From positions 64,001 through 128,000 of the forward strand of contig CAVQQD010000002.1 of NCBI GenBank assembly GCA_963714975.1: a DNA stretch of 64,000 nt. The letters are read 5' to 3'. Every line of letters begins with the position of its first letter. Position 1 is the stretch's first letter. The position numbers were made by a program, and so were the translations under genes. The DNA comes from an uncultured Gammaproteobacteria bacterium. GTDB taxonomy: Bacteria; Pseudomonadota; Gammaproteobacteria; JAURND01. Positions 1 to 64,000 of the stretch are shown piece by piece. The notes under the pieces are model-generated. The model had not been told where the DNA came from. It saw only the letters and a list, made by a program, of their open reading frames with translations, and ran no database searches.

Positions 1-163
1 ATCTCCTTATTTGCAAGGGGCACGCGTTAGTGCTGAGGTGGTGAGCCAAGGGCGTCACAAAAAAATCCGTATTATTAAGATGCGTCGTCGTAAGCACTAT
101 ATGCGTCGTCAAGGACATCGGCAGGATTATACTGAAGTTAAGGTATTAGCAATTAATGCTTAA
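1..163 (+). CDS. rplU: 50S ribosomal protein L21, 3' part (runs off window start)
   Basis: Frame 2 reads ...[37 protein letters not shown], directly upstream of rpmA. Confidence 0.96.
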
Positions 164-185
164 TATATAGTAAGAGGTTATTGCA

Positions 186-1471
<1,286 letters not shown>

Positions 1472-1515
1472 AGAAAGGCACTGAGGGCTGTTGTGGAAGT
1501 TATTTTGCGAGGGCA

Positions 1516-1791
1516 CTAGGAGCTGGCAAGCACTAATTTCTTCAAGCGGGCATTTAAGCGGCTTTTTAAGCGCGCGGCCTTGTTTTTATGAAAAATACCT
1601 TTGGGTACCATTTTGTCGATTTGTGAAAAGGCAGCCTTGACTGCTTCTTGGGCTTCAGTCTTAGAGCCGCTCAATATGCTCGCACGAGCCTTTTTTAGGT
1701 AAGTATAAGCCCGTGAACGTAAAGATGTATTTCTCGCTGCGCGCTTGATAGTCTGTCGCGCACGTTTTTTGGCAGATTCAATATTAGCCAC
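1516..1791 (-). CDS. rpsT: 30S ribosomal protein S20
   Basis: MANIESAKKRARQ...HKNKAARLKSRL. Confidence 0.98.
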   Translation of the reverse strand: MANIESAKKRARQTIKRAARNTSLRSRAYTYLKKARASILSGSKTEAQEAVKAAFSQIDKMVPKGIFHKNKAARLKSRLNARLKKLVLASS

Positions 1792-1827
1792 GATTATCTC
1801 CAGTGATCTGTATTAATAAGAGGTGGA

Positions 1828-1856
1828 ACTATGCCTTGTCCCCTGAGGATTGTCAA
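1828..1856 (-). promoter_or_regulatory. Probable sigma70 promoter of rpsT
   Basis: TTGACA-17 nt-CATAGT on the minus strand upstream of rpsT. Confidence 0.6.
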
Positions 1857-2074
1857 TGATTTTTACAGGTAACCATTCAGCACAGGCTGTTTTTGCCAAC
1901 TTTGGCAATGTGGTGAATAGTTACTTTTATTGCGATGATTTCAGCAAGTGGACTTGAAAAAACTATTTATTCCGAAGCAATGGTGGATGGCGTGGTGACA
2001 TTAGAAGATTTATTCTGTGGAAGAAGTGAAAGCAATTAAACTGGATAAATAAGGAACGTGTCCTCCTCAAATAA

Positions 2075-2120
2075 GCACTTAAAACAAGGGATCCCCAAAC
2101 CGAAGGAACCCCTCATCTCA
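2075..2120 (-). terminator. Hairpin plus T-rich tail after the 152-aa gene (probable terminator)
   Basis: Minus strand GAGGGGTTCC...GGATCCCCTTGTTTT; related hairpins at ~54184 and ~60896. Confidence 0.5.
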
Positions 2121-2135
2121 AGGTTCGTTACTGGT

Positions 2136-2594
2136 TTAGAATAAACCGGTCCGCTTTTTCTGCGAGAGCAGATCCATGAGCTGGTTACATTCTTCCCAAG
2201 ATTCGTCCCCATGACGATAACTCAGCGCTCTACGCAGCAAGCGGCAGAATTCTTCATGGTAGACGGGATATTTCACAAAGCTAAAAACATAAGCTCCGCC
2301 AGATACGATTTCTGCAATGGCCCGTGAGAACATATGCAAATACTCCGGATGCTCCTTAAATTCTCGGTAGCGTATGAAGGTTTGCAGACGAGACTCATAG
2401 ATGCATAGCAGACGCCCATCGGTCAAAATCGCCGTGAAACTAAGCCCCACTAAGGTGGAGATTTCACGTAAATAATCTTTCTCGTTGGGATCGCATACGT
2501 CGCAGTAACGTTTGAAGCTAGAGTGAAATATTTCAGCAAGACGATAAATGTCGTTGCTCGTTAGCGGCAAAGCCGCTAAAGTAGAGTTAGCCAT
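2136..2594 (-). CDS. Hypothetical 152-aa protein, copy 1 (antisense-regulated, toxin candidate)
   Basis: ORF with GAGG RBS; near-identical paralog at 53706..54164 including ~200 bp of leader. Confidence 0.85.
   Translation of the reverse strand: MANSTLAALPLTSNDIYRLAEIFHSSFKRYCDVCDPNEKDYLREISTLVGLSFTAILTDGRLLCIYESRLQTFIRYREFKEHPEYLHMFSRAIAEIVSGGAYVFSFVKYPVYHEEFCRLLRRALSYRHGDESWEECNQLMDLLSQKKRTGLF
2554..2582 (+). promoter_or_regulatory. Antisense promoter inside the 5' end of the 152-aa gene
   Basis: TTGCTC(2554-2559)-17 nt-TAAAGT(2577-2582); conserved as TTGCCC-17-TAAAGT in copy 2. Confidence 0.6.
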
Positions 2595-2663
2595 ATTGAC
2601 CTCTTTTCGCAGGTTAATTTGGTTAGCATCGTCATTGGGGTGCTACCCTTTGACGGTGCGCTA
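2589..2663 (+). ncRNA. SymR-like cis-antisense RNA, copy 1 (~75 nt)
   Basis: Starts AGCCAT (antisense to the start codon); hairpin ATTGACCT-loop-AGGTTAAT covers the RBS; second hairpin ATCGTCA..GGG-loop-CCC..TGACGGT; ends GCGCTA; layout resembles E. coli SymR. Confidence 0.6.
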
Positions 2664-2869
2664 TCAAACAAAGACCAGGGGGCATAGGCCGCGATAAAGA
2701 GGACTTGTGTCCCCCGATCCCCTATCTTTATGAGACAATCATACGTACCAACTGTAGCACAAAGATGCGCTTAGGATGCTCTCAGCAGGTTATGAAGTCA
2801 AGCGAAATTGCGTTAGCAGTATTTGCTTGCAACAGCAACTTCTTTTCGTAACTTCGCAGAAATTTTACA

Positions 2870-2902
2870 GTTAACAATTTCTTAAGGTAAATTCAGTAGA
2901 AT
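2870..2902 (+). promoter_or_regulatory. PmrA-type box plus -10
   Basis: gTTAA-ca-AT-tt-cTTAA-gg-TA-N7-TAGAAT, matching the Legionella/Coxiella PmrA tandem-repeat spacing. Confidence 0.6.
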
Positions 2903-2969
2903 CACTTATCAATGCAATGGTAGTTTATTTATAATGACTTAACTAACGAGTTAATTGAGGTAAAAACTT

Positions 2970-4413
2970 ATGAGTGATGAACAGGTGCAAAAAGCTAAAA
3001 ATGATGCAGTGAGACTTATTGGTTTTTTGACGGGATTGGGTGCAGGTTTTGGAGGGACTGTGGGCGTGACCGGGGGGGGTAAGTAATTTTTTAGAATTAT
3101 TTGCAGCTTTTGGCTTACCTGCAGGGGGCGCTTTAGCCGCAATGAGCGTATGTTCGTATGTTTTTCAAAAGTTTTTCATTTACATTTATACGAAATACTT
3201 CAATAAGGATTGTAACCAAAGCGCTTTAGCTGATGATACTAAAACAATAAAAACAGAATGGGTGAAAGAAAAAAAAGCTGAGAAAAAGAAACAAGCATCT
3301 AAATCTACCTATCAATGGGTTCAGTTCCCTGAAAAGACACCAGAAGAATTAAAAGCTGATAATGGCTTATACGATTATCTCTTCAAATTTTTAATAATTG
3401 GTGATTCTCGTATAGGCAAAAGTTTTTTGCTGTTAAGGTTTACTGAGCATACCTATCTCGAAAGTTATATCAATGGGGCCGTTTATGGTGATTTCAAAAT
3501 AAGAACCATTAGTCACGATGATAGAAATATAAAATTGCAAGTTTGGGATACCGGGAAGGAACTTTTAAAGCCTGCAAAAACCCAGGAAGCTCGTGCTCGT
3601 GGAATCATTGTAGCTTACGATGTCACTGATCAGGAAAGTTTTAACAGTGTAACAAGTTGGCTACTCGATGCGCGGTGTGTGTATAACTTAACGACACCAT
3701 TAATCTTAGTGGGGACCAAATCAGACTTAAATACTAAACGGCAAGTAGACTATGAAACGGGGGAAGAATTGGCTAAGGAATATGGAATACCCTTTATTGA
3801 AACCAGCGCCAAAGCAGCCACTAATGTAGAAAAAGCATTTCTAATCCTTACTAATGAAGTAGTAAAAGGTATGATTCCTAAAAAAGAGTCTAAAGCAGTG
3901 GGCCAAGATCCATTTGCCCAAGCTAATGTGGATAGCACCGTGTTTGCTGATATGATAGCTATTGCTAATCAGCAAGTGGGGCAAAATTATCTACTGCAAG
4001 TAAATAATCGCATTACCTTATTTGGTGCTATTGATAGAGAAGCTCGGAAGAGAGATACGGATTTAGACGATTTCGAGGTTATTTGTAAAACAGCACAATC
4101 TTCGGATGAGTTTGTTCGGAAGGTTATTGAGCTTCGGAATGACGTAAAAGCGCGTCATAAACTAGATGGATTAAGTGGCCTTATTGGCATAACCCGTAGT
4201 AATTTCGCCAATTGCCTGGATGATGCACTGAAAGCTATGTTGAAAAAAGCTCCAGCAAACGGGCATTTTGCTCTTGCCTATCGTGAGCATGTGACACCCC
4301 AGCGTGCACCGGTAGTTTCTTCTGGACCAACAACTGTAGTAGTCGCAGAGCGGGAACCGGAAAGACATTTTTCTCGTTTACAACGTCGGCATGGTGGTGG
4401 GGGTGGTAAATAG
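2970..4413 (+). CDS. Eukaryotic-like Rab1/Ypt1-type GTPase-domain protein (effector candidate); N-terminal hydrophobic segment out of frame at G8 tract 3072-3079; intact ORF 3142..4413
   Basis: YDYLFKFLIIGDSRIGKS, DFKIRTI, IKLQVWDT, YDVTDQESFN, GTKSD, IPFIETSAK match Rab1; ATG 2970 with GAGG RBS joins the ORF if one G is removed. Confidence 0.85.
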
Positions 4414-4450
4414 GCTACAGGGACAACGAACGGAAAGCCACTTCAAGGCA

Positions 4451-4495
4451 CCCTCATCCGGCCTTCGGCCACCTTCTCCCACAAGGGGAGAAGGG
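4451..4495. repeat. REP-like palindrome family A (CCCTCATCCGGCC..CCTTCTCCC..GGGAGAAGG)
   Basis: Further copies at ~17426-17470 (inverted), ~17512-17553, ~38814-38848, ~43428-43472, ~48201-48225. Confidence 0.8.
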
Positions 4496-4615
4496 ATTTT
4501 TAACCCCCCTCTCCCACCTTCCCTCGCTGGCGAGAGGGAATACGAGTCCCTCGTTGGCGCTTGGGTGCGGAAGAGGACAGCAATTGTAAGTCACCACTTG
4601 TGTTAAAGTAGTTCC

Positions 4616-4786
4616 TAAGAGAGAAAAGGCTCCCTCGCAAGAAGGAGCCTGCGGGCGTGAGCGACCGGTCAGCAATAGGTTATACAGCCGTGGGAATCAA
4701 GGTACTCTAGCCCTAACTCTCGATACGTTTGAATAGTTCATTTGGGACTAAAGCTCCCGCTTACAATCGTAAATATCGAGGTTACC
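4616..4786 (+). ncRNA. Bridge RNA of the IS110 element
   Basis: 5' hairpin 4627-4650; target loop with CAGCAAT (4670-4676) and GGGAAT (4692-4697); donor loop with ATAGTTCATT (4733-4742) and CTTACAAT (4760-4767) closed by CTCGATA/TATCGAG; 5' end approximate. Confidence 0.8.
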
Positions 4787-5740
4787 ATGAAATTGTATAG
4801 TTCTTTTATCGGTATGGATATAGGGAAATTTAATTTTGTTGTTGCCTTACATGGAGAAAAGATCACGAAAGAGTATCCAAATAGCGCTGAGGGCATTAAG
4901 GATTTTTTAAAAGATTATGAAGAAATTTTACCCACAGCATTTTGTGTGGTTGAAACGACAGGGGGTCATGAAAAAATTTTGTTACTGGCCCTGCGTTCTA
5001 ATAGATATGCAGTCCATCGTGCAGATACTAGGAAAGTAAAAAACTTTATCCATTCCTATGGTAAAAAGGCAAAAACAGATGCATTAGACGCTAAAGGACT
5101 AGCCCATTATAGTTATGAAAGGTATCAGGAATTAGATATTTATGAACCTCCTGATGAAACGGATATAGCACTTTTTACATTGGTAATGCGTAAAAATGAT
5201 TTAACAGAGATGCTGGTTGCTGAAAAAAATCGCCTTAAATCGCCTAATAATCATGAAATAGTAGAAATAAGTTGTAAAAAAATGATTACCATGCTCTCGG
5301 AAGAAATCAAATTGCTCAATGAGAAAATAAATGAGCTGATTGAAGGTGTACCTTATTTAAGGGAAAAAAGGAAAGTTTTAAAGAGCATTCCAGGGATTGG
5401 TGATGTGCTGAGCTGTGAATTGATTACTTTATTGCCTGAACTAGGAACACTGGATAGGAGAAAAATAGCTGCTTTAGCTGGGTTAGCTCCTCAAGCAAAT
5501 GAGAGTGGCAAATACAAAGGATACAGGCGCTGTGGTTATGGTCGTCAAGGAGTGAAGCCAAAATTATTTCTCGCTGCCATGGCGGCAAGGAATTCAAATT
5601 CGCATCTAAAAGTCTTTTATGAAAAATTGGTTGGGTCAGGTAAAAAGAAAATGGTGGCTTTAACCGCTTTAATGAGAAAAATTTTAGTCATCGCCAATGC
5701 AAAGGTAAGAGATTTCAATAAAGAATATAATTTGGCTTGA
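4787..5740 (+). CDS. IS110-family DEDD recombinase/transposase
   Basis: GMDIGK, VVETTG, KTDALDA, SIPGIG, ESG serine motif, GKKKMVALTALMRK; ATG 4787 after GAGG preferred over TTG 4742. Confidence 0.95.
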   Translation: MKLYSSFIGMDIGKFNFVVALHGEKITKEYPNSAEGIKDFLKDYEEILPTAFCVVETTGGHEKILLLALRSNRYAVHRADTRKVKNFIHSYGKKAKTDALDAKGLAHYSYERYQELDIYEPPDETDIALFTLVMRKNDLTEMLVAEKNRLKSPNNHEIVEISCKKMITMLSEEIKLLNEKINELIEGVPYLREKRKVLKSIPGIGDVLSCELITLLPELGTLDRRKIAALAGLAPQANESGKYKGYRRCGYGRQGVKPKLFLAAMAARNSNSHLKVFYEKLVGSGKKKMVALTALMRKILVIANAKVRDFNKEYNLA

Positions 5741-5889
5741 AAGAGCACCAAGGAGGGTGCGGTCAAGCCAAATCGACAAGCCCGCTCAGCGGGCGCGTCA
5801 GTAGGGAGAAACCCTAGTTTAGGCTGGGGTTTATAGACTTGTATGCTTAAAAATTTTATTTTTTTAAAATTTTTAAGACATAGTTGATT

Positions 5890-6042
5890 CCCGCTCTTCC
5901 GTAATGTGACCAGCGGGTGACGCGCAGGCGGGGCCCCAACAGAAATCCCCCTACCCCCTTTTTGAAAAGGGGGTAGGGGGATTTTGGTGGGGTGCCGTAG
6001 CGGCAGGACCCGTTGGGGTCAGGGTTTCAGCGGGAATTGCTG
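5890..6042. repeat. Miniature inverted-repeat element (ends CAGCAATTCCCGCT / AGCGGGAATTGCTG); left end interrupted by IS110; contains hairpin 5943-5984
   Basis: Rejoined left end is the reverse complement of 6029-6042; homologous element at 56053-56161. Confidence 0.75.
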
Positions 6043-6060
6043 GTGGTGGTGGTGGGGCAT

Positions 6061-7374
6061 TTATTCCGGATGTTCCAAGTACAAGACCCCCGAGTTGTAG
6101 TCGTAGGCAAATAACTCGGCATGTCGGCCCCAGTTAATCGCGATATCAAGCACTTCTTCCGCGGCTTCCTCGCTTAGGTGATCTTCAAGCTCGCGCAGAA
6201 AGCGGTCTTCTGAGGCATGATGCCCGGGACGTTCATCCAGCACCCGGCGGATATGGCGGGCGAGGGGAATGTGTTTTAATAAATGTGCCGCAAAAATTTG
6301 TTTTCGGGTCAGAATATCCGCTTCAGCAAATTGTTTGCCGGCGCGGGTCAATTCAATATCTCCTTTTGAGACATCGGCAAAATTTAAAATTTCTAAGGCT
6401 TCAATCATTAAAAACAGTTGATCGACATCTAGGTTAAGATCCTGGGCTAATTCTGGCAGGTCTACTTTACGTTGGTATTCCGGCAAATTTAATGTCTCTA
6501 AAAAACCAGTCAATTCAGAAATTCCCACCTTGGGCAGTCGGTAGCCAATTCCTAGGGCCTTGTGCTTCAAAACGATATCAAATTCTTGGTAAATTGATGT
6601 CGTCATCAAGGTATAAATTTCATCGACTACGGTGGCTACTCCTTCGTCTTCGGTACCACGTGGATGCGGAATGTCGACGCGTAATTCACCACGAATTTCA
6701 CCAGGATTACTGCTAAAAACCAAAATTCGATCGGATACTAAGGCGGCTTCTTGAATATTGTGGGTGACGAATAAAATGGAGCGAATATTGGTTTTACGTT
6801 CTTGCCACAGATCCAACAAGTCACTGCGCAGATTGTCGGCTGTCAGCGCATCCAAGGCCGAAAATGGTTCATCCATCAGCAGCACATCAGGGTTGACCAC
6901 CAATGCCCGGGCAAAGCCGACGCGTTGCCTCATGCCGCCGGATAATTCTTTGGGGTAGGCAGATTCAAATCCATCTAAGCCAATAATGTCAATGGCTTCT
7001 AAAGCACGGGCGCGGCGTTGCTCGCGTTTCACCCCCTGCGCTTCCAGGCCTAGCTCGACATTTTGTAATACCGTAAGCCAGGGAAATAAGGCAAAACTTT
7101 GAAACACCATGGAAAGCCCTTGCACCGGTCCCGCGATGGGCTGATTGCGATACAAGGCATCTCCTTTGCTAGGGGCAATAAGCCCGGCAATAATACGCAA
7201 TAACGTGGATTTTCCAGAACCAGACTTCCCAAGTAGAGCGACGATTTCCCCTTCGTATAAAGCAAAATTAAGCTGGTTGAGGACGAGCAGATCCTGTGAC
7301 TCATTGCGCCGGAAAGATTTAGAGACATTGCGGATTTCAATCAGAGTTTCCGTTGATTCAGGTGAATTTATCAT
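6061..7374 (-). CDS. Nitrate/sulfonate/taurine-type ABC transporter ATPase with C-terminal AAA-associated domain
   Basis: GKSGSGKS, LSGGMRQR, LLMDEPFSALD; long C-terminal extension ending WGRHAELF. Confidence 0.93.
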   Translation of the reverse strand: MINSPESTETLIEIRNVSKSFRRNESQDLLVLNQLNFALYEGEIVALLGKSGSGKSTLLRIIAGLIAPSKGDALYRNQPIAGPVQGLSMVFQSFALFPWLTVLQNVELGLEAQGVKREQRRARALEAIDIIGLDGFESAYPKELSGGMRQRVGFARALVVNPDVLLMDEPFSALDALTADNLRSDLLDLWQERKTNIRSILFVTHNIQEAALVSDRILVFSSNPGEIRGELRVDIPHPRGTEDEGVATVVDEIYTLMTTSIYQEFDIVLKHKALGIGYRLPKVGISELTGFLETLNLPEYQRKVDLPELAQDLNLDVDQLFLMIEALEILNFADVSKGDIELTRAGKQFAEADILTRKQIFAAHLLKHIPLARHIRRVLDERPGHHASEDRFLRELEDHLSEEAAEEVLDIAINWGRHAELFAYDYNSGVLYLEHPE

Positions 7375-7383
7375 GTAAATTTT

Positions 7384-9132
7384 TTACCCTAAAGTAAACC
7401 GGTTCGCCGCCATGCGGTACAAAGGGCGCCATAAAATATGGTTAATGGCCAGCACGTAAATACACATGGTAGCAATGCCCAGCGCTAGCCGATGAAAATC
7501 CCCCAGCTGCGACTGTTGCGTAATATAAGCGCCTAAGCCCGTGGCTACGATATGCGTATTCCCCCAACTGACCATTTCCGCAATAATACTTGCATTCCAA
7601 GCGCCACCTGCGGCCGTGATAGCTCCAGTCACATAGTAGGGGAATATACCGGGGAAGATCAGCTTGCGCCACCACAGGCTGCCGCGCACTCCCAAGGAAC
7701 CGGCGGCTTGCTGCAAATCCTTAGGTAGAGCAATCGTCCCTGCGATCACATTGAAAGCAATATACCATTGCGCGCCTAAAATCATTAGCGGTGAGGTCCA
7801 AATGTTGGCATTCAACTGATAACGCACTAGGATTAATACCGCGACTGGATAAAATAAATTGACAGGAAAAGAAGCCATAAATTGAATCATCGGCTGGGCA
7901 ATGTGGGCGATTCGTGGGTGCAAGCCAATCCACACCCCAACCGGAACCCAGAGCAGAGAACTGACTACAATGAGGGTCATCACCCGCAGCGCTGTCACTG
8001 CTCCCAGAAAAAACACATGGGCAATTTCTGCTAGCGTGATGCTGGTGAGAATGAAATGGCCGAGAATGCTTAAAGCTGCTAACACACTCAAACTCAAGGC
8101 AAGGTACCAAATCACCAGCAGTGGCGAAACATGCGGTTGTTTCTTGAGCAAAATCCGCTGCGATCGCGGCTGGTGAATCATCACTGGCAAATTAACAAAA
8201 CAATCCCATAACCAAGTTTGGAAATGACTTATTTTACGCAGCCAGCGGGTACGTTGGAACAGACGACGTACGAAAGAACTGGGCGGAAATTCCTCGCTGG
8301 CTTGCTCAAATTTAAATTTATCAATCCATTCATTTAATGGGCGAAATAAAATTTGGTCATAGAGAAGAATAACAATCAACATCGTGATGATGGCATAAAA
8401 AACGGCGTGAATATTAGCCTGACTTACCGCCAGCGCAATATAGGAGCCAATACCCGGCAGGGTGATATTTTGGTTGTTGACAGAAATAGCTTCTGAGGCT
8501 ACGACGAAAAACCAACTTGCCGACATCGACATCATAGTATTCCAAAGCAACCCAGGCATGGCAAAAGAAACATCGAGACGCCAAAATTTTTGCCAGGAGG
8601 AGAGTTGAAAAACTTGGGCAGCTTCTTGGAGATCCGCTGGGATGGTGCGTAAACTTTGATAAAAACTAAAGGTCATATTCCAAACTTGCGCCGTAAAAAT
8701 CGCAAAAATAGCCGCACATTCCGGACCCAACAGACTATTGGGAAAAAGGGAGATAAACGCGACCACGGTAATGGAAAGATAACCAAGCACTGGCACGGAT
8801 TGCATAATATCGATGAGGGGAATAATGACCCGTTCCGCGTGCGTACTCTTAGCGGCAGCAGTTCCCACAATCAAAGTAAATAGCAGGGAACAAATCAGTG
8901 CCAGACCCATACGTAACACGCTACGCAGCGCATAATAGGGTAAGTAAGCGGGGTCGAGTGAAATGACAATCGGCTCGCCCAGCTGATAGGGCGCAGCCAT
9001 TTCTTTGGCGCTAGTAGCGAGTAGAACTAAAAAGCCAATTACCAAGCAAAAAGCAATCACATCCCAATAATTGGGATAGCTCCAAGCTTTTAGCTCATTT
9101 TTAGCTAAGGTCCATTTGGCAAATATGGGCAT
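7384..9132 (-). CDS. ABC transporter permease (duplicated NitT/TauT-type TM domains)
   Basis: Two EAA-type loop regions, many TM helices; start MPIFAK chosen. Confidence 0.9.
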   Translation of the reverse strand: MPIFAKWTLAKNELKAWSYPNYWDVIAFCLVIGFLVLLATSAKEMAAPYQLGEPIVISLDPAYLPYYALRSVLRMGLALICSLLFTLIVGTAAAKSTHAERVIIPLIDIMQSVPVLGYLSITVVAFISLFPNSLLGPECAAIFAIFTAQVWNMTFSFYQSLRTIPADLQEAAQVFQLSSWQKFWRLDVSFAMPGLLWNTMMSMSASWFFVVASEAISVNNQNITLPGIGSYIALAVSQANIHAVFYAIITMLIVILLYDQILFRPLNEWIDKFKFEQASEEFPPSSFVRRLFQRTRWLRKISHFQTWLWDCFVNLPVMIHQPRSQRILLKKQPHVSPLLVIWYLALSLSVLAALSILGHFILTSITLAEIAHVFFLGAVTALRVMTLIVVSSLLWVPVGVWIGLHPRIAHIAQPMIQFMASFPVNLFYPVAVLILVRYQLNANIWTSPLMILGAQWYIAFNVIAGTIALPKDLQQAAGSLGVRGSLWWRKLIFPGIFPYYVTGAITAAGGAWNASIIAEMVSWGNTHIVATGLGAYITQQSQLGDFHRLALGIATMCIYVLAINHILWRPLYRMAANRFTLG

Positions 9133-9133
9133 T

Positions 9134-11014
9134 TTATCTCCTTGATTTATAAAGCCACACACCAATAGAGAGTATTGTAATCAATCCAATCCCCGCCGCA
9201 AACGGTTCAAAACTAGTTGGCACTAATCGTAATGCATCAGAGCTACCTAATAGCACAAAGGGAACGGCTAATAAAACCCCGGCTAAGGCTGCGCCAGCCA
9301 CCAGTCCGCACGCTAACATTATTCCAGCTTCTGGTACTGAATGCGGGCCTAATTTTCGTTGGCAAAGGTATTTAATCACTCCTCCCAAGACGATAGCCGA
9401 AATAATCTCTGGGGGCAGGTATAATCCAATGCCAATGCCCAGGATCACCAAGCGCTTACCTGATGAGCGTCTTAAATATTCGTCAATCAATCCCGCGATT
9501 ATCCCAATACCAGCGCCAATACTGATATCTCTCAGGGGTAGGTTGCGATCCAGAGCGGCTTGAGTAATAGCAGCAATGAGTCCGGCTTGGGGAGCCGTTA
9601 ACATTTGCGTGGAGCTCATCCCAGGCCGAGGGAACACGCCGCCAATCCCATAAGCGGTATAGAGCAATTGTAATACTGGTCCAAAAACCAAGCTACTGAC
9701 AATGACACCGATGATCATTATTAACTGTTGCTTCCAGGGGGTAGCCCCTACTATTTGGCCCGCTTTGAGGTCTTGAATGTTTTCGCCGGAAATGATCATT
9801 ATGTTAGCCAGGAGGGAGATTACAATTAATACCATACCTATTTTTATTAAGGGTGCTTGCTGTTTTAAAAACAGCATAGCTAAAGCGGAGGTCAGGAATA
9901 CACAGCACAGCAGCAAGGCCGAAAGGGGATTGTTGGTGGTCCCTACTAACCCGCTCAAATAAGCACAAACGGCGGCGCCAAGGAAACCCACTACAATCAC
10001 GAACAGTACTATTAAGAAAGGAATAGTGGCACTAATGTCCGGAAAAAAATAGCTCAAAACTCCATAAGCCATCACCAAAAGCGCCAGCAAGCATACACTC
10101 ATATAACTTAAAGGAATATCTTGCACCTTGAGGAGACCTGCTGGTTGGCTGGTGGGTAATTTTAGAGCTTGTATTGAAGAGAAAATCCCCAGGGTGATCG
10201 GTTTAATTAAGTTGACTAAAGTCCAAATTCCCCCAATCAGCATTGTGCCCACTCCCATATAGCGAATATGGTCATTGCGCAGTGCCGTGACCATGGCATA
10301 GCAGTTATCTGCCTGGGGTATGCCATAATGGAGACTTAACAGGGGCAAAGCCAGATACCACGCTAACACGAAGCCAATAAACATGGAAATGCAAGCTTGA
10401 ATTCCGACAATGAATCCAGCACCCAACAAAGTGGGAGAAAATCCTAGGCCAAGTCCAAATAAAATTTTGCCTTTTATCACCGTCCATAGTTGCAGGCTAT
10501 CGGCCAAGATTTTAAAGCCAGTTTGCAGGATGACAATGCTGGCGCCAGTAAGACCTCCTTGAATTAAACGGTGCATTTTTATCCCATCATTTTGGCTGGC
10601 CTGTAACACATTGCCAATGGCAGTCCCTTCAGGAAAATGTAGATTAGGGTAGTTGAGCAAAATTCGTCGCAAGGGAATGGAAAAAAATACCCCGATCAGG
10701 CCGCTCACGGCAATAATTAGCACGGTTTCCCAATAAGGGAAATTTTGCCAATAGCCCATGATCAGCAAGGTCGGCAAGGTAAAAGAAATGGCCGCTGCAA
10801 TAGCGCCACCCGCCGAAGCGCCAGTTTGGACGATATTGTTTTCCAAAATATTATGCTGTTTAAATAGTCGCAAGGTACTCATGGCAATCATGGCGGCTGG
10901 GATGGAAACAGCAATGGTTTGTCCTAGTTTTAATGCCAGATAGACATTAGCAGCGCCTAGAACCGCCGCGAGGATGATCGCTAAGAGGATAGCTTTGCAG
11001 GTGAGTTCAGGCAT
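9134..11014 (-). CDS. OPT-family oligopeptide transporter
   Basis: PELT, NVYLALKLG, ENNIVQT, FPEG, QDLKAG..GATPWKQQ, APQA. Confidence 0.93.
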   Translation of the reverse strand: MPELTCKAILLAIILAAVLGAANVYLALKLGQTIAVSIPAAMIAMSTLRLFKQHNILENNIVQTGASAGGAIAAAISFTLPTLLIMGYWQNFPYWETVLIIAVSGLIGVFFSIPLRRILLNYPNLHFPEGTAIGNVLQASQNDGIKMHRLIQGGLTGASIVILQTGFKILADSLQLWTVIKGKILFGLGLGFSPTLLGAGFIVGIQACISMFIGFVLAWYLALPLLSLHYGIPQADNCYAMVTALRNDHIRYMGVGTMLIGGIWTLVNLIKPITLGIFSSIQALKLPTSQPAGLLKVQDIPLSYMSVCLLALLVMAYGVLSYFFPDISATIPFLIVLFVIVVGFLGAAVCAYLSGLVGTTNNPLSALLLCCVFLTSALAMLFLKQQAPLIKIGMVLIVISLLANIMIISGENIQDLKAGQIVGATPWKQQLIMIIGVIVSSLVFGPVLQLLYTAYGIGGVFPRPGMSSTQMLTAPQAGLIAAITQAALDRNLPLRDISIGAGIGIIAGLIDEYLRRSSGKRLVILGIGIGLYLPPEIISAIVLGGVIKYLCQRKLGPHSVPEAGIMLACGLVAGAALAGVLLAVPFVLLGSSDALRLVPTSFEPFAAGIGLITILSIGVWLYKSRR

Positions 11015-11017
11015 AGC

Positions 11018-11620
11018 CTAAAATAGCCAGTGGTCTAGTACCGTCCATACATGGTCTAAGCCGATACGATCCAATGAAGAAAATAACTGGACGCTTACAG
11101 GTTCGCTGACAATTTGTTGCAGATTTTGCTCTACTTGGCGTAAAGCCGTGGTGGCTGCCCCATGACCAAGTTTGTCACATTTGCTGAGCAGGATATGTAA
11201 GGGCACCTTGCACTGAGTGGCCCATTGGATAATTTGTTGATCAGAGTCTTTTAACGGATGGCGAATATCCATAATTAAAATCAGACCCTTGAGACAGCGC
11301 CGCGTTTGCAAATATCGATCGACGGCGTCTTCCAAGTGCTGTCGATGATGCAGCGGTACTTTGGCATAGCCGTAACCAGGCAAATCGACAAAGCGCCGAT
11401 GGTCATCTAAACGGAAGAAAAGAATAGTCTGCGTCCGGCCCGGGGTTTTGCTGCTGCGTGCCAGGCCTTTAATGCCAGTGACGGTATTAATAGCACTGGA
11501 CTTACCCGCATTTGAGCGGCCAATAAAAGCCACCTCGCCGCCTTCATCAGCAGGCATTTGCTCTAATGACGCGGCGCTCAACAAAAAGCTGGCATTATGA
11601 TAGGGGGTTTTGAAAGTCAT
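11018..11620 (-). CDS. engB: Ribosome biogenesis GTPase EngB/YihA
   Basis: GRSNAGKSS, SKTPGRTQ, DLPGYGYA. Confidence 0.96.
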   Translation of the reverse strand: MTFKTPYHNASFLLSAASLEQMPADEGGEVAFIGRSNAGKSSAINTVTGIKGLARSSKTPGRTQTILFFRLDDHRRFVDLPGYGYAKVPLHHRQHLEDAVDRYLQTRRCLKGLILIMDIRHPLKDSDQQIIQWATQCKVPLHILLSKCDKLGHGAATTALRQVEQNLQQIVSEPVSVQLFSSLDRIGLDHVWTVLDHWLF

Positions 11621-11626
11621 GATGGT

Positions 11627-12694
11627 TCACAGGTGGGCACGGGGATCTAACTCGCCGGATTGATAACGCTGTGCCATTTTTTCTAGGGAGATGACGTTAA
11701 TTTTATCTGCCCGGCCAGCGGTACCAAACTCTTCATAACGTGCTTTGCAAATCTCAGTCATGGCCTTAATAGTTTCCCCCAGATACTTACGTGGATCAAA
11801 TTCTGCAGGATGTTTGGCGAGAAAACGCCGAATGGCTCCCGTGGAAGCCAAGCGTAAATCTGTATCGATGTTCACTTTACGTACGCCATGGCGGATGCCT
11901 TCTTGGATTTCCGCAATGGGTACGCCGTAGGTTTCTTTAATATCGCCGCCAAATTCATTAATAATAGCGAGCCAATCTTGTGGAACTGAGGAAGAACCAT
12001 GCATCACTAAGTGGGTGTCGGGGATGCGAGCATGAATTTGTTTTACCTGTTCCAGGGATAAAGTTTCTCCAGTGGGGGGGCGCGAAAATTTATAAGCGCC
12101 ATGACTGGTGCCAATCGCAATGGCCAGGGCATCTACTTTGGTTGCTTTGACAAAATCAGCTGCTTGCACCGGATCGGTGAGTAATTGATCGTGAGATAAT
12201 TTACCTTCAGCACCCGAACCATCTTCATCTGCCGCCATTTGGGTTTCCAGCGAGCCTAAACAGCCTAATTCTCCTTCCACCGACACGCCACCGGCATGGG
12301 CCATATCCACTGCGAGTTGAGTGGTTTGTACGTTATATTCGTAAGAAGCAGGGGTTTTCATATCTTCACGGAGTGAACCATCCATCATCACCGAGGTAAA
12401 GCCGAGTTGAATGGAGCGTTGGCAAACGGCTGGAGAAGCACCGTGGTCTTGGTGCATACAAATCGGCAAATGTGGCCATTCTTCTACAGCCGCTAGAATA
12501 AGATTACGAATAAAAGCAGGCCCGGCATATTTACGCGCACCCGAAGAAGCTTGAACAATGACTGGACTGTTGGTGGCGTCAGCCGCTTCCATAATTGCGC
12601 GGAGTTGTTCCAGATTATTCACATTAAAGGCAGGGACACCATAATTATGTTCGGCCGCATGGTCTAATAGTTGACGCAATGAGATAAGTGGCAT
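11627..12694 (-). CDS. fba: Class II fructose-bisphosphate aldolase
   Basis: [41 protein letters not shown]. Confidence 0.97.
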
Positions 12695-12840
12695 TAATAG
12701 ATATCCTTAATTGTTATATTTAAGATGGTGGGGGATTATACAAGAACTTTTAGACCAAAGCACCAGAAATGAAATCCCCCCTCCCAAGCCGTCGGCATTA
12801 TCCCTTCTCCTGCACACATATCGGTCAGCTCCCGCAAGCT

Positions 12841-13458
12841 TTAGCCCGAGCCCCCGCCAGGTTGTGGACCCTTTGCCACATATTCCGCCCGTAGACGGCG
12901 AATTCTTTCGTGTTTTGCTTTGTCTACTTCGCTAGGCTCAAAGCCTAAACTAGGATAATTGCGGTCCTGGGTTACCATCCAGATCGCCCATTTCATAAAC
13001 TCCGTTCCGGAAATAATTTCTACCCCAGGCCAGCCTTTTTCCATGGCCCAGATAATCATGGCTTCTGCAGTAATTAACCCTTGAATAGTCACAGAAAAAA
13101 AACCGCCTCCGCCTTCCCCACCTTCTCTTTCCTTAGCTTCACCCAGCTCAGGATTACCGGGACCATACAAATAAGGACCGGGAGAGCTGCTCATCGCTTG
13201 CCCATAATCATGAATTAACCAGCCACTGCCGGCACGTCTAAATTGCGGGATGATAGTTTCTTCCCATTGTGGATTGCTGCTAATGATTTGCACATAAGGG
13301 TATAATCGCAGCAGATATAAAACATCTTCATGGCGGATTGGTTTGCTCCAATCAATTGCCGGAATATCCATGCCAATTGCCCGATCGCCCCACACGCTTC
13401 TAATAAATGCATTGGCTGCCTTAGAAAAACGATCGTCATTGCTGCTTGAGTCAGACAT
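12841..13458 (-). CDS. Hypothetical protein (LPD7-like C-terminal motif; possible secretion-system associated)
   Basis: ATG 13458 with GGAG RBS; motifs SGWLIHDYG and AMIIWAMEKGW.GVEIISGT. Confidence 0.75.
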   Translation of the reverse strand: MSDSSSNDDRFSKAANAFIRSVWGDRAIGMDIPAIDWSKPIRHEDVLYLLRLYPYVQIISSNPQWEETIIPQFRRAGSGWLIHDYGQAMSSSPGPYLYGPGNPELGEAKEREGGEGGGGFFSVTIQGLITAEAMIIWAMEKGWPGVEIISGTEFMKWAIWMVTQDRNYPSLGFEPSEVDKAKHERIRRLRAEYVAKGPQPGGGSG

Positions 13459-13563
13459 TAAAAGCTCCACGGGGTCGGGAAAGTCGGGTATTATACCATG
13501 GCAAATGCTGCGCAGAAAATCCCTTGTCCGAAGGCCTGATGAGGGTGCAGCGCTTTTAATATA

Positions 13564-13596
13564 TTTAATATTCACCTAAGAAAGGCTTGGTAAACT
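13564..13596 (+). promoter_or_regulatory. PmrA-type box plus -10
   Basis: tTTAA-ta-TT-ca-cCTAA-ga-AA-N7-TAAACT upstream of the membrane-protein array. Confidence 0.5.
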
Positions 13597-13698
13597 ACCC
13601 TGAATTGCAAGATTCGCCAGTCATCCCTGCATAGAGGCAGGGATCCAGTCCGCAGGATGAAGTTGTAAATAAATTTAAACTAAGTGAGGAGGTAAGTT

Positions 13699-14376
13699 AT
13701 GTTTGCTGCTAAGGCGAGAGAAGTTTCGGTAAGAGAAAAGCCAAATGGTATGCTAAAACCCTACCTAGGTCCTGTATTAAAAGAAACAGCCAGAGCTGAG
13801 TTAGGAGTAGCAACTACCGTTTGGGTTATTGCTAGTCTCTCCAATTTATACAGTCAATACAACATTTCTGGGTCGATTACTGATCCAGCAAGCTGTTTTT
13901 GGAGTACGGAAATCGCTGAAACTATGTTGCTGTTAGCTAGTCTAGCCGCTATTTTAACTTTTATAATACTCAGGTGTGCTTTCCAGGATCTGCATGCCAA
14001 CGAAATTTCTAATAAAATGGAACAAGATAAAAAATCAGACGAAGAAAAAATGCTTCAAACTCCAAAATTGTTGACGCTCTTTCAGGCGGGACTATATGGC
14101 GCTTTCTTTGGTTGGATGGTTGGGAGCTGCTTAAATTTCTATAGCGCCAATACTGTAGCAGATGCCTGGACGGGTCGCGCAATTAATTCTGCTGATTTTT
14201 GCAAGGGTCCCGAAGTAGCTCGAGATGCGTTGATCGGAGCTGTGTTATTTATGGTAATTGCTAGTATCCATTATTGGAAGGTGCACAAAAATCAAAATTC
14301 TGAGGCAATTAGTGCGCAGACCACTCAAGTGCGCAATGAAATAATTTCATGGGAAGATACAAACTTAAATCAGTGA
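13699..14376 (+). CDS. Hypothetical 4-TM protein, tandem family member 1
   Basis: GAGGAGG RBS; SNLYSQY..GSI.DP..CF motif shared with neighbours. Confidence 0.85.
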   Translation: MFAAKAREVSVREKPNGMLKPYLGPVLKETARAELGVATTVWVIASLSNLYSQYNISGSITDPASCFWSTEIAETMLLLASLAAILTFIILRCAFQDLHANEISNKMEQDKKSDEEKMLQTPKLLTLFQAGLYGAFFGWMVGSCLNFYSANTVADAWTGRAINSADFCKGPEVARDALIGAVLFMVIASIHYWKVHKNQNSEAISAQTTQVRNEIISWEDTNLNQ

Positions 14377-14386
14377 GATATTTCAA

Positions 14387-14682
14387 ATGTGGGAAATTAA
14401 GGAAACAGGGAGAGATGAACCAGAGGAATGTAAATACGACAAACAGGAAAGGATCAAGCAAGGCCTAACTTTAACTGGGATTGGGATATTTGCAGCGGGC
14501 TTTGTCTGGTCGGTTGCTGGCCTTTCCAATATGTACAGTCAATACCGCGCTGCTGGAGCAATTATTGATCCGGCCGATTGTTTTTGGCGTACGGAAATTG
14601 TTGAAACTGCTTTGCTTTGATACTGTCTCTAATAGTAATGGAGTTAACAGAGTGGGATCATCCTTTAGCCAAAATTAAATGA
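14387..14682 (+). pseudogene. Tandem family member 2, frameshifted by a GCTTT duplication (14609-14618)
   Basis: SNMYSQY..IIDPADCFWRTEIVET; removing 5 bp extends the hydrophobic helix to TGA 14680-14682. Confidence 0.6.
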
Positions 14683-14709
14683 AATGTATCAAAGAGAGCG
14701 AGGTGTCTT

Positions 14710-15292
14710 ATGTCGGTAGAAAGTACGAAAATTTTTGCCAAGAAAACCGCTGGGCTTGGGTTAGCAACAGCGAGTAGCATCTGGATTATTGCTGGCCTTT
14801 CCAATTTGTACAGTCAGTACAGCGCTTCTGGATCGATCATTGACCCAGGAGATTGTTTTTTGCGCTGGGAAATTGCTGACACTGTTTTCATGGCAACGTT
14901 CTTAACTATTATGCTATCCTTTCTTTACTTATTGCCTCGATGTATGTGCGAATGTCCTGATGCTCCTGATGAAGTAATAGGTCCAAAGATTGTAATGAAA
15001 GAAACGCTTAAAAATGGATTATTGGGTGCATTTTTGGGTTGGTTGACTGGAACTTTTATAAATTTCTATAGTACACATAGTCTATTTGATACGGCGGCTA
15101 TAGCTAAGGGTGATTGTGTGGGACCCGAAGTCAGTCGAGCTGCGCTGATCGGAGCGGCATTGTTTGTTTATGGCTGTTAGTGTGATATATTATGCTTGGA
15201 AGGCGTATAAACAGGGGAAAGCGGAGTCGGAGGCTAATTCCACCGCCGGGACGACTTACCCCTATCACGGCTCTAATTCTAATAGTAACTAA
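14710..15292 (+). pseudogene. Tandem family member 3, C-terminus frameshifted by a GTTT duplication (15162-15169); ORF as given 14710..15180
   Basis: Removing 4 bp gives LFMAVSVIYYAWK, matching LFMVIASIHYWK of member 1. Confidence 0.65.
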
Positions 15293-15307
15293 TAATGAGG
15301 AGGTATT

Positions 15308-15691
15308 ATGAGACAACAAAGACAAACACTAGCGCCTGAAAGACAACGACTAACGCCTGAGCAAGAACAGATGGCAAATTGGATGACGCCAGTGTTTGGA
15401 ATCTTCTATACTGGGTTGATTGGAACTGTATGTGGTTGGGCTATTGGTAGCACGCTCCACTTATATGACAAGTATAGTGTTTCGGATATTTGGACCGGCC
15501 AGGTGTCTTCTGCTGATCAAATGAAGTGTTTTTTTGATGCTGAGGCTGGCAGAAGCGCGCTGGTTGGGTTTAGCCTATTCGCTGTGGGATTTCTTCTTTA
15601 CTATATTCGGACGCAGGTATGTTGTAGCAAGAATTCGGGCGTTTTAGAAGGGGATTCCACGAGAGCACCAGGTTACCAAAGTAATAATTAA
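15308..15691 (+). CDS. Tandem family member 4 (second half-repeat only)
   Basis: GAGGAGG RBS; G..CGWAIGS.LHLY...D.WTG...C...EAGRSALVG matches the C-half of member 1. Confidence 0.8.
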   Translation: MRQQRQTLAPERQRLTPEQEQMANWMTPVFGIFYTGLIGTVCGWAIGSTLHLYDKYSVSDIWTGQVSSADQMKCFFDAEAGRSALVGFSLFAVGFLLYYIRTQVCCSKNSGVLEGDSTRAPGYQSNN

Positions 15692-15707
15692 GTTTTAGAG
15701 TGATGGG

Positions 15708-15774
15708 CTCTGTAGGGGACAAAAATAATCCCTCCCTTTGGAAAAGGGAGGGATTATTTTTGTCCCCTACAGAG
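15708..15774. repeat. Perfect ~32-bp inverted repeat
   Basis: CTCTGTAGGGGACAAAAATAATCCCTCCCTTT-gga-reverse complement. Confidence 0.9.
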
Positions 15775-15798
15775 GGAGGATTTCTCTAGTCAGAGTTC

Positions 15799-15831
15799 TC
15801 TAATATTCTTTTAAGAATCTTATGCTATTAT
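15799..15831 (+). promoter_or_regulatory. PmrA-type box plus -10
   Basis: tCTAA-ta-TT-ct-tTTAA-ga-AT-N7-TATTAT. Confidence 0.5.
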
Positions 15832-16026
15832 TACTCTACTTATGAAAAGCATGAGGGGATTCCGTGGGTCCTCTCTCATACATCTTTGGCTCTATTCCTT
15901 CTCCCCGGGCTCTTCGTCATCCCTCGCTTCGCTCGGGATGACTGCAAGCTCCTCGGGATGACGGAGAGCCCAAGGGGAGAAGGAATAATGTCGAGGAATT
16001 TATATTCAAAGAGCAGAGAATCAATA

Positions 16027-16491
16027 ATGGCAATGACACTCAATTTCAAAGTTAAAACACCCAGCATGACGGCTCCAAAGGCAGAAATACGCCCAAAGCC
16101 GGCGCCGGTGAATGCTACGCTGCCTTCTTCTCAGTTGAGCAATCAACAAACCGCACGCGTAGATGCTCAGGCAGCACCAAGACTCACTAATGCTGAGACC
16201 TTGCGTGCAGCTCCACCCCAGCCAAATTTCCAGGTGGCGCAGCAAGCTGCTGCTCCTGCGCCGAAGGGCGAAGTAAAAAGTGCTTTTGCTAAGCTAGCTG
16301 CTCTTATGGGGGGTGACGCGAACGCGAAAAATGCAGCCGCGAAATTTATGATTGCGCAACCTGCTTGGGCGACTAAAGCGGCTTCTCAATTGAGTGGTCC
16401 TAACCCCGGGAAGGCCGTAGAATCTGTGCGGGCTTTTCAGCAACCGCAACCGCAACCGGAGCCTCAAGGTAGCAGGGCTTTCGGCAGGTAA
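16027..16491 (+). CDS. Hypothetical Ala/Pro/Gln-rich protein (effector candidate)
   Basis: Low-complexity ORF ending PQPQPEPQGSRAFGR; the upstream 15886 extension runs through a palindromic repeat. Confidence 0.7.
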   Translation: MAMTLNFKVKTPSMTAPKAEIRPKPAPVNATLPSSQLSNQQTARVDAQAAPRLTNAETLRAAPPQPNFQVAQQAAAPAPKGEVKSAFAKLAALMGGDANAKNAAAKFMIAQPAWATKAASQLSGPNPGKAVESVRAFQQPQPQPEPQGSRAFGR

Positions 16492-16547
16492 TATGATACA
16501 TCATTTAGCAAGGATGACGCTTTAACGCCGCGCGCAGCGTGCGAGCA

Positions 16548-16578
16548 GGCGGGTTGTCCGCGCGGCAGGACCCCGTAG
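16548..16578. repeat. Dispersed GC-rich repeat
   Basis: GGCGGGTTGTCCGCGCGGCAGGACCCCGTAG; exact reverse complement at 55627-55657. Confidence 0.8.
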
Positions 16579-16614
16579 GCGAGGCGGAAGGCCCGTCCCG
16601 AGTAAGGAAACGAT

Positions 16615-17409
16615 ATGCGAATATTAATGTGTTCCCCCCAATATTTCGGCATTTATTATGAAATAAATCCTTGGATGAGTTTGCAGCGTCAGGCCTGCGT
16701 GGAAACCGCTCAACAGCAGTGGCAACATCTGCGCCAAATCCTCGAGCAGCTTGGGGTAGAAATTAGCTTAGTCAATCCTATCGCGGGCATCCCGGATTTA
16801 ACATTTACGGCGAATGCCGGCTTGGTGCACAACAACACCGTGTATGCCAGCCATTTCCTCCATCCAGAACGTCAGCTTGAAGAACCTTATTATCGTGCTT
16901 GGTTTCAGGATGCGGGTTATCAAGTTTTGCCCCCGGTTGATAATTTTCATTTCGAGGGTGCAGGAGATGCCTTATTTGCCGGTGATATTTTATTTGTGGG
17001 CTATGGGATACGGAGTCAACAAGTCATCTACCCAAAACTTCAAGCTCAGTTTCCCCACTGGTTGCCTGGCCCAGTGGTCGAATGCGAATTAATAGACCCG
17101 TATTTTTACCATCTCGACACCTGTTTTTGCCCTTTAAATACCCAGCAGGCGATTTGGTTTCCCAGTGCTTTTAGTCGCACATCACAACAGCGGCTGCAGC
17201 AATCACTTGAGCTTTGGCCTGTGCCTGATGAAGAAGCGCATCGTTTTGCCTGCAATGCGGTGGTTGTTGCCAAACAGGTGGTTTTACCCACGGGGTGTGA
17301 ACAAACTCAAGCCTATTTAGAATCACAGGGTTATACTACTCATACCTGCGCTATGGATGAATTTTTAAAAGCAGGCGGTGCTTGCAAGTGTTTGACTTTA
17401 ACACTGTAA
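16615..17409 (+). CDS. Amidinotransferase/pentein superfamily hydrolase (arginine dihydrolase/DDAH-like)
   Basis: ILMCSP..F.I.YEINPWM, PDL.FTANAG, FEGAGD, YHLDTCF, GGACKCLT. Confidence 0.9.
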   Translation: MRILMCSPQYFGIYYEINPWMSLQRQACVETAQQQWQHLRQILEQLGVEISLVNPIAGIPDLTFTANAGLVHNNTVYASHFLHPERQLEEPYYRAWFQDAGYQVLPPVDNFHFEGAGDALFAGDILFVGYGIRSQQVIYPKLQAQFPHWLPGPVVECELIDPYFYHLDTCFCPLNTQQAIWFPSAFSRTSQQRLQQSLELWPVPDEEAHRFACNAVVVAKQVVLPTGCEQTQAYLESQGYTTHTCAMDEFLKAGGACKCLTLTL

Positions 17410-17575
17410 ATCCCCGGGCATTAATCCTTCTCCCCTTGTGGGAGAAGGTGGCCGTAGGCCGGATGAAGGGGATGGGGGAGGCTAGGAGAGGAGGTGCGAA
17501 ACATGGCTCACCCCTCATCCGCCTTCGGCACCTTCTCCCACAACGGGAGAAGGATTAATCGGAGGGAGGACGCAG

Positions 17576-18796
17576 ATGAATCCGGTCATTGAAACTGAAA
17601 ATCTTTATGGAGCACATAACTATCATCCTTTGCCCGTGGTTTTAGTCAAGGGGCAGGGGGCGTATCTTTGGGATGATGCAGGTAAACGTTACTTGGATAT
17701 GATGAGTGCTTATTCCGCGGTCAGTCATGGGCATTGTCATCCTAAATTAGTTGCTGCTTTAGCCGAGCAAGCCAGTCAATTGGCGGTCATTTCCCGTGCT
17801 TTCCATTCCGATAAATTGGCGCAATTTTTGCAATATGCCTGTGAATTAACTGGGCAAGAAAAAGCCTTGCCGATGAATTCTGGGGCGGAAGCTGTGGAAA
17901 CATCGATTAAAGCAGTGCGGAAATGGGCTTACACCGTGAAAGGCGTGGCAGAAAACCAAGCGGAAATTATTGCTTGCGAGGGTAATTTCCAGGGGCGCAC
18001 CACGACCATCATTAGCTTTTCCTCTGAGCCCCAATATCGTTATGGCTTTGGACCATTTACTCCAGGCTTTAAGCTGATTCCTTATGGGGATGCAGCCGCC
18101 TTAGAAGAAGCTATTACTGCTAACACCGCTGCTTTTTTTGTGGAACCTATTCAAGGCGAGTCTGGGATTCGTGTTCCCCCTCCTGGGTACTTGGCGCAAT
18201 GCGCAGAAATTTGTCGACGCAAGAATGTGCTGTTAATTTGTGATGAAGTGCAAACTGGATTAGGACGCACTGGAAAATTGTTGGCTTGTGAGCACGAAGG
18301 AGTAAAGCCGGATGGGATTACCTTGGGGAAGGCATTGGGGGGTGGTTTACTGCCCGTTTCACTATTTTTGGCCAAAGCTGAGGTGATGGATGTATTGACC
18401 CCGGGTGATCATGGCAGTACTTTTGGTGGCAATCCCCTAGCGGCCGCTGTAGGATTAGCGGCTTTACAAACCTTGCTGGCGGAAAATTTGATTACGCGAG
18501 CTGCTGAGTTTGGCGATTATTTCCTCCAGGGATTGTCTCGTATCAAAAGCTCGTTGATTAAAGAGATTCGTGGTAAGGGCTTGTTTATTGGTGTAGAAAT
18601 TGATACAAATAAAGCATCTGCTCGTGAGGTGTGTTTGCAGTTGGCGCGCGATGGTTTATTGAGTAAAGACACTCATGGTACGGTGATTCGTTTGTGCCCC
18701 CCTCTCATTATCACCCGAGAACAAATTGATGCGGCATTGGCTATCATTAGGCACAGCTTAAAAGTGATTGAAGAAATTTCCGTAGGGGTCCGCTGA
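17576..18796 (+). CDS. rocD: Ornithine aminotransferase
   Basis: GAHNYHPLPVV, SAYSAV, EPIQGESG, DEVQTGLGRTG, LGKALGGG, HGSTFGGNP. Confidence 0.95.
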   Translation: MNPVIETENLYGAHNYHPLPVVLVKGQGAYLWDDAGKRYLDMMSAYSAVSHGHCHPKLVAALAEQASQLAVISRAFHSDKLAQFLQYACELTGQEKALPMNSGAEAVETSIKAVRKWAYTVKGVAENQAEIIACEGNFQGRTTTIISFSSEPQYRYGFGPFTPGFKLIPYGDAAALEEAITANTAAFFVEPIQGESGIRVPPPGYLAQCAEICRRKNVLLICDEVQTGLGRTGKLLACEHEGVKPDGITLGKALGGGLLPVSLFLAKAEVMDVLTPGDHGSTFGGNPLAAAVGLAALQTLLAENLITRAAEFGDYFLQGLSRIKSSLIKEIRGKGLFIGVEIDTNKASAREVCLQLARDGLLSKDTHGTVIRLCPPLIITREQIDAALAIIRHSLKVIEEISVGVR

Positions 18797-18800
18797 ATAT

Positions 18801-18918
18801 CGTCGTCCCTGCAGGAAGCCGGGATCCAGTACGCGCAGGGACGTGAAACTTTCGCATCCTGCGCCGTGGATCCTGCTGGCATCCATGCCAGGACGACGAT
18901 GTGCTATGCCAGGACGAC
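18801..18918. repeat. REP/RPE-like family B (CGTCGTCCC..GGGATCCAG..GGACGTGAAA)
   Basis: Similar units at ~13621-13660, 20571-20615 (inverted), ~33284-33330, ~47634-47655, 49178-49208, ~49232-49317. Confidence 0.75.
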
Positions 18919-18925
18919 ACTGAGT

Positions 18926-20630
18926 ATGCAACCGAAAAATAAAATACTGGTTACCACCGCTTTGACTTATGCCAATGGCTCGATTCATCTGGGTCATTTA
19001 GTCGAATACATTCAAGCCGATATTTGGGTACGCTTCCAAAAAATGTGTGGGCGTGATTGCTTATTCATGGGTGGTGATGATGCCCACGGCACGCCGATTA
19101 TGATCAGTGCCGAAAAGCAAGGGGTTAGCCCTGAAGAATTGGTCACGAAAATCTATCAAGAGCATCGTGAGGATCTTAGCGCGTTTCTACATTGACTTTG
19201 ACCATTATTACACGACCCACTCCCCTGAAAATCAGCAGCTAACTCATTTAATTTATCAACGCTTGCAACAACGGGGTGACATTACAACGCGCATGGTGCA
19301 GCAAGCCTATGATCCGATCAAAAAAATGTTTCTTCCAGACCGCTATGTCAAAGGGGAATGCCCACGTTGTGGCGCCAAAAATCAATATGGCGACAATTGT
19401 GAAGTTTGTGGCGCCACTTATTCCCCCACCGAGTTACGAAATCCTATTTCGATTCTTTCCGGAGAACCCCCAGTGCAAAAAGAATCGTTGCATTATTTTT
19501 TTTCTTTGGGGAAGTATACTGAGATGTTGCAGAATTTTACCCAGGCGGGCCATCTGCAAGAACAAGTGGCTAATAAATTACTGGAGTGGTTTCAAGCAGG
19601 TTTGCAAGCTTGGGATATCTCGCGGGATGCCCCCTATTTTGGCTTTGAAATTCCTGGTGCGCCAGGCAAATATTTCTATGTTTGGTTAGACGCGCCGATT
19701 GGTTATATTGCTAATTTCGAAAATTTTTGCAGCTTAAACCCTCAATACCAATTTGATGAATATTGGCAGCAAGACAGTCCAGTGGAGTTGTATCATTTTA
19801 TTGGTAAAGACGTGGTTTATTTTCATGCCCTGTTTTGGCCGGCTATATTAGAGAGCAGCCAATTGCGTAAGCCTTCTGCGATATTTGTCCATGGGTTTTT
19901 GACCGTGAATGGGCAAAAGATGTCAAAATCCAGAGGGACTTTCATTACTGCTCAAGAATATTTAGCGCATTTAGATCCAGAATATTTACGTTATTATTTT
20001 GCGGCGAAATTAAATAGTCGAGTGGACGACATTGATTTTAATTCACTGGATTTTGTCCAGCGCATTAATGCCGATTTAGTCGGGAAGGTTGTTAATATTG
20101 CGAGTCGATCAGCAGGCTTTATAAGCAAATTATTTGCTGGGAATTTAGCCGATGAGTTAGCTGAACCGGCCTTGTTTCAAGAATTTGTTCAAGCAGGAGA
20201 TCGGATCGCTGCATTTTATGCTGGACGTGATTATCATCTTGCGGTTCGTGAAATTATGGCTTTAGCTGATCGCGCTAATCAATACATAGACTCAGTAAAA
20301 CCTTGGGTATTAGCAAAACAGCCTGATCAATTACCGCAGTTGCAGAAGATTCTTAGCTTAAACTTAAATTTGTTTAAAATTTTAATGACTTATTTAAAAC
20401 CGATCCTTCCGAAAACAGCATTAGCCAGCGAAGAGTTCTTAAATATTCCCGCCATGGATTGGATGAGCCGTGGGATTCCTTTGTTAAAGCATAGTATCCG
20501 GCCGTTTCAGCCACTATTGCAGCGGGTGGAAGCCCAGGTGGTGATGCAGTTGATTAAAAGCAGCGAAGATTTTACATCCTTGCAGCCTGGATCCCGGCAT
20601 CCTGCCGGGACGACGGGGGATTTGCCATGA
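18926..20630 (+). CDS. metG: Methionine--tRNA ligase (short form) with an apparent 1-nt insertion near 19184-19190
   Basis: [13 protein letters not shown] in one frame; Zn knuckle and KMSKS in the next; removing one base gives AFYIDFDHY. Confidence 0.93.
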
Positions 20631-20681
20631 CGATGGGTGATTTGCCATGACAACGGGCGGTTTGTCGATGCCGGGTGGGTC

Positions 20682-21116
20682 ATGAACGGTGACAATCAAT
20701 ATCAATTAGTCGCTGTCATTCGTGAAGAAGCCTGCATTGGTTGCACGAAATGTATTCCAGCGTGTCCGGTGGATGCGATTTTGGGCGCAGCAAAGCAAAT
20801 TCATACCGTGATTGCCACAGAATGTACTGGCTGTCAGTTATGTTTGCCGCCCTGTCCTGTGGATTGTATTGAGATCCGACAGGTCCCCTTGCCATCGCCC
20901 GAGCAGCGACAGCAACGCGCCCGCAAAGCACGGCAACGGGTGCAGACACTGCAACTACGTTTGACTAAAGAAGATAGGATAAAAGACTTTCAGAACCAAG
21001 AAAAAGCCGTTATTCTGAGGGAGACGAGAGCTGAAGTTTTGGCCGCCATCCAGAGAATGAATGAAAAAATTAAGCAACCTAAGAAGGAGGACACGATCCG
21101 TGACTGCAAAGGATAA
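20682..21116 (+). CDS. RnfB/RsxB-like 2x[4Fe-4S] ferredoxin, N-terminally short
   Basis: [16 protein letters not shown] and [16 protein letters not shown]; between metG and nth. Confidence 0.85.
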
Positions 21117-22245
21117 AATTATTAAATTTGCCAAGCTAGCCGATATCGAGATTAATGGCTCACGCCCCTGGGATATCCAAGTGCATGATGAACGGTTTTA
21201 TTCCGAAGTCTTGCAACGTAAGATGCTGGGGTTAGGCGAGAGTTATATGGCGGGGTGGTGGGATTGTAGTGAATTAGATGAATGTGTGCTGCGTTTTATC
21301 CAAGCTAGTACTGAAAGAAAATTAAAATACCGGTTTATGCTCTACCTGCACGGTATGGTGCAAGCGATCATTAATTTTCAAACCAAACGACGTTCTCAGG
21401 AAGTGGCAAAGCGACATTACGATCTTGGTAATGATCTGTTTCAGGCAATGTTGGATGAGTGCATGATTTATAGCTGTGGTTATTGGGAACAAGCAAATGA
21501 TTTAAATCAAGCCCAGCAACAAAAGTTAGCGCTAGTATGCGAAAAATTGGAATTAAAGCCGGGGATGCGATTATTGGATATCGGCTGTGGTTGGGGAGGG
21601 CTCGCGAAATATGCCGCTTTGCACTATGGGGTGGAAGTCGTCGGGATTACTATTTCTAAAGAACAAGCACGTTTAGCTAAAGAAGTTTGTGCCGGGTTGC
21701 CGGTGGAAATTCGTGTGCAGGATTATCGTGATTTAAAAGGCCAATTTGATCGGATCGCTTCTTTGGGCATGTTTGAGCATGTTGGAAAGAAAAATTATCG
21801 ACGGTTTATGCGCCAAGTCAAAAAATCTCTTAAACCTAATGGCTTATTTTTATTACACACTATCGGCAATAATCAATTAGTACCCACGCCGCAAAATGAA
21901 TGGATTAGAAAATATATTTTTCCTAATGGAGAATTACCTTCCATCGAGCAACTGGGCCAAGCCTGGGAAGGAATTTTCTTAATGGAGGATTGGCATAATT
22001 TTGGGGCTTATTATTATCAGACTTTGAAAAGTTGGCATCACAATTTTAATCAATACTGGGAAAAGTTAAAACTTAATTACGACGACACCTTTCGTCGGAT
22101 GTGGAATTTTTATTTGCTGATTTGTGCTGGAGCAGCAAAAGCCCGAGATTTTCAGGTTTGGCAAATTGTTTTATCCAACGGCGTGGCAGGAGGCTATCAG
22201 TCAGTACGCAGAATCCCGCATCATGAATGCGCGACAACGCAATGA
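21061..22245 (+). CDS. cfa: Cyclopropane fatty acyl phospholipid synthase
   Basis: [42 protein letters not shown]; start may be GTG 21100. Confidence 0.95.
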
Positions 22246-22858
22246 GTTATTTCAGCGGCTGGCGCAGGCTAATCCTGCTCCTATGACTGAATTGCGTTAT
22301 AGCAGCGATTTTGAATTGCTGATCGCGGTGATTTTGTCAGCTCAAGCAACGGATCAACGAGTCAACTTGGTGACAGAGCAGCTGTTTGTCATTGCGGATA
22401 CGCCGCAAAAAATGCTGTACTTGGGTGAGGAAGGTTTAAAATCTTATATTAAGAGTATTGGTTTGTATCATGCGAAAGCCAGCAATATTTTGCGAACTTG
22501 CCAATTATTGGTCGATCGCTATCATGGTAAAATTCCTCAGCAACGAGAAGATTTGGAGGGATTACCAGGGGTAGGAAGAAAGACGGCCAATGTCATTTTA
22601 AATACCTTATTTGGTCAAGAAACCATTGGCGTGGACACGCATGTTTTTAGGGTGGCTAATCGGACAGGTTTGGGGCGAGGTAAGAATGTGCGAGCAGTGG
22701 AGATGGCGCTGGAAAAAAATGTTCCCCCGGTGTTTAAAAAACCCGCGCATCACTGGTTAGTGTTGCATGGTCGTTATATTTGTACCGCAAGAAAACCTAA
22801 GTGTCCTCAATGCCTGATTAATGATTTATGTGAATATGACTATAAAACCAGAGAATAA
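22223..22858 (+). CDS. nth: Endonuclease III
   Basis: LSAQATD, LPGVGRKTANV, VDTHVFRV, C-x6-C-x2-C-x5-C. Confidence 0.97.
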   Translation: MNARQRNELFQRLAQANPAPMTELRYSSDFELLIAVILSAQATDQRVNLVTEQLFVIADTPQKMLYLGEEGLKSYIKSIGLYHAKASNILRTCQLLVDRYHGKIPQQREDLEGLPGVGRKTANVILNTLFGQETIGVDTHVFRVANRTGLGRGKNVRAVEMALEKNVPPVFKKPAHHWLVLHGRYICTARKPKCPQCLINDLCEYDYKTRE

Positions 22859-23885
22859 TATCTCCCCCTCACCCTACCCTCTCCCACCAGGGGAGAGTGG
22901 ATTGCGTAGTTGGCAGAAAGCATTGGCTGATGTCATTACCGATCCTCAGGAATTGGGGGAAATTCTTAATTTAGATCCCCAAATAATTCTCTCCGCAATT
23001 AAATCAGAATCAGGTTTTGCGCTACGTGTACCTCGTGCATTTGTGGCACGCATGAGTAGGGCAAATCCAGATGATCCTTTACTAAAACAAGTATTGCCGC
23101 AAAGTGCTGAACTTTTAATGGGGCAAAGCTATCGAGCCGATGCGTTACAAGAGCGAGCGAAGAGGCCAATACCGGGTTTATTGCATAAATATCATGGCCG
23201 TGTGCTAGTGATTGTGGCGGGTAGTTGCGCGATCCATTGTCGCTATTGTTTTCGTCGGCATTTTCCTTATGCAGAAAATGCCTTAAGTGAGACAGATTGG
23301 GACAAAATATTGGATTATATTGCAGCTGACCCTAGCTTGCATGAGGTCATTTTTAGTGGTGGCGATCCTTTATTAGTAAAAGATAAAGTTTTGGCTGAGA
23401 TTGCGGCAAAAATTGCGTGTATTCCGCAGGTGCGAACATTGCGCTTACATACGCGAGTGCCCATTGTGATTCCTGAGCGAATTAATGATGAATTATTAGC
23501 TTGGTTGACGAGTACGCGTTTGCATACGGTGGTAGTGGTGCATGTCAATCATCCAAATGAACTGGATGCGCCATTACAACATAGTTTAAGGAGATTGCGT
23601 GCCGCAGGGGTGACGGTGTTAAATCAATCTGTGTTGCTGAAAGGAGTGAATGATCATGCTGATATTTTGATTGAATTAAGCCATAAGTTATTTGCTGCTG
23701 GAGTGATGCCCTATTACTTAAATGTGTTAGATAAAGTGCAAGGAGCGATGCATTTTGCGGTGCCTGATAGTGAGGCACAAAAACTTCTGGGGCAAATGAT
23801 GCAATATCTCCCGGGATATTTAGTGCCTAAGCTGGTGCGAGAACAGCCAGGCGCATTGTCTAAATTGCTTTTGCTGCCACTATAA
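22836..23885 (+). CDS. epmB: EF-P beta-lysylation radical SAM protein (lysine 2,3-aminomutase)
   Basis: GLLHKYHGR, CAIHCRYCFRR, SGGDPL, LNQSVLL, GYLVPKLVRE. Confidence 0.93.
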   Translation: MTIKPENNISPSPYPLPPGESGLRSWQKALADVITDPQELGEILNLDPQIILSAIKSESGFALRVPRAFVARMSRANPDDPLLKQVLPQSAELLMGQSYRADALQERAKRPIPGLLHKYHGRVLVIVAGSCAIHCRYCFRRHFPYAENALSETDWDKILDYIAADPSLHEVIFSGGDPLLVKDKVLAEIAAKIACIPQVRTLRLHTRVPIVIPERINDELLAWLTSTRLHTVVVVHVNHPNELDAPLQHSLRRLRAAGVTVLNQSVLLKGVNDHADILIELSHKLFAAGVMPYYLNVLDKVQGAMHFAVPDSEAQKLLGQMMQYLPGYLVPKLVREQPGALSKLLLLPL

Positions 23886-24311
23886 AATAAAGGCGTGGAG
23901 ACAACTCATAAAATAAGAGATAACGGCAGATAACGCCGCAACACCAATTAACCACCCCGCCTTAAAGCTATAATCAAAAAAACGTGCTCGAATTTCACCC
24001 TGCACTTGATTGCGCATCCCTAAGCGCTCTTTAATAGCGGACATATCTTCTTTAAGTTTTCCAAGTTCTTGATGGAGTTCTTGATGGAATTCATGTTTGA
24101 GCTCAGTCCTAACTAGTTGAAATTCATGCCTGACTTCATTTTTAAATTGTTGAATTTCATGTTTCAGATTGCTGATTTGTTCTGTCAACGGGCTAATAGC
24201 TTGGGTGATCGACATTTCGATTTTCCTGTCAGTAAGTTCATTGTGCAGATGGAATAAATTTTTTTGTTCTTGGTGTTGCATTATTTTCTTCCTCGTCATT
24301 ACAAGAGTCAA
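23880..24311 (-). CDS. Hypothetical coiled-coil protein with C-terminal TM anchor
   Basis: Heptad-like HEFQ/HEFHQELHQEL repeats, hydrophobic C-terminus. Confidence 0.7.
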   Translation of the reverse strand: MTLVMTRKKIMQHQEQKNLFHLHNELTDRKIEMSITQAISPLTEQISNLKHEIQQFKNEVRHEFQLVRTELKHEFHQELHQELGKLKEDMSAIKERLGMRNQVQGEIRARFFDYSFKAGWLIGVAALSAVISYFMSCLHAFIL

Positions 24312-24397
24312 GGAAAGAATATATTGATGCTATTTTTCGTTCAATACCGTAGACGACATGAAAAATGATTTCTCTAATTCCATTCGAAAATTCCTAA

Positions 24398-24779
24398 TTG
24401 TCTCAAGAAACCGGAGAAAAAGTTATAACCTTAGCACAACAGTGGCGTGAAGAAGGGCGCCAAGAAGAAAGGTTGATAATAGCTGCCTCTATGTTAGAAC
24501 AAGGCTTTAGTCCCGAGATGATTGTTCAACCTAGATTCGGCAGTAGAAACCTACTGCGAGGGCTTAATACATTGAATCTCCCGCTTATTTTTATATTTTT
24601 TTTCTTTCACCGTACGGGTGAGTACGCCTTCAAGAAAAAAACTTAAAAATAATCAAGATCTTCAACGTCTTAAGCCCTCTCGCTACGGTTTCTACTGCCG
24701 AATCTAGGTTCAAGTCCTCACCGACTTATCTATAGACAAGATTTGTAGTTTGAAAAAAAACCTATTGTGGATAAGTTAG
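24398..24779 (+). pseudogene. C-terminal remnant of an Rpn/PD-(D/E)XK transposase-like protein, interrupted by a MITE
   Basis: TLAQQWREEGRQEE..IAASML..G....I; after removing the MITE it continues VQVLTDLSIDKI. Confidence 0.7.
24530..24708. mobile_element. 179-bp MITE with 22-bp TIRs and a 5-bp TTCAA target duplication (IS1380-like ends)
   Basis: CCTAGATTCGGCAGTAGAAACC ... GGTTTCTACTGCCGAATCTAGG; TTCAA at 24525-24529 and 24709-24713. Confidence 0.9.
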
Positions 24780-24898
24780 TATAGATTGGTAGACAAAAAT
24801 TCGTAACTTTCTCTTTAATGCAATGTTGAACAATGTATCAGCATAAGTTAGTTAATTATGAAGACTACCCTGGAAGTAGGAAGACCTGCAATGAGAGT

Positions 24899-25201
24899 TC
24901 ACCTTGCAGCTGGCTGTTCAGAACCTCTGTTAGTTAGATATTCCTTCTCTTGTCGTTCATATTCCCCGCCAAGTGATGCCATAAGAAGTGCAAAAAAGAT
25001 CAGCTCCACTTGTAACACAGGCATAACTATAAGATCACCAAATGATCTCTTAAGGTCTTGTAGGGGAAGAAAATGAAAAAATAAAACGTTTCCTAGTATC
25101 GCTGTTGCTGTTATAGCACTGACCGATTTAAAGGTATTTGAAACAAATGTTGACTTGTTTATTTTAAAAGCCTCTGTGGGTAATTCAGTACTTGGTTGCA
25201 T
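24899..25201 (-). CDS. Hypothetical 2-TM protein
   Basis: ATG with AGGA upstream; two hydrophobic segments. Confidence 0.55.
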   Translation of the reverse strand: MQPSTELPTEAFKINKSTFVSNTFKSVSAITATAILGNVLFFHFLPLQDLKRSFGDLIVMPVLQVELIFFALLMASLGGEYERQEKEYLTNRGSEQPAAR

Positions 25202-25219
25202 ATTTAATTTCCTATTAGA

Positions 25220-25489
25220 TTAAATTTTCATTAATTTAACAAATAATTCATTGGTTCGCAATAATTTTTTTGGGGTGTAGCGGCAATAGGGTTCGAAGAT
25301 TTTGTCACACTGATCCTCAGGAGTACCGATTCCACAGTCGCTCACGGCAAAGCGAATTAACCATTGGTGTGCTTGTTCAGATTCAACCGCAGTTTGTAAG
25401 CGCACAAATCCTTTGGGTTCGTATTGATATTGACTTTGACTGAAATGCAAATATTTCTTAAGGGCGGCCATGGCGGGGATGTAAGGCAC
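25220..25489 (-). pseudogene. Fragment of a histidine-kinase HATPase domain
   Basis: PKGFVRL...IRFAVSDCGIG.P.....IFEP (G1/F boxes) without H box or G2. Confidence 0.65.
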
Positions 25490-25497
25490 TCCTTCGA

Positions 25498-26694
25498 TTA
25501 TTTGATTGCTATCTGACTCACTATGATAAGCAACGAAAACAGGATTAATAGTAAGTAACCGAATTTATTGATCTGTGGTTGGTAGCCATGAGCAATTTTT
25601 TTCCAATAGCGGCCGCTCCAAGACATCAGTACCGGCAGAATGCCCAGTAAAATTGCTACAAAGATTCCAGCGTAACCCAAGGCGAGAATAAATCCATTCG
25701 GGTAAAGGTAAGCAAAAATCAAGGGTGGAAGAAAAGTGGCTATTAGAGTGAGAATGCGGCCATTACGAGTGCGCGGGATTCGTAAGCTGTCCATTAGGTA
25801 ATCAAATAAGCTGAAAGAAACACCAGTAAAAGAGGTGATGATGGCAAAAAAAGTAAATGCTTTAAATAAGTTGCCGATCCAATGATATTGCAAAATGTGA
25901 TCGATAGCCTTACCTAGCCCTGAGCCAGGTTGACCTTGTTCCATGATACTGTTTAGACCATTTTCGCCAGTTAGCGGTACTACTCCTAAGATCGCTGTCT
26001 GCCATAAAATATAAATTAACAAGGGGATGCTACTGCCGATGAGAATAGCTAAGCGTAATTTCATGGCGTCATCTTTTAAATACACGCGTAAACTAGGAAT
26101 GACATTTTGAAAACCAAAAGAAGTGATGGCGATGGGCAGAGCTAACCAAATTTTATTGGGGCTGCTATGCATGAGCGGGGTGAGCTGCACGTGGGGCGCC
26201 AAGAAAAAAAGCACACCGAATAAGGTTAGAAGTTTGGCTGAGAAGAATAATCGATTTAAATAATCTACAGTATGAGTACCGCAATACACAGCGACGCCAA
26301 CTAATAGAATCATTAGTAATGCTCCAGAACCTTTCCTGATGGGGAGATTAAATGCATTTTGTACGATGGATTGGACGAGATCTCCCATGCCAGAAACATA
26401 GGCAGCCATTAAAGAATAGAACAAGCAGGCATAGGTGATCCAGGCAATAATTTTACCTCCGACCCCCAGGGTGGCGGTGGCCATGCCTACGATGTTAGTT
26501 CCAGGTTTTAACCATAAATTTACTTCTAATATGAGCAATCCTGAGATAGTCATAATTGCCCAACAAATTACAAATAAAATAAGCGATGGTAAAAATCCGT
26601 AGGTTCCAGTAGAAACAGGGAGTGCTAACATACCGGCGCCTATAGATGTTCCAGCGATCAGAAGCATTGAGCCTAAAAATTTATTAGTTTGCAT
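25498..26694 (-). CDS. Aromatic amino acid permease (HAAAP, TyrP/Mtr-like)
   Basis: LIAGTSIGAGMLALP, TSFGFQNVIPSL, FILALGYAG. Confidence 0.93.
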   Translation of the reverse strand: MQTNKFLGSMLLIAGTSIGAGMLALPVSTGTYGFLPSLILFVICWAIMTISGLLILEVNLWLKPGTNIVGMATATLGVGGKIIAWITYACLFYSLMAAYVSGMGDLVQSIVQNAFNLPIRKGSGALLMILLVGVAVYCGTHTVDYLNRLFFSAKLLTLFGVLFFLAPHVQLTPLMHSSPNKIWLALPIAITSFGFQNVIPSLRVYLKDDAMKLRLAILIGSSIPLLIYILWQTAILGVVPLTGENGLNSIMEQGQPGSGLGKAIDHILQYHWIGNLFKAFTFFAIITSFTGVSFSLFDYLMDSLRIPRTRNGRILTLIATFLPPLIFAYLYPNGFILALGYAGIFVAILLGILPVLMSWSGRYWKKIAHGYQPQINKFGYLLLILFSLLIIVSQIAIK

Positions 26695-26742
26695 TAGTAG
26701 TTCTCTTAACACACCCCCTCCCACCTTCGGGGAAGAGGGAAC

Positions 26743-28968
26743 TTATTTAACCTCTATCCGATCAATACGCGAAAATGCTCGTGGTAAACGTTGTCCGCGT
26801 CGGCCTCTTTCCCCTACAAAATTAGCACAATCTTTAGGCGCAAGAGATAGGCTGCGTTTTCCCATCCACAAGATCAAAGTATCTTCTTTGCCAAGAACCG
26901 CACTGTCAATCATATATTCATCCGCTGCTTTACTGGCGGGGATTCCAAGCATTTTATTGCCTTTGCCGCGGGGTAATTGAGGTAATTCAGCAAGCGGAAA
27001 TAGGAGTAAATAGCCAGTATTGGTGACGGCAGCGACATATTGTTGCTGGATGTTCTGGATTAAGCGGGGAATTAAAACTTGTGCATTTTTTGGTAAGGTT
27101 AAAATGGCTTTGCCGGCTTTATTTTTTGAAATCAGTTCGTTGAGTGAAGTAATAAACCCATAGCCCGCGCTGGATGCGAGTAAATAATGTTGCTTTTCTT
27201 CACCTAACAAAACCGCCACAAAATGGGTATTAGGTGCAGGTTTTAAGCGACTGGTTAATGGTTCACCTAAACCTCTTGCAGAGGGCAAGTTATGCGCAGC
27301 TAAGGAATAGCTACGGCCACTGGAGTCGAGAAACACAGCCGCTTGATTACTGCGTCCCTGTGCTTGTGCCAGAAAGTTATCTCCCGATCGATAGCTGAGC
27401 TTGGCCCCCTCAATATCGAAGCCTTTTGCTGCACGAATCCAGCCTTTTTGTGAGAGCACCAGCGTGATCAGTTCAGTAGGCAACATAGCTTCTTCGGCAA
27501 TGGCTTGGGCGCTAGTGCGCGCAACAATCGGTGAACGGCGCGCATCTCCAAATTTTTCCGCATCGGCAAGAATTTCAGCGCGAATTAATTGCTTTAATTT
27601 TGTTGTTGAACCTAAGGTATTTTCCAATTGCTTGCGTTCCGTAGCCAGTGTTTTTTGTTCGCCGCGAATTTTAACTTCTTCTAATTTAGCCAAATGGCGT
27701 AACTTGAGGTCTAAAATGGCATCTGCTTGCAGGCTGCTTAAATTGAAGCGCTGCATTAAGACTGGCTTGGGCTCATCTTCTTGGCGAATGATGGCGATTA
27801 CTTCATCGAGGTTAAGATAGGCAATTAATAAACCTTCAAGAATATGCAGACGTGCGAGCACCTGGTCTAAACGGAATTGCAAACGCCGTTGCACTGTCTG
27901 CTGACGGAATTCGAGCCATTCACGTAATAGTTGTAGCAAGTTTCGTACTTGAGGTTTGCCGTCAATGCCAATTAGGTTGAGATTGACGCGATAACTGCGT
28001 TCTAAATCTGTAGTGGCAAATAAATGCAGCATGAGTGCGTCGACATCCACGCGAGCTGAGCGTGGCGTAATCACCAAACGTGTCGGATTTTCATGATCAG
28101 ATTCGTCGCGCAAATCTTCCACCATGGGCAATTTTTTGGCTTGCATTTGTTGCGCTATTTGCTCCATTACCCGAGAGCCTGAGGTTTGATACGGTAGCGC
28201 GGTAATAATGATGTCAGCATTTTCTTGGATGTAAACTGCTCGCATTCGGATGCTGCCGTTGCCGGTCCGATAAAGTTCGCGTATTTCTGCTGCGGAAGTA
28301 ATAATTTCTGCTTCCGTTGGGTAGTCCGGGCCCAAGATATGTGCGTTGATTTCTTCTAGGGTTGCTTTGGGATGGTCCAATAGATGAATGCAGGCAGCAG
28401 CTATTTCTCGTAAATTATGGGGTGGAATGTCGGTTGCCATGCCTACGGCAATGCCGGTGGCCCCATTGAGTAACACATTGGGTAAGCGGGCAGGTAATAA
28501 ACGAGGTTCTTCTAGCGTGCCATCAAAATTGGGGACCCAGTCGACAGTTCCTTGCTCTAATTCTGCGAGTAATAGTTGTGCATAAGCAGTTAAACGTGAT
28601 TCGGTATAGCGCATGGCAGCAAAGGATTTCGGGTCATCTGGAGATCCCCAATTTCCTTGGCCATCGACTAAGGGGTAGCGATAAGAGAAATTTTGCGCCA
28701 TGAGTACCATGGCTTCATAGCAGGCCATGTCGCTATGAGGATGATATTTACCTAAAACATCGCCCACAGTACGGGCGGATTTTTTGAATTTAGCAGTATT
28801 TTTTAACCCAAGTTCAGACATGGCATAAATAATCCGGCGCTGTACTGGTTTTAGGCCATCGCCAACGTGGGGTAGGGCTCGATCCAAGATGACAGACATG
28901 GAATAATCGAGATAAGCTTTTTCGGCAAAATCTCGCAGTGATTGGCCTTCTATATTTTCTTGTGCCAT
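26743..28968 (-). CDS. parC: DNA topoisomerase IV subunit A
   Basis: [33 protein letters not shown]. Confidence 0.97.
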
Positions 28969-29065
28969 ATAAATTGATTTCTCAGTAATTATCGGTATTC
29001 TTCTTCAGAAGATCCTTTTTCCCTCGTGGGAGAGAGCTAGGGTGAGGGAGCATATTATAAACTAA

Positions 29066-29758
<693 letters not shown>

Positions 29759-29759
29759 A

Positions 29760-29836
29760 ATCCCCTCTCCCAGTCTCTGCGGTCGTCATTGCTTCCTCGC
29801 TTCGCAATGACGGCCGCAGAGACTGGGAGAGGGGAT
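29760..29836. repeat. Long hairpin between convergent genes (possible bidirectional terminator)
   Basis: ATCCCCTCTCCCAGTCTCTGCGG..CGTCATTGC-loop-GCAATGACG..CCGCAGAGACTGGGAGAGGGGAT. Confidence 0.85.
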
Positions 29837-29849
29837 GAAAACTCACTAA

Positions 29850-30299
29850 CTAAGCTGAAGGCATTGATTCGCCACTCATTGCTTTTGCTTTGCTGGGTCT
29901 GCCGCGTTTTGTAGCTCGTTTTGCTGGACGTACGCTTTTTTTAGCTTTGGCGGATTTGGCTTTAGGCCCTCCTCGAGTCTTTAATTTTTTGCCAAGGCGT
30001 TTGGATAATTTTTTAGCATAACGCTTTTCAAACTTTTCAGCGGCGGATTCTACTACTTTACGTTTGGCTTCTTCTCGCTTAGCAACTTCTTGCTCCAGAG
30101 TATGCATTGCTTTTGCCATAGCAGCAGCTTCTGCCTCTTTAAGCTTTTCCTTGAACTCTGCAGTCTTTGCTTTTAATTGAGCGGTTAACTCTTTTTTAAG
30201 CGCTTTAGCGTGACTTATTGCGGCACGCAATTTAGCTTTCATTGCATGAGCTGGGTTAGCAGCAACTTTTTTGGCTTTAACTTTTCTGACTTTCGGCAT
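29850..30299 (-). CDS. Histone H1-like basic nucleoid protein (Hq1-like)
   Basis: Very Lys/Ala/Arg-rich, KRGRP AT-hook-like motif, GGAG RBS before MPKVRK. Confidence 0.75.
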   Translation of the reverse strand: MPKVRKVKAKKVAANPAHAMKAKLRAAISHAKALKKELTAQLKAKTAEFKEKLKEAEAAAMAKAMHTLEQEVAKREEAKRKVVESAAEKFEKRYAKKLSKRLGKKLKTRGGPKAKSAKAKKSVRPAKRATKRGRPSKAKAMSGESMPSA

Positions 30300-30506
30300 T
30301 ATTAAATCTCCTGAAAAATGGTTCGTTGAAAAAGGGGGCATCTTTAAAAATTTGCGCATTTTAACGGTGTAGGCCCCTGATGCTTTCTTCTTTTGCAGTT
30401 TTAAACGGAATTTTTTTAGAGATGCCCCCTAAATTTCCCTTAAAAATGCGAGAGTCAGTTTACTAGGAAATAGCAAGATGTAAAGTAATATTTGCATTAT
30501 TTGGCT

Positions 30507-31997
30507 TTATTTTTCATCGTTGATGTAATTTTCTAAAATTTTTAAGTTCTCGACCGGAAAAAACAAGCCTACCTTGCTTCGTCGCCATAAAATATCTTCA
30601 GCAGTTTGCGCCCATTCTTTTTGCATTAGATAATCTATTTCGCATTGATAAAGATCTGCGCCAAATTTCCTACCTAAGTCTGCCAAGTTTTTTCTTTCCT
30701 GCAAAAAATCCTGTGCGAGAGATCCATAACTGTATACATAGCGCGTTGCTAATTCGCTAGATAACCAAGGGTATTGAGCTGAAAATTCACGGTGATACGC
30801 TTGTATGTCCTGGTTAGGGATATTTCCTCCTGGGAGAGGACCGTTCGTGGTCCAAGCAGGTCCCATCTTAGGAAAAAATGGCGCTAATTTTGCTAGCGCG
30901 TGTTCTGCTAATTTGCGATAGGTAGTAATTTTCCCGCCAAACACTGAGAGTAATGGGCAAGTGTTCTCGCTGGCATTGAGCTCTAGAAAATAGTCACGCG
31001 AAATCTCGCTTGAGTTTGCAATGTTGTGGTTGTGTAAAGGCCTAACCCCAGCATATGACCAAATTACCTGATTAGGAGATATCGATTGCCTAAAATAGTG
31101 ATTTACCGCGTCACACAAATAGCGCACTTCGTCTGGGCTAATTTGCGCAGCAGCAGGATCTCCTTGGAATGGAATATCCGTGGTGCCGATTAAACTGAAA
31201 TGCTGTAGATAGGGTATAACAAAAATAACTCGCTTATCAGCATTGATAAGAATAAAAGCATATTTCTCAGGATAAAGTTTAGGAATCACGATATGGCTAC
31301 CTTTGACTCCTGTTATATGGTGCATTGAGTCAAGGTGTAGCGTTTGCTGTAGAATACTATCAACCCAGGGGCCGGTGGCATTTATTAGCGTATGAGCAAG
31401 CAAAGTCGTTTTTGTCTGGTCACGGGTGTTTTCTAAAGTAACTTCCCATCCTTGTGAGCTGCGAGTGGCTGCTATTACGCGCGTGCGCGTGCGGATATCG
31501 GCGCCTAATTGCCGTGCTTGCAGTGCATTTAACACCACTAACCGCGCATCATCGACTTGGCAATCATAGTAACTAAAGCCAAGCGAGAATTGTTCTTTTA
31601 ATAGTTGACCAGCACGGTGATTTCTATAACGAATTGTTTGCGACTTAGGTAATTCATGGCGCTTACCAAGATGATCATAAATAAATAAGCCTAAACGGAG
31701 CATCCAAGCGGGTTTCAGCTGGGGATTGTGAGGTAAAATAAATTGTAGGGGGTGAATAATGTGCGGGGCTTTTTTTAGCAAGATCTCTCGTTCCTGCAGG
31801 GCTTCTTTGACTAAACGAAACTCATAATGTTCTAAATAACGTAGCCCGCCATGGATTAATTTACTGCTTTTTGAGGAGGTGGCACTAGCTAAATCGCCCT
31901 GTTCGCAGAGTAAAACGCGCAAACCCCGCCCAGCAGCATCTGCGGCAATGCCCACCCCATTAATTCCACCGCCGATGATTAGCAGATCAATAACCAT
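30507..31997 (-). CDS. glpD: Aerobic glycerol-3-phosphate dehydrogenase
   Basis: IGGGING, TSSKSSKLIHGGLRYLE, GGKITTYR. Confidence 0.96.
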   Translation of the reverse strand: MVIDLLIIGGGINGVGIAADAAGRGLRVLLCEQGDLASATSSKSSKLIHGGLRYLEHYEFRLVKEALQEREILLKKAPHIIHPLQFILPHNPQLKPAWMLRLGLFIYDHLGKRHELPKSQTIRYRNHRAGQLLKEQFSLGFSYYDCQVDDARLVVLNALQARQLGADIRTRTRVIAATRSSQGWEVTLENTRDQTKTTLLAHTLINATGPWVDSILQQTLHLDSMHHITGVKGSHIVIPKLYPEKYAFILINADKRVIFVIPYLQHFSLIGTTDIPFQGDPAAAQISPDEVRYLCDAVNHYFRQSISPNQVIWSYAGVRPLHNHNIANSSEISRDYFLELNASENTCPLLSVFGGKITTYRKLAEHALAKLAPFFPKMGPAWTTNGPLPGGNIPNQDIQAYHREFSAQYPWLSSELATRYVYSYGSLAQDFLQERKNLADLGRKFGADLYQCEIDYLMQKEWAQTAEDILWRRSKVGLFFPVENLKILENYINDEK

Positions 31998-32105
31998 AGC
32001 AATTCCCTTTCTTAAGTAATTTGACCGACGGGTGACGCGCGAGCCGAGACCCGATATACTCTTGCCTAGTTTAGCGAATATCAGCAAGAATTGCAGGTGG
32101 TGATT

Positions 32106-33275
32106 ATGACGAATAATTTTCTTCTATTTTCTATTTTTTTGATTTTTACTGGGGCAGCTGTATTATCCACGATTGCCTTATATACGCGGCAATCTTTGTT
32201 GGTTGCTTACATGATCCTGGGTATCCTCTTTGGTCCCTCTGGACTCAAGTTGGTCGGCGATTCTGCTGTAATAGTGGAAATCGGGGACGTGGGTATTATT
32301 TTTCTGCTTTTTTTGCTCGGCCTGCATTTGCAGCCACAGAGTTTGTGGCATCTGCTCCGTAAAATTAGTTGGATTGCACTGATAAGTTCCTTAGTGTTTG
32401 CCGGGATAGGTTTTGGCATAGGCTCCTTATTTGGTTATACCCTGATCGAAAGTGCGGTGATTGGGGCTGCTTGTATGTTTTCCAGCACCATTATTGGTTT
32501 AAAGTTATTGCCCACGACGGTTTTGCATCACCAGCACACGGGTGAAGTCATGATTGGAATATTATTACTGCAAGATATTATCGCCATTTTTCTCCTAATT
32601 ATCTTAAACAGCGCTCATGGTGGTGGTTTAAATTTTTTGAAGTTTGGCCTAGTCATGTTCTGGTTGCCGGTGCTATTGATCGCTGCTTTTGCAGTCGAAC
32701 GCTTTGTTTTGCGTCGATTATTTAGAAAATTTGATCGGATTCGTGAATACATGTTTCTATTAGCGATTGCCTGGTGTCTAAGTTTAGCCCAGCTTGCTAA
32801 TGCGGCTGGATTATCTGCAGAAATTGGTGCTTTCATTGCTGGAGTTTCCTTGGCAACGAGCCCAATCTCATTTTATATTGCAGAAAGTTTAAAGCCAGTT
32901 CGGGACTTCTTCTTGGTATTGTTTTTCTTCTCAGTGGGTGCGAGCTTCAATTTGACCTTCTTCAGTGAAGTGATCATTCCGTCCTTGATTCTTGCGGCAT
33001 TATTACTCATTATTAAGCCGGTATTGTTTCGTTTTTTACTCGGACAAGTGGGTGAGCCTAGACATGTGGCCTGGGAAGTGGGGTTTCGTTTGGGACAGAT
33101 TAGTGAATTTTCGTTATTATTGGTTTTTCTTGCTGTGCAGGAATCTTTAATTAGTCAGAATGTATCTAATTTGATTCAACTGGTAGCGATATTAACTTTT
33201 ATTCTTTCTTCTTATTTGGTGGTTATGCGCTTTCCTACCCCGGTGGCCATTTCAGATCGATTACGCAGAGATTGA
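32106..33275 (+). CDS. Cation:proton antiporter (CPA2)
   Basis: About 12 TM, SSTII, LLLQDI, QISEFS. Confidence 0.9.
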   Translation: MTNNFLLFSIFLIFTGAAVLSTIALYTRQSLLVAYMILGILFGPSGLKLVGDSAVIVEIGDVGIIFLLFLLGLHLQPQSLWHLLRKISWIALISSLVFAGIGFGIGSLFGYTLIESAVIGAACMFSSTIIGLKLLPTTVLHHQHTGEVMIGILLLQDIIAIFLLIILNSAHGGGLNFLKFGLVMFWLPVLLIAAFAVERFVLRRLFRKFDRIREYMFLLAIAWCLSLAQLANAAGLSAEIGAFIAGVSLATSPISFYIAESLKPVRDFFLVLFFFSVGASFNLTFFSEVIIPSLILAALLLIIKPVLFRFLLGQVGEPRHVAWEVGFRLGQISEFSLLLVFLAVQESLISQNVSNLIQLVAILTFILSSYLVVMRFPTPVAISDRLRRD

Positions 33276-33346
33276 GAGCCAAACGTCGTCCCTGCAAGGA
33301 TGCAGGGATCCAGTCCACAAGGACGTGAAAGTGTCGGAGCATAAAA

Positions 33347-34045
33347 ATGACATTATTTGCTATTTTAATTTGTATCGCCCTGCAACGTTATTTTAACCTG
33401 GGCGCGAATGGTTATTTGCGCTCTTGGTCAGAATCCTATGTACAAGGTATTTGGGCTATTTTAAGCGCTCTTCGCCTTGAAAATGGCTATGTAAAGCTTG
33501 GAGCTGCCTGCATACCCATCATGATTTTGATCAGTGTGTTGCAATATCTGCTGCATGGCATATGGTTTGAGTTACCGCAATTTATTTTAAATCTAGTGGT
33601 GCTCTTTTTCTGTATTGATTTTCGTAAGCTGCCAAATAGCTTGGCTGATTACCCGACTATTTTTTCAGTTTTGTTTTACTATCTGATACTAGGTCCTGTG
33701 GGAGCTTTGGTTTATGTTATGCTGGATTGTCTAAATATCGCTGAGGCTGGGAAAGTTAGAAATATCTTAGATTGGATTCCTGGACGGCTCGTTGGCTTGA
33801 GCTATGCTTTGGTTGGACATTTTGCCCATGGCTTTGCCTATTGGCGTAAGCATGCGATGTCAGAACTAAACTATGCTCGTGAATTTGCTTCTAAATCAGG
33901 AATGGCGGCCCTTGAGTTGGGTAATGCTAACGCAACAATCGCTGAGATATCTGAAAATACAGCGACTTCTGAGCTGGTAAGTAATGCCCTTATATTATGG
34001 ATTGCAGTTATCGCTGTGTTTACTTTGGTATCTTGGGTGTCATAA
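33347..34045 (+). CDS. AmpE/CobD-like membrane protein
   Basis: LGPVGALVY, ILDWIPGRLVGLSYALVGHF; upstream of aceE. Confidence 0.7.
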   Translation: MTLFAILICIALQRYFNLGANGYLRSWSESYVQGIWAILSALRLENGYVKLGAACIPIMILISVLQYLLHGIWFELPQFILNLVVLFFCIDFRKLPNSLADYPTIFSVLFYYLILGPVGALVYVMLDCLNIAEAGKVRNILDWIPGRLVGLSYALVGHFAHGFAYWRKHAMSELNYAREFASKSGMAALELGNANATIAEISENTATSELVSNALILWIAVIAVFTLVSWVS

Positions 34046-34059
34046 ACTTGGAGATTAAA

Positions 34060-36732
34060 ATGACAAATAATAAAATACCCTCATCAATGGATGTTGACCC
34101 GCTAGAAACGCAAGAGTGGCGAGATGCTCTAGCGTCTGTGGTTCGTGAAGAAGGCACCGAAAGAGCGGAATTTATCATTAATCAATTGTTACAAGAGGCT
34201 CCCAAACTTGGGGTTGCTTCTCCGGTTTCTTTAAATACCCCTTATCTCAATACGATATCTGTTGCGCAGGAAGAACCCTTGCCCCACAAGGTAGAAGAAA
34301 TAAACCGAGTTCTTTCTTTAATTCGATGGAACTCCATTATGTTGGTCTTGCGAGCAGGTGTGATTGATTCAGCCTTAGGGGGTCATTTAGCCACATTTGC
34401 TTCAGCAGCTGTATTGTATTTTATTGGATTTAGTTACTTCTTTCGGGCTAGAAATGAACAACATCTGGGCGATCTTATTTTTATCCAGGGCCACTCTGCT
34501 CCTGGGGTTTATGCCCAAGCGTTTTTGGAAGGGCGTTTGACGGAAGAACAATTAAATAACTTTCGACAAGAGGTGGGCGGCAAAGGCCTGTCTTCTTATC
34601 CTCATCCACGTACTATGCCGGATTTTTGGCAATTTCCTACGGTGTCAATGGGTTTGGGTCCTTTGCAAGCTATTTATCAAGCTCGATTTCTAAAATATCT
34701 GGAAAATCGCGGGTTACTTAAAGACCAGGGCCGCAAAGTCTGGGCTTTTTTGGGTGATGGAGAAATGGATGAGGTCGAATCTTTGGGAGGGATTACCGTC
34801 GCCACGCGTGAACAGTTGGATAATTTGATTTTTGTGGTGAACTGCAACTTGCAGCGTTTAGATGGTCCAGTGCGTGGCAATGGTAAAATTATCCAAGAGC
34901 TTGAAGCTTTATTTCGTGGCGCCGGTTGGCGAGTGATTAAAGTAATTTGGGGTAGTGGTTGGGATGCTTTATTTGCCAAAGATAAAACCGGCCTATTAAT
35001 GCAGCGTATGGAAGAATGTGTCGATGGTGATTACCAACGATTCAAATCGCAAAATGGCGCCTACGTGCGTGAGCATTTTTTTGGAAAATATCCCGAATTG
35101 CTCGAGTTAGTCAAAGACATGACTGATGATGAACTTTGGCAATTAGATCGTGGTGGAGATGATCCACAAAAAGTTTATGCAGCTTATGCAGCAGCAATGA
35201 AGCACCATCCTGGGCAGCCCACTATTATTTTGGCTAAAACTATTAAAGGGCATGGCTTAGGCACAGCGGGAGAAGCACAAAATATTGCCCATAATCTTAA
35301 AAAAATGGCAGTCGATGATCTTAAAGCCTTTGTCCGCCGTTTTAATTTGGATATTGCTGAAGAAGCTATTCGCGATCTACCGTTTTTTCGGCCGGATGAG
35401 CATAGCTCCGAAATTCAATTTCTCAAACTACGGCGACAAACAATGGGTGGAGACTTACCCAAACGCTATCACGAGTCCCCTGTATTAAAAGCCCCTGAAT
35501 TAACTGCCCTGGAGCCACTGCTGGAAGGCACAGATGACCGAGAAATTTCTACGACGATGGCTTTTGGTCGGATCATTACTATCCTATTAAAAGACAAAGT
35601 GATTGGATCGCACATTGTGCCAATAGTGGCTGATGAATCGCGCACCTTTGGCATGGAGGGTTTGTTTCGGCAAATCGGTATTTATTCCGTCGTTGGTCAA
35701 TTGTATGAACCAGTCGATAAGTCTCAAGTTATGTATTACCGAGAAGCTCGCAATGGGCAATTATTGCAGGAAGGGATCAATGAAGCGGGGGCAATCTGTT
35801 CTTGGATTGCTGGGGGTTCTGCTTATAGTACGCATGGCCTTCCCATGATTCCTTTTTATATTTTTTATTCCATGTTTGGCTTTCAGCGTATTGGTGATTT
35901 CACTTGGGCTGCAGGTGATATTCGTGCTCGCGGCTTTTTGTTAGGAAGTTTGGCGGGTCGCACGGCTCTAGCAGGCGAAGGGTTACAGCACGATGATGGC
36001 CATAGTTTGCTTTTGGCGAGCACCATCCCCTGTTGTATTAGTTATGATCCGACCTTTGCTTATGAGGTTGCGGTGATTGTTCAGTATGGCTTGAAGCGTA
36101 TGTACGAAGACCAGGAAGATGTGTTTTACTACATTACTTTAATGAATGAAAATTATACCCACCCTAAAATGCCCGAAGGTGTAGCAGAGGGGATTATCAA
36201 GGGTCTTTATTTGTTTCAAAAGGGTGATCCTAAAGCCAAGCTCAAAGTGCAATTGTTAGGATCTGGCGCTATATTGCGAGAAGCCATTGCAGCAGCCCAG
36301 TTATTGTTGGAGTTTGGAGTCAGTGCGGATGTGTGGAGTGCTCCTAGTTTTACCGAATTACGCCGCGAAGCATTAGCCGTAGAGCGTCATAATTTGTTGC
36401 ATCCCAAAGAAAAAGCCAAAATCAGTTATGTGACCCAGTGTTTGCAGAATCAAGCAGGACCCGTCGTTGCGGCGACAGATTATATGCGTTTATATGCCGA
36501 TCAAATTCGCCCCTTTGTGCGCCAGCCGTACTATGTGTTAGGCACCGATGGTTTTGGCATTAGTGATACTAGAGCAAATTTGCGCCACTATTTTGCCGTG
36601 AGTGCCTCGCACATTGCCTATATGGCATTGAAAGCTTTAGAAGAAGAAGGGCAAATTCCCATGTCCCAATTAATGAATGCACTGCGAAAATGGAATATTG
36701 ATACCGAAGCATTTGATCCGATGGATTTGTAG
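34060..36732 (+). CDS. aceE: Pyruvate dehydrogenase E1 (homodimeric)
   Basis: DVDPLETQEW, SSYPHP, TVSMGLGP, GDGEMDE, NLQRLDG, GEGLQH. Confidence 0.98.
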   Translation: MTNNKIPSSMDVDPLETQEWRDALASVVREEGTERAEFIINQLLQEAPKLGVASPVSLNTPYLNTISVAQEEPLPHKVEEINRVLSLIRWNSIMLVLRAGVIDSALGGHLATFASAAVLYFIGFSYFFRARNEQHLGDLIFIQGHSAPGVYAQAFLEGRLTEEQLNNFRQEVGGKGLSSYPHPRTMPDFWQFPTVSMGLGPLQAIYQARFLKYLENRGLLKDQGRKVWAFLGDGEMDEVESLGGITVATREQLDNLIFVVNCNLQRLDGPVRGNGKIIQELEALFRGAGWRVIKVIWGSGWDALFAKDKTGLLMQRMEECVDGDYQRFKSQNGAYVREHFFGKYPELLELVKDMTDDELWQLDRGGDDPQKVYAAYAAAMKHHPGQPTIILAKTIKGHGLGTAGEAQNIAHNLKKMAVDDLKAFVRRFNLDIAEEAIRDLPFFRPDEHSSEIQFLKLRRQTMGGDLPKRYHESPVLKAPELTALEPLLEGTDDREISTTMAFGRIITILLKDKVIGSHIVPIVADESRTFGMEGLFRQIGIYSVVGQLYEPVDKSQVMYYREARNGQLLQEGINEAGAICSWIAGGSAYSTHGLPMIPFYIFYSMFGFQRIGDFTWAAGDIRARGFLLGSLAGRTALAGEGLQHDDGHSLLLASTIPCCISYDPTFAYEVAVIVQYGLKRMYEDQEDVFYYITLMNENYTHPKMPEGVAEGIIKGLYLFQKGDPKAKLKVQLLGSGAILREAIAAAQLLLEFGVSADVWSAPSFTELRREALAVERHNLLHPKEKAKISYVTQCLQNQAGPVVAATDYMRLYADQIRPFVRQPYYVLGTDGFGISDTRANLRHYFAVSASHIAYMALKALEEEGQIPMSQLMNALRKWNIDTEAFDPMDL

Positions 36733-36776
36733 ACAGGTAGTTGGTTGAGGCGTATAGTTCTGACCAGTCTGACTAG
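36730..36776 (+). promoter_or_regulatory. Probable TA promoter and operator
   Basis: TAGACA-17-TATAGT followed by direct repeat CTGACCAG-T-CTGACTAG. Confidence 0.5.
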
Positions 36777-36791
36777 TTTAGGAGGGTCGCG

Positions 36792-37043
36792 ATGGCGAAG
36801 TGGCAAATCCAAGAAGCAAAGGCTCATTTAAGCCGAGTAGTGCGTGAGGCAGTAAGTGCTGGTCCTCAATATATTACTCATCGTGGAAAACCAATAGCTG
36901 TGCTCATTTCCCAGGAAGAATTTGAACATCTTACAAAGTCAAAGCTATCTTTTGTTGAGTTTATGCGACGATCACCGTTAAGGGGGATTAAGCTTAGGAT
37001 ACAGCGTGATCGATCAATGCCACGAGATATAGATGAATTATGA
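36792..37043 (+). CDS. Phd/YefM family antitoxin
   Basis: WQIQEAKAHLS.VV..A...GPQ.IT.RGKP.AVL. Confidence 0.92.
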   Translation: MAKWQIQEAKAHLSRVVREAVSAGPQYITHRGKPIAVLISQEEFEHLTKSKLSFVEFMRRSPLRGIKLRIQRDRSMPRDIDEL

Positions 37044-37046
37044 ATT

Positions 37047-37457
37047 ATGAATTATCTTCTAGACACCAATGTTATTTCTGAAATAGTCAGCCTAAAACCT
37101 AGTGTTAAAATATTAAAATGGTTTGATGTGATTCCCAGTAATGCGCTTTATCTTAGTGTGCTGTCATTGGGAGAAATTCGTAAAGGTGTAGAAAAAGTTA
37201 AGTTGGTAAACCGAAAAGAAGAATTAAGGCATTGGCTCGAACATGAGTTGACTGAGTGGTTTCGAGATAGATTATTACCAATTGATCAGGCTGTTGCGGA
37301 TAAATGGGGATGGTTACAAAGTCAGTTATCTAGAACCATGCCAGCTATAGATAGCTTGCTTGCAGCGACTGCTTTACATTATGATCTTTGTATTGTCACA
37401 CGTAATGTACAAGATTTTGATTGTCCTTTTTTAGAAGTGATTAATCCGTGGAATTGA
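37047..37457 (+). CDS. vapC: VapC family PIN-domain toxin
   Basis: YLLDTNVISE, GEI.KG, DSLLAATA, VTRNV.DF. Confidence 0.93.
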   Translation: MNYLLDTNVISEIVSLKPSVKILKWFDVIPSNALYLSVLSLGEIRKGVEKVKLVNRKEELRHWLEHELTEWFRDRLLPIDQAVADKWGWLQSQLSRTMPAIDSLLAATALHYDLCIVTRNVQDFDCPFLEVINPWN

Positions 37458-37509
37458 TAGAAATAAACCATGGGCGCAGTCTAATATTGAATCTTAAAGG
37501 AGAAGTTCC

Positions 37510-38799
37510 TTGTCCATACAAGAAGTTATAGTCCCTGATATTGGTGGCGCCAAAAATGTGGATGTCATTGAACTATTAGTAAAAGCAGGGGATAAAGTTG
37601 ATGTTGAAGGCTCTTTAATTACCTTAGAAAGTGACAAAGCCACGATGGAGGTTCCTTCTCCCTATGCGGGCGTGGTGAGGGAAATGAAGGTGAAAGTGGG
37701 TGATAAAGTATCGCAAGGCTCACTTATTCTTTTAATGGAGGTTGAAGAAAAAGAGGGAGAAAAAGCGGCTGCTCCTTCCGGGGAAGCTGAAGTTTCGGAG
37801 AAAGGCCCTGAAACCAAAGAAACTAAACCTTCTGAACCCAAGGAAACTGCTGCAGCATCTGCTCCTCCACCACCACAACCTTCTGCACCATCTTCTGAAT
37901 CTTCTGCTGAAGTACATGCCGGGCCAGGAGTGCGACGTTTAGCCAGAGAATTGGGGGTCGATTTAAATCAGGTTTCAGGCACTGGTGAACGAAAGCGTAT
38001 TACTAAAGAAGATGTGCAGCAATTTGTAAAATTTGCACTCGCCAGAAGTAGCGGGGCAGGCTTAGCAGTGTCGCCAGCTCCAGCGATTGATTTTGGCCAA
38101 TTTGGTGAAATCGAGACCAAGCCACTCAATAAAATCAAAAAATTAACCGGCATCAATGTTCATCGTAGTTGGGTGACAGTGCCGCATGTTACACAATTTA
38201 TCGAAGCAGATATTACCGAGTTAGAAGCGTTTCGTGAGCAACGAAAGATTCTCGCGGAAAAGCAAGGATTTAAATTAACGCCATTAGTTTTTATTATGAA
38301 AGCTGTAGTAGCAGCGTTGAAAAAATTCCCGCAATTTAATGCTTCCTTGAGCGGCAATGGCGAGTCGCTTATTTTGAAAAAATATTTTCACGTAGGTGTT
38401 GCTGTTGACACTCCCAACGGTCTAGTAGTACCCGTGATACGTAATGCCGATAAAAAAGGTTTATATGAATTAGCGCAAGAGTTGGCTAAAATCAGCACTA
38501 AAGCACGAGAAAAAGGCTTATCTCCTGCTGATATGCAGGGGGGGTGTTTTACTATCTCCAGCTTAGGTGGGATTGGTGGCACTGCGTTTACTCCAATCGT
38601 CAATGCACCTGAAGTAGCGATTTTAGGCGTTTCAAAAGCCAGCATGAAACCTATCTATCAAAATAATCAATTTGTCCCGCGCTTAATGTTACCACTGTCG
38701 TTATCCTACGATCATCGTGTCGTTGATGGGGCAGATGGTGCACGTTTTAGCGTGTTTTTAAGTGAATGCTTAGCAGAAATAAGAACTTTATTACTTTAA
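37510..38799 (+). CDS. aceF: Pyruvate dehydrogenase E2 (single lipoyl domain)
   Basis: LESDKATMEVP, E3-binding domain, DHRVVDG; TTG start. Confidence 0.96.
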   Translation: MSIQEVIVPDIGGAKNVDVIELLVKAGDKVDVEGSLITLESDKATMEVPSPYAGVVREMKVKVGDKVSQGSLILLMEVEEKEGEKAAAPSGEAEVSEKGPETKETKPSEPKETAAASAPPPPQPSAPSSESSAEVHAGPGVRRLARELGVDLNQVSGTGERKRITKEDVQQFVKFALARSSGAGLAVSPAPAIDFGQFGEIETKPLNKIKKLTGINVHRSWVTVPHVTQFIEADITELEAFREQRKILAEKQGFKLTPLVFIMKAVVAALKKFPQFNASLSGNGESLILKKYFHVGVAVDTPNGLVVPVIRNADKKGLYELAQELAKISTKAREKGLSPADMQGGCFTISSLGGIGGTAFTPIVNAPEVAILGVSKASMKPIYQNNQFVPRLMLPLSLSYDHRVVDGADGARFSVFLSECLAEIRTLLL

Positions 38800-38866
38800 T
38801 CTCTCTCCCAATTGGCCTTCGGCACCTTCTCCCACACGGGGAGAAGGAATTATGAGGATATAAAAA

Positions 38867-40285
38867 ATGAGCAAAGAAATTTCAACTGAAGTAGTCGTTA
38901 TTGGCAGTGGCCCGGGAGGGTATTCTGCGGCATTTCGAGCGGCTGACTTAGGGAAGCAAGTGATATTAGTGGAACGCTATCCTAGTTTAGGTGGCGTCTG
39001 TTTGAATGTGGGCTGTATTCCTTCCAAAGCGTTATTACACGCCGCGAAAGTCGTTGATGACGCCCACGATATGAGCGATTTCGGGATTAGTTTTGCCGAA
39101 CCCAAGATTAATTTAGAAAAACTTCGCGCTTGGAAAAATAAAGTCCTTGGTCGACTAACTGGTGGATTAAGTATGTTGGCTAAACAACGCAAAGTCACCG
39201 TAGTCACCGGGTTAGCTAAATTTACTTCTCCCACTCAAATTAAAGTGGCGACTAAAGAGGGTGAGACAGTCATTAATTTTCAACAAGCCATTATTGCGGC
39301 AGGATCGCGCCCGGTGAAATTGCCTTTTATTCCCGAGGATCCACGCATTATGGATTCAACGGGTGCTTTAGAGTTGCCAGCAACCAATGGGCGTTTGTTA
39401 GTTATTGGCGGCGGTATTATTGGCCTAGAAATGGCGACCGTTTATTCAGCCTTGGGTACTCAGATCAGTGTGGTAGAGTTTATGGATCAGTTAATTCCAG
39501 GGGCGGATAAAGAAGTGGTCGCGCCATTGCATAAACGGATTCAAAAACGTTATGAAAATATTTGGTTAAAAACTAAGGTCACTCAAGTTGAAGCCAAGAA
39601 AGACGGGTTGTATGTGAGTTTTGAAGGCGAAAATGCCCCGAAACAGCCGGAAAAATTTGCGCAAATTTTAGTCGCTGTGGGTCGTCAGCCTAATGGAGAT
39701 TTGCTAGCATTAGAAAAAGCTGGTCTTAGCACGGATGAACGTGGATTTATTCCTGTCGATTCACAATTGCGCACCAAAGTGCCCACAATTTATGCCATTG
39801 GCGATATTATTCCAGGACTGATGTTGGCCCATAAGGCTTCTGCCCAAGGTCGATTAGCGGCGGAAGTGATCAGTGGTTTAAAACATTATTTTGAGCCAAG
39901 AGCTATCCCCTCAGTGGCTTATACTGATCCAGAAATTGCTTGGGTGGGTGTCACAGAAAAAGAAGCCAAGGAAAAACAACTTACCTATGGTAAGGCGGTA
40001 TTTCCCTGGATGGCCAGCGGTCGCTCACTTTCTATGGGGCGTGATGAAGGTCTCACCCAGCTTTTATTTGATGAGAAAAGCCATCGCCTTATTGGTGCTG
40101 GTATTGTCGGTCCCAATGCCGGTGAGCTGATTGCTGAGCTTACTTTAGCAATAGAAATGGGTTGCATTGTCGATGACATTGCGCTTACCATACACCCACA
40201 TCCTACTTTATCTGAAACTATCATGATGGCGGCTGAGATGTTTGAAGGCACCATTACCGATCTTTATGTCCCTAGGAAGAAATAA
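38867..40285 (+). CDS. lpdA: Dihydrolipoyl dehydrogenase
   Basis: GGVCLNVGCIPSK, HPHPTLSE. Confidence 0.98.
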   Translation: MSKEISTEVVVIGSGPGGYSAAFRAADLGKQVILVERYPSLGGVCLNVGCIPSKALLHAAKVVDDAHDMSDFGISFAEPKINLEKLRAWKNKVLGRLTGGLSMLAKQRKVTVVTGLAKFTSPTQIKVATKEGETVINFQQAIIAAGSRPVKLPFIPEDPRIMDSTGALELPATNGRLLVIGGGIIGLEMATVYSALGTQISVVEFMDQLIPGADKEVVAPLHKRIQKRYENIWLKTKVTQVEAKKDGLYVSFEGENAPKQPEKFAQILVAVGRQPNGDLLALEKAGLSTDERGFIPVDSQLRTKVPTIYAIGDIIPGLMLAHKASAQGRLAAEVISGLKHYFEPRAIPSVAYTDPEIAWVGVTEKEAKEKQLTYGKAVFPWMASGRSLSMGRDEGLTQLLFDEKSHRLIGAGIVGPNAGELIAELTLAIEMGCIVDDIALTIHPHPTLSETIMMAAEMFEGTITDLYVPRKK

Positions 40286-40405
40286 TAATAAGAAGGGATT
40301 CCCCACTATTAAACGTGCCCGATTGCGTGCCCGTGCCCGGATAGAAAAATCGTGCACGCTTCTGGGATCTTCTGACCGCAGTTTTAATTACACCCGCTAG
40401 GTTTG

Positions 40406-40699
40406 TTAGGCATTCTCAGGACTTGGGTGGGCGAGAGGGGATTTTTGTCCTCTTTCTTTTTTGATTTGATCCCAAGCATCACCGAGCATCAGCCAGTGCA
40501 GGCTTTTATGGAGTAGATCGCAGTAGTGCATCGCTTGTGAAGCTCGGAGTATCATTGTTCCTGCTTCATGGCGGGAGTATTCTTTGAGTGAAAGCCCGTG
40601 GGCTTGGCAAAATTGCTCGGCTGAGTCAAAACCAGCTTCTTCTCTTGCCTGCTTGAGCCTGGCGGCAATTTCCTTGCGGAGTTGTATTTGCCCTAGCAT
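40406..40699 (-). CDS. XRE-family HTH protein
   Basis: IAARLKQAREEAG...Y.RHEAG...SLHWLMLG. Confidence 0.8.
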   Translation of the reverse strand: MLGQIQLRKEIAARLKQAREEAGFDSAEQFCQAHGLSLKEYSRHEAGTMILRASQAMHYCDLLHKSLHWLMLGDAWDQIKKERGQKSPLAHPSPENA

Positions 40700-40781
40700 A
40701 TTTCTCCCCCAGTATTGTATGCCACGGAAGTTTAGCATACACTGTTTGTCACCTCATAGTATTAAAGGCCTGGTTTTCTCT

Positions 40782-41924
40782 ATGCCCCCACTATCTCCAG
40801 CTCTCGAATTGACTCAACAGCTCATTCGGCTTCCCTCAGTAACTCCTGAAGACGCAGGTTGTCAAAATAGGCTTGCCGATTTATTAGCCAAGGCGGGTTT
40901 TACCATCGAGCATCTGCCATTTGGTGAGGTGCGAAATTTATGGGCGAAGCGCGGCACTGGTTTGCCATTGCTGGTTTTTGCGGGGCATACCGATGTGGTG
41001 CCGCCAGGCCCGCTTGACTATTGGCTTTCTCCTCCTTTTGAGCCTGCAATTCGTGATGGTTATTTATATGGTCGTGGCGCAGCCGATATGAAAGGAAATT
41101 TAGCCGCCATGGTGGTTGCTTGCTTGCAGTTTATCGAACACTATCCCAATCATCCTGGCTCAATCGCATTTTTGCTGACCAGTGATGAAGAAGGGCCTGC
41201 CGTCGATGGCACGCAAAAAGTGGTGGAATATTTGCAACAACAAGGCGAGCAATTAACTTACTGTATTGTGGGGGAGCCTTCGAGTGAAAATCGAGTGGGT
41301 GACACGATTAAAATTGGTCGACGTGGGTCGCTCAATGGGCGATTAGTGATTCATGGGCAGCAAGGTCATATTGCCTATCCCGAATTAGCCAACAATCCCA
41401 TTCATCGCAGTTTAGGGGCTTTATTAGAGTTGACGACAAAAACTTGGGACGATGATAAGGCCAATGATTTTTTTCCGCCCACCTCATTACAATTTTCTAA
41501 TTTGCATGCGGGAGTGGGGGTGGGTAATGTGATCCCGGGTGAACTTGAGGCATGGTTTAACTTTCGTTATTCTCCCGTGACCTCGGCTGAAATATTGCAG
41601 CAAGGAGTTGAAGCCATACTGACTCGGCATCACCTTGCCTATGATCTCAAGTGGCAGCATTCCGCCTTACCGTTTATCAGCCAAGCAGGTCAATTACTCG
41701 AGGCCACTCGTGTCGCTATTCGTTCGGTCGCTCAGCGGGATCCAAAACTTGCCACCAGTGGAGGTACTTCTGATGCTAGATTTATTGCCCCTACGGGGTG
41801 CGAGGTGCTTGAGTTGGGGGTGTGTAACAAGACTATTCATCAAAGCAATGAATGTGTTTTAGTCAACGATCTTGAGCAACTCACGCAAATATACTATTTG
41901 ATACTTAGGAATGTGTACCAATAA
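40782..41924 (+). CDS. dapE: Succinyl-diaminopimelate desuccinylase
   Basis: AGHTDVVP, GRGAADMKG, TSDEEG, GRRGS, SGGTSDARF. Confidence 0.97.
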   Translation: MPPLSPALELTQQLIRLPSVTPEDAGCQNRLADLLAKAGFTIEHLPFGEVRNLWAKRGTGLPLLVFAGHTDVVPPGPLDYWLSPPFEPAIRDGYLYGRGAADMKGNLAAMVVACLQFIEHYPNHPGSIAFLLTSDEEGPAVDGTQKVVEYLQQQGEQLTYCIVGEPSSENRVGDTIKIGRRGSLNGRLVIHGQQGHIAYPELANNPIHRSLGALLELTTKTWDDDKANDFFPPTSLQFSNLHAGVGVGNVIPGELEAWFNFRYSPVTSAEILQQGVEAILTRHHLAYDLKWQHSALPFISQAGQLLEATRVAIRSVAQRDPKLATSGGTSDARFIAPTGCEVLELGVCNKTIHQSNECVLVNDLEQLTQIYYLILRNVYQ

Positions 41925-41928
41925 CTTC

Positions 41929-42183
41929 TTAGCTGCTGGAAACCCACGAAGTACCCCGGTTATTGCGCTGAGTCTGTTGCTCCTGATGGTCATTCTCACA
42001 AAACTTCTGGGCGAAGAATCCTAGCAAAAAGATACCTATAGCGCTCAAAGCGATGATGGTACCTGCTGTGAAAAGTGTATCATCGTTTAAAGCCTCCCCA
42101 GTTATCATTAGACTACCGCCGATGATCAATGAGCCAATAGTCGCAACACCGAAACCAGCAAGCGCTTTGATTGAACATTGCAT
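41929..42183 (-). CDS. Small 2-TM hypothetical protein
   Basis: GGAGG RBS, two hydrophobic helices; resembles 43063..43323. Confidence 0.7.
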   Translation of the reverse strand: MQCSIKALAGFGVATIGSLIIGGSLMITGEALNDDTLFTAGTIIALSAIGIFLLGFFAQKFCENDHQEQQTQRNNRGTSWVSSS

Positions 42184-42269
42184 TTGTATACCTCCAATAG
42201 GTCATGTTATGCTAAAAACAAGAGAACTATCTCATATTTTTCCAGGAAATGCAATACTTTGGCGTAGAG

Positions 42270-43100
42270 TTAAACACGTAACAACTCATTAATACCTATT
42301 TTGCTGCGGGTTTTTTCATCAACCCGTTTTACGATGACAGCGCAGTAAAGGCTGTATTTTCCATCGGCGGCAGGCAGGTTCCCGGAAACTACCACTGAAC
42401 CGGCAGGTACCCGCCCGTAACTGATGCTATCGTTTTCCCGGTCATAGATACGGGTGCTTTGGCCAATATAGACTCCCATGGAAATAACCGCGCCTGCTTC
42501 GACAATTACGCCTTCGACTATTTCAGAACGCGCACCAATAAAGCAATTGTCTTCAATGATGGTAGGATTGGCTTGCAAGGGCTCTAAGACCCCGCCAATA
42601 CCCACACCCCCAGAAATATGCACATTTTTGCCAATTTGCGCACAAGAACCAATCGTGGCCCAGGTGTCAATCATCGTGCCGCTATCTACATAGGCGCCAA
42701 TGTTGACATAACTCGGCATGATCACCGTGCCCTGCGCTAAAAAAGCGCCTTTGCGAATACAAGCAGGAGGCACGATGCGCGCTGCTTGTTGAGCTAATTG
42801 CTCGTCAGTATAACCTAATAGCTTCAGCGGGATTTTGTCATAAAATTGAGTAAAGTGGCCGTCAATGGCCTTATTTTTTTCAATTTTAAAGTACAATAAT
42901 ATGGCTTTCTTAACCCATTGATTGACTTGCCAGATACCGTCCTGCTGTTCTGCGACGCGTATTGCGCCGGCATCTAATAATTCAATAGTTTCGTAAATTG
43001 CTGCCCGGACTTCACGACTGACATTCTCCGCATTAATGTCTTGTCGTTGTTCATAGGCTGCTTCAATAAGGGAAGGTTGCAGAGAGGTAATTTGTGTCAT
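42270..43100 (-). CDS. dapD: Tetrahydrodipicolinate N-succinyltransferase
   Basis: [10 protein letters not shown], hexapeptide repeats, [18 protein letters not shown]. Confidence 0.97.
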
Positions 43101-43323
43101 GTGATTTTTGTGCATGTGATGACTCTTCTATGTTTTGTTTACAGCCAAGACCTAGGCTCAGTAGAAAGAGGCCTAAAGCACTAATAAGTACGCCAATTAG
43201 CAAAACGGTTTCATCGCCTCGAAAATCTTTCAAACCACCGGATAAGGAGGGCACGAGCCCGATGAGTGTTATAACACAGCCAGCTAAAAGTAATTTATTT
43301 ACATCTGAATTGGCAAATTTCAT
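43063..43323 (-). CDS. Small 2-TM hypothetical protein
   Basis: GAGG upstream; two hydrophobic helices joined by a D-D/E-T turn as in 41929..42183. Confidence 0.6.
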
Positions 43324-43495
43324 AGAAGCTTCTTCCTCTACATTAAAAGTAAGTAAACTGTCTCATATTTTTCTTGGTTGCGCAATTTGTTCTCCTACAA
43401 GACGAGAAGACGGCTGGACCTGACTCACCCCTCATCCGGCCTGCGGCCACCTTCTCCCGCAAGGGGAGAAGGAATAATGACAGAGATTTATAGGC

Positions 43496-43524
43496 TTGAC
43501 GCATTTTTCAGGGATGCGTATGAT
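43496..43524 (+). promoter_or_regulatory. tRNA operon promoter
   Basis: TTGACG-17-TATGAT. Confidence 0.7.
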
Positions 43525-43544
43525 GCCAAGCTGGCCATTGGCAT

Positions 43545-43621
43545 CGGGGTATAGCGCAGTCTGGTAGCGCGCCTGCTTTGGGAGCAGGATGTCGGGGGTT
43601 CGAATCCCTCTACCCCGACCA
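43545..43621 (+). tRNA. tRNA-Pro(TGG)
   Basis: Cloverleaf, anticodon arm CCTGC-TTTGGGA-GCAGG, GTTCGAATC, CCA. Confidence 0.97.
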
Positions 43622-43638
43622 CCTTGCCTTCGCGACAC

Positions 43639-43715
<77 letters not shown>

Positions 43716-43722
43716 ATCTTAT

Positions 43723-43799
43723 GGTGGACGTAGCTCAGTTGGTAGAGCCCCGGATTGTGATTCCGGTTGTCGTGGGTTCGAGCCCCATCGTTCACCCCA
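43723..43799 (+). tRNA. tRNA-His(GTG)
   Basis: CCGGA-TTGTGAT-TCCGG, G-1 present, CCA. Confidence 0.97.
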
Positions 43800-43876
43800 G
43801 CTTTCCTTGTTTCCAGCAGATATCCTGTATATCCTAACCAGTCATTATATTTTGCTATAGAAGAGGAACTTGGATT

Positions 43877-44362
43877 GTGATTGATAAGAGTGGATTTCGG
43901 CTTGGGATAGGTATCATTTTAATCAATGATCAAAATCAAGTATTTTGGGGACGACGCATTGGCCCCAGCGATGCCTGGCAATTTCCGCAGGGAGGCGTTA
44001 ATGCCGCTGAAAATCTTGAAGCAGCCATGTTTCGAGAATTACGTGAAGAATTGGGTTTACAGCCCACTCAGGTGCAAATTCTCGGTGTCACCAAAAAATG
44101 GATTAAATATTATTTACCTCCTAAATTGCGCCGCACCCGGCCAGGGCAATATTGTCTAGGTCAACGGCAGAAATGGTTTTTGCTGCGCTTGCGTGCCCCT
44201 GATACCGCCATTTGTTTTGATCAAACCGAAAAACCTGAATTTAGTTGTTGGCGTTGGGAAGATTATTGGTATCCTATGAAGCATATTGTCGTATTTAAAA
44301 AATATGTCTACAGAAAGATATTACATGAGTTTTCTCCATTGCTAGTTCGCCAAGAGGAATAA
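43877..44362 (+). CDS. rppH: RNA pyrophosphohydrolase
   Basis: WQFPQGG, Nudix box RELREELG, GQRQKWF; upstream of ptsP. Confidence 0.95.
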   Translation: MIDKSGFRLGIGIILINDQNQVFWGRRIGPSDAWQFPQGGVNAAENLEAAMFRELREELGLQPTQVQILGVTKKWIKYYLPPKLRRTRPGQYCLGQRQKWFLLRLRAPDTAICFDQTEKPEFSCWRWEDYWYPMKHIVVFKKYVYRKILHEFSPLLVRQEE

Positions 44363-46642
44363 ATGCTAAAAACGCTACGCCGCATCGTCCAAGAAGTGAA
44401 TGCCGCCCAAGATCTACCCGAGGCGTTGGAGATCGTCGTGTCTGCAGTGAACCAAGCCATGGACACCGAGGCTTGTGGCATATTTCTAGTTGATGAAGAA
44501 CAGGGTGAAAATGTCATGGTGGCTACCCAGGGCTTAAATAAGCAACTGGTAGGGAAAGTGCGGTTAAAACTTGGCGAAGGTTTAGTGGGATTAGTGGCAG
44601 AGCGCGCCGAGCCGATTAATTTAGAAGAAGCCGCCTCTCATCCTAATTATGTGCATTATCCTGGTTTAGGCGAAGAAAAACTCAAAGCCTTCTTAGGGGT
44701 GCCGATTATCCATCAACGTCAAGTGTTGGGAGTATTGATCGTCTATCAGCGAGAAGCTCGCTGTTTTGATGAAGCAGAAGAAGCGTTTTTAGTCACTTTA
44801 TCAGCGCAATTGTCAGGAACCATTGCCCATGCCCTTGGGATTGGCGCCCTGCAGGAATTCAATAAATCTCGGGGAGAGCCAGCGAAAGCAGCAGTGTTAA
44901 ACGGGGTGGCTGGCGCCTCAGGAGTTGCCATAGGGATTGGCGTCGTAGTTTTTCCTTTAGCGGAATTATCTGCAGTTCCAGAACGTAAAATTGAGGAAGA
45001 TGAGATTGAAGCTGAAATCGCTTTATTTAATTCGGCTTTAATTTCCGCCCGCGATTCCATTCGGCGCTTGGGTGAAAATATGTCAAGTAGTGGCTTACCG
45101 GCAGAAGAACGTGCTTTGTTTGATGCTTACTTGCACATCTTAGACAGTCGCAGTTTAGTCGACGAAATAATCCAGGAGATCCGTGCTGGACACTGGGCGC
45201 AAAGTGCACTAAAACGCGTCGCAGAAAAACATATTGCCCGTTTCGAGGCCATGGATGACCCCTATTTGCAGGAGCGTGCTGCTGATTTTAAAGATCTTTG
45301 CGAACGGGTGTTGTTTTATTTACAGTCTCGGGAGTCAAAGAGTCAGTATTTTCCAGAAAAAACCATTCTAGTCGGGGAAGAAGTGACGCCGGCTGCTTTG
45401 GCTGAAGTTCCCGAAGGCCGTCTAGCGGGTGTCATTTCGGTACGTGGTTCGACGAACTCCCATGTCGCCATCTTAGCCCGCGCTCTGGGCGTTCCTACGG
45501 TGGTCGGCATTACCGGGGTGCGGATTGCGCAGTTAGAGGATGAGGAACTTATTGTCGATGGTTATTATGGCCAGGTCTATCGTTCACCCTCTCCGGTCTT
45601 GCGTCAAGAATTTCTAACCTTGATGCAAGAAGAGCGCGAGCTGGATAAAGAACTCGAAGCATTGTGCGATCTGCCCGCGCAAACTCTTGATGGCCACAGG
45701 ATTGCTTTATTCGTGAATACCGGTTTAGCACCTGATATTGGCAATGCCCTCAGTGCTGGAGCGGAAGGCATTGGTTTGTATCGTACCGAAGTGCCTTTTA
45801 TGACCCGCGATCGTTTTCCCAGTGAGGAAGAGCAGCGGGTTATTTATCGCCAATTGCTGCACACCTTTGCTCCTCGCCCGGTGATTATGCGCACCCTTGA
45901 TGTTGGGGGCGATAAAAACTTACCTTATTTTCCCGTAGTGGAAGATAATCCTTTTTTAGGGTGGCGGGGAATCCGCATTACCTTGGACCATCCAGAAATA
46001 TTATTAGTGCAGCTGAGGGCGATGTTGCAGGCGAGCGTTGGTTTAGATAATTTGCATATTATGTTTCCGATGGTGACGGTTTTGGCTGAATTAGAAGAGG
46101 CTAAGCAATTATTACGCCAGGCCTATGAAGAAACTGTGGCAGAAGGTTTTGCCGTGAAGATGCCGACGTTAGGCGTGATGGTAGAGGTTCCTTCCGCCGT
46201 TTATCAAGCCCAGGTGCTGGCGCGGCGGGTGGACTTTTTGTCAGTGGGCAGCAACGATCTGGTCCAGTACCTTTTGGCTGTGGACCGTAATAATGCCCGG
46301 GTAGCAGGTCTGTATGAGAGCTTGCATCCAGCGGTGTTACGGGCTTTAATGCAGGTGGTCGCTGGGGCGCATCGTGAAGGAAAAAAAGTTAGTATTTGTG
46401 GTGAAATGGCTGGTGATCCGGCTGGGGCTATTTTGTTGTTGGCCATGGGCTTTGATAGTTTAAGTATGAATGCCAATCGTTTGTTGCGGATCAAGTGGGT
46501 GATCCGGAAATTTACGCTGAAAGAAGTGAAGCAGCTTCTGGACGAAGTATTACAGATGGATGATGGGGTTGAAATTCGTAACCATATGGAATTAGCGTTG
46601 GAAAAAGCCGGTTTGGTGGCGTTAATTCGCGCGGGCAAGTAA
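44363..46642 (+). CDS. ptsP: PTS enzyme I-Ntr (GAF + EI)
   Basis: N-terminal GAF, NSHVAI, GLYRTE, SVGSNDL, CGEMAG. Confidence 0.97.
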   Translation: MLKTLRRIVQEVNAAQDLPEALEIVVSAVNQAMDTEACGIFLVDEEQGENVMVATQGLNKQLVGKVRLKLGEGLVGLVAERAEPINLEEAASHPNYVHYPGLGEEKLKAFLGVPIIHQRQVLGVLIVYQREARCFDEAEEAFLVTLSAQLSGTIAHALGIGALQEFNKSRGEPAKAAVLNGVAGASGVAIGIGVVVFPLAELSAVPERKIEEDEIEAEIALFNSALISARDSIRRLGENMSSSGLPAEERALFDAYLHILDSRSLVDEIIQEIRAGHWAQSALKRVAEKHIARFEAMDDPYLQERAADFKDLCERVLFYLQSRESKSQYFPEKTILVGEEVTPAALAEVPEGRLAGVISVRGSTNSHVAILARALGVPTVVGITGVRIAQLEDEELIVDGYYGQVYRSPSPVLRQEFLTLMQEERELDKELEALCDLPAQTLDGHRIALFVNTGLAPDIGNALSAGAEGIGLYRTEVPFMTRDRFPSEEEQRVIYRQLLHTFAPRPVIMRTLDVGGDKNLPYFPVVEDNPFLGWRGIRITLDHPEILLVQLRAMLQASVGLDNLHIMFPMVTVLAELEEAKQLLRQAYEETVAEGFAVKMPTLGVMVEVPSAVYQAQVLARRVDFLSVGSNDLVQYLLAVDRNNARVAGLYESLHPAVLRALMQVVAGAHREGKKVSICGEMAGDPAGAILLLAMGFDSLSMNANRLLRIKWVIRKFTLKEVKQLLDEVLQMDDGVEIRNHMELALEKAGLVALIRAGK

Positions 46643-46648
46643 AAAAAT

Positions 46649-46781
46649 TCCCTCTCCCCCGCCCGAGCTTGCGAGGGAAGGTGGGAGAGGGTTAGGGAGA
46701 GGGGGTACTCGACCTCTGCACCCCCTCTCCCTAACCCTCTCCTCCCACCTTCCCTCGCAAGCTCGGGCGGGGGAGAGAGGA
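46649..46781. repeat. ~60-bp-arm inverted repeat of CCCTCTCCC/GGGAGAGGG type
   Basis: Arms nearly perfectly complementary around a short loop. Confidence 0.85.
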
Positions 46782-46810
46782 CTTGAAAATGGGGAGCGGG
46801 AATTATTGAA

Positions 46811-47605
46811 ATGTACTTAATTTTTTTAATCTATGCTGGAATTGGAATAGCCGCAGGTATTTTGGCGGGACTGCTGGGAATTGGTGGTGGCATTATCATT
46901 ATCCCAAGTTTAGTTTATGTTTTTTCGGCGTATGCAGTAGTTCCCCATGATGCATTGATGCAATATGTGGTCGGCACCTCTTTGGCAGCGATTATTACCA
47001 CCACAGTATTTTCCCTTTATGCGCAATACCACCGGGGAACTTTGTCTTGGCCGTTGTTTTATAAATTAGTGCCTGGGATTATCGTTGGTACAGTGGCCGG
47101 GGCTTTTTTAGCTAGAATCTTAGATACCCACGTGCTGAAAATTAGTTTTGGTTTATTTATGATGTTTGTATCGTTGCAAACTTTTTTTGGTATTCAGGCC
47201 ACCAAGCATCAAGAATTACCTGGTCGCATTAATCGATCGCTTGCGTCGCTGGCTATTGGTGTAGTATCTGGTTTGTTAGGGATTAGTGGTGGGGCATTAA
47301 CTATTCCCTACTTAACTTATTATAATGTCCCCATCCGCCAGGCCATGGCGGCATCGACGTCCTGTGGCATTGTGATTAGTTTTACCGGGATGATCAGTTT
47401 TATTATTTTGGGTTGGCATCAACCTGGTGCCCCTGCTTGGAGCAGTGGCTATGTGTATTGGCCTGCGGTGTTGATTATCGCCTTATGTAGCCCGTGGTTC
47501 GTAGGCCTGGGTTCCGCCCTTTCCGGTCGCTTACCGGTCGTTGGTTTGAGAAGAATTTTTGGAATATTTATATTTTTGGTTGGCTTAGAAATGTTAGTGG
47601 AATAA
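46811..47605 (+). CDS. TauE/SafE (TSUP) family transporter
   Basis: GLLGIGGG and GLLGISGG repeats, GTSL, GYVYWP. Confidence 0.92.
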   Translation: MYLIFLIYAGIGIAAGILAGLLGIGGGIIIIPSLVYVFSAYAVVPHDALMQYVVGTSLAAIITTTVFSLYAQYHRGTLSWPLFYKLVPGIIVGTVAGAFLARILDTHVLKISFGLFMMFVSLQTFFGIQATKHQELPGRINRSLASLAIGVVSGLLGISGGALTIPYLTYYNVPIRQAMAASTSCGIVISFTGMISFIILGWHQPGAPAWSSGYVYWPAVLIIALCSPWFVGLGSALSGRLPVVGLRRIFGIFIFLVGLEMLVE

Positions 47606-47688
47606 CAATACCGCCGTCTTCCCTGCCTCCCGACGTCTTCCCTGCAGGGATCCAGGCGCAGGAAGCGGGCTTAATATTGAGGCTTGAA

Positions 47689-48198
47689 ATGACAATTTTA
47701 AAAATTTTGCAATATCCTGATCCAGATCTACAGCGCAAGGGAGTGTATGTGCAGGACGTGTCCGATCCAGTAATTCAGAAAATTATCGCTGATATGTTTG
47801 AAACTCATTACCATGCAGAGAATTGCGCGGCTTTAGCAGCCACTCAATTAGGCATTCCGAATGCGCCGCATATTACCGTGATTGATTTTTCTCAAGAAAA
47901 GAATCAGCCGCTGTGTTTAATTAATGGGGAAATCATTGCCAGAGAGGGGGAAATTCAAGAGCCAGAAGCTTGCATGTCGATCCAAGGAATCTACGAGAAA
48001 GTGATACGCTCTACGAAAATAACCGTACGCGCCCTAGACCGTCATGGCAATACTTTGGAATTTACCGCCGAGGGTTTTATGGCCAAATGCGTTCAGCATG
48101 AACTAGATCATTTAAATGGACAGCTGTTTATTGATCGACTTTCTCCACTCAAACGCAGCAGGGTAGATAAAAAATTTGAAAAAATAAATCGTCGATAA
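47689..48198 (+). CDS. def: Peptide deformylase
   Basis: ILQYPDPDL, ALAATQ, EACMS, QHELDHLNG; upstream of fmt. Confidence 0.95.
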   Translation: MTILKILQYPDPDLQRKGVYVQDVSDPVIQKIIADMFETHYHAENCAALAATQLGIPNAPHITVIDFSQEKNQPLCLINGEIIAREGEIQEPEACMSIQGIYEKVIRSTKITVRALDRHGNTLEFTAEGFMAKCVQHELDHLNGQLFIDRLSPLKRSRVDKKFEKINRR

Positions 48199-48263
48199 TT
48201 TCCTTCTCCCACAAGGGGAGAAGGGATAATGTAGCAGATGTATGAGAGGGGGTATTACATCCA

Positions 48264-49214
48264 ATGCCACTAAAAATAATTTTTGCCGGCACTTCCGAGT
48301 TTGCCGTACCTTCATTGCAGCGTTTAATAGAGTCTCCGCATTCTATTCTTGCCGTTTACACCCAACCTGATCGTCCGGCAGGCCGTGGGTTAAAGCTAAA
48401 ACCCAGCGCAGTGAAACAAGCCGCTTTGGCGCAGCAACTTCCTCTTTATCAACCTCAGAGCCTTAAAGATCCCGCCATCCAACAAGAATTACAAGCACTA
48501 CAAGCCGATCTCATGGTGGTAGTGGTCTACGGTTTGTTACTCCCCAAGGCAGTCTTAACAGCACCCCGCCTAGGGTGCATCAATGTCCATCCCTCCTTAT
48601 TGCCGCGTTGGCGAGGGGCGGCTCCGATCCAACGCGCCATTGCAGCAGGGGATCCCCAAGCTGGGATTTCTATTATGCAACTAGACGAAGGTTGGGATAC
48701 GGGGGATTTATTATTGCAAGTCACTTGCCCGATTGAACCTACCGATACCAGCCAAAGCCTGCATGATCGCTTAGCCCCGCTCAGTGCGGATATTTTGCTG
48801 CAGGCAATTGCTGGCCTCGAAACAGGCCGCATCCAGCCGACACCCCAAGCAGCAGAGGGGATAATTTATGCCGATAAAATCACGAAAGCCGAAGCTGAAA
48901 TTGACTGGCAACAACCTGCTGTAGTATTAGAACGTAAAATTCGCGCTCTGAACCCTTGGCCAGTGGCCTTTGCCCATTGGCAAGAACAAGTGTTACGGAT
49001 TTGGCAGGCCCAAAGCTTGCCAGGGAAGGACAATAGCGCCAGGCCAGGAACAGTAATAGCCACCTCTGCGGCGGGGATTGATGTTGCCACTGGCGAAGGC
49101 ATTTTGCGCCTACTCACCGTGCAGCTCCCAGGCGGCAAGCCCTTGTCCGTGGCGGATTTCCTGCGTGGGGGCATCTCCGTCGTCCCGCGGCTTGTCCGCG
49201 GGATCCAGAGATGA
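48264..49214 (+). CDS. fmt: Methionyl-tRNA formyltransferase
   Basis: [27 protein letters not shown]; C-terminus runs into a repeat. Confidence 0.97.
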
Positions 49215-49342
49215 GGGTGTTTGAGATGGCTCGTCGTCCCGGCATGGATGCCGGGATCCAGTTCACAGGGACGTGAAAGTTTCGCTTCCTGCGCCCTGAC
49301 ATCCATGCCAGGACGACAGCTTAGAAAAGACCCCCCATTTGA

Positions 49343-49375
49343 TTTAATATTTCATTAAGCTTAATACATTATTAT
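49343..49375 (+). promoter_or_regulatory. PmrA-type box plus -10
   Basis: tTTAA-ta-TT-tc-aTTAA-gc-TT-N7-TATTAT. Confidence 0.7.
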
Positions 49376-49598
49376 CATTAACTATAACTATTTTGTCGTT
49401 GCATTTTAAATTAATTTTATTGAAAGAGGATTTATTTATGTCGGAATCAGAACCAAATGAGCTAAAAAAAGCTTTATTAACCGATCAAGCAGTTGATCTC
49501 TTGCAGCAAACCGTTACCACAAATGAAAGTAAATCCGATGCAAGTCAGCGAGACCCCATAGCCCGCTATCGAGCCTTAATGGCAGAGCAAAAGATAAA

Positions 49599-51310
49599 CC
49601 TAAAAAAAGCAGTTGAACTATGAGATAATGCGACCCTTATAACAAAATTACAGGGGAAATCGCATGAAACTACCTCCGGCTCCTCTTCACCCAACGGGTG
49701 AACTGCCAGAAGACTTAAAAGAAGAAAATTTATTAGCCAAAAATGTCTCATTAGCCCTAGATACTTTTGGTGGTCGCATCTATGTGGAATGGGATCTTTA
49801 AGCTGCTGTAACTCCGCTAGGACAATTGGCATTTTTTATTGAATTTTTAAAGATTGGAAATTTATTTGACCCTTGGGTTGAAGATTGTCCATTGCAATTA
49901 GTAAGTCCCAACGCTCCTTCAAATCGTGACATTTTAGGTACGCTGTTATTAGCTGTTTTAGCAGGTCATAGTCGCTATGCTCATATCACTACATTGCGTT
50001 GTGATGGAGTAAATCCAGATTTATTGGGTATGAAAAAAATAGTGAGTGAAGATTCACTCCGGCGTGCTTTTGTAAAAATGGAAGAAGAAGCTGGAATAGT
50101 ATGGCTACAAAAACATTTAAATAAATGTTATGTGCCATTGCTGAGTGTGCCATGGATATTAGATGTTGATACCACAGTTAAAGTACTTTATGGAAAACAG
50201 GAAGGAGCTGTATTGGGTTATAATCCAACAAAACCTGGCCGCCCTTCTCATACCTATCATTCCTATTTTATCGCCAATTTACGTTTAGTACTGGATGTTG
50301 AAGTACAGCCTGGTAATCAAATGGCATCCAGTTATTCGGCGCCTGATTTATGGGAATTATTAGATCGTATTCCGCGTGCACAGTGGCCTCAATTTTTGCG
50401 AGGTGATTGTGCTTTTGGTACAGATGGTGTGATGAAAATTGCTGAAGAAAAGCAAATACCCTATTTATTTAAATTGAAATCAACGAAGAATGTAAAGCGT
50501 TTAATAGAAGAAGTAAAAATGGTTCGTCAAGATTGGTATTTTGCTGATCAGGGCTGGGAAGGGACTGATGCCTTATTGAAATTAGATGGTTGGGAAAGAT
50601 CGCGTCGAGTCATCGTGTTGAGAAAAAAAATACAAAAAAATTTAATGCTTATTTCACAACATGCAGGAACAAAACAATTAGAGATATGTTTTGGTGAGGT
50701 TGATGATAAAACCTATGTTTATGAATACGCTGTATTAGTTACTTCATTACCGGATGAAATACTGACTATTGCGCAACATTATCGCGATCGTGCGGACAGT
50801 GAAAATATATTTGATGAATTGAAAAATCAATGGGGTTGGAGCGGGTTTACAACCCAAGACATGAAGCGTTGCCGCTTTATGTCGCGCGTGGTTGCTCTTA
50901 TTTATAATTGGTGGAATATATTTGCTCGCCTGGCAGAACCTGACAAACATTTAGAAGCTATTACGAGTCGTCCCTTATTATTGCATGCTATGGCAAAACA
51001 AACTGTCCATGCAAGACAAACACACATTGTTATCAGCAGCACGCATGGAAATATTAATAAAGTTCAAATGTTATTAAGCCGCGTGGTGAAATTTTTTAAA
51101 GGATTAAAAAAAGATGCGGAGCAGTTAACACATGATCAATGTTGGTATCGAATTTTGAGCCAAGCAGTAGGAAAATATTTAAATGGAAAGTCGCTGCAGC
51201 CACCACTTGGTTTATCAGCACCCACATAAAATTGAAAAAAAGGTACTTTGTTGGAAGATATTTGATCAGAGTTTTATCGGTTAGGAAGTCCTTCAACTGC
51301 CGTTTTTAGG
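49599..51310 (+). mobile_element. IS1380-family element, 1712 bp
   Basis: IRs CCTAAAAAAAGCAGTTGAA / TTCAACTGCCGTTTTTAGG (17/19); ATAAA duplication at 49594-49598 and 51311-51315. Confidence 0.9.
49664..51229 (+). pseudogene. IS1380-type DDE transposase with in-frame TAA at 49799-49801
   Basis: ILDVDTT, LRGDCAFG, YRDRADSENIFDELK; N-terminus reads VEWDL*AAVTPLGQL. Confidence 0.8.
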
Positions 51311-53637
51311 ATAAATGATTATTGTGAATATGGTGCAGGATTTCAAGAAGACCGAAATAAAATAGGTCGTTATACCAACCTTTTGGCATGGGAATTCCGT
51401 TTCGCCCTGAAACCTACCCGAGAAAATATCAACAAGGCAGTTGATGCTGCGCTGCCAGTATTATTTTCCTCCGATTGGCAAGGAGTTGAGCCTGATTTTA
51501 AATTTTACCTTTTAAATAATTTACGTAACCTGTTGCCGAAAGAAACAGGTTACGAAGGACCTTATGTTAACCTCGATAACCCCTCTGATCGCGATCAACG
51601 CGGAAAGGAATTCTGCGTTTATATGTTGCAAGATTCCAGGGGACAATTCGAAAGAACTCCTGCTGAATTTAAAGAGCTTATTTTAAAGCTCTGGAAAGCA
51701 TTCCGAGATAGCGGTGTTGAAATAGGCTATATCAGCCCGCAAATTGGCGATCGCGCTTTGCCTTGTGATCCGGGACTTACAACCCCAGTTTCTTATTCCT
51801 ACACGGCACATGTGAGAAGATGGGATGCCATAACCAATCCTTTTTGGGAAGAAATTCGCAGGGTGGGCCTACCTTTAACAGATGATGATTTTCGGCTTAA
51901 TGATTTAGAGTTTAATAAAACCCAAACATTATATACGCAGCGTGCGACAGAGGAACTTCAAGGACACCGCGATCCTCTTGCCGGTGTACAGATTTCTGCA
52001 GCAGATTTAAGTCGTCATGGTATTCATGCGCAAGCACCCATCGAGATGCAGGCTGCCAAAGTCAAATATTTACAAAACCATTATACCCAAGCGGTGCAAG
52101 ATATCTCGCGGGATTTGCAAGCACAGAAAGCAAAGCCGTCTTCGTTTGAAAAATCTTTGCAAAAGCTTCAAGCCCTAGCTTCGGGCACTGACCTTGAGGA
52201 TAGTAAAGAAACTCGAGTTATTGATGAAAATGGACATGTCACAGAGGCAGGATTAGCTCTGGTGTGTCAAGGTGGCAACAGTACCTTATTTGATTCATTG
52301 AATAAATTACTTGCTCGTCCGGAACCGATAACTTGGCAAGAGTTAGAGAACTTACAGTTAGCCCAAGGGCATAATCAGGACTATCAAAGAGATTTTGATG
52401 TGTGGATAAAAAAAGCGAGAATAAACCAAGGAGGCACACCGCCTGTTTATGCCGTTGACAAGGCAGACTTATTAAAATCGTTTGGTAAAGTCGCTTTTTT
52501 AAGAAAATACCGAGAATATGTATCAGATGTGGAAAACATCATTCATCATTTCCCTCCTAGCTACTATGGAGGAATGCTGCAGCCAAATGACCTTGTAGCG
52601 GATCTAAATAATTTTTTTAATTTAAGTTCTGCAGCTTGTAAAAAATTTGATGTTATTAAGTTCAAGAATGGGTATTTACCAGTAATACGAGCAAAGCAAA
52701 CTTCCCCCGAATTTAAGCCAGGTCTGCAAGGAATAATCGATCAATTTAATGCTGATCAGAATATCAAAAAATTCTTAACGGATAATGGAATAACTGATGA
52801 TAAATTGGCCGACATGGTCACACAAGATCCCTGGGACATGGAAATATTTTATCGCCGCTTAAGGGAATTAAAGAAAGAACGCTATTTTCTCCACCAAGAA
52901 TCTTATCGTTTATGGACCATGGCATTGAAAAAAGGTGATTTTGCTAGCTTGCGTTGGAAGACAGTCTATCCGGCATTGATTATAGCTTTGCTTGTTCCTG
53001 TCGGAACTGGTGTGGCATTTTCGAAATTCAGTCTGCAAGAGCTTACCCATGATTTTATTACAGGCAATTCTACGCTTGATCATGTCAAAACACTGGGTCT
53101 GGCAGTAGCCGGCGCTTTTATAATTGCAGCCATTGGATTCTTAATTTATAAAGGTGTCCGACATCATTATGATGAGCAATTGGTAAACGCCTGTTATGAA
53201 AAAGATGCTCACCAGGTAACTGCTGCGCTTGTTAATGGTGCTGATCCCGAGGTGATGCTTCATCAACTCGATTGGAATCTTGCTATAAGAAATAGCAATC
53301 CAGGCAATTATATTGAACCATTGCTTAAAGATCCCAACTACCCGCCCCAGATTAAAAGTGCAATTCAGTTTTTTTCTGCTCCTGATGAAGTTAAAGAGAA
53401 GGATAATAAGCTAACGATTAATCCTACTAAAGGTCTAGGTGGCCATACTGTTTAGTAAGTAAATCCCCTCTCCCGCTTGCGGGAGAAGAATTTAAACTTG
53501 ACTTAATAATCAGCCGAGCGCATCCTAGGCACATCTTTGTGCTACAGTTGAAATTATGTATGAGATTGTTCTCATAAAGATAAGGGATCGGGGGACACGA
53601 GTCCTCTAAATGCGGCCCATGCCCCCTGATCTTAGTT

Positions 53638-53711
53638 TAGCGCACCGTCAAAGGGTTAGGCCCCAATGACGATGCTAACCAAATTAACCTAAGTAAGAGG
53701 TCAAAATGGCT
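53638..53711 (-). ncRNA. SymR-like cis-antisense RNA, copy 2
   Basis: Same stems as 2589-2663 with different loops; promoter TTGCCC(53746-53741)-17-TAAAGT(53723-53718). Confidence 0.6.
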
Positions 53712-54164
53712 AACTCTACTTTAACGGCTTTGCCGTTATCGGGCAACGACATTTATCGTCTTGCTCAAATATTCCACGCTAGCTTCAAACGTTACTGCGA
53801 CCTATGCGATCCCAACGAGAAAGATTATTTACGTGAAATCTCCGCGTTAGTGGGGCTTAGTTTCACGGCGATTTTGACCGATGGGCGTCTGCTATGCATC
53901 TATGAGTCTCGCCTGCAAACCTTCATACGCTACCGAGAATTTAAGGAGCATCCGGAGTATTTGCAGATGTTCTCACGGGCCATTGCGGAAATCGTTGCTG
54001 GCGGAGCTTATGTTTTTAGCTTTGTGAAATATCCAGTCTACCATGAAGAATTCTGCCGCTTGCTGCGTAAAGCGCTGAGTTATCGTCATGCGGATGTACC
54101 TTGGGAAGAATGTAACCGGTTTATGGATTTGCTTTCGCAGAAAAAACGGACCGGTTTGTTCTAA
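53706..54164 (+). CDS. Hypothetical 152-aa protein, copy 2
   Basis: Roughly 90% identical by eye to 2136..2594; GAGG RBS. Confidence 0.85.
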   Translation: MANSTLTALPLSGNDIYRLAQIFHASFKRYCDLCDPNEKDYLREISALVGLSFTAILTDGRLLCIYESRLQTFIRYREFKEHPEYLQMFSRAIAEIVAGGAYVFSFVKYPVYHEEFCRLLRKALSYRHADVPWEECNRFMDLLSQKKRTGLF

Positions 54165-54183
54165 AATAATAACCTTGAAATAT

Positions 54184-55591
54184 GGGGTTCCTACAGCTTG
54201 TGGGGACCTCTTGTTTTAAGCCAAGTCTGTTTCTGTCCTCGCATTCCTGTGCTACACTTTTGCCTCGAACCCTACGCAACCACTCACCTGAGGGGCTTTC
54301 ATGCACCTACCTGTCAATTCCGATGATTTTAGAGAAATTATTGAGAAGAAATTCGACTTCGTTGATAAGACTTTATGGATTCAAGAAATTCTGGATGAAA
54401 TTTCAGTCACAGTCATGGCAATCACCCGCCCACGTCGTTTTGGTAAGACCTTAAATTTATCGATGTTGCACTATTTTTTGGCAGCAGAGGTTGATGGACG
54501 TAAAACTCAAGGCTTATTTGATGGCTTGAAAATTGCTGCCTTAGGTGAAAAATACATGCAGCATCAAGGAAAATATCCCGTCATTTTTATCACCTTTAAG
54601 GAGGTTAGGGATCATGACTTTTCTATTGCCTATTCCAATTTAATTAACCTGCTACATCGCGTTTACCGCCAGCACAATTACTTAACTGATAGCCCACGCT
54701 TATCTCCTGCAGAAAAAGAAAAATTTAAAATTATTTTAGAACGAAAGGGCAGTCGAGGAGACGTAAATTCAGCGTTGCTTGATTTATCTTATTATTTATA
54801 TCAGCATCATGGCGCCAAAGTTTGGTTGCTTATTGATGAATATGATACCCCCATTCAATCCGCTTTTTTAAATAACTACTATGATGAGGTTACCTCATTA
54901 ATGCGCAGCTTATTGGGTGCTGCGTTAAAAACCAATCCCTATCTCGAAAGAGCAGTAATAACCGGTATTTTACGTATCGCGAAAGAAAGTTTGTTTTCAG
55001 GGTTAAATAATATAGAAGTTTATACTTTACTACATTCTAACTATGGTGAATATTTTGGTTTTACCGAATCTGAAGTCAATGCATTGCTAAATCAAGCAGG
55101 TTTGGATAAAGAGGCTGTGGCAATTCGTGATTGGTACAATGGCTATAAATGTGGCAACACGATTATTTACAACCCCTGGTCTATTGTGCACTGTATTAAA
55201 CGCCAAGGAGAACTACAGCCGTATTGGGTCAATACCAGCGGCAACGATTTAATTAAGCATTCGTTGGCAGTTGGTGGGCTGCTTTGAAAGAAAACCTTAA
55301 ATTACTTTTGTCAGGGCAAGCAATAGAGGCTTTAATTAATGAGAATATGGTTTTTGGTGATTTGGAACGAGATCAGGATGCTTTGTGGAATTTGTTGTTA
55401 TTCAGTGGTTATTTAAAGGTCATAAAATCAGAGCGTATTAGAGCGCATTGGCAATGTTTACTTGTGCCGCCTAATTATGAAGTAACAATGCTTTATGAAG
55501 ACATTATCCAAGAATGGTTTACCAGCACCTTAGGCAAAAGCAATTACGACTCCTTTTTAAATAGCCTGACACGTGGTGATGTGGAAGAATT
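54184..55591 (+). repeat. Direct repeat of 60896..62307 (mosaic)
   Basis: Near-identical 54184-55010 and 55502-55591, diverged between. Confidence 0.9.
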
Positions 55592-55595
55592 GTGA
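54301..55595 (+). pseudogene. AAA-ATPase-like/PD-(D/E)XK gene, frameshifted (~55277) and truncated before the nuclease domain
   Basis: RPRRFGKT, LIDEYD; 1-nt deletion relative to the 61013 copy; homology stops at GDVEE. Confidence 0.85.
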
Positions 55596-55670
55596 GCTCA
55601 AACTGAACTGAAGTCCCGCCGCCCGTCTACGGGGTCCTGCCGCGCGGACAACCCGCCGTGCTCGTAGCTT

Positions 55671-55775
55671 TCAGGAGACCAGCCTACGCAAGTTGGCAGA
55701 CGAACCTGCTTCTGAGATCGGAAAATACATCCCTGTATTTTACGGTCTGCCAACTTGCGTAGGCTGGTCTCCTGA
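55671..55775. repeat. Perfect 31-bp inverted repeat
   Basis: TCAGGAGACCAGCCTACGCAAGTTGGCAGAC (55671-55701) and reverse complement (55745-55775). Confidence 0.9.
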
Positions 55776-56052
55776 CGCTACTGCGCGCAGCGGTGTTGCC
55801 TCACGCGTCACCCCTTCGGCTGCACCGCGTGACCTCCTGGTTGAGAAAAAAATTTGAGAGCCTCCTCAAGTATGTGAAAATTCAGGATATTTTATTTCAC
55901 CGAGAATTGCCGTCATTATTCTACAATTTAAAAATTTTATCAGAGCAAGATGTGTAAATATGTACACTATTCATTGATTGTCATTGATCCGTGTTAATTC
56001 AGCCCAAAAACAATAAAAATTGAGAGGAAATCGCAAAATCAGGAGTTGGAGT

Positions 56053-56161
56053 CAACAATTCCCGCTCTGCAGCGGGACCCCAAACGCGCGCAGGAACGAG
56101 CACGGTGGGGTGCCGCAGCGGCAGGACCCGTCGGGGATCAGGGCATCAGCGGGAATTGCTG
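56053..56161. repeat. Second copy of the miniature inverted-repeat element, no IS inserted
   Basis: CAACAATTCCCGCT ... CAGCGGGAATTGCTG; right half matches 5986-6042. Confidence 0.8.
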
Positions 56162-56171
56162 CAATCCAAAG

Positions 56172-57560
56172 CTAATCAGTGTAAACACCATAAATTACTG
56201 ATATTTTACTGTATTTTTTCATTTTGCAGAAAAATCGATAGCATAACAAACCACCACTCATTAAAGCACCACAGAACATCCCCCACCAAAATCCAGTCAC
56301 ACCAATCGATGTCATATGAACCAGACCATAGCCAATCGGCACAGGAATCAACCAAAAACCCATCAACGTAGACAATAATGGGAAGCGAGTATCTTTTAGA
56401 CTGCGCAATGCGCCAAACCAGGCAATACGAATGCTTTCTGCAATTTGAAATAGTGAACTAACCTTAAATAACGCAATAATCATAACCACTATAGCGGCTG
56501 TTTCGACTTGGTGAGGGTTAAAATCAACCGCAATGAAGATCAAAGGGCAGCACCAAAATAAAATAGCCACAATCACCATCGATCCACCCGCTGTGATAAC
56601 TCCACAAATTGCTGCACGCTTCGCACGGTAAAGCTCATTTGCACCTATTAAATGCCCCATTCTCACCGTAATGGCTTGAGCAATGGCAAAAATTAATGAC
56701 ATCCAGGTCCCCATGTATTGTAAAGCCACTTGATTTGCGGCCATCCACTCACTACCACTGGTTGCTCCTACCATTAACGTTAATGCTAGAAAAAACGCCA
56801 CTTCTATACAATACATTACCCCCATAGGTAACCCTAAACTCAACAGTTCTTTTAGCAATGCCAACAAGCGCTTTACGTGAGAAAAAAAATTAAAATAGCA
56901 TCGTAACTTCGCCTGAAGTCCTACAAAACTACCCAAAATAATGACCATGAGACAAGAGCTGATGGTGATTCCCCAACCAGCACCCGCAATACCCAGTGCA
57001 GGAAAACCCCATTCTCCAAAAATGAGAGAGAAACTCAAACTAATAGTGAATAACAGGGACAATAGTGTAAACATGAGGACTATGCGCCCCTGCCCTAATC
57101 CAACCAATACTTCCACTAAAGCGATAAAAAATAGGTTTGGCAACAAGCCAAACGCTAATGCATGTAAATATTGTTCTGTTAAAGACACGATAACAGGGGA
57201 TTGTCCAAGATACAGCAAGGCAGGTGATATATTCCAAAATAAGAGAATCGTGGGTAATGCTAAAACCAGCGCTAAGTACAAACCCGCTTGTGCAACCTCA
57301 CCAATCCCTTGGGTGTCTTTAGCGCCATAACGATGAGATACCAACACATTGATAGCACTTAATGTACCAAACGCAATTACGACTAAAGAACCAAATAACC
57401 AACTGGCAATGGCACCTGCAGCTAAACTATCTGCTCCTAACCGCGCTAAGAATAATGTCTCAAAAAAAGGCACTAGCACTTGCGACAGTGCTGTTAAAAC
57501 TAAAGGGAATGCTAATCGCCATAATGGCCATACGTCATGCTTAAAATAAGAAGCTAGCAT
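56172..57560 (-). CDS. MATE family efflux transporter
   Basis: LWRLAFP, FPALGIAGAG, LGLPMG, GALRSLKDT; about 12 TM. Confidence 0.93.
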   Translation of the reverse strand: MLASYFKHDVWPLWRLAFPLVLTALSQVLVPFFETLFLARLGADSLAAGAIASWLFGSLVVIAFGTLSAINVLVSHRYGAKDTQGIGEVAQAGLYLALVLALPTILLFWNISPALLYLGQSPVIVSLTEQYLHALAFGLLPNLFFIALVEVLVGLGQGRIVLMFTLLSLLFTISLSFSLIFGEWGFPALGIAGAGWGITISSCLMVIILGSFVGLQAKLRCYFNFFSHVKRLLALLKELLSLGLPMGVMYCIEVAFFLALTLMVGATSGSEWMAANQVALQYMGTWMSLIFAIAQAITVRMGHLIGANELYRAKRAAICGVITAGGSMVIVAILFWCCPLIFIAVDFNPHQVETAAIVVMIIALFKVSSLFQIAESIRIAWFGALRSLKDTRFPLLSTLMGFWLIPVPIGYGLVHMTSIGVTGFWWGMFCGALMSGGLLCYRFFCKMKKYSKISVIYGVYTD

Positions 57561-57893
57561 TGGCTAAACCTCACGACTCTGCTGACACCTAGGCTAGCAG
57601 AGCTTGAATAGATGCTGTTTTGCTTTCACCACATCCCTGACTAGTTTTATAATGCTCTCCATCACAAGAATCGTATTTTATCACACTTGTTGCATCAAAA
57701 TTAGTTAAAATGATCGAATAAACGTATAATATGCCTAAAAAATGCCCGAAAGAAAGTATCCGGGTATTATTAAGCCTTATGTGGAAGCCTTTTCCCTTCT
57801 CTGAAGTAGTTAAGGCGTATCGATCTGAAGAATGGGAGAGGATCACATCGAGTTAAATGGGGCGAGCTAACAAAATAAGGTCGGTAAAATCGG

Positions 57894-59693
57894 GTGAGAA
57901 TCATGAAAAATACCACGCATCACTCAGTCACTCATTTTGTCATGAGTCTTCTCAAGCCTTATAAAGGCTATCTTGCGATTTTTGCTGTGGTTGCATTATT
58001 TTGGGCGATCACGAATACACTGCTACCCTATATTCTTAAACTCATCATAGATAAGGCCACTGGATTTCAAGGCGATAAGATTTCTGCTTTTACTAGCATT
58101 GAACCTTATATTTTCTTATACATCTTCTTATGGATAGGCTTATGCTTTAATATGCGGCTTTTAGATTTGGCTAAGCTCAAATTATTTCCTAGTCTTAGAC
58201 AAGACGCGATGTCAAAGATGTTTACTTATTTAAACCAACACTCCCATCAGTATTTTCAAAACAATTTTTCGGGAAGCTTGATTAATAAAATCGTCGATAT
58301 GCAAGGAGGTGTTGTTGATATCTTGACTATCTTAGATGATGTTTATGCCCAATTATTAGGTCTTACTATTGCCACTATCACGTTGCTATTCCTCCATCCT
58401 TTGTTTGCAGTGATTTTACTTTCCTGGGTGGTTTGTTTTCTGCTAATCACTTTCCTATTTTTAAAATCAATTCGAAATCTATCCCATGTTTTTGCAGAAG
58501 CGCGTAGTTCCCTAGTAGGGAAAATGGTAGATAGCGTTAGTAATATTGTGAATATTCGCCTATTTGCCAGACATAGTTACGAAAATAATTACATTAATGA
58601 GGCGATTGCTGATACGGTACAAAAAGATCGAAATATGCAGACTAAAATTATTGTTATGCGCATCGGGTGGGACGCCAGTATTGTTGCTTTGCTGGGGATC
58701 AATCTTTGGATGTTAGGAAAAATGTACAGTCAAGATTTAGTTACGATTGGAGATTTTAGCTTTATCATTGCCTTATCTATTAGTATTTTATGGAATTTAT
58801 GGTTTATTGCAGGACAATTTGTTTCTTTTTCAGAACGAGTGGGGACATGTAGACAAGCATTATCCATTATTAATGCCGTGCACGGAATCGTAGATACACA
58901 AGATGCCAAACCTCTGGTGGTATCACAAGGTGAAATTCAATTTAAAAACGTTAGTTTTCACTACAGTGATGGTGAAAAACTGTTTCAAAATAAAAATGTG
59001 TTAATTCATTCCGGTGAAAAAGTGGGACTGGTTGGTTTTTCAGGAAGTGGAAAAAGTACTTTTGTAAACCTTATTTTAAGATTGTTTGAAGTTGAATCTG
59101 GTGTGATCACCATCGATCGTCAGAATATTAATCATGTCACACAAACTTCTTTACGCGAACACATTGCTTTAATTCCACAAGATATCTCTTTGTTTCATCG
59201 TACATTAATGGAAAATATTCGTTATGGGCGTGCAAATGCTACTGATGAGGAAGTAATTGAAGCTTCAACGAAAAGCAATTGCCACGAATTTATTAGCCAA
59301 CTCAGTGAAAAATATCAATCCATGGTGGGAGAACGTGGCATAAAATTATCCGGTGGACAACGTCAGCGAGTTGCTATTGCGCGAGCCATACTAAAAAATG
59401 CACCTATTCTGGTTTTAGATGAAGCTACTTCTGCACTAGATTCAGTCACTGAAAAATATATTCAAGATGCTTTACACCATTTAATGCAGAACAAAACGAC
59501 CATCGTAATCGCACATCGTTTATCCACACTTGCTGCAATGGATAGGATCTTAGTGTTTGACGATGGTAAAATTATTGAGGATGGGACACATGCAACACTC
59601 ATGCAATTAAATGGACATTATGCCAATTTATGGCATATGCAAGTGGGAGGATTTTTACCTGATCTGCATATAAAAGGGCAAATAGATGATTGA
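57894..59693 (+). CDS. ABC exporter (TMD+NBD half transporter)
   Basis: GFSGSGKS, LSGGQRQR, LDEATSALD, IAHRL. Confidence 0.95.
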   Translation: MRIMKNTTHHSVTHFVMSLLKPYKGYLAIFAVVALFWAITNTLLPYILKLIIDKATGFQGDKISAFTSIEPYIFLYIFLWIGLCFNMRLLDLAKLKLFPSLRQDAMSKMFTYLNQHSHQYFQNNFSGSLINKIVDMQGGVVDILTILDDVYAQLLGLTIATITLLFLHPLFAVILLSWVVCFLLITFLFLKSIRNLSHVFAEARSSLVGKMVDSVSNIVNIRLFARHSYENNYINEAIADTVQKDRNMQTKIIVMRIGWDASIVALLGINLWMLGKMYSQDLVTIGDFSFIIALSISILWNLWFIAGQFVSFSERVGTCRQALSIINAVHGIVDTQDAKPLVVSQGEIQFKNVSFHYSDGEKLFQNKNVLIHSGEKVGLVGFSGSGKSTFVNLILRLFEVESGVITIDRQNINHVTQTSLREHIALIPQDISLFHRTLMENIRYGRANATDEEVIEASTKSNCHEFISQLSEKYQSMVGERGIKLSGGQRQRVAIARAILKNAPILVLDEATSALDSVTEKYIQDALHHLMQNKTTIVIAHRLSTLAAMDRILVFDDGKIIEDGTHATLMQLNGHYANLWHMQVGGFLPDLHIKGQIDD

Positions 59694-60447
59694 TCCAAAA
59701 AAAACAGTCACACAACTTTGTGAACATAAATATAGCGACGCACGTGTCATAGTTTGGGCCGGATCCGTTGCAGCTGGCAGCAGTTACACCAATCACTCCG
59801 ACTTGGATATTATCGTTGTTTTTGATCGGGTTCAGAATGCTTATCGCGAAGCCTTCTCCCATGACGGCTGGAAAGTAGATGCTTTCATCCATGACACGGA
59901 AACATTACGTTATTTTTTTGAAGAAATAGATAGAAAATCAGGGATACCCGCATTACCACACATGGTACTGACTGGCATTTTGATGACAGCTCCATCGCCA
60001 TTATCAGAGGAAATAAAAAAATTGGCTTCTAAAACTATAGATGCAGGCCCACCAACATGGAGCCGAGAGCAGCTGGATAGATCAAGATTCGTAATAACAG
60101 ATATTCTCGATGATATTGTATGTTCACAAAATCGTGCGGCACAAATAGCCTCTACGGCTAGACTTTATGAGTTATTGGCAGAATTTTATTTCCGTGCTCA
60201 AGATAAATGGTCTGCTAACGGAAAAACAATATTACAATTTTTGAAAAAACAAAATTATGATTTAGCTTGTTTGTATCGAGATGCTTTTGATGACGTATTC
60301 AAGCACGGCCATACTCAGCTGCTCAATGAATTAGCTTGTAAAATTTTAGAACCCTATGGCGGTTTACTATGGGATGGGTATCATGCAGATGCGCCAAAAG
60401 AATGGAGGAGGATTGACTATGATTCGCTTTATCAAAAAACCATTTGA
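59686..60447 (+). CDS. Pol-beta superfamily nucleotidyltransferase domain protein
   Basis: AGSVA.G.....SDLD (GS..DxD) plus helical C-terminus. Confidence 0.85.
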   Translation: MIDPKKTVTQLCEHKYSDARVIVWAGSVAAGSSYTNHSDLDIIVVFDRVQNAYREAFSHDGWKVDAFIHDTETLRYFFEEIDRKSGIPALPHMVLTGILMTAPSPLSEEIKKLASKTIDAGPPTWSREQLDRSRFVITDILDDIVCSQNRAAQIASTARLYELLAEFYFRAQDKWSANGKTILQFLKKQNYDLACLYRDAFDDVFKHGHTQLLNELACKILEPYGGLLWDGYHADAPKEWRRIDYDSLYQKTI

Positions 60448-60862
60448 TGACCTCAGTAAAGAAGAGCTCTATGCAATACTCAAAATGCGTATGGAAATAT
60501 TTATGCTAGAGCAACACAGCTTGTATCTGGATTTGGATGGCAAAGATCAACAGGCTACCCATATTTTTGGCGTTCCAGAACATCACACAGAACCGGTTTG
60601 TTATGGTCGAGTGACTACAGAAAATTCAACTGCTTATATTCGCCGTATTTGTGTTCGTAAAGTTTTTCGTGAGAAAGGATTGGGCACATTATTGATGAAC
60701 CAACTTTTGTATCATATTGATACCTTGGATATTGATACCATTGAACTTGACGCACAAATTCACCTGCAAAATTTTTATGGTAAGTACGGATTTTACACGA
60801 TCGGTCAACCTTATGATGACGCCGGCATTTTACATGTGATGATGAGAAAAATTATAACTTGA
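60419..60862 (+). CDS. ElaA-like GNAT acetyltransferase
   Basis: ELYAILK.R..IF..EQ, DLDGKD, R.KGLG, AQ.HLQNFY, DAGILH. Confidence 0.9.
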   Translation: MIRFIKKPFDDLSKEELYAILKMRMEIFMLEQHSLYLDLDGKDQQATHIFGVPEHHTEPVCYGRVTTENSTAYIRRICVRKVFREKGLGTLLMNQLLYHIDTLDIDTIELDAQIHLQNFYGKYGFYTIGQPYDDAGILHVMMRKIIT

Positions 60863-61012
60863 TGGCTTTTGCCACTGTATACCACCAGGCAATAGGGGGT
60901 TCCTATAGCTTGTGGGGACCTCTTGTTTTAGGCCAAGTCTGTTTCTGTCCTCGCATTCCTGTGCTACACTTTTGCCTCGAACCTTACGCAACCACTTACC
61001 TGAGGGGCTTTC

Positions 61013-62695
61013 ATGCACCTACCTGTCAATTCCGATGATTTTAGAGAAATTATTGAGAAGAAATTCGACTTCGTTGATAAGACTTTATGGATTCAAGAAA
61101 TTCTGGATGAAATTTCAGTCACAGTTATGGCAATCACCCGCCCACGCCGTTTTGGTAAGACCTTAAATTTATCGATGTTGCACTATTTTTTGGCAGCAGA
61201 GGTTGATGGACGTAAAACTCAAGGCTTATTTGATGGCTTGAAAATTGCTGCCTTAGGTGAAAAATACATGCAGCATCAAGGAAAATATCCCGTCATTTTT
61301 ATCACCTTTAAGGAGGTTAGGGATCATGACTTTTCTATTGCCTATTCCAATTTAATTAACCTGCTACATCGCGTTTACCGCCAGCACAATTACTTAACTG
61401 ACAGCCCACGCTTATCTCCTGCAGAAAAAGAAAAATTTAAGACTATTTTAGAACGAAAGGGCAGTCGAGGAGACGTAAATTCAGCATTGCTCGATTTATC
61501 TTATTATTTATATCAGCATCATGGCGCCAAAGTTTGGTTGCTTATTGATGAATATGATACCCCCATTCAATCCGCTTTTTTAAATAACTACTATGATGAG
61601 GTTACCTCATTAATGCGAAGCTTATTGGGTGCTGCGTTAAAAACCAATCCCTATCTCGAAAGAGCAGTAATAACCGGTATTTTACGTATTGCGAAAGAAA
61701 GTTTGTTTTCAGGATTAAATAACATTAAAGTTTATTCGTTATTGCATTCGAAATATGGTGAATATTTTGGATTTACTGAGCAAGAGGTTACTAAGCTTTT
61801 AACCAAAGCCAATTTAAACTCACAAGCAGAGACAATAAGATATTGGTACAACGGTTATCTTGCGGGTGATAAAGTAATTTACAATCCCTGGTCGATTGTC
61901 AACTGTATTAATGAGGGTGGTGCCCTTCAGCCTTACTGGGTCAATACCAGTAGCAATGATTTGATTAAGCGTTTACTGACTGTTGGTGATGCCGCTTTGA
62001 AGGAAAATCTCGAATTACTTTTATCAGGGGATGCAATAGAAGCCTTAATTGACGAAAATATGGTGTTTGGAAATTTAGAACGAGATCAGTATGCCCTGTG
62101 GAGTTTGTTATTGTTTAGTGGTTATTTAAAGGCAATTCACATCGAGCGTGGTGAAGGGACTTATCTCAAAGCTCAGCTCGTACCGCCTAATTATGAAGTA
62201 TATTCACTTTATCGCGGCATTATCCAAGAATGGTTTACTAGCACCCTAGGCAAAAGCAATTATGACTCCTTTTTAAATAGCTTGACACGTGGCGATGTGG
62301 AAGAATTTACCCTGCGGTTACAAGATTGCCTCCAAGATACCTTTAGCATCTTTGATGTTACTGGCTTACATCCCGAGAAATTTTATCACGGCTTTGTCTT
62401 AGGCATGATGGTGAGCTTGCAAAAAACTCATGAAATCCAGTCGAATAAGGAGAGTGGTTATGGCCGCTATGATGTGATGTTAATCCCTAAAGATCCTTCG
62501 AAATTGGGCATCGTGTTGGAATTCAAAACGGTTCGTGATGCTAATATTCCCTTGCTTGAAGCGGCGCAAGAAGCATTGCAGCAAATCATCGATCGGAATT
62601 ACACACAAACTCTACGTAACAAAGGGATTCAACAGATTCTGCAACTAGGGTTAGCTTTTCGACATAAAGAAGTTGCAGTGAAAAGGGGGGCGTAG
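61013..62695 (+). CDS. AAA-ATPase-like + PD-(D/E)XK nuclease protein, intact
   Basis: RPRRFGKT, IDEYD, YNPWS, EKFYHG, SNKESGYGRYD, VLEFK. Confidence 0.92.
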   Translation: MHLPVNSDDFREIIEKKFDFVDKTLWIQEILDEISVTVMAITRPRRFGKTLNLSMLHYFLAAEVDGRKTQGLFDGLKIAALGEKYMQHQGKYPVIFITFKEVRDHDFSIAYSNLINLLHRVYRQHNYLTDSPRLSPAEKEKFKTILERKGSRGDVNSALLDLSYYLYQHHGAKVWLLIDEYDTPIQSAFLNNYYDEVTSLMRSLLGAALKTNPYLERAVITGILRIAKESLFSGLNNIKVYSLLHSKYGEYFGFTEQEVTKLLTKANLNSQAETIRYWYNGYLAGDKVIYNPWSIVNCINEGGALQPYWVNTSSNDLIKRLLTVGDAALKENLELLLSGDAIEALIDENMVFGNLERDQYALWSLLLFSGYLKAIHIERGEGTYLKAQLVPPNYEVYSLYRGIIQEWFTSTLGKSNYDSFLNSLTRGDVEEFTLRLQDCLQDTFSIFDVTGLHPEKFYHGFVLGMMVSLQKTHEIQSNKESGYGRYDVMLIPKDPSKLGIVLEFKTVRDANIPLLEAAQEALQQIIDRNYTQTLRNKGIQQILQLGLAFRHKEVAVKRGA

Positions 62696-62728
62696 GGTTT
62701 GATCCTCTCTCCTAAATCCCCCACTTGA

Positions 62729-62761
62729 TTTAATATTTTATTAAGCTTAATCCATTATCAT
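62729..62761 (+). promoter_or_regulatory. PmrA-type box plus -10
   Basis: tTTAA-ta-TT-tt-aTTAA-gc-TT-N7-TATCAT; upstream region homologous to 49331-49440. Confidence 0.7.
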
Positions 62762-62834
62762 CATTAACTATAAATCTATAAATTACTATTTTGTCGTTGC
62801 ATTTTGCATTACTTCTTTGAGAGAGAATCTACTT

Positions 62835-64000
62835 ATGTTAAGTGAATTAGAGCGGAGAGAGCAAAAATCTTTAGCTACAGAGAATACATTGTTAGGCGAT
62901 CGAGCTGAAAATAAATCCGCGAATGTCTATCGAGAACAAGCCAAAAATCATAAGATAAATGATTATCGCCAATATGGTGATCCACGATCAGGAAACCCAG
63001 ATCCAAAGAAATTGAGCTTTGATAACCCACTGAATTGGGAATTCCGCTTTGCCCTGAAACCTACTCAAGCAAATATTGACAAGGCAGTTGAAGCTGCGCT
63101 GCCAGTATTATTTTCCTCCAATTGGCGAGGAGTCGAGCCTGATTTTAAATTCTTTCTTTTGCATGACCCAGTTGACCCGACGTTGAAAGCCGCAGGTGGT
63201 GAAGGTCCTTATGTAAGCTTGGTGGGCGATTCTGATCGTGATCAACGAGGCAAGGAATTCTGTGTTTATATGACGCAAAATCGCATGAACGGAAATAGCC
63301 AGTTTGAAAGGTCTCCTGCTCAATTTAAAGAGCTTATTTTAAAGCTTTGGAAAGCCTTTCTTGATCATGGCGTTGAGATTGGTTACATCAGTCCGCAAAT
63401 TGGTGAGCGCGCTTTGCCCTGTGATCCAGGCATAGTAACTCCGGTATCGTACTCTTACACCGCAATAGTTAGAAATTGGCCTGCCATAACCGATCCATTT
63501 TGGAAATATATTCAACAGATGGATTTACCTTTAGCGGGTGATGTTTGCCCTCATATTTTGGGTTTTGATAAAACCGAAGAGTTATATAAGAAGCGTGCTC
63601 AGCAGGAACTTGGAACTTGGCAAGATCCTCTTGCCGGTGTGCACATTTCCGAGGCAGATTTAAGGCGTCATGGTATCCCTATCCAAGCACCTCTGGCGAT
63701 GCAGGCCAGCAAGGTTAAGTATTTACAAGAACATTATGCTCAAGCAGTCCAAGATATTCAGCATGGTTTGCAACGGCAGAAAGATAATAAACCTTCGCAT
63801 GTAGCATCTCTGGAGAAGCTGGAACAGTTTGTTTCTCAAATTGAGTTTAAGGACAGTACGGAAATTCCGGTTGTTGATGAGAAGAGATATACCGCAGCAG
63901 CCCGCTTAGATCAGCAGAAAAAAATCGTCAATAAATTTAAGGCTGATGAAAATATCAAAAAGTTCTTAGCGGAAAATGGGATAAATAATACAAAATTGGC
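62835..64000 (+). CDS. Effector-like paralog of 49438..53455 (runs off window end; absent from the ORF track)
   Basis: MLSELERR...KINDY...WEFRFALKPTQANIDKAVEAALPVLFSS...DRDQRGKEFCVYM. Confidence 0.88.
   Translation, partial: MLSELERREQKSLATENTLLGDRAENKSANVYREQAKNHKINDYRQYGDPRSGNPDPKKLSFDNPLNWEFRFALKPTQANIDKAVEAALPVLFSSNWRGVEPDFKFFLLHDPVDPTLKAAGGEGPYVSLVGDSDRDQRGKEFCVYMTQNRMNGNSQFERSPAQFKELILKLWKAFLDHGVEIGYISPQIGERALPCDPGIVTPVSYSYTAIVRNWPAITDPFWKYIQQMDLPLAGDVCPHILGFDKTEELYKKRAQQELGTWQDPLAGVHISEADLRRHGIPIQAPLAMQASKVKYLQEHYAQAVQDIQHGLQRQKDNKPSHVASLEKLEQFVSQIEFKDSTEIPVVDEKRYTAAARLDQQKKIVNKFKADENIKKFLAENGINNTKL

What the first reader, a model, noticed from the sequence alone, without database searches (positions are those of the whole stretch)
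4578..5895. IS110 bridge RNA with all four guides readable and matching the insertion junctions
Seen: the left junction is CAGCA-ATT-GTAAG and the right junction is ATAGTTG-ATT-CCCGCT. The empty target is therefore CAGCAATTCCC and the circle junction ATAGTTGATTGTAAG. The left non-coding end has a loop with CAGCAAT and GGGAAT (reverse complement ATTCCC), and a second loop with ATAGTTCATT (1 mismatch) and CTTACAAT (reverse complement ATTGTAAG). All four overlap on an AT core. Known: this is the IS621 bridge-RNA logic, where the core is CT. Inference: an apparently intact programmable recombinase with an AT core and its own specificity.
Basis: partly seen in the sequence, partly recalled or inferred. 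Interest (0 to 1): 0.8.

Follow-up and report, generated by a model that had tools for sequence, protein, structure and literature searches.

The report
Intact bridge-RNA IS110 element, AT core
This is an intact copy of a known kind of jumping gene whose own small RNA reads both its target site and its own ends, so it is a well-behaved new example and not a new kind of system.

Summary
Window 4585-5886 is a 1302-bp IS110-group insertion sequence flanked by an AT core dinucleotide on each side (4583-84, 5887-88). It encodes a 317-aa DEDD/Ser recombinase and has a 202-nt left end that folds into a 5' hairpin and two stem-loops with internal loops. The four guides match the junctions:
- LTG GUCAGCAAU
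- RTG GGGAAU
- LDG AUAGUUCAU (mismatch at LD position 7)
- RDG CUUACAAU

0 of 100,000 shuffles of the left end contain all four. The genome holds two more full copies, one copy broken by an IS3-family element, and one fragment. All sit at CAGCAAT|TCCCG. The empty 11-mer occurs 36 times, mostly at the end of a dispersed GC-rich repeat.

In 35 related left ends from other bacteria the element ends and the AT core are conserved, while LTG and RTG change together with the host flanks. The stems show compensatory changes and the handshake positions covary. Joining the ends creates a sigma-70-like promoter.

The AT core is shared by the whole clade, and published work already reports variation at the first core base, so this is a new member of a known kind. 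Expression, circle formation and reprogramming were not tested.

The parts
4576..4584 (+). Left target: LT positions 1-7 (GACAGCA) plus the left AT core (4583-4584)
   Evidence: It matches the LTG in 8 of 9 positions. All 5 left junctions in the genome end in CAGCAAT.
4585..5886 (+). IS110-group insertion sequence, 1302 bp without cores (TGTAAG...ACATAGTTG)
   Evidence: Searches find one identical copy and one copy with a single difference elsewhere in the genome. One search shows the ends are conserved in relatives.
4585..4590 (+). Right donor (RD), TGTAAG, the first bases of the element
   Evidence: RNAalifold pairs it with the RDG. Five of the six pairs are kept in 36 of 36 sequences; the sixth is kept in 33 of 36.
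4601..4609 (+). Extended -10 box, TGT TAAAGT
   Evidence: In the scan it pairs with the -35 TTGATT that is formed only at the RE-core-LE joint. The A2 consensus has TGnTATAAT at this place.
4627..4650 (+). 5' stem-loop of the bridge RNA
   Evidence: Minimum-free-energy fold. The region is too variable in the alignment for pair counts.
4653..4713 (+). Target-binding stem-loop (TBL) with internal loop
   Evidence: Helices 1-3 are 98-99% paired, and 9 of their 13 pairs show changes on both sides.
4668..4676 (+). Left target guide (LTG), GUCAGCAAU (7 nt plus core)
4692..4697 (+). Right target guide (RTG), GGGAAU, the reverse complement of AT-TCCC
4698..4699 (+). TBL handshake dinucleotide CA. It is complementary to donor positions 6-7 (TG) and not to target positions 6-7 (CA).
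   Evidence: The rule is from PMC11208158.
4717..4781 (+). Donor-binding stem-loop (DBL). Basal stem CUCGAUA/UAUCGAG, inner hairpin GGGA/UCCC. The Shine-Dalgarno GAGG (4778-4781) lies partly in the 3' strand of the basal stem.
   Evidence: Helix 4 pair 210-289 has three pair types (UA 11, GC 10, AU 8). Helix 5 is 98% paired.
4733..4741 (+). Left donor guide (LDG), AUAGUUCAU. It has C where the donor has G at LD position 7.
   Evidence: All 35 relatives have G at this position.
4760..4767 (+). Right donor guide (RDG), CUUACAAU, the reverse complement of AT-TGTAAG
4768..4769 (+). DBL handshake dinucleotide CG. The G is complementary to target position 6 (C).
4787..5740 (+). Recombinase gene, 317 aa plus stop
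   Evidence: D11, E56, D98, D101 and S240 align with IS621 D11, E60, D102, D105 and S241.
5741..5886 (+). Right end (146 nt). It contains the hairpin GCCCGCTCAGCGGGC (5770-5784) and the left donor ATAGTTG (5880-5886). TTG (5884-5886) begins the junction -35 box.
5887..5892 (+). Right AT core (5887-5888) and right target TCCC (5889-5892)
6032..6042 (-). Unoccupied copy of the 11-bp target in inverted orientation, about 140 bp to the right. It is the other end of the same GC-rich repeat unit.
   Evidence: C2:70032, minus strand.

Best explanation
Window 4585-5886 is a structurally intact IS110-group (IS621-like) insertion sequence that chooses its insertion site with its own bridge RNA.

Inferred cycle
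1. The element leaves as a circle in which the right end, one AT core and the left end are joined.
2. That joint creates a promoter: -35 TTGATT, an 18-nt spacer, and an extended -10 TGT TAAAGT.
3. The promoter drives a non-coding RNA of about 170 nt that starts near 4616 and ends just before the recombinase start codon.
4. The RNA's first internal loop pairs with the target G(U/A)CAGCA-AT-TCCC. The LTG reads the bottom strand and the RTG reads the top strand.
5. Its second internal loop pairs with the circle junction ATAGTTG-AT-TGTAAG through the LDG and RDG.
6. The DEDD/Ser recombinase exchanges strands next to the AT core, helped by handshake dinucleotides 3' of the RTG and RDG.

The natural target is the end of a dispersed GC-rich repeat, which offers dozens of sites in this genome.

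Shown here: the anatomy, guide-junction complementarity, identical targets of all copies, covariation of guides with flanks in relatives, stem covariation, conserved catalytic residues, and promoter motifs at the joint.

Inferred: transcription, circle formation, catalysis and reprogrammability.
For: 1. Protein. PF01548 matches at E 3.9e-19 and PF02371 at 9.6e-14. The closest solved structures are ISCro4 (E 9.4e-32) and IS621 (E 4.6e-29). The DEDD and Ser residues align (residue roles from PMC11208158).

2. Copies in the genome. There are two further full copies, with 0 and 1 differences over 1302 bp. A fourth copy is split by a 1413-bp IS3-family insertion, and there is a 162-nt fragment. 5 of 5 left junctions end in CAGCAATT and 4 of 4 right junctions begin with CCCG, while the left flanks beyond the site are otherwise unrelated.

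3. Target supply. The empty site CAGCAATTCCC occurs 36 times in 2.56 Mb. My arithmetic from base composition expects about 1.

4. Chance. 0 of 100,000 shuffles carry all four guides.

5. Relatives. 79 loci were found and 36 distinct left ends were aligned. Over 27 guide classes, cognate LTG versus left flank matches 5.37 of 7 positions, against 2.42 of 7 for 702 non-cognate pairings. Over 20 classes, cognate RTG versus right flank matches 3.85 of 4, against 1.35 of 4 for 520 non-cognate pairings. In L024 both the right-end terminus and the LDG read ATGGTTG instead of ATAGTTG.

6. Structure. 92.3% of cells are paired, against 32-52% when the partners are slid. 13 of 25 pairs have changes on both sides, and 0 of 500 shuffles reach that.

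7. Handshake. The second nt of the DBL handshake pairs with target position 6 in 26 of 36 rows. Over 27 classes it is 18, the shuffle mean is 8.85, and 2 of 20,000 shuffles reach 18. The first nt of the TBL handshake pairs with donor G7 in 31 of 36 rows.

8. Promoter. The best promoter-like site in the joined ends scores 9 and spans the core. No site with at least 4/6 plus 4/6 matches exists at the integrated left junction.

9. Position 7. The one guide mismatch is at LD position 7, which Durrant et al. report as the mismatch-tolerant donor position in IS621 (PMC11208160).
Against: - There is no direct evidence of activity. No RNA run was available. The reads and contigs laid on the region showed no joints, neither a circle junction nor an empty site.
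- The single-sequence fold of the left end is not more stable than shuffles (z = -0.83). Its minimum-free-energy form of the second stem-loop differs from the consensus.
- No Rfam family matched the left end at E up to 10.
- This element is the only one of 36 with C at LDG position 7. Its loop is also one nt longer, which could weaken donor recognition.
- One full copy carries G to A in the DBL basal stem.
- Some relatives fit less well. L044, L051 and L065 match 4 of 7 LTG positions. L052 matches 1 of 7 in the aligned register and 9 of 9 when shifted by one column. L042's right flank resembles its own RD instead of its RTG.
- The nucleotide 3' of the RDG is C in 36 of 36 rows and can pair with the cognate donor G7. 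In IS621 that kind of pairing inhibits strand exchange.
Confidence: 0.93

Rival explanations
1. The element has the sequence of a bridge-RNA IS but is no longer mobile. On this view the LDG position-7 C and the longer loop have crippled donor recognition, and the copies are relics.
For: It is the only one of 36 aligned left ends with C at LDG position 7. No circle or empty-site joints were seen in any run laid. One copy is broken by an IS3-family element and one is a fragment.
Against: Two further full copies differ from the window copy by 0 and 1 bases over 1302 bp at separate loci, which points to recent transposition. The ORF is open and all five catalytic residues are present. LD position 7 is the mismatch-tolerant position in IS621 (PMC11208160). 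An older fragment carries A there, so the position varies within this lineage.
Confidence: 0.1
2. Site choice is made by the protein alone, recognising the repeat sequence. On this view the complementarity between the left-end loops and the junctions is incidental or reflects subterminal repeats.
For: All insertions are in one repeat family, which a DNA-binding protein could also recognise. No RNA was observed.
Against: In relatives the loop sequences change together with unrelated host flanks. Cognate matches are 5.37/7 and 3.85/4, against 2.42/7 and 1.35/4 for non-cognate pairings. Protein recognition of a fixed site does not predict this. The stems around the loops keep pairing through compensatory changes. 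0 of 100,000 shuffles carry all four guides.
Confidence: 0.02
3. The copies share flanks because whole segments were duplicated, or because the repeats recombined with one another, and not because of targeted insertion.
For: The right flanks of two copies are similar for tens of bases, since both lie in the same repeat family.
Against: The left flanks are unrelated beyond 8-11 bases in all five junctions. 36 unoccupied sites carry exactly the joined 11-mer. Relatives in other phyla show the same junction logic at different targets.
Confidence: 0.02

Closest known systems
IS621 of Escherichia coli (IS110 group; bridge RNA; Durrant et al. 2024 PMC11208160, Hiraizumi et al. 2024 PMC11208158)
   Same: - DEDD RuvC-like domain plus a Tnp domain with a catalytic Ser.
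- The left end is longer than the right end.
- The RNA has a 5' hairpin followed by a target-binding and a donor-binding stem-loop.
- The LTG is 9 nt including the core.
- The strand logic of all four guides is the same.
- There are handshake dinucleotides.
- A promoter is rebuilt across the core of the circle.
- It inserts into a dispersed extragenic repeat.
- T is at the second core position.
   Different: - The core is AT, not CT.
- The RTG is 6 nt against 4, giving a 13-bp natural target against 11.
- The RDG pairs contiguously over 8 nt. In IS621, 9 RNA nt pair discontiguously with 7 DNA bases.
- The nucleotide after the RDG is an invariant C that can pair with the cognate donor G7.
- The protein is only distantly related (phmmer E 4.6e-29).
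ISCro4 / IS622 of Citrobacter rodentium (PDB 9t56; Perry et al. preprint 10.1101/2025.05.14.653916, passages)
   Same: It is the best-scoring solved relative (E 9.4e-32). It has the same two-loop bridge RNA scheme with handshake guides.
   Different: It has a CT core and a 14-nt recognition scheme as engineered. Nothing has been tested for the window element.
REP-targeting IS110 elements of Pseudomonas putida, ISPpu9 (PMC12288879) and ISPpu10 (10.64898/2026.03.19.712850). Both were seen only as search-listing abstracts.
   Same: They are multi-copy IS110-family elements in which every copy is inserted into one family of repetitive extragenic sequences.
   Different: The host, target sequence and clade differ. 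I did not read these papers beyond the listing.
IS1111 group (for example IS1111, IS4321/IS5075)
   Same: It has the same recombinase family and RNA-guided logic, according to Durrant et al..
   Different: IS1111 elements carry the RNA in a long right end and have 7-17-bp subterminal inverted repeats. Here the RNA is in the left end (202 nt against a 146-nt right end). I noted no long subterminal inverted repeats when reading the ends, but I ran no repeat search.

Membership tests
IS110 family, IS110 group (bridge recombinase elements) | An N-terminal RuvC-like DEDD domain with all four acidic residues | tested here: met
   PF01548 matches at E 3.9e-19. D11, E56, D98 and D101 align with IS621 D11, E60, D102 and D105 (roles). 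E56, D98 and D101 are invariant and D11 is nearly invariant (at least 90%) in the 29-protein alignment.
IS110 family, IS110 group (bridge recombinase elements) | A C-terminal Tnp domain with the catalytic serine followed by glycine | tested here: met
   PF02371 matches at E 9.6e-14. S240-G241 aligns with IS621 S241-G242. S240 and G241 are invariant in A1.
IS110 family, IS110 group (bridge recombinase elements) | Site-specific insertion with a dinucleotide core present at both junctions | tested here: met
   AT is present at both junctions of the window copy and of the other copies. AT follows the right end in 30 of 30 rows. AT precedes the left end in 27 of 30 rows and GT in 3. Terminal inverted repeats were not searched for with a tool.
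IS110 family, IS110 group (bridge recombinase elements) | A non-coding RNA in the left end with a 5' hairpin and two stem-loops that have internal loops | tested here: met
   Fold, consensus fold and pair counts (92.3% paired, 13 pairs with compensatory changes, 0 of 500 shuffles). The 5' hairpin rests on the single-sequence fold only.
IS110 family, IS110 group (bridge recombinase elements) | The first loop is complementary to the target on both strands and overlaps the core. It covaries with the target across orthologues. | tested here: met
   In the window the LTG matches 8 of 9 positions and the RTG 6 of 6.
IS110 family, IS110 group (bridge recombinase elements) | The second loop is complementary to the RE-core-LE junction | tested here: met
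   The LDG matches 8 of 9 positions and the RDG 8 of 8. The RDG-RD pairing is fully kept in 36 of 36 sequences at five of its six pairs. L024 shows a matched change in LD and LDG.
IS110 family, IS110 group (bridge recombinase elements) | Handshake guides: the 2 nt 3' of RTG and RDG pair with positions 6-7 of the non-cognate DNA and not of the cognate DNA | tested here: inconclusive
   The TBL handshake CA pairs with donor TG and not with target CA. The second nt of the DBL handshake covaries with target position 6 (26 of 36). However, the first nt of the DBL handshake is C in 36 of 36 rows and pairs with the cognate donor G7.
IS110 family, IS110 group (bridge recombinase elements) | A sigma-70-type promoter reconstituted across the core in the circular form | tested here: met
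   Sequence motifs only: TTGATT, 18 nt, TGT TAAAGT at the joint, and no comparable site at the integrated junction. Transcription was not observed.
IS110 family, IS110 group (bridge recombinase elements) | A circular intermediate and RNA-dependent recombination | not testable with these tools
   No run held the locus. The reads and contigs laid showed no joints.
IS1111 group | The guide RNA is in a right end longer than the left end, with 7-17-bp subterminal inverted repeats (as described in PMC11208160) | tested here: not met
   The left end is 202 nt and the right end 146 nt. The guide-bearing loops are in the left end. The subterminal repeats were not searched for with a tool.

The most novel reading that the evidence does not exclude
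This AT-core clade may run a modified version of the IS621 handshake and donor-recognition rule. The clade is spread across Legionellales, Rickettsiales, Holosporales, Wolbachia and Chlamydiae-type genomes.
- The core is palindromic.
- The RDG pairs contiguously.
- The nucleotide after the RDG is an invariant C that pairs with the cognate donor G7. In IS621 this arrangement locks the complex before strand exchange.
- In the window element the LDG has lost its pairing at that same position 7.
- The recombinase's Shine-Dalgarno sequence lies partly in the DBL basal stem, so RNA folding could also gate translation.

If these features are functional, the clade would give a natural, orthogonal bridge recombinase with a 13-bp target and different design rules.
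Probability: 0.2. Interest if true: 0.55.

Novelty: new member of a known kind. Interest (0 to 1): 0.33.

Why it matters
Bridge-RNA recombinases are being developed as programmable genome-rearrangement tools, and most rules come from IS621 and ISCro4.

This element is a clean natural case in which the target, the donor, all four guides, the handshake bases and the junction promoter can be read directly from one genome and cross-checked in 35 related left ends. It documents a clade with an AT core, a 6-nt RTG and a contiguous RDG. That is useful as comparative material and as a candidate orthologue for testing.

For the host genome, the element explains a set of insertions into a dispersed repeat and predicts 36 further landing sites. 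It does not reveal a new mechanism.

Tried and rejected
Rfam. All families were searched at E up to 10 over 4300-6200. Nothing matched the left end. The listed hits are sub-threshold miRNA-like matches to palindromes in the flanks (5927-5999, 4467-4543). This is uninformative about a bridge RNA.

Single-sequence folding of 4576-4790. The z-score of -0.83 gives no support by itself. The consensus and covariation analyses were used instead.

Same-family genomes. Only 9 genomes were available. The nearest homologue outside the own genome is 33% identical, which is too distant to compare guides.

Metagenome scan with the protein. It returned 8 loci at 31-40% identity over partial matches. The close relatives seen as proteins (87, 81, 79 and 75% identity) could not be fetched as DNA. 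I therefore could not ask whether the LDG position-7 C is recent. The look-up of encoding contigs is marked closed and was not called.

Sequencing runs. No RNA holder was listed, and 9 DNA rows held only small shares of the words. Four runs were laid. They showed no joints. They held only a 30-45-nt repeat at 4450-4500 and short pieces of the ORF. This gives no information on circles, empty sites or expression.

Supplementary files of papers are closed. I could not check whether this element or its clade is already in the IS110 tables of Durrant et al. or among the 72 orthologues of Perry et al. That bears on the novelty rating.

The idea that L042 shows a tandem or circular RE-LE joint was rejected. 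Its right end is followed by ATTGTAAG, but no second IS copy follows.

Full report
**What is there**

The region 4578-5895 contains a compact mobile element. Reading the sequence and comparing copies puts the element at 4585-5886 (1302 bp, TGTAAG...ACATAGTTG), with an AT dinucleotide on each side (4583-84 and 5887-88).

- One ORF of 317 aa lies at 4787-5740.
- It is preceded by a 202-nt non-coding left end and followed by a 146-nt right end.
- The protein carries Pfam DEDD_Tnp_IS110 (E 3.9e-19) and Transposase_20 (E 9.6e-14).
- Its best matches among solved structures are the ISCro4 transposase (9t56, E 9.4e-32) and the IS621 transposase (8wt6, E 4.6e-29).
- In that alignment D11, E56, D98, D101 and S240 stand opposite IS621 D11, E60, D102, D105 and S241. 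Hiraizumi et al. show these are essential (PMC11208158, passages).
- The element sits in an intergenic stretch. On one side is a Ras-family GTPase gene (3142-4413). On the other is an ABC-transporter ATPase gene on the minus strand (6061-7374).

**Check of the observation**

- CAGCAAT lies at 4670-4676.
- GGGAAT lies at 4692-4697.
- ATAGTTCAT lies at 4733-4741.
- CTTACAAT lies at 4760-4767.

In 100,000 shuffles of the left end, the four motifs derived from the junctions occurred 1282, 5265, 2319 and 304 times singly. At least two occurred together 245 times, and all four occurred 0 times.

The strand logic is the published one. [quoted passage not shown] The 3' side pairs with the top strand, and all four guides include the core (PMC11208160, passages).

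One correction is needed. The shared ATT is the AT core plus a coincidental T. The evidence for this comes from relatives and is given below.

The window's genome is 2.56 Mb in 3 contigs. It holds:

- the window copy;
- a copy at C3:520424 with 0 differences;
- a copy at C3:459657 with 1 difference (G to A at element position 138, window 4722, in a stem);
- a copy at C3:402655 that is split after position 1203 by a 1413-bp insertion. The insertion encodes IS3-type OrfA/OrfB-like ORFs and has a 3-bp duplication;
- a 162-nt left-end fragment at C3:400238 with 6 differences.

All 5 left junctions end in CAGCAATT. All 4 right junctions begin with CCCG (three CCCGCT, one CCCGGT). The left flanks are otherwise unrelated. 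So the ends and the target are the same in every copy.

The joined empty site CAGCAATTCCC occurs 36 times in the genome, 29 of them followed by G. From base composition I expect about one. Most of these sites lie at the end of a dispersed GC-rich repeat (...CAGCAATTCCCGCTGAAGCC...CGACGGGT...). One unoccupied inverted copy lies only about 140 bp to the right of the window insertion, at 6032-6042.

**Relatives and covariation**

A protein search found 6452 proteins at E below 1e-30 among the 8000 candidates scored. The best non-self hits were 87, 81, 79 and 75% identical, mostly on short metagenome contigs.

A scan of one genome per species returned 79 loci at 42-81% identity (46-59% for the near-full-length matches). 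They come from Legionella-type and other Gammaproteobacteria, Rickettsiales, Holosporales, Wolbachia, Chlamydiae and a few other bins.

From these 79 loci I kept 35. Each kept locus has a match that starts at residue 1-4, a TGTAAG/A 196-266 nt upstream of the start codon, and a left end not identical to one already kept. I dropped the following:

- identical sister copies (for example L021, L023, L026, L036-38, L046-48, L053-56, L061);
- L025 and L050, which have no left-end start at the expected distance;
- loci with partial matches.

With the window this gives 36 distinct left ends (alignment A2).

In the 30 rows for which I located both ends:

- every element begins TGTAAG (TGTAAA once) and ends AT(A/G)GTTG;
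- the right end is followed by AT in 30 of 30 rows;
- the left end is preceded by AT in 27 of 30 rows and by GT in 3.

The core is therefore AT throughout this clade.

The nine columns after the conserved GACCG (the LTG) and the six columns before the conserved CA-AGGUAC (the RTG) vary among relatives. They vary together with the host flanks.

| Comparison | Cognate | Non-cognate |
|---|---|---|
| LTG versus left flank (7 non-core positions) | 5.37, 27 guide classes | 2.42, 702 pairings |
| RTG versus right flank (4 non-core positions) | 3.85, 20 classes | 1.35, 520 pairings |

The less good rows are these:

- L044, L051 and L065 match 4 of 7 LTG positions.
- L052 matches 1 of 7 as aligned, but 9 of 9 if read one column later.
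- L042 has a right flank that reads like its own RD. It was left out of the RT count.

The donor side is nearly constant, so it says less. Even so, the RDG stays complementary to the first six bases of the element. Five of the six pairs are kept in 36 of 36 sequences and the sixth in 33 of 36. In L024 both the right-end terminus and the LDG read ATGGTTG.

**RNA structure**

The minimum-free-energy fold of the window left end shows a 5' hairpin (4627-4650). It also shows a stem-loop at 4653-4713 whose internal loop carries the LTG and RTG around a small hairpin. RNAalifold recovers that stem-loop on the alignment.

I then counted a structure of five helices: three for the target-binding stem-loop, plus the basal stem and inner hairpin of the donor-binding stem-loop.

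- 92.3% of 894 cells form standard pairs, against 32-52% when the 3' partners are slid by 1-3 columns.
- 13 of 25 pairs show changes on both sides, against a shuffle mean of 5.3. 0 of 500 shuffles reach 13.
- The weakest helix is the DBL basal stem (80.9% paired). This is partly because MAFFT misplaces its 3' strand in a few rows, including the window row.
- The fold energy of the single sequence is not unusual (z = -0.83). No Rfam family matched.

**Handshake positions**

In IS621 the two nucleotides 3' of the RTG and RDG pair with positions 6-7 of the other DNA after strand exchange. Pairing with their own DNA blocks exchange (PMC11208158).

- TBL side. The TBL dinucleotide here is CA. It is complementary to donor positions 6-7 (TG) and not to target positions 6-7 (CA). 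Across the 36 rows its first base pairs with donor G7 in 31 and its second with donor T6 in 22. Pairing with the cognate target occurs in only 7 and 2 rows.
- DBL side, second base. It pairs with target position 6 in 26 of 36 rows. Over 27 classes it is 18, the shuffle mean is 8.85, and 2 of 20,000 shuffles reach 18.
- DBL side, first base. It is C in all 36 rows and can pair with the cognate donor G7. This departs from the IS621 rule.

**Promoter**

Joining the right end, the core and the left end by coordinates gives TTGATT (right-end TTG, core AT, left-end T), an 18-nt spacer and TGT TAAAGT. This is the best promoter-like site in that stretch. The integrated left junction has no site with at least 4 of 6 matches in both hexamers. 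The alignment consensus has TGnTATAAT at the same place. This matches the reconstituted promoter described for IS621 (PMC11208160).

**How it most likely works**

The published cycle applies.

1. The element is excised, or copied out, as a circle.
2. Transcription of the bridge RNA starts from the junction promoter.
3. A recombinase tetramer assembles on the two loops.
4. The LTG/RTG pair with G(U/A)CAGCA-AT-TCCC, and the LDG/RDG pair with ATAGTTG-AT-TGTAAG.
5. The serine cleaves next to the core T, and strand exchange is helped by the handshake bases.

For excision I saw only abstracts. Hiraizumi et al. 2026 report weak bRNA expression from integrated IS621 and less efficient excision (PMC13626964). 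Xie et al. report single-strand circles and donor-only 'half-match' recognition (10.64898/2026.08.31.748434).

All steps after the sequence anatomy are inferred for this element.

**Differences from IS621**

- The core is AT, not CT.
- The RTG is 6 nt against 4, giving a 13-bp natural target against 11.
- The RDG pairs contiguously over 8 nt.
- An invariant C follows the RDG.
- In this element alone there is a C at LDG position 7 where all 35 relatives have G, and the loop is one nt longer.

LD position 7 is the donor position reported as most mismatch-tolerant in IS621. The old fragment in this genome has A there.

That fragment also differs at LTG position 2 (T to G), and its own left flank has G at that place. 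It differs in the RTG too (G to A). This is a single-case hint that guides and sites drift together within this genome.

**Novelty**

The kind is known. Durrant et al. reconstructed thousands of IS110 insertions and showed guide-target covariation. Hiraizumi et al. state that the second core T is almost invariant and the first base less conserved. They also state that GT, AT and TT cores support IS621 recombination. The AT core and 'its own specificity' are therefore expected variation.

I could not check whether this clade is already listed in those papers' supplements or in ISfinder. I rate it a new member of a known kind. It is moderately interesting as an unusually complete natural example and as a candidate orthologue.

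**What failed or gave nothing**

- No RNA runs were available, and no run held the locus. The four runs laid showed no joints.
- The metagenome scan gave only distant hits.

Noticed in passing
G000:C3:402655-405372 (loci L004, L006, L010): The fourth copy of the element is split in the loop of its right-end hairpin, after element position 1203. The 1413-bp insertion encodes a 97-aa ORF and an overlapping 282-aa ORF that look like IS3-type OrfA/OrfB, and it has a 3-bp duplication (CTC).
   Followed up: partly
G000:C3:400238-400400 (L005): A 162-nt left-end fragment of an older variant has 6 differences. These include LTG position 2 (T to G, matching a G in its own left flank), RTG (G to A) and LDG position 7 (A instead of C). 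It breaks off inside the donor-binding loop.
   Followed up: partly
G000:C3:467989-468882, C2:1203049-1203942, C2:654408-655301, C3:329203-330096 (L014-L017): A second IS110-family recombinase is present in four copies in the same genome. Its open frame is 324 aa and it is 29-30% identical to the window protein. Its ends and any guide RNA were not examined.
   Followed up: no
window 4440-4545 and 5925-6000: GC-rich palindromic repeats flank the insertion. Examples are CTTCTCCCACAAGGGGAGAAGG near 4474-4495 and the perfect palindrome around 5942-5984. A 30-45-nt piece at 4450-4500 occurs at very high summed depth in the soil metagenome contigs that were laid. These repeats give sub-threshold miRNA-like and Chlorobi-1 hits in Rfam.
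   Followed up: partly
window 3142-4413 (+): A 423-aa protein has a eukaryote-like Ras/Rab-type small GTPase domain (Pfam Ras, E 2.7e-41) in a bacterial genome. Many relatives of the IS come from intracellular bacteria, so this suggests a host-associated lifestyle.
   Followed up: no
L020, L022, L031, L032, L034, L035, L039, L041, L069 (junctions): In nine of the 36 rows the related element sits at the same target, GAAGCA-AT-CCAG. These rows come from bins labelled as different lineages. The site often lies within GCGAC...GTCGC-type palindromes, so a similar short repeat seems to be shared across those genomes.
   Followed up: no
L042:3490-3510: In a Holosporaceae genome the right end is followed by AT-TGTAAG, which matches the element's own right donor and not its RTG. 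No second IS copy follows. This may be a donor-like ('half-match') insertion site or a remnant.
   Followed up: partly
L033, L049, L057 (left junctions): Three relatives have GT at the left junction and AT at the right junction. In L033 and L049 the LTG reads GU. This is as expected if the left junction keeps the target's core and the right junction keeps the donor's core.
   Followed up: no
window 4774-4789: The Shine-Dalgarno GAGG (4778-4781), 5 nt upstream of the recombinase ATG, lies partly within the 3' strand of the donor-binding loop's basal stem. The CGAGG motif is conserved in most relatives. RNA folding might therefore limit translation.
   Followed up: no
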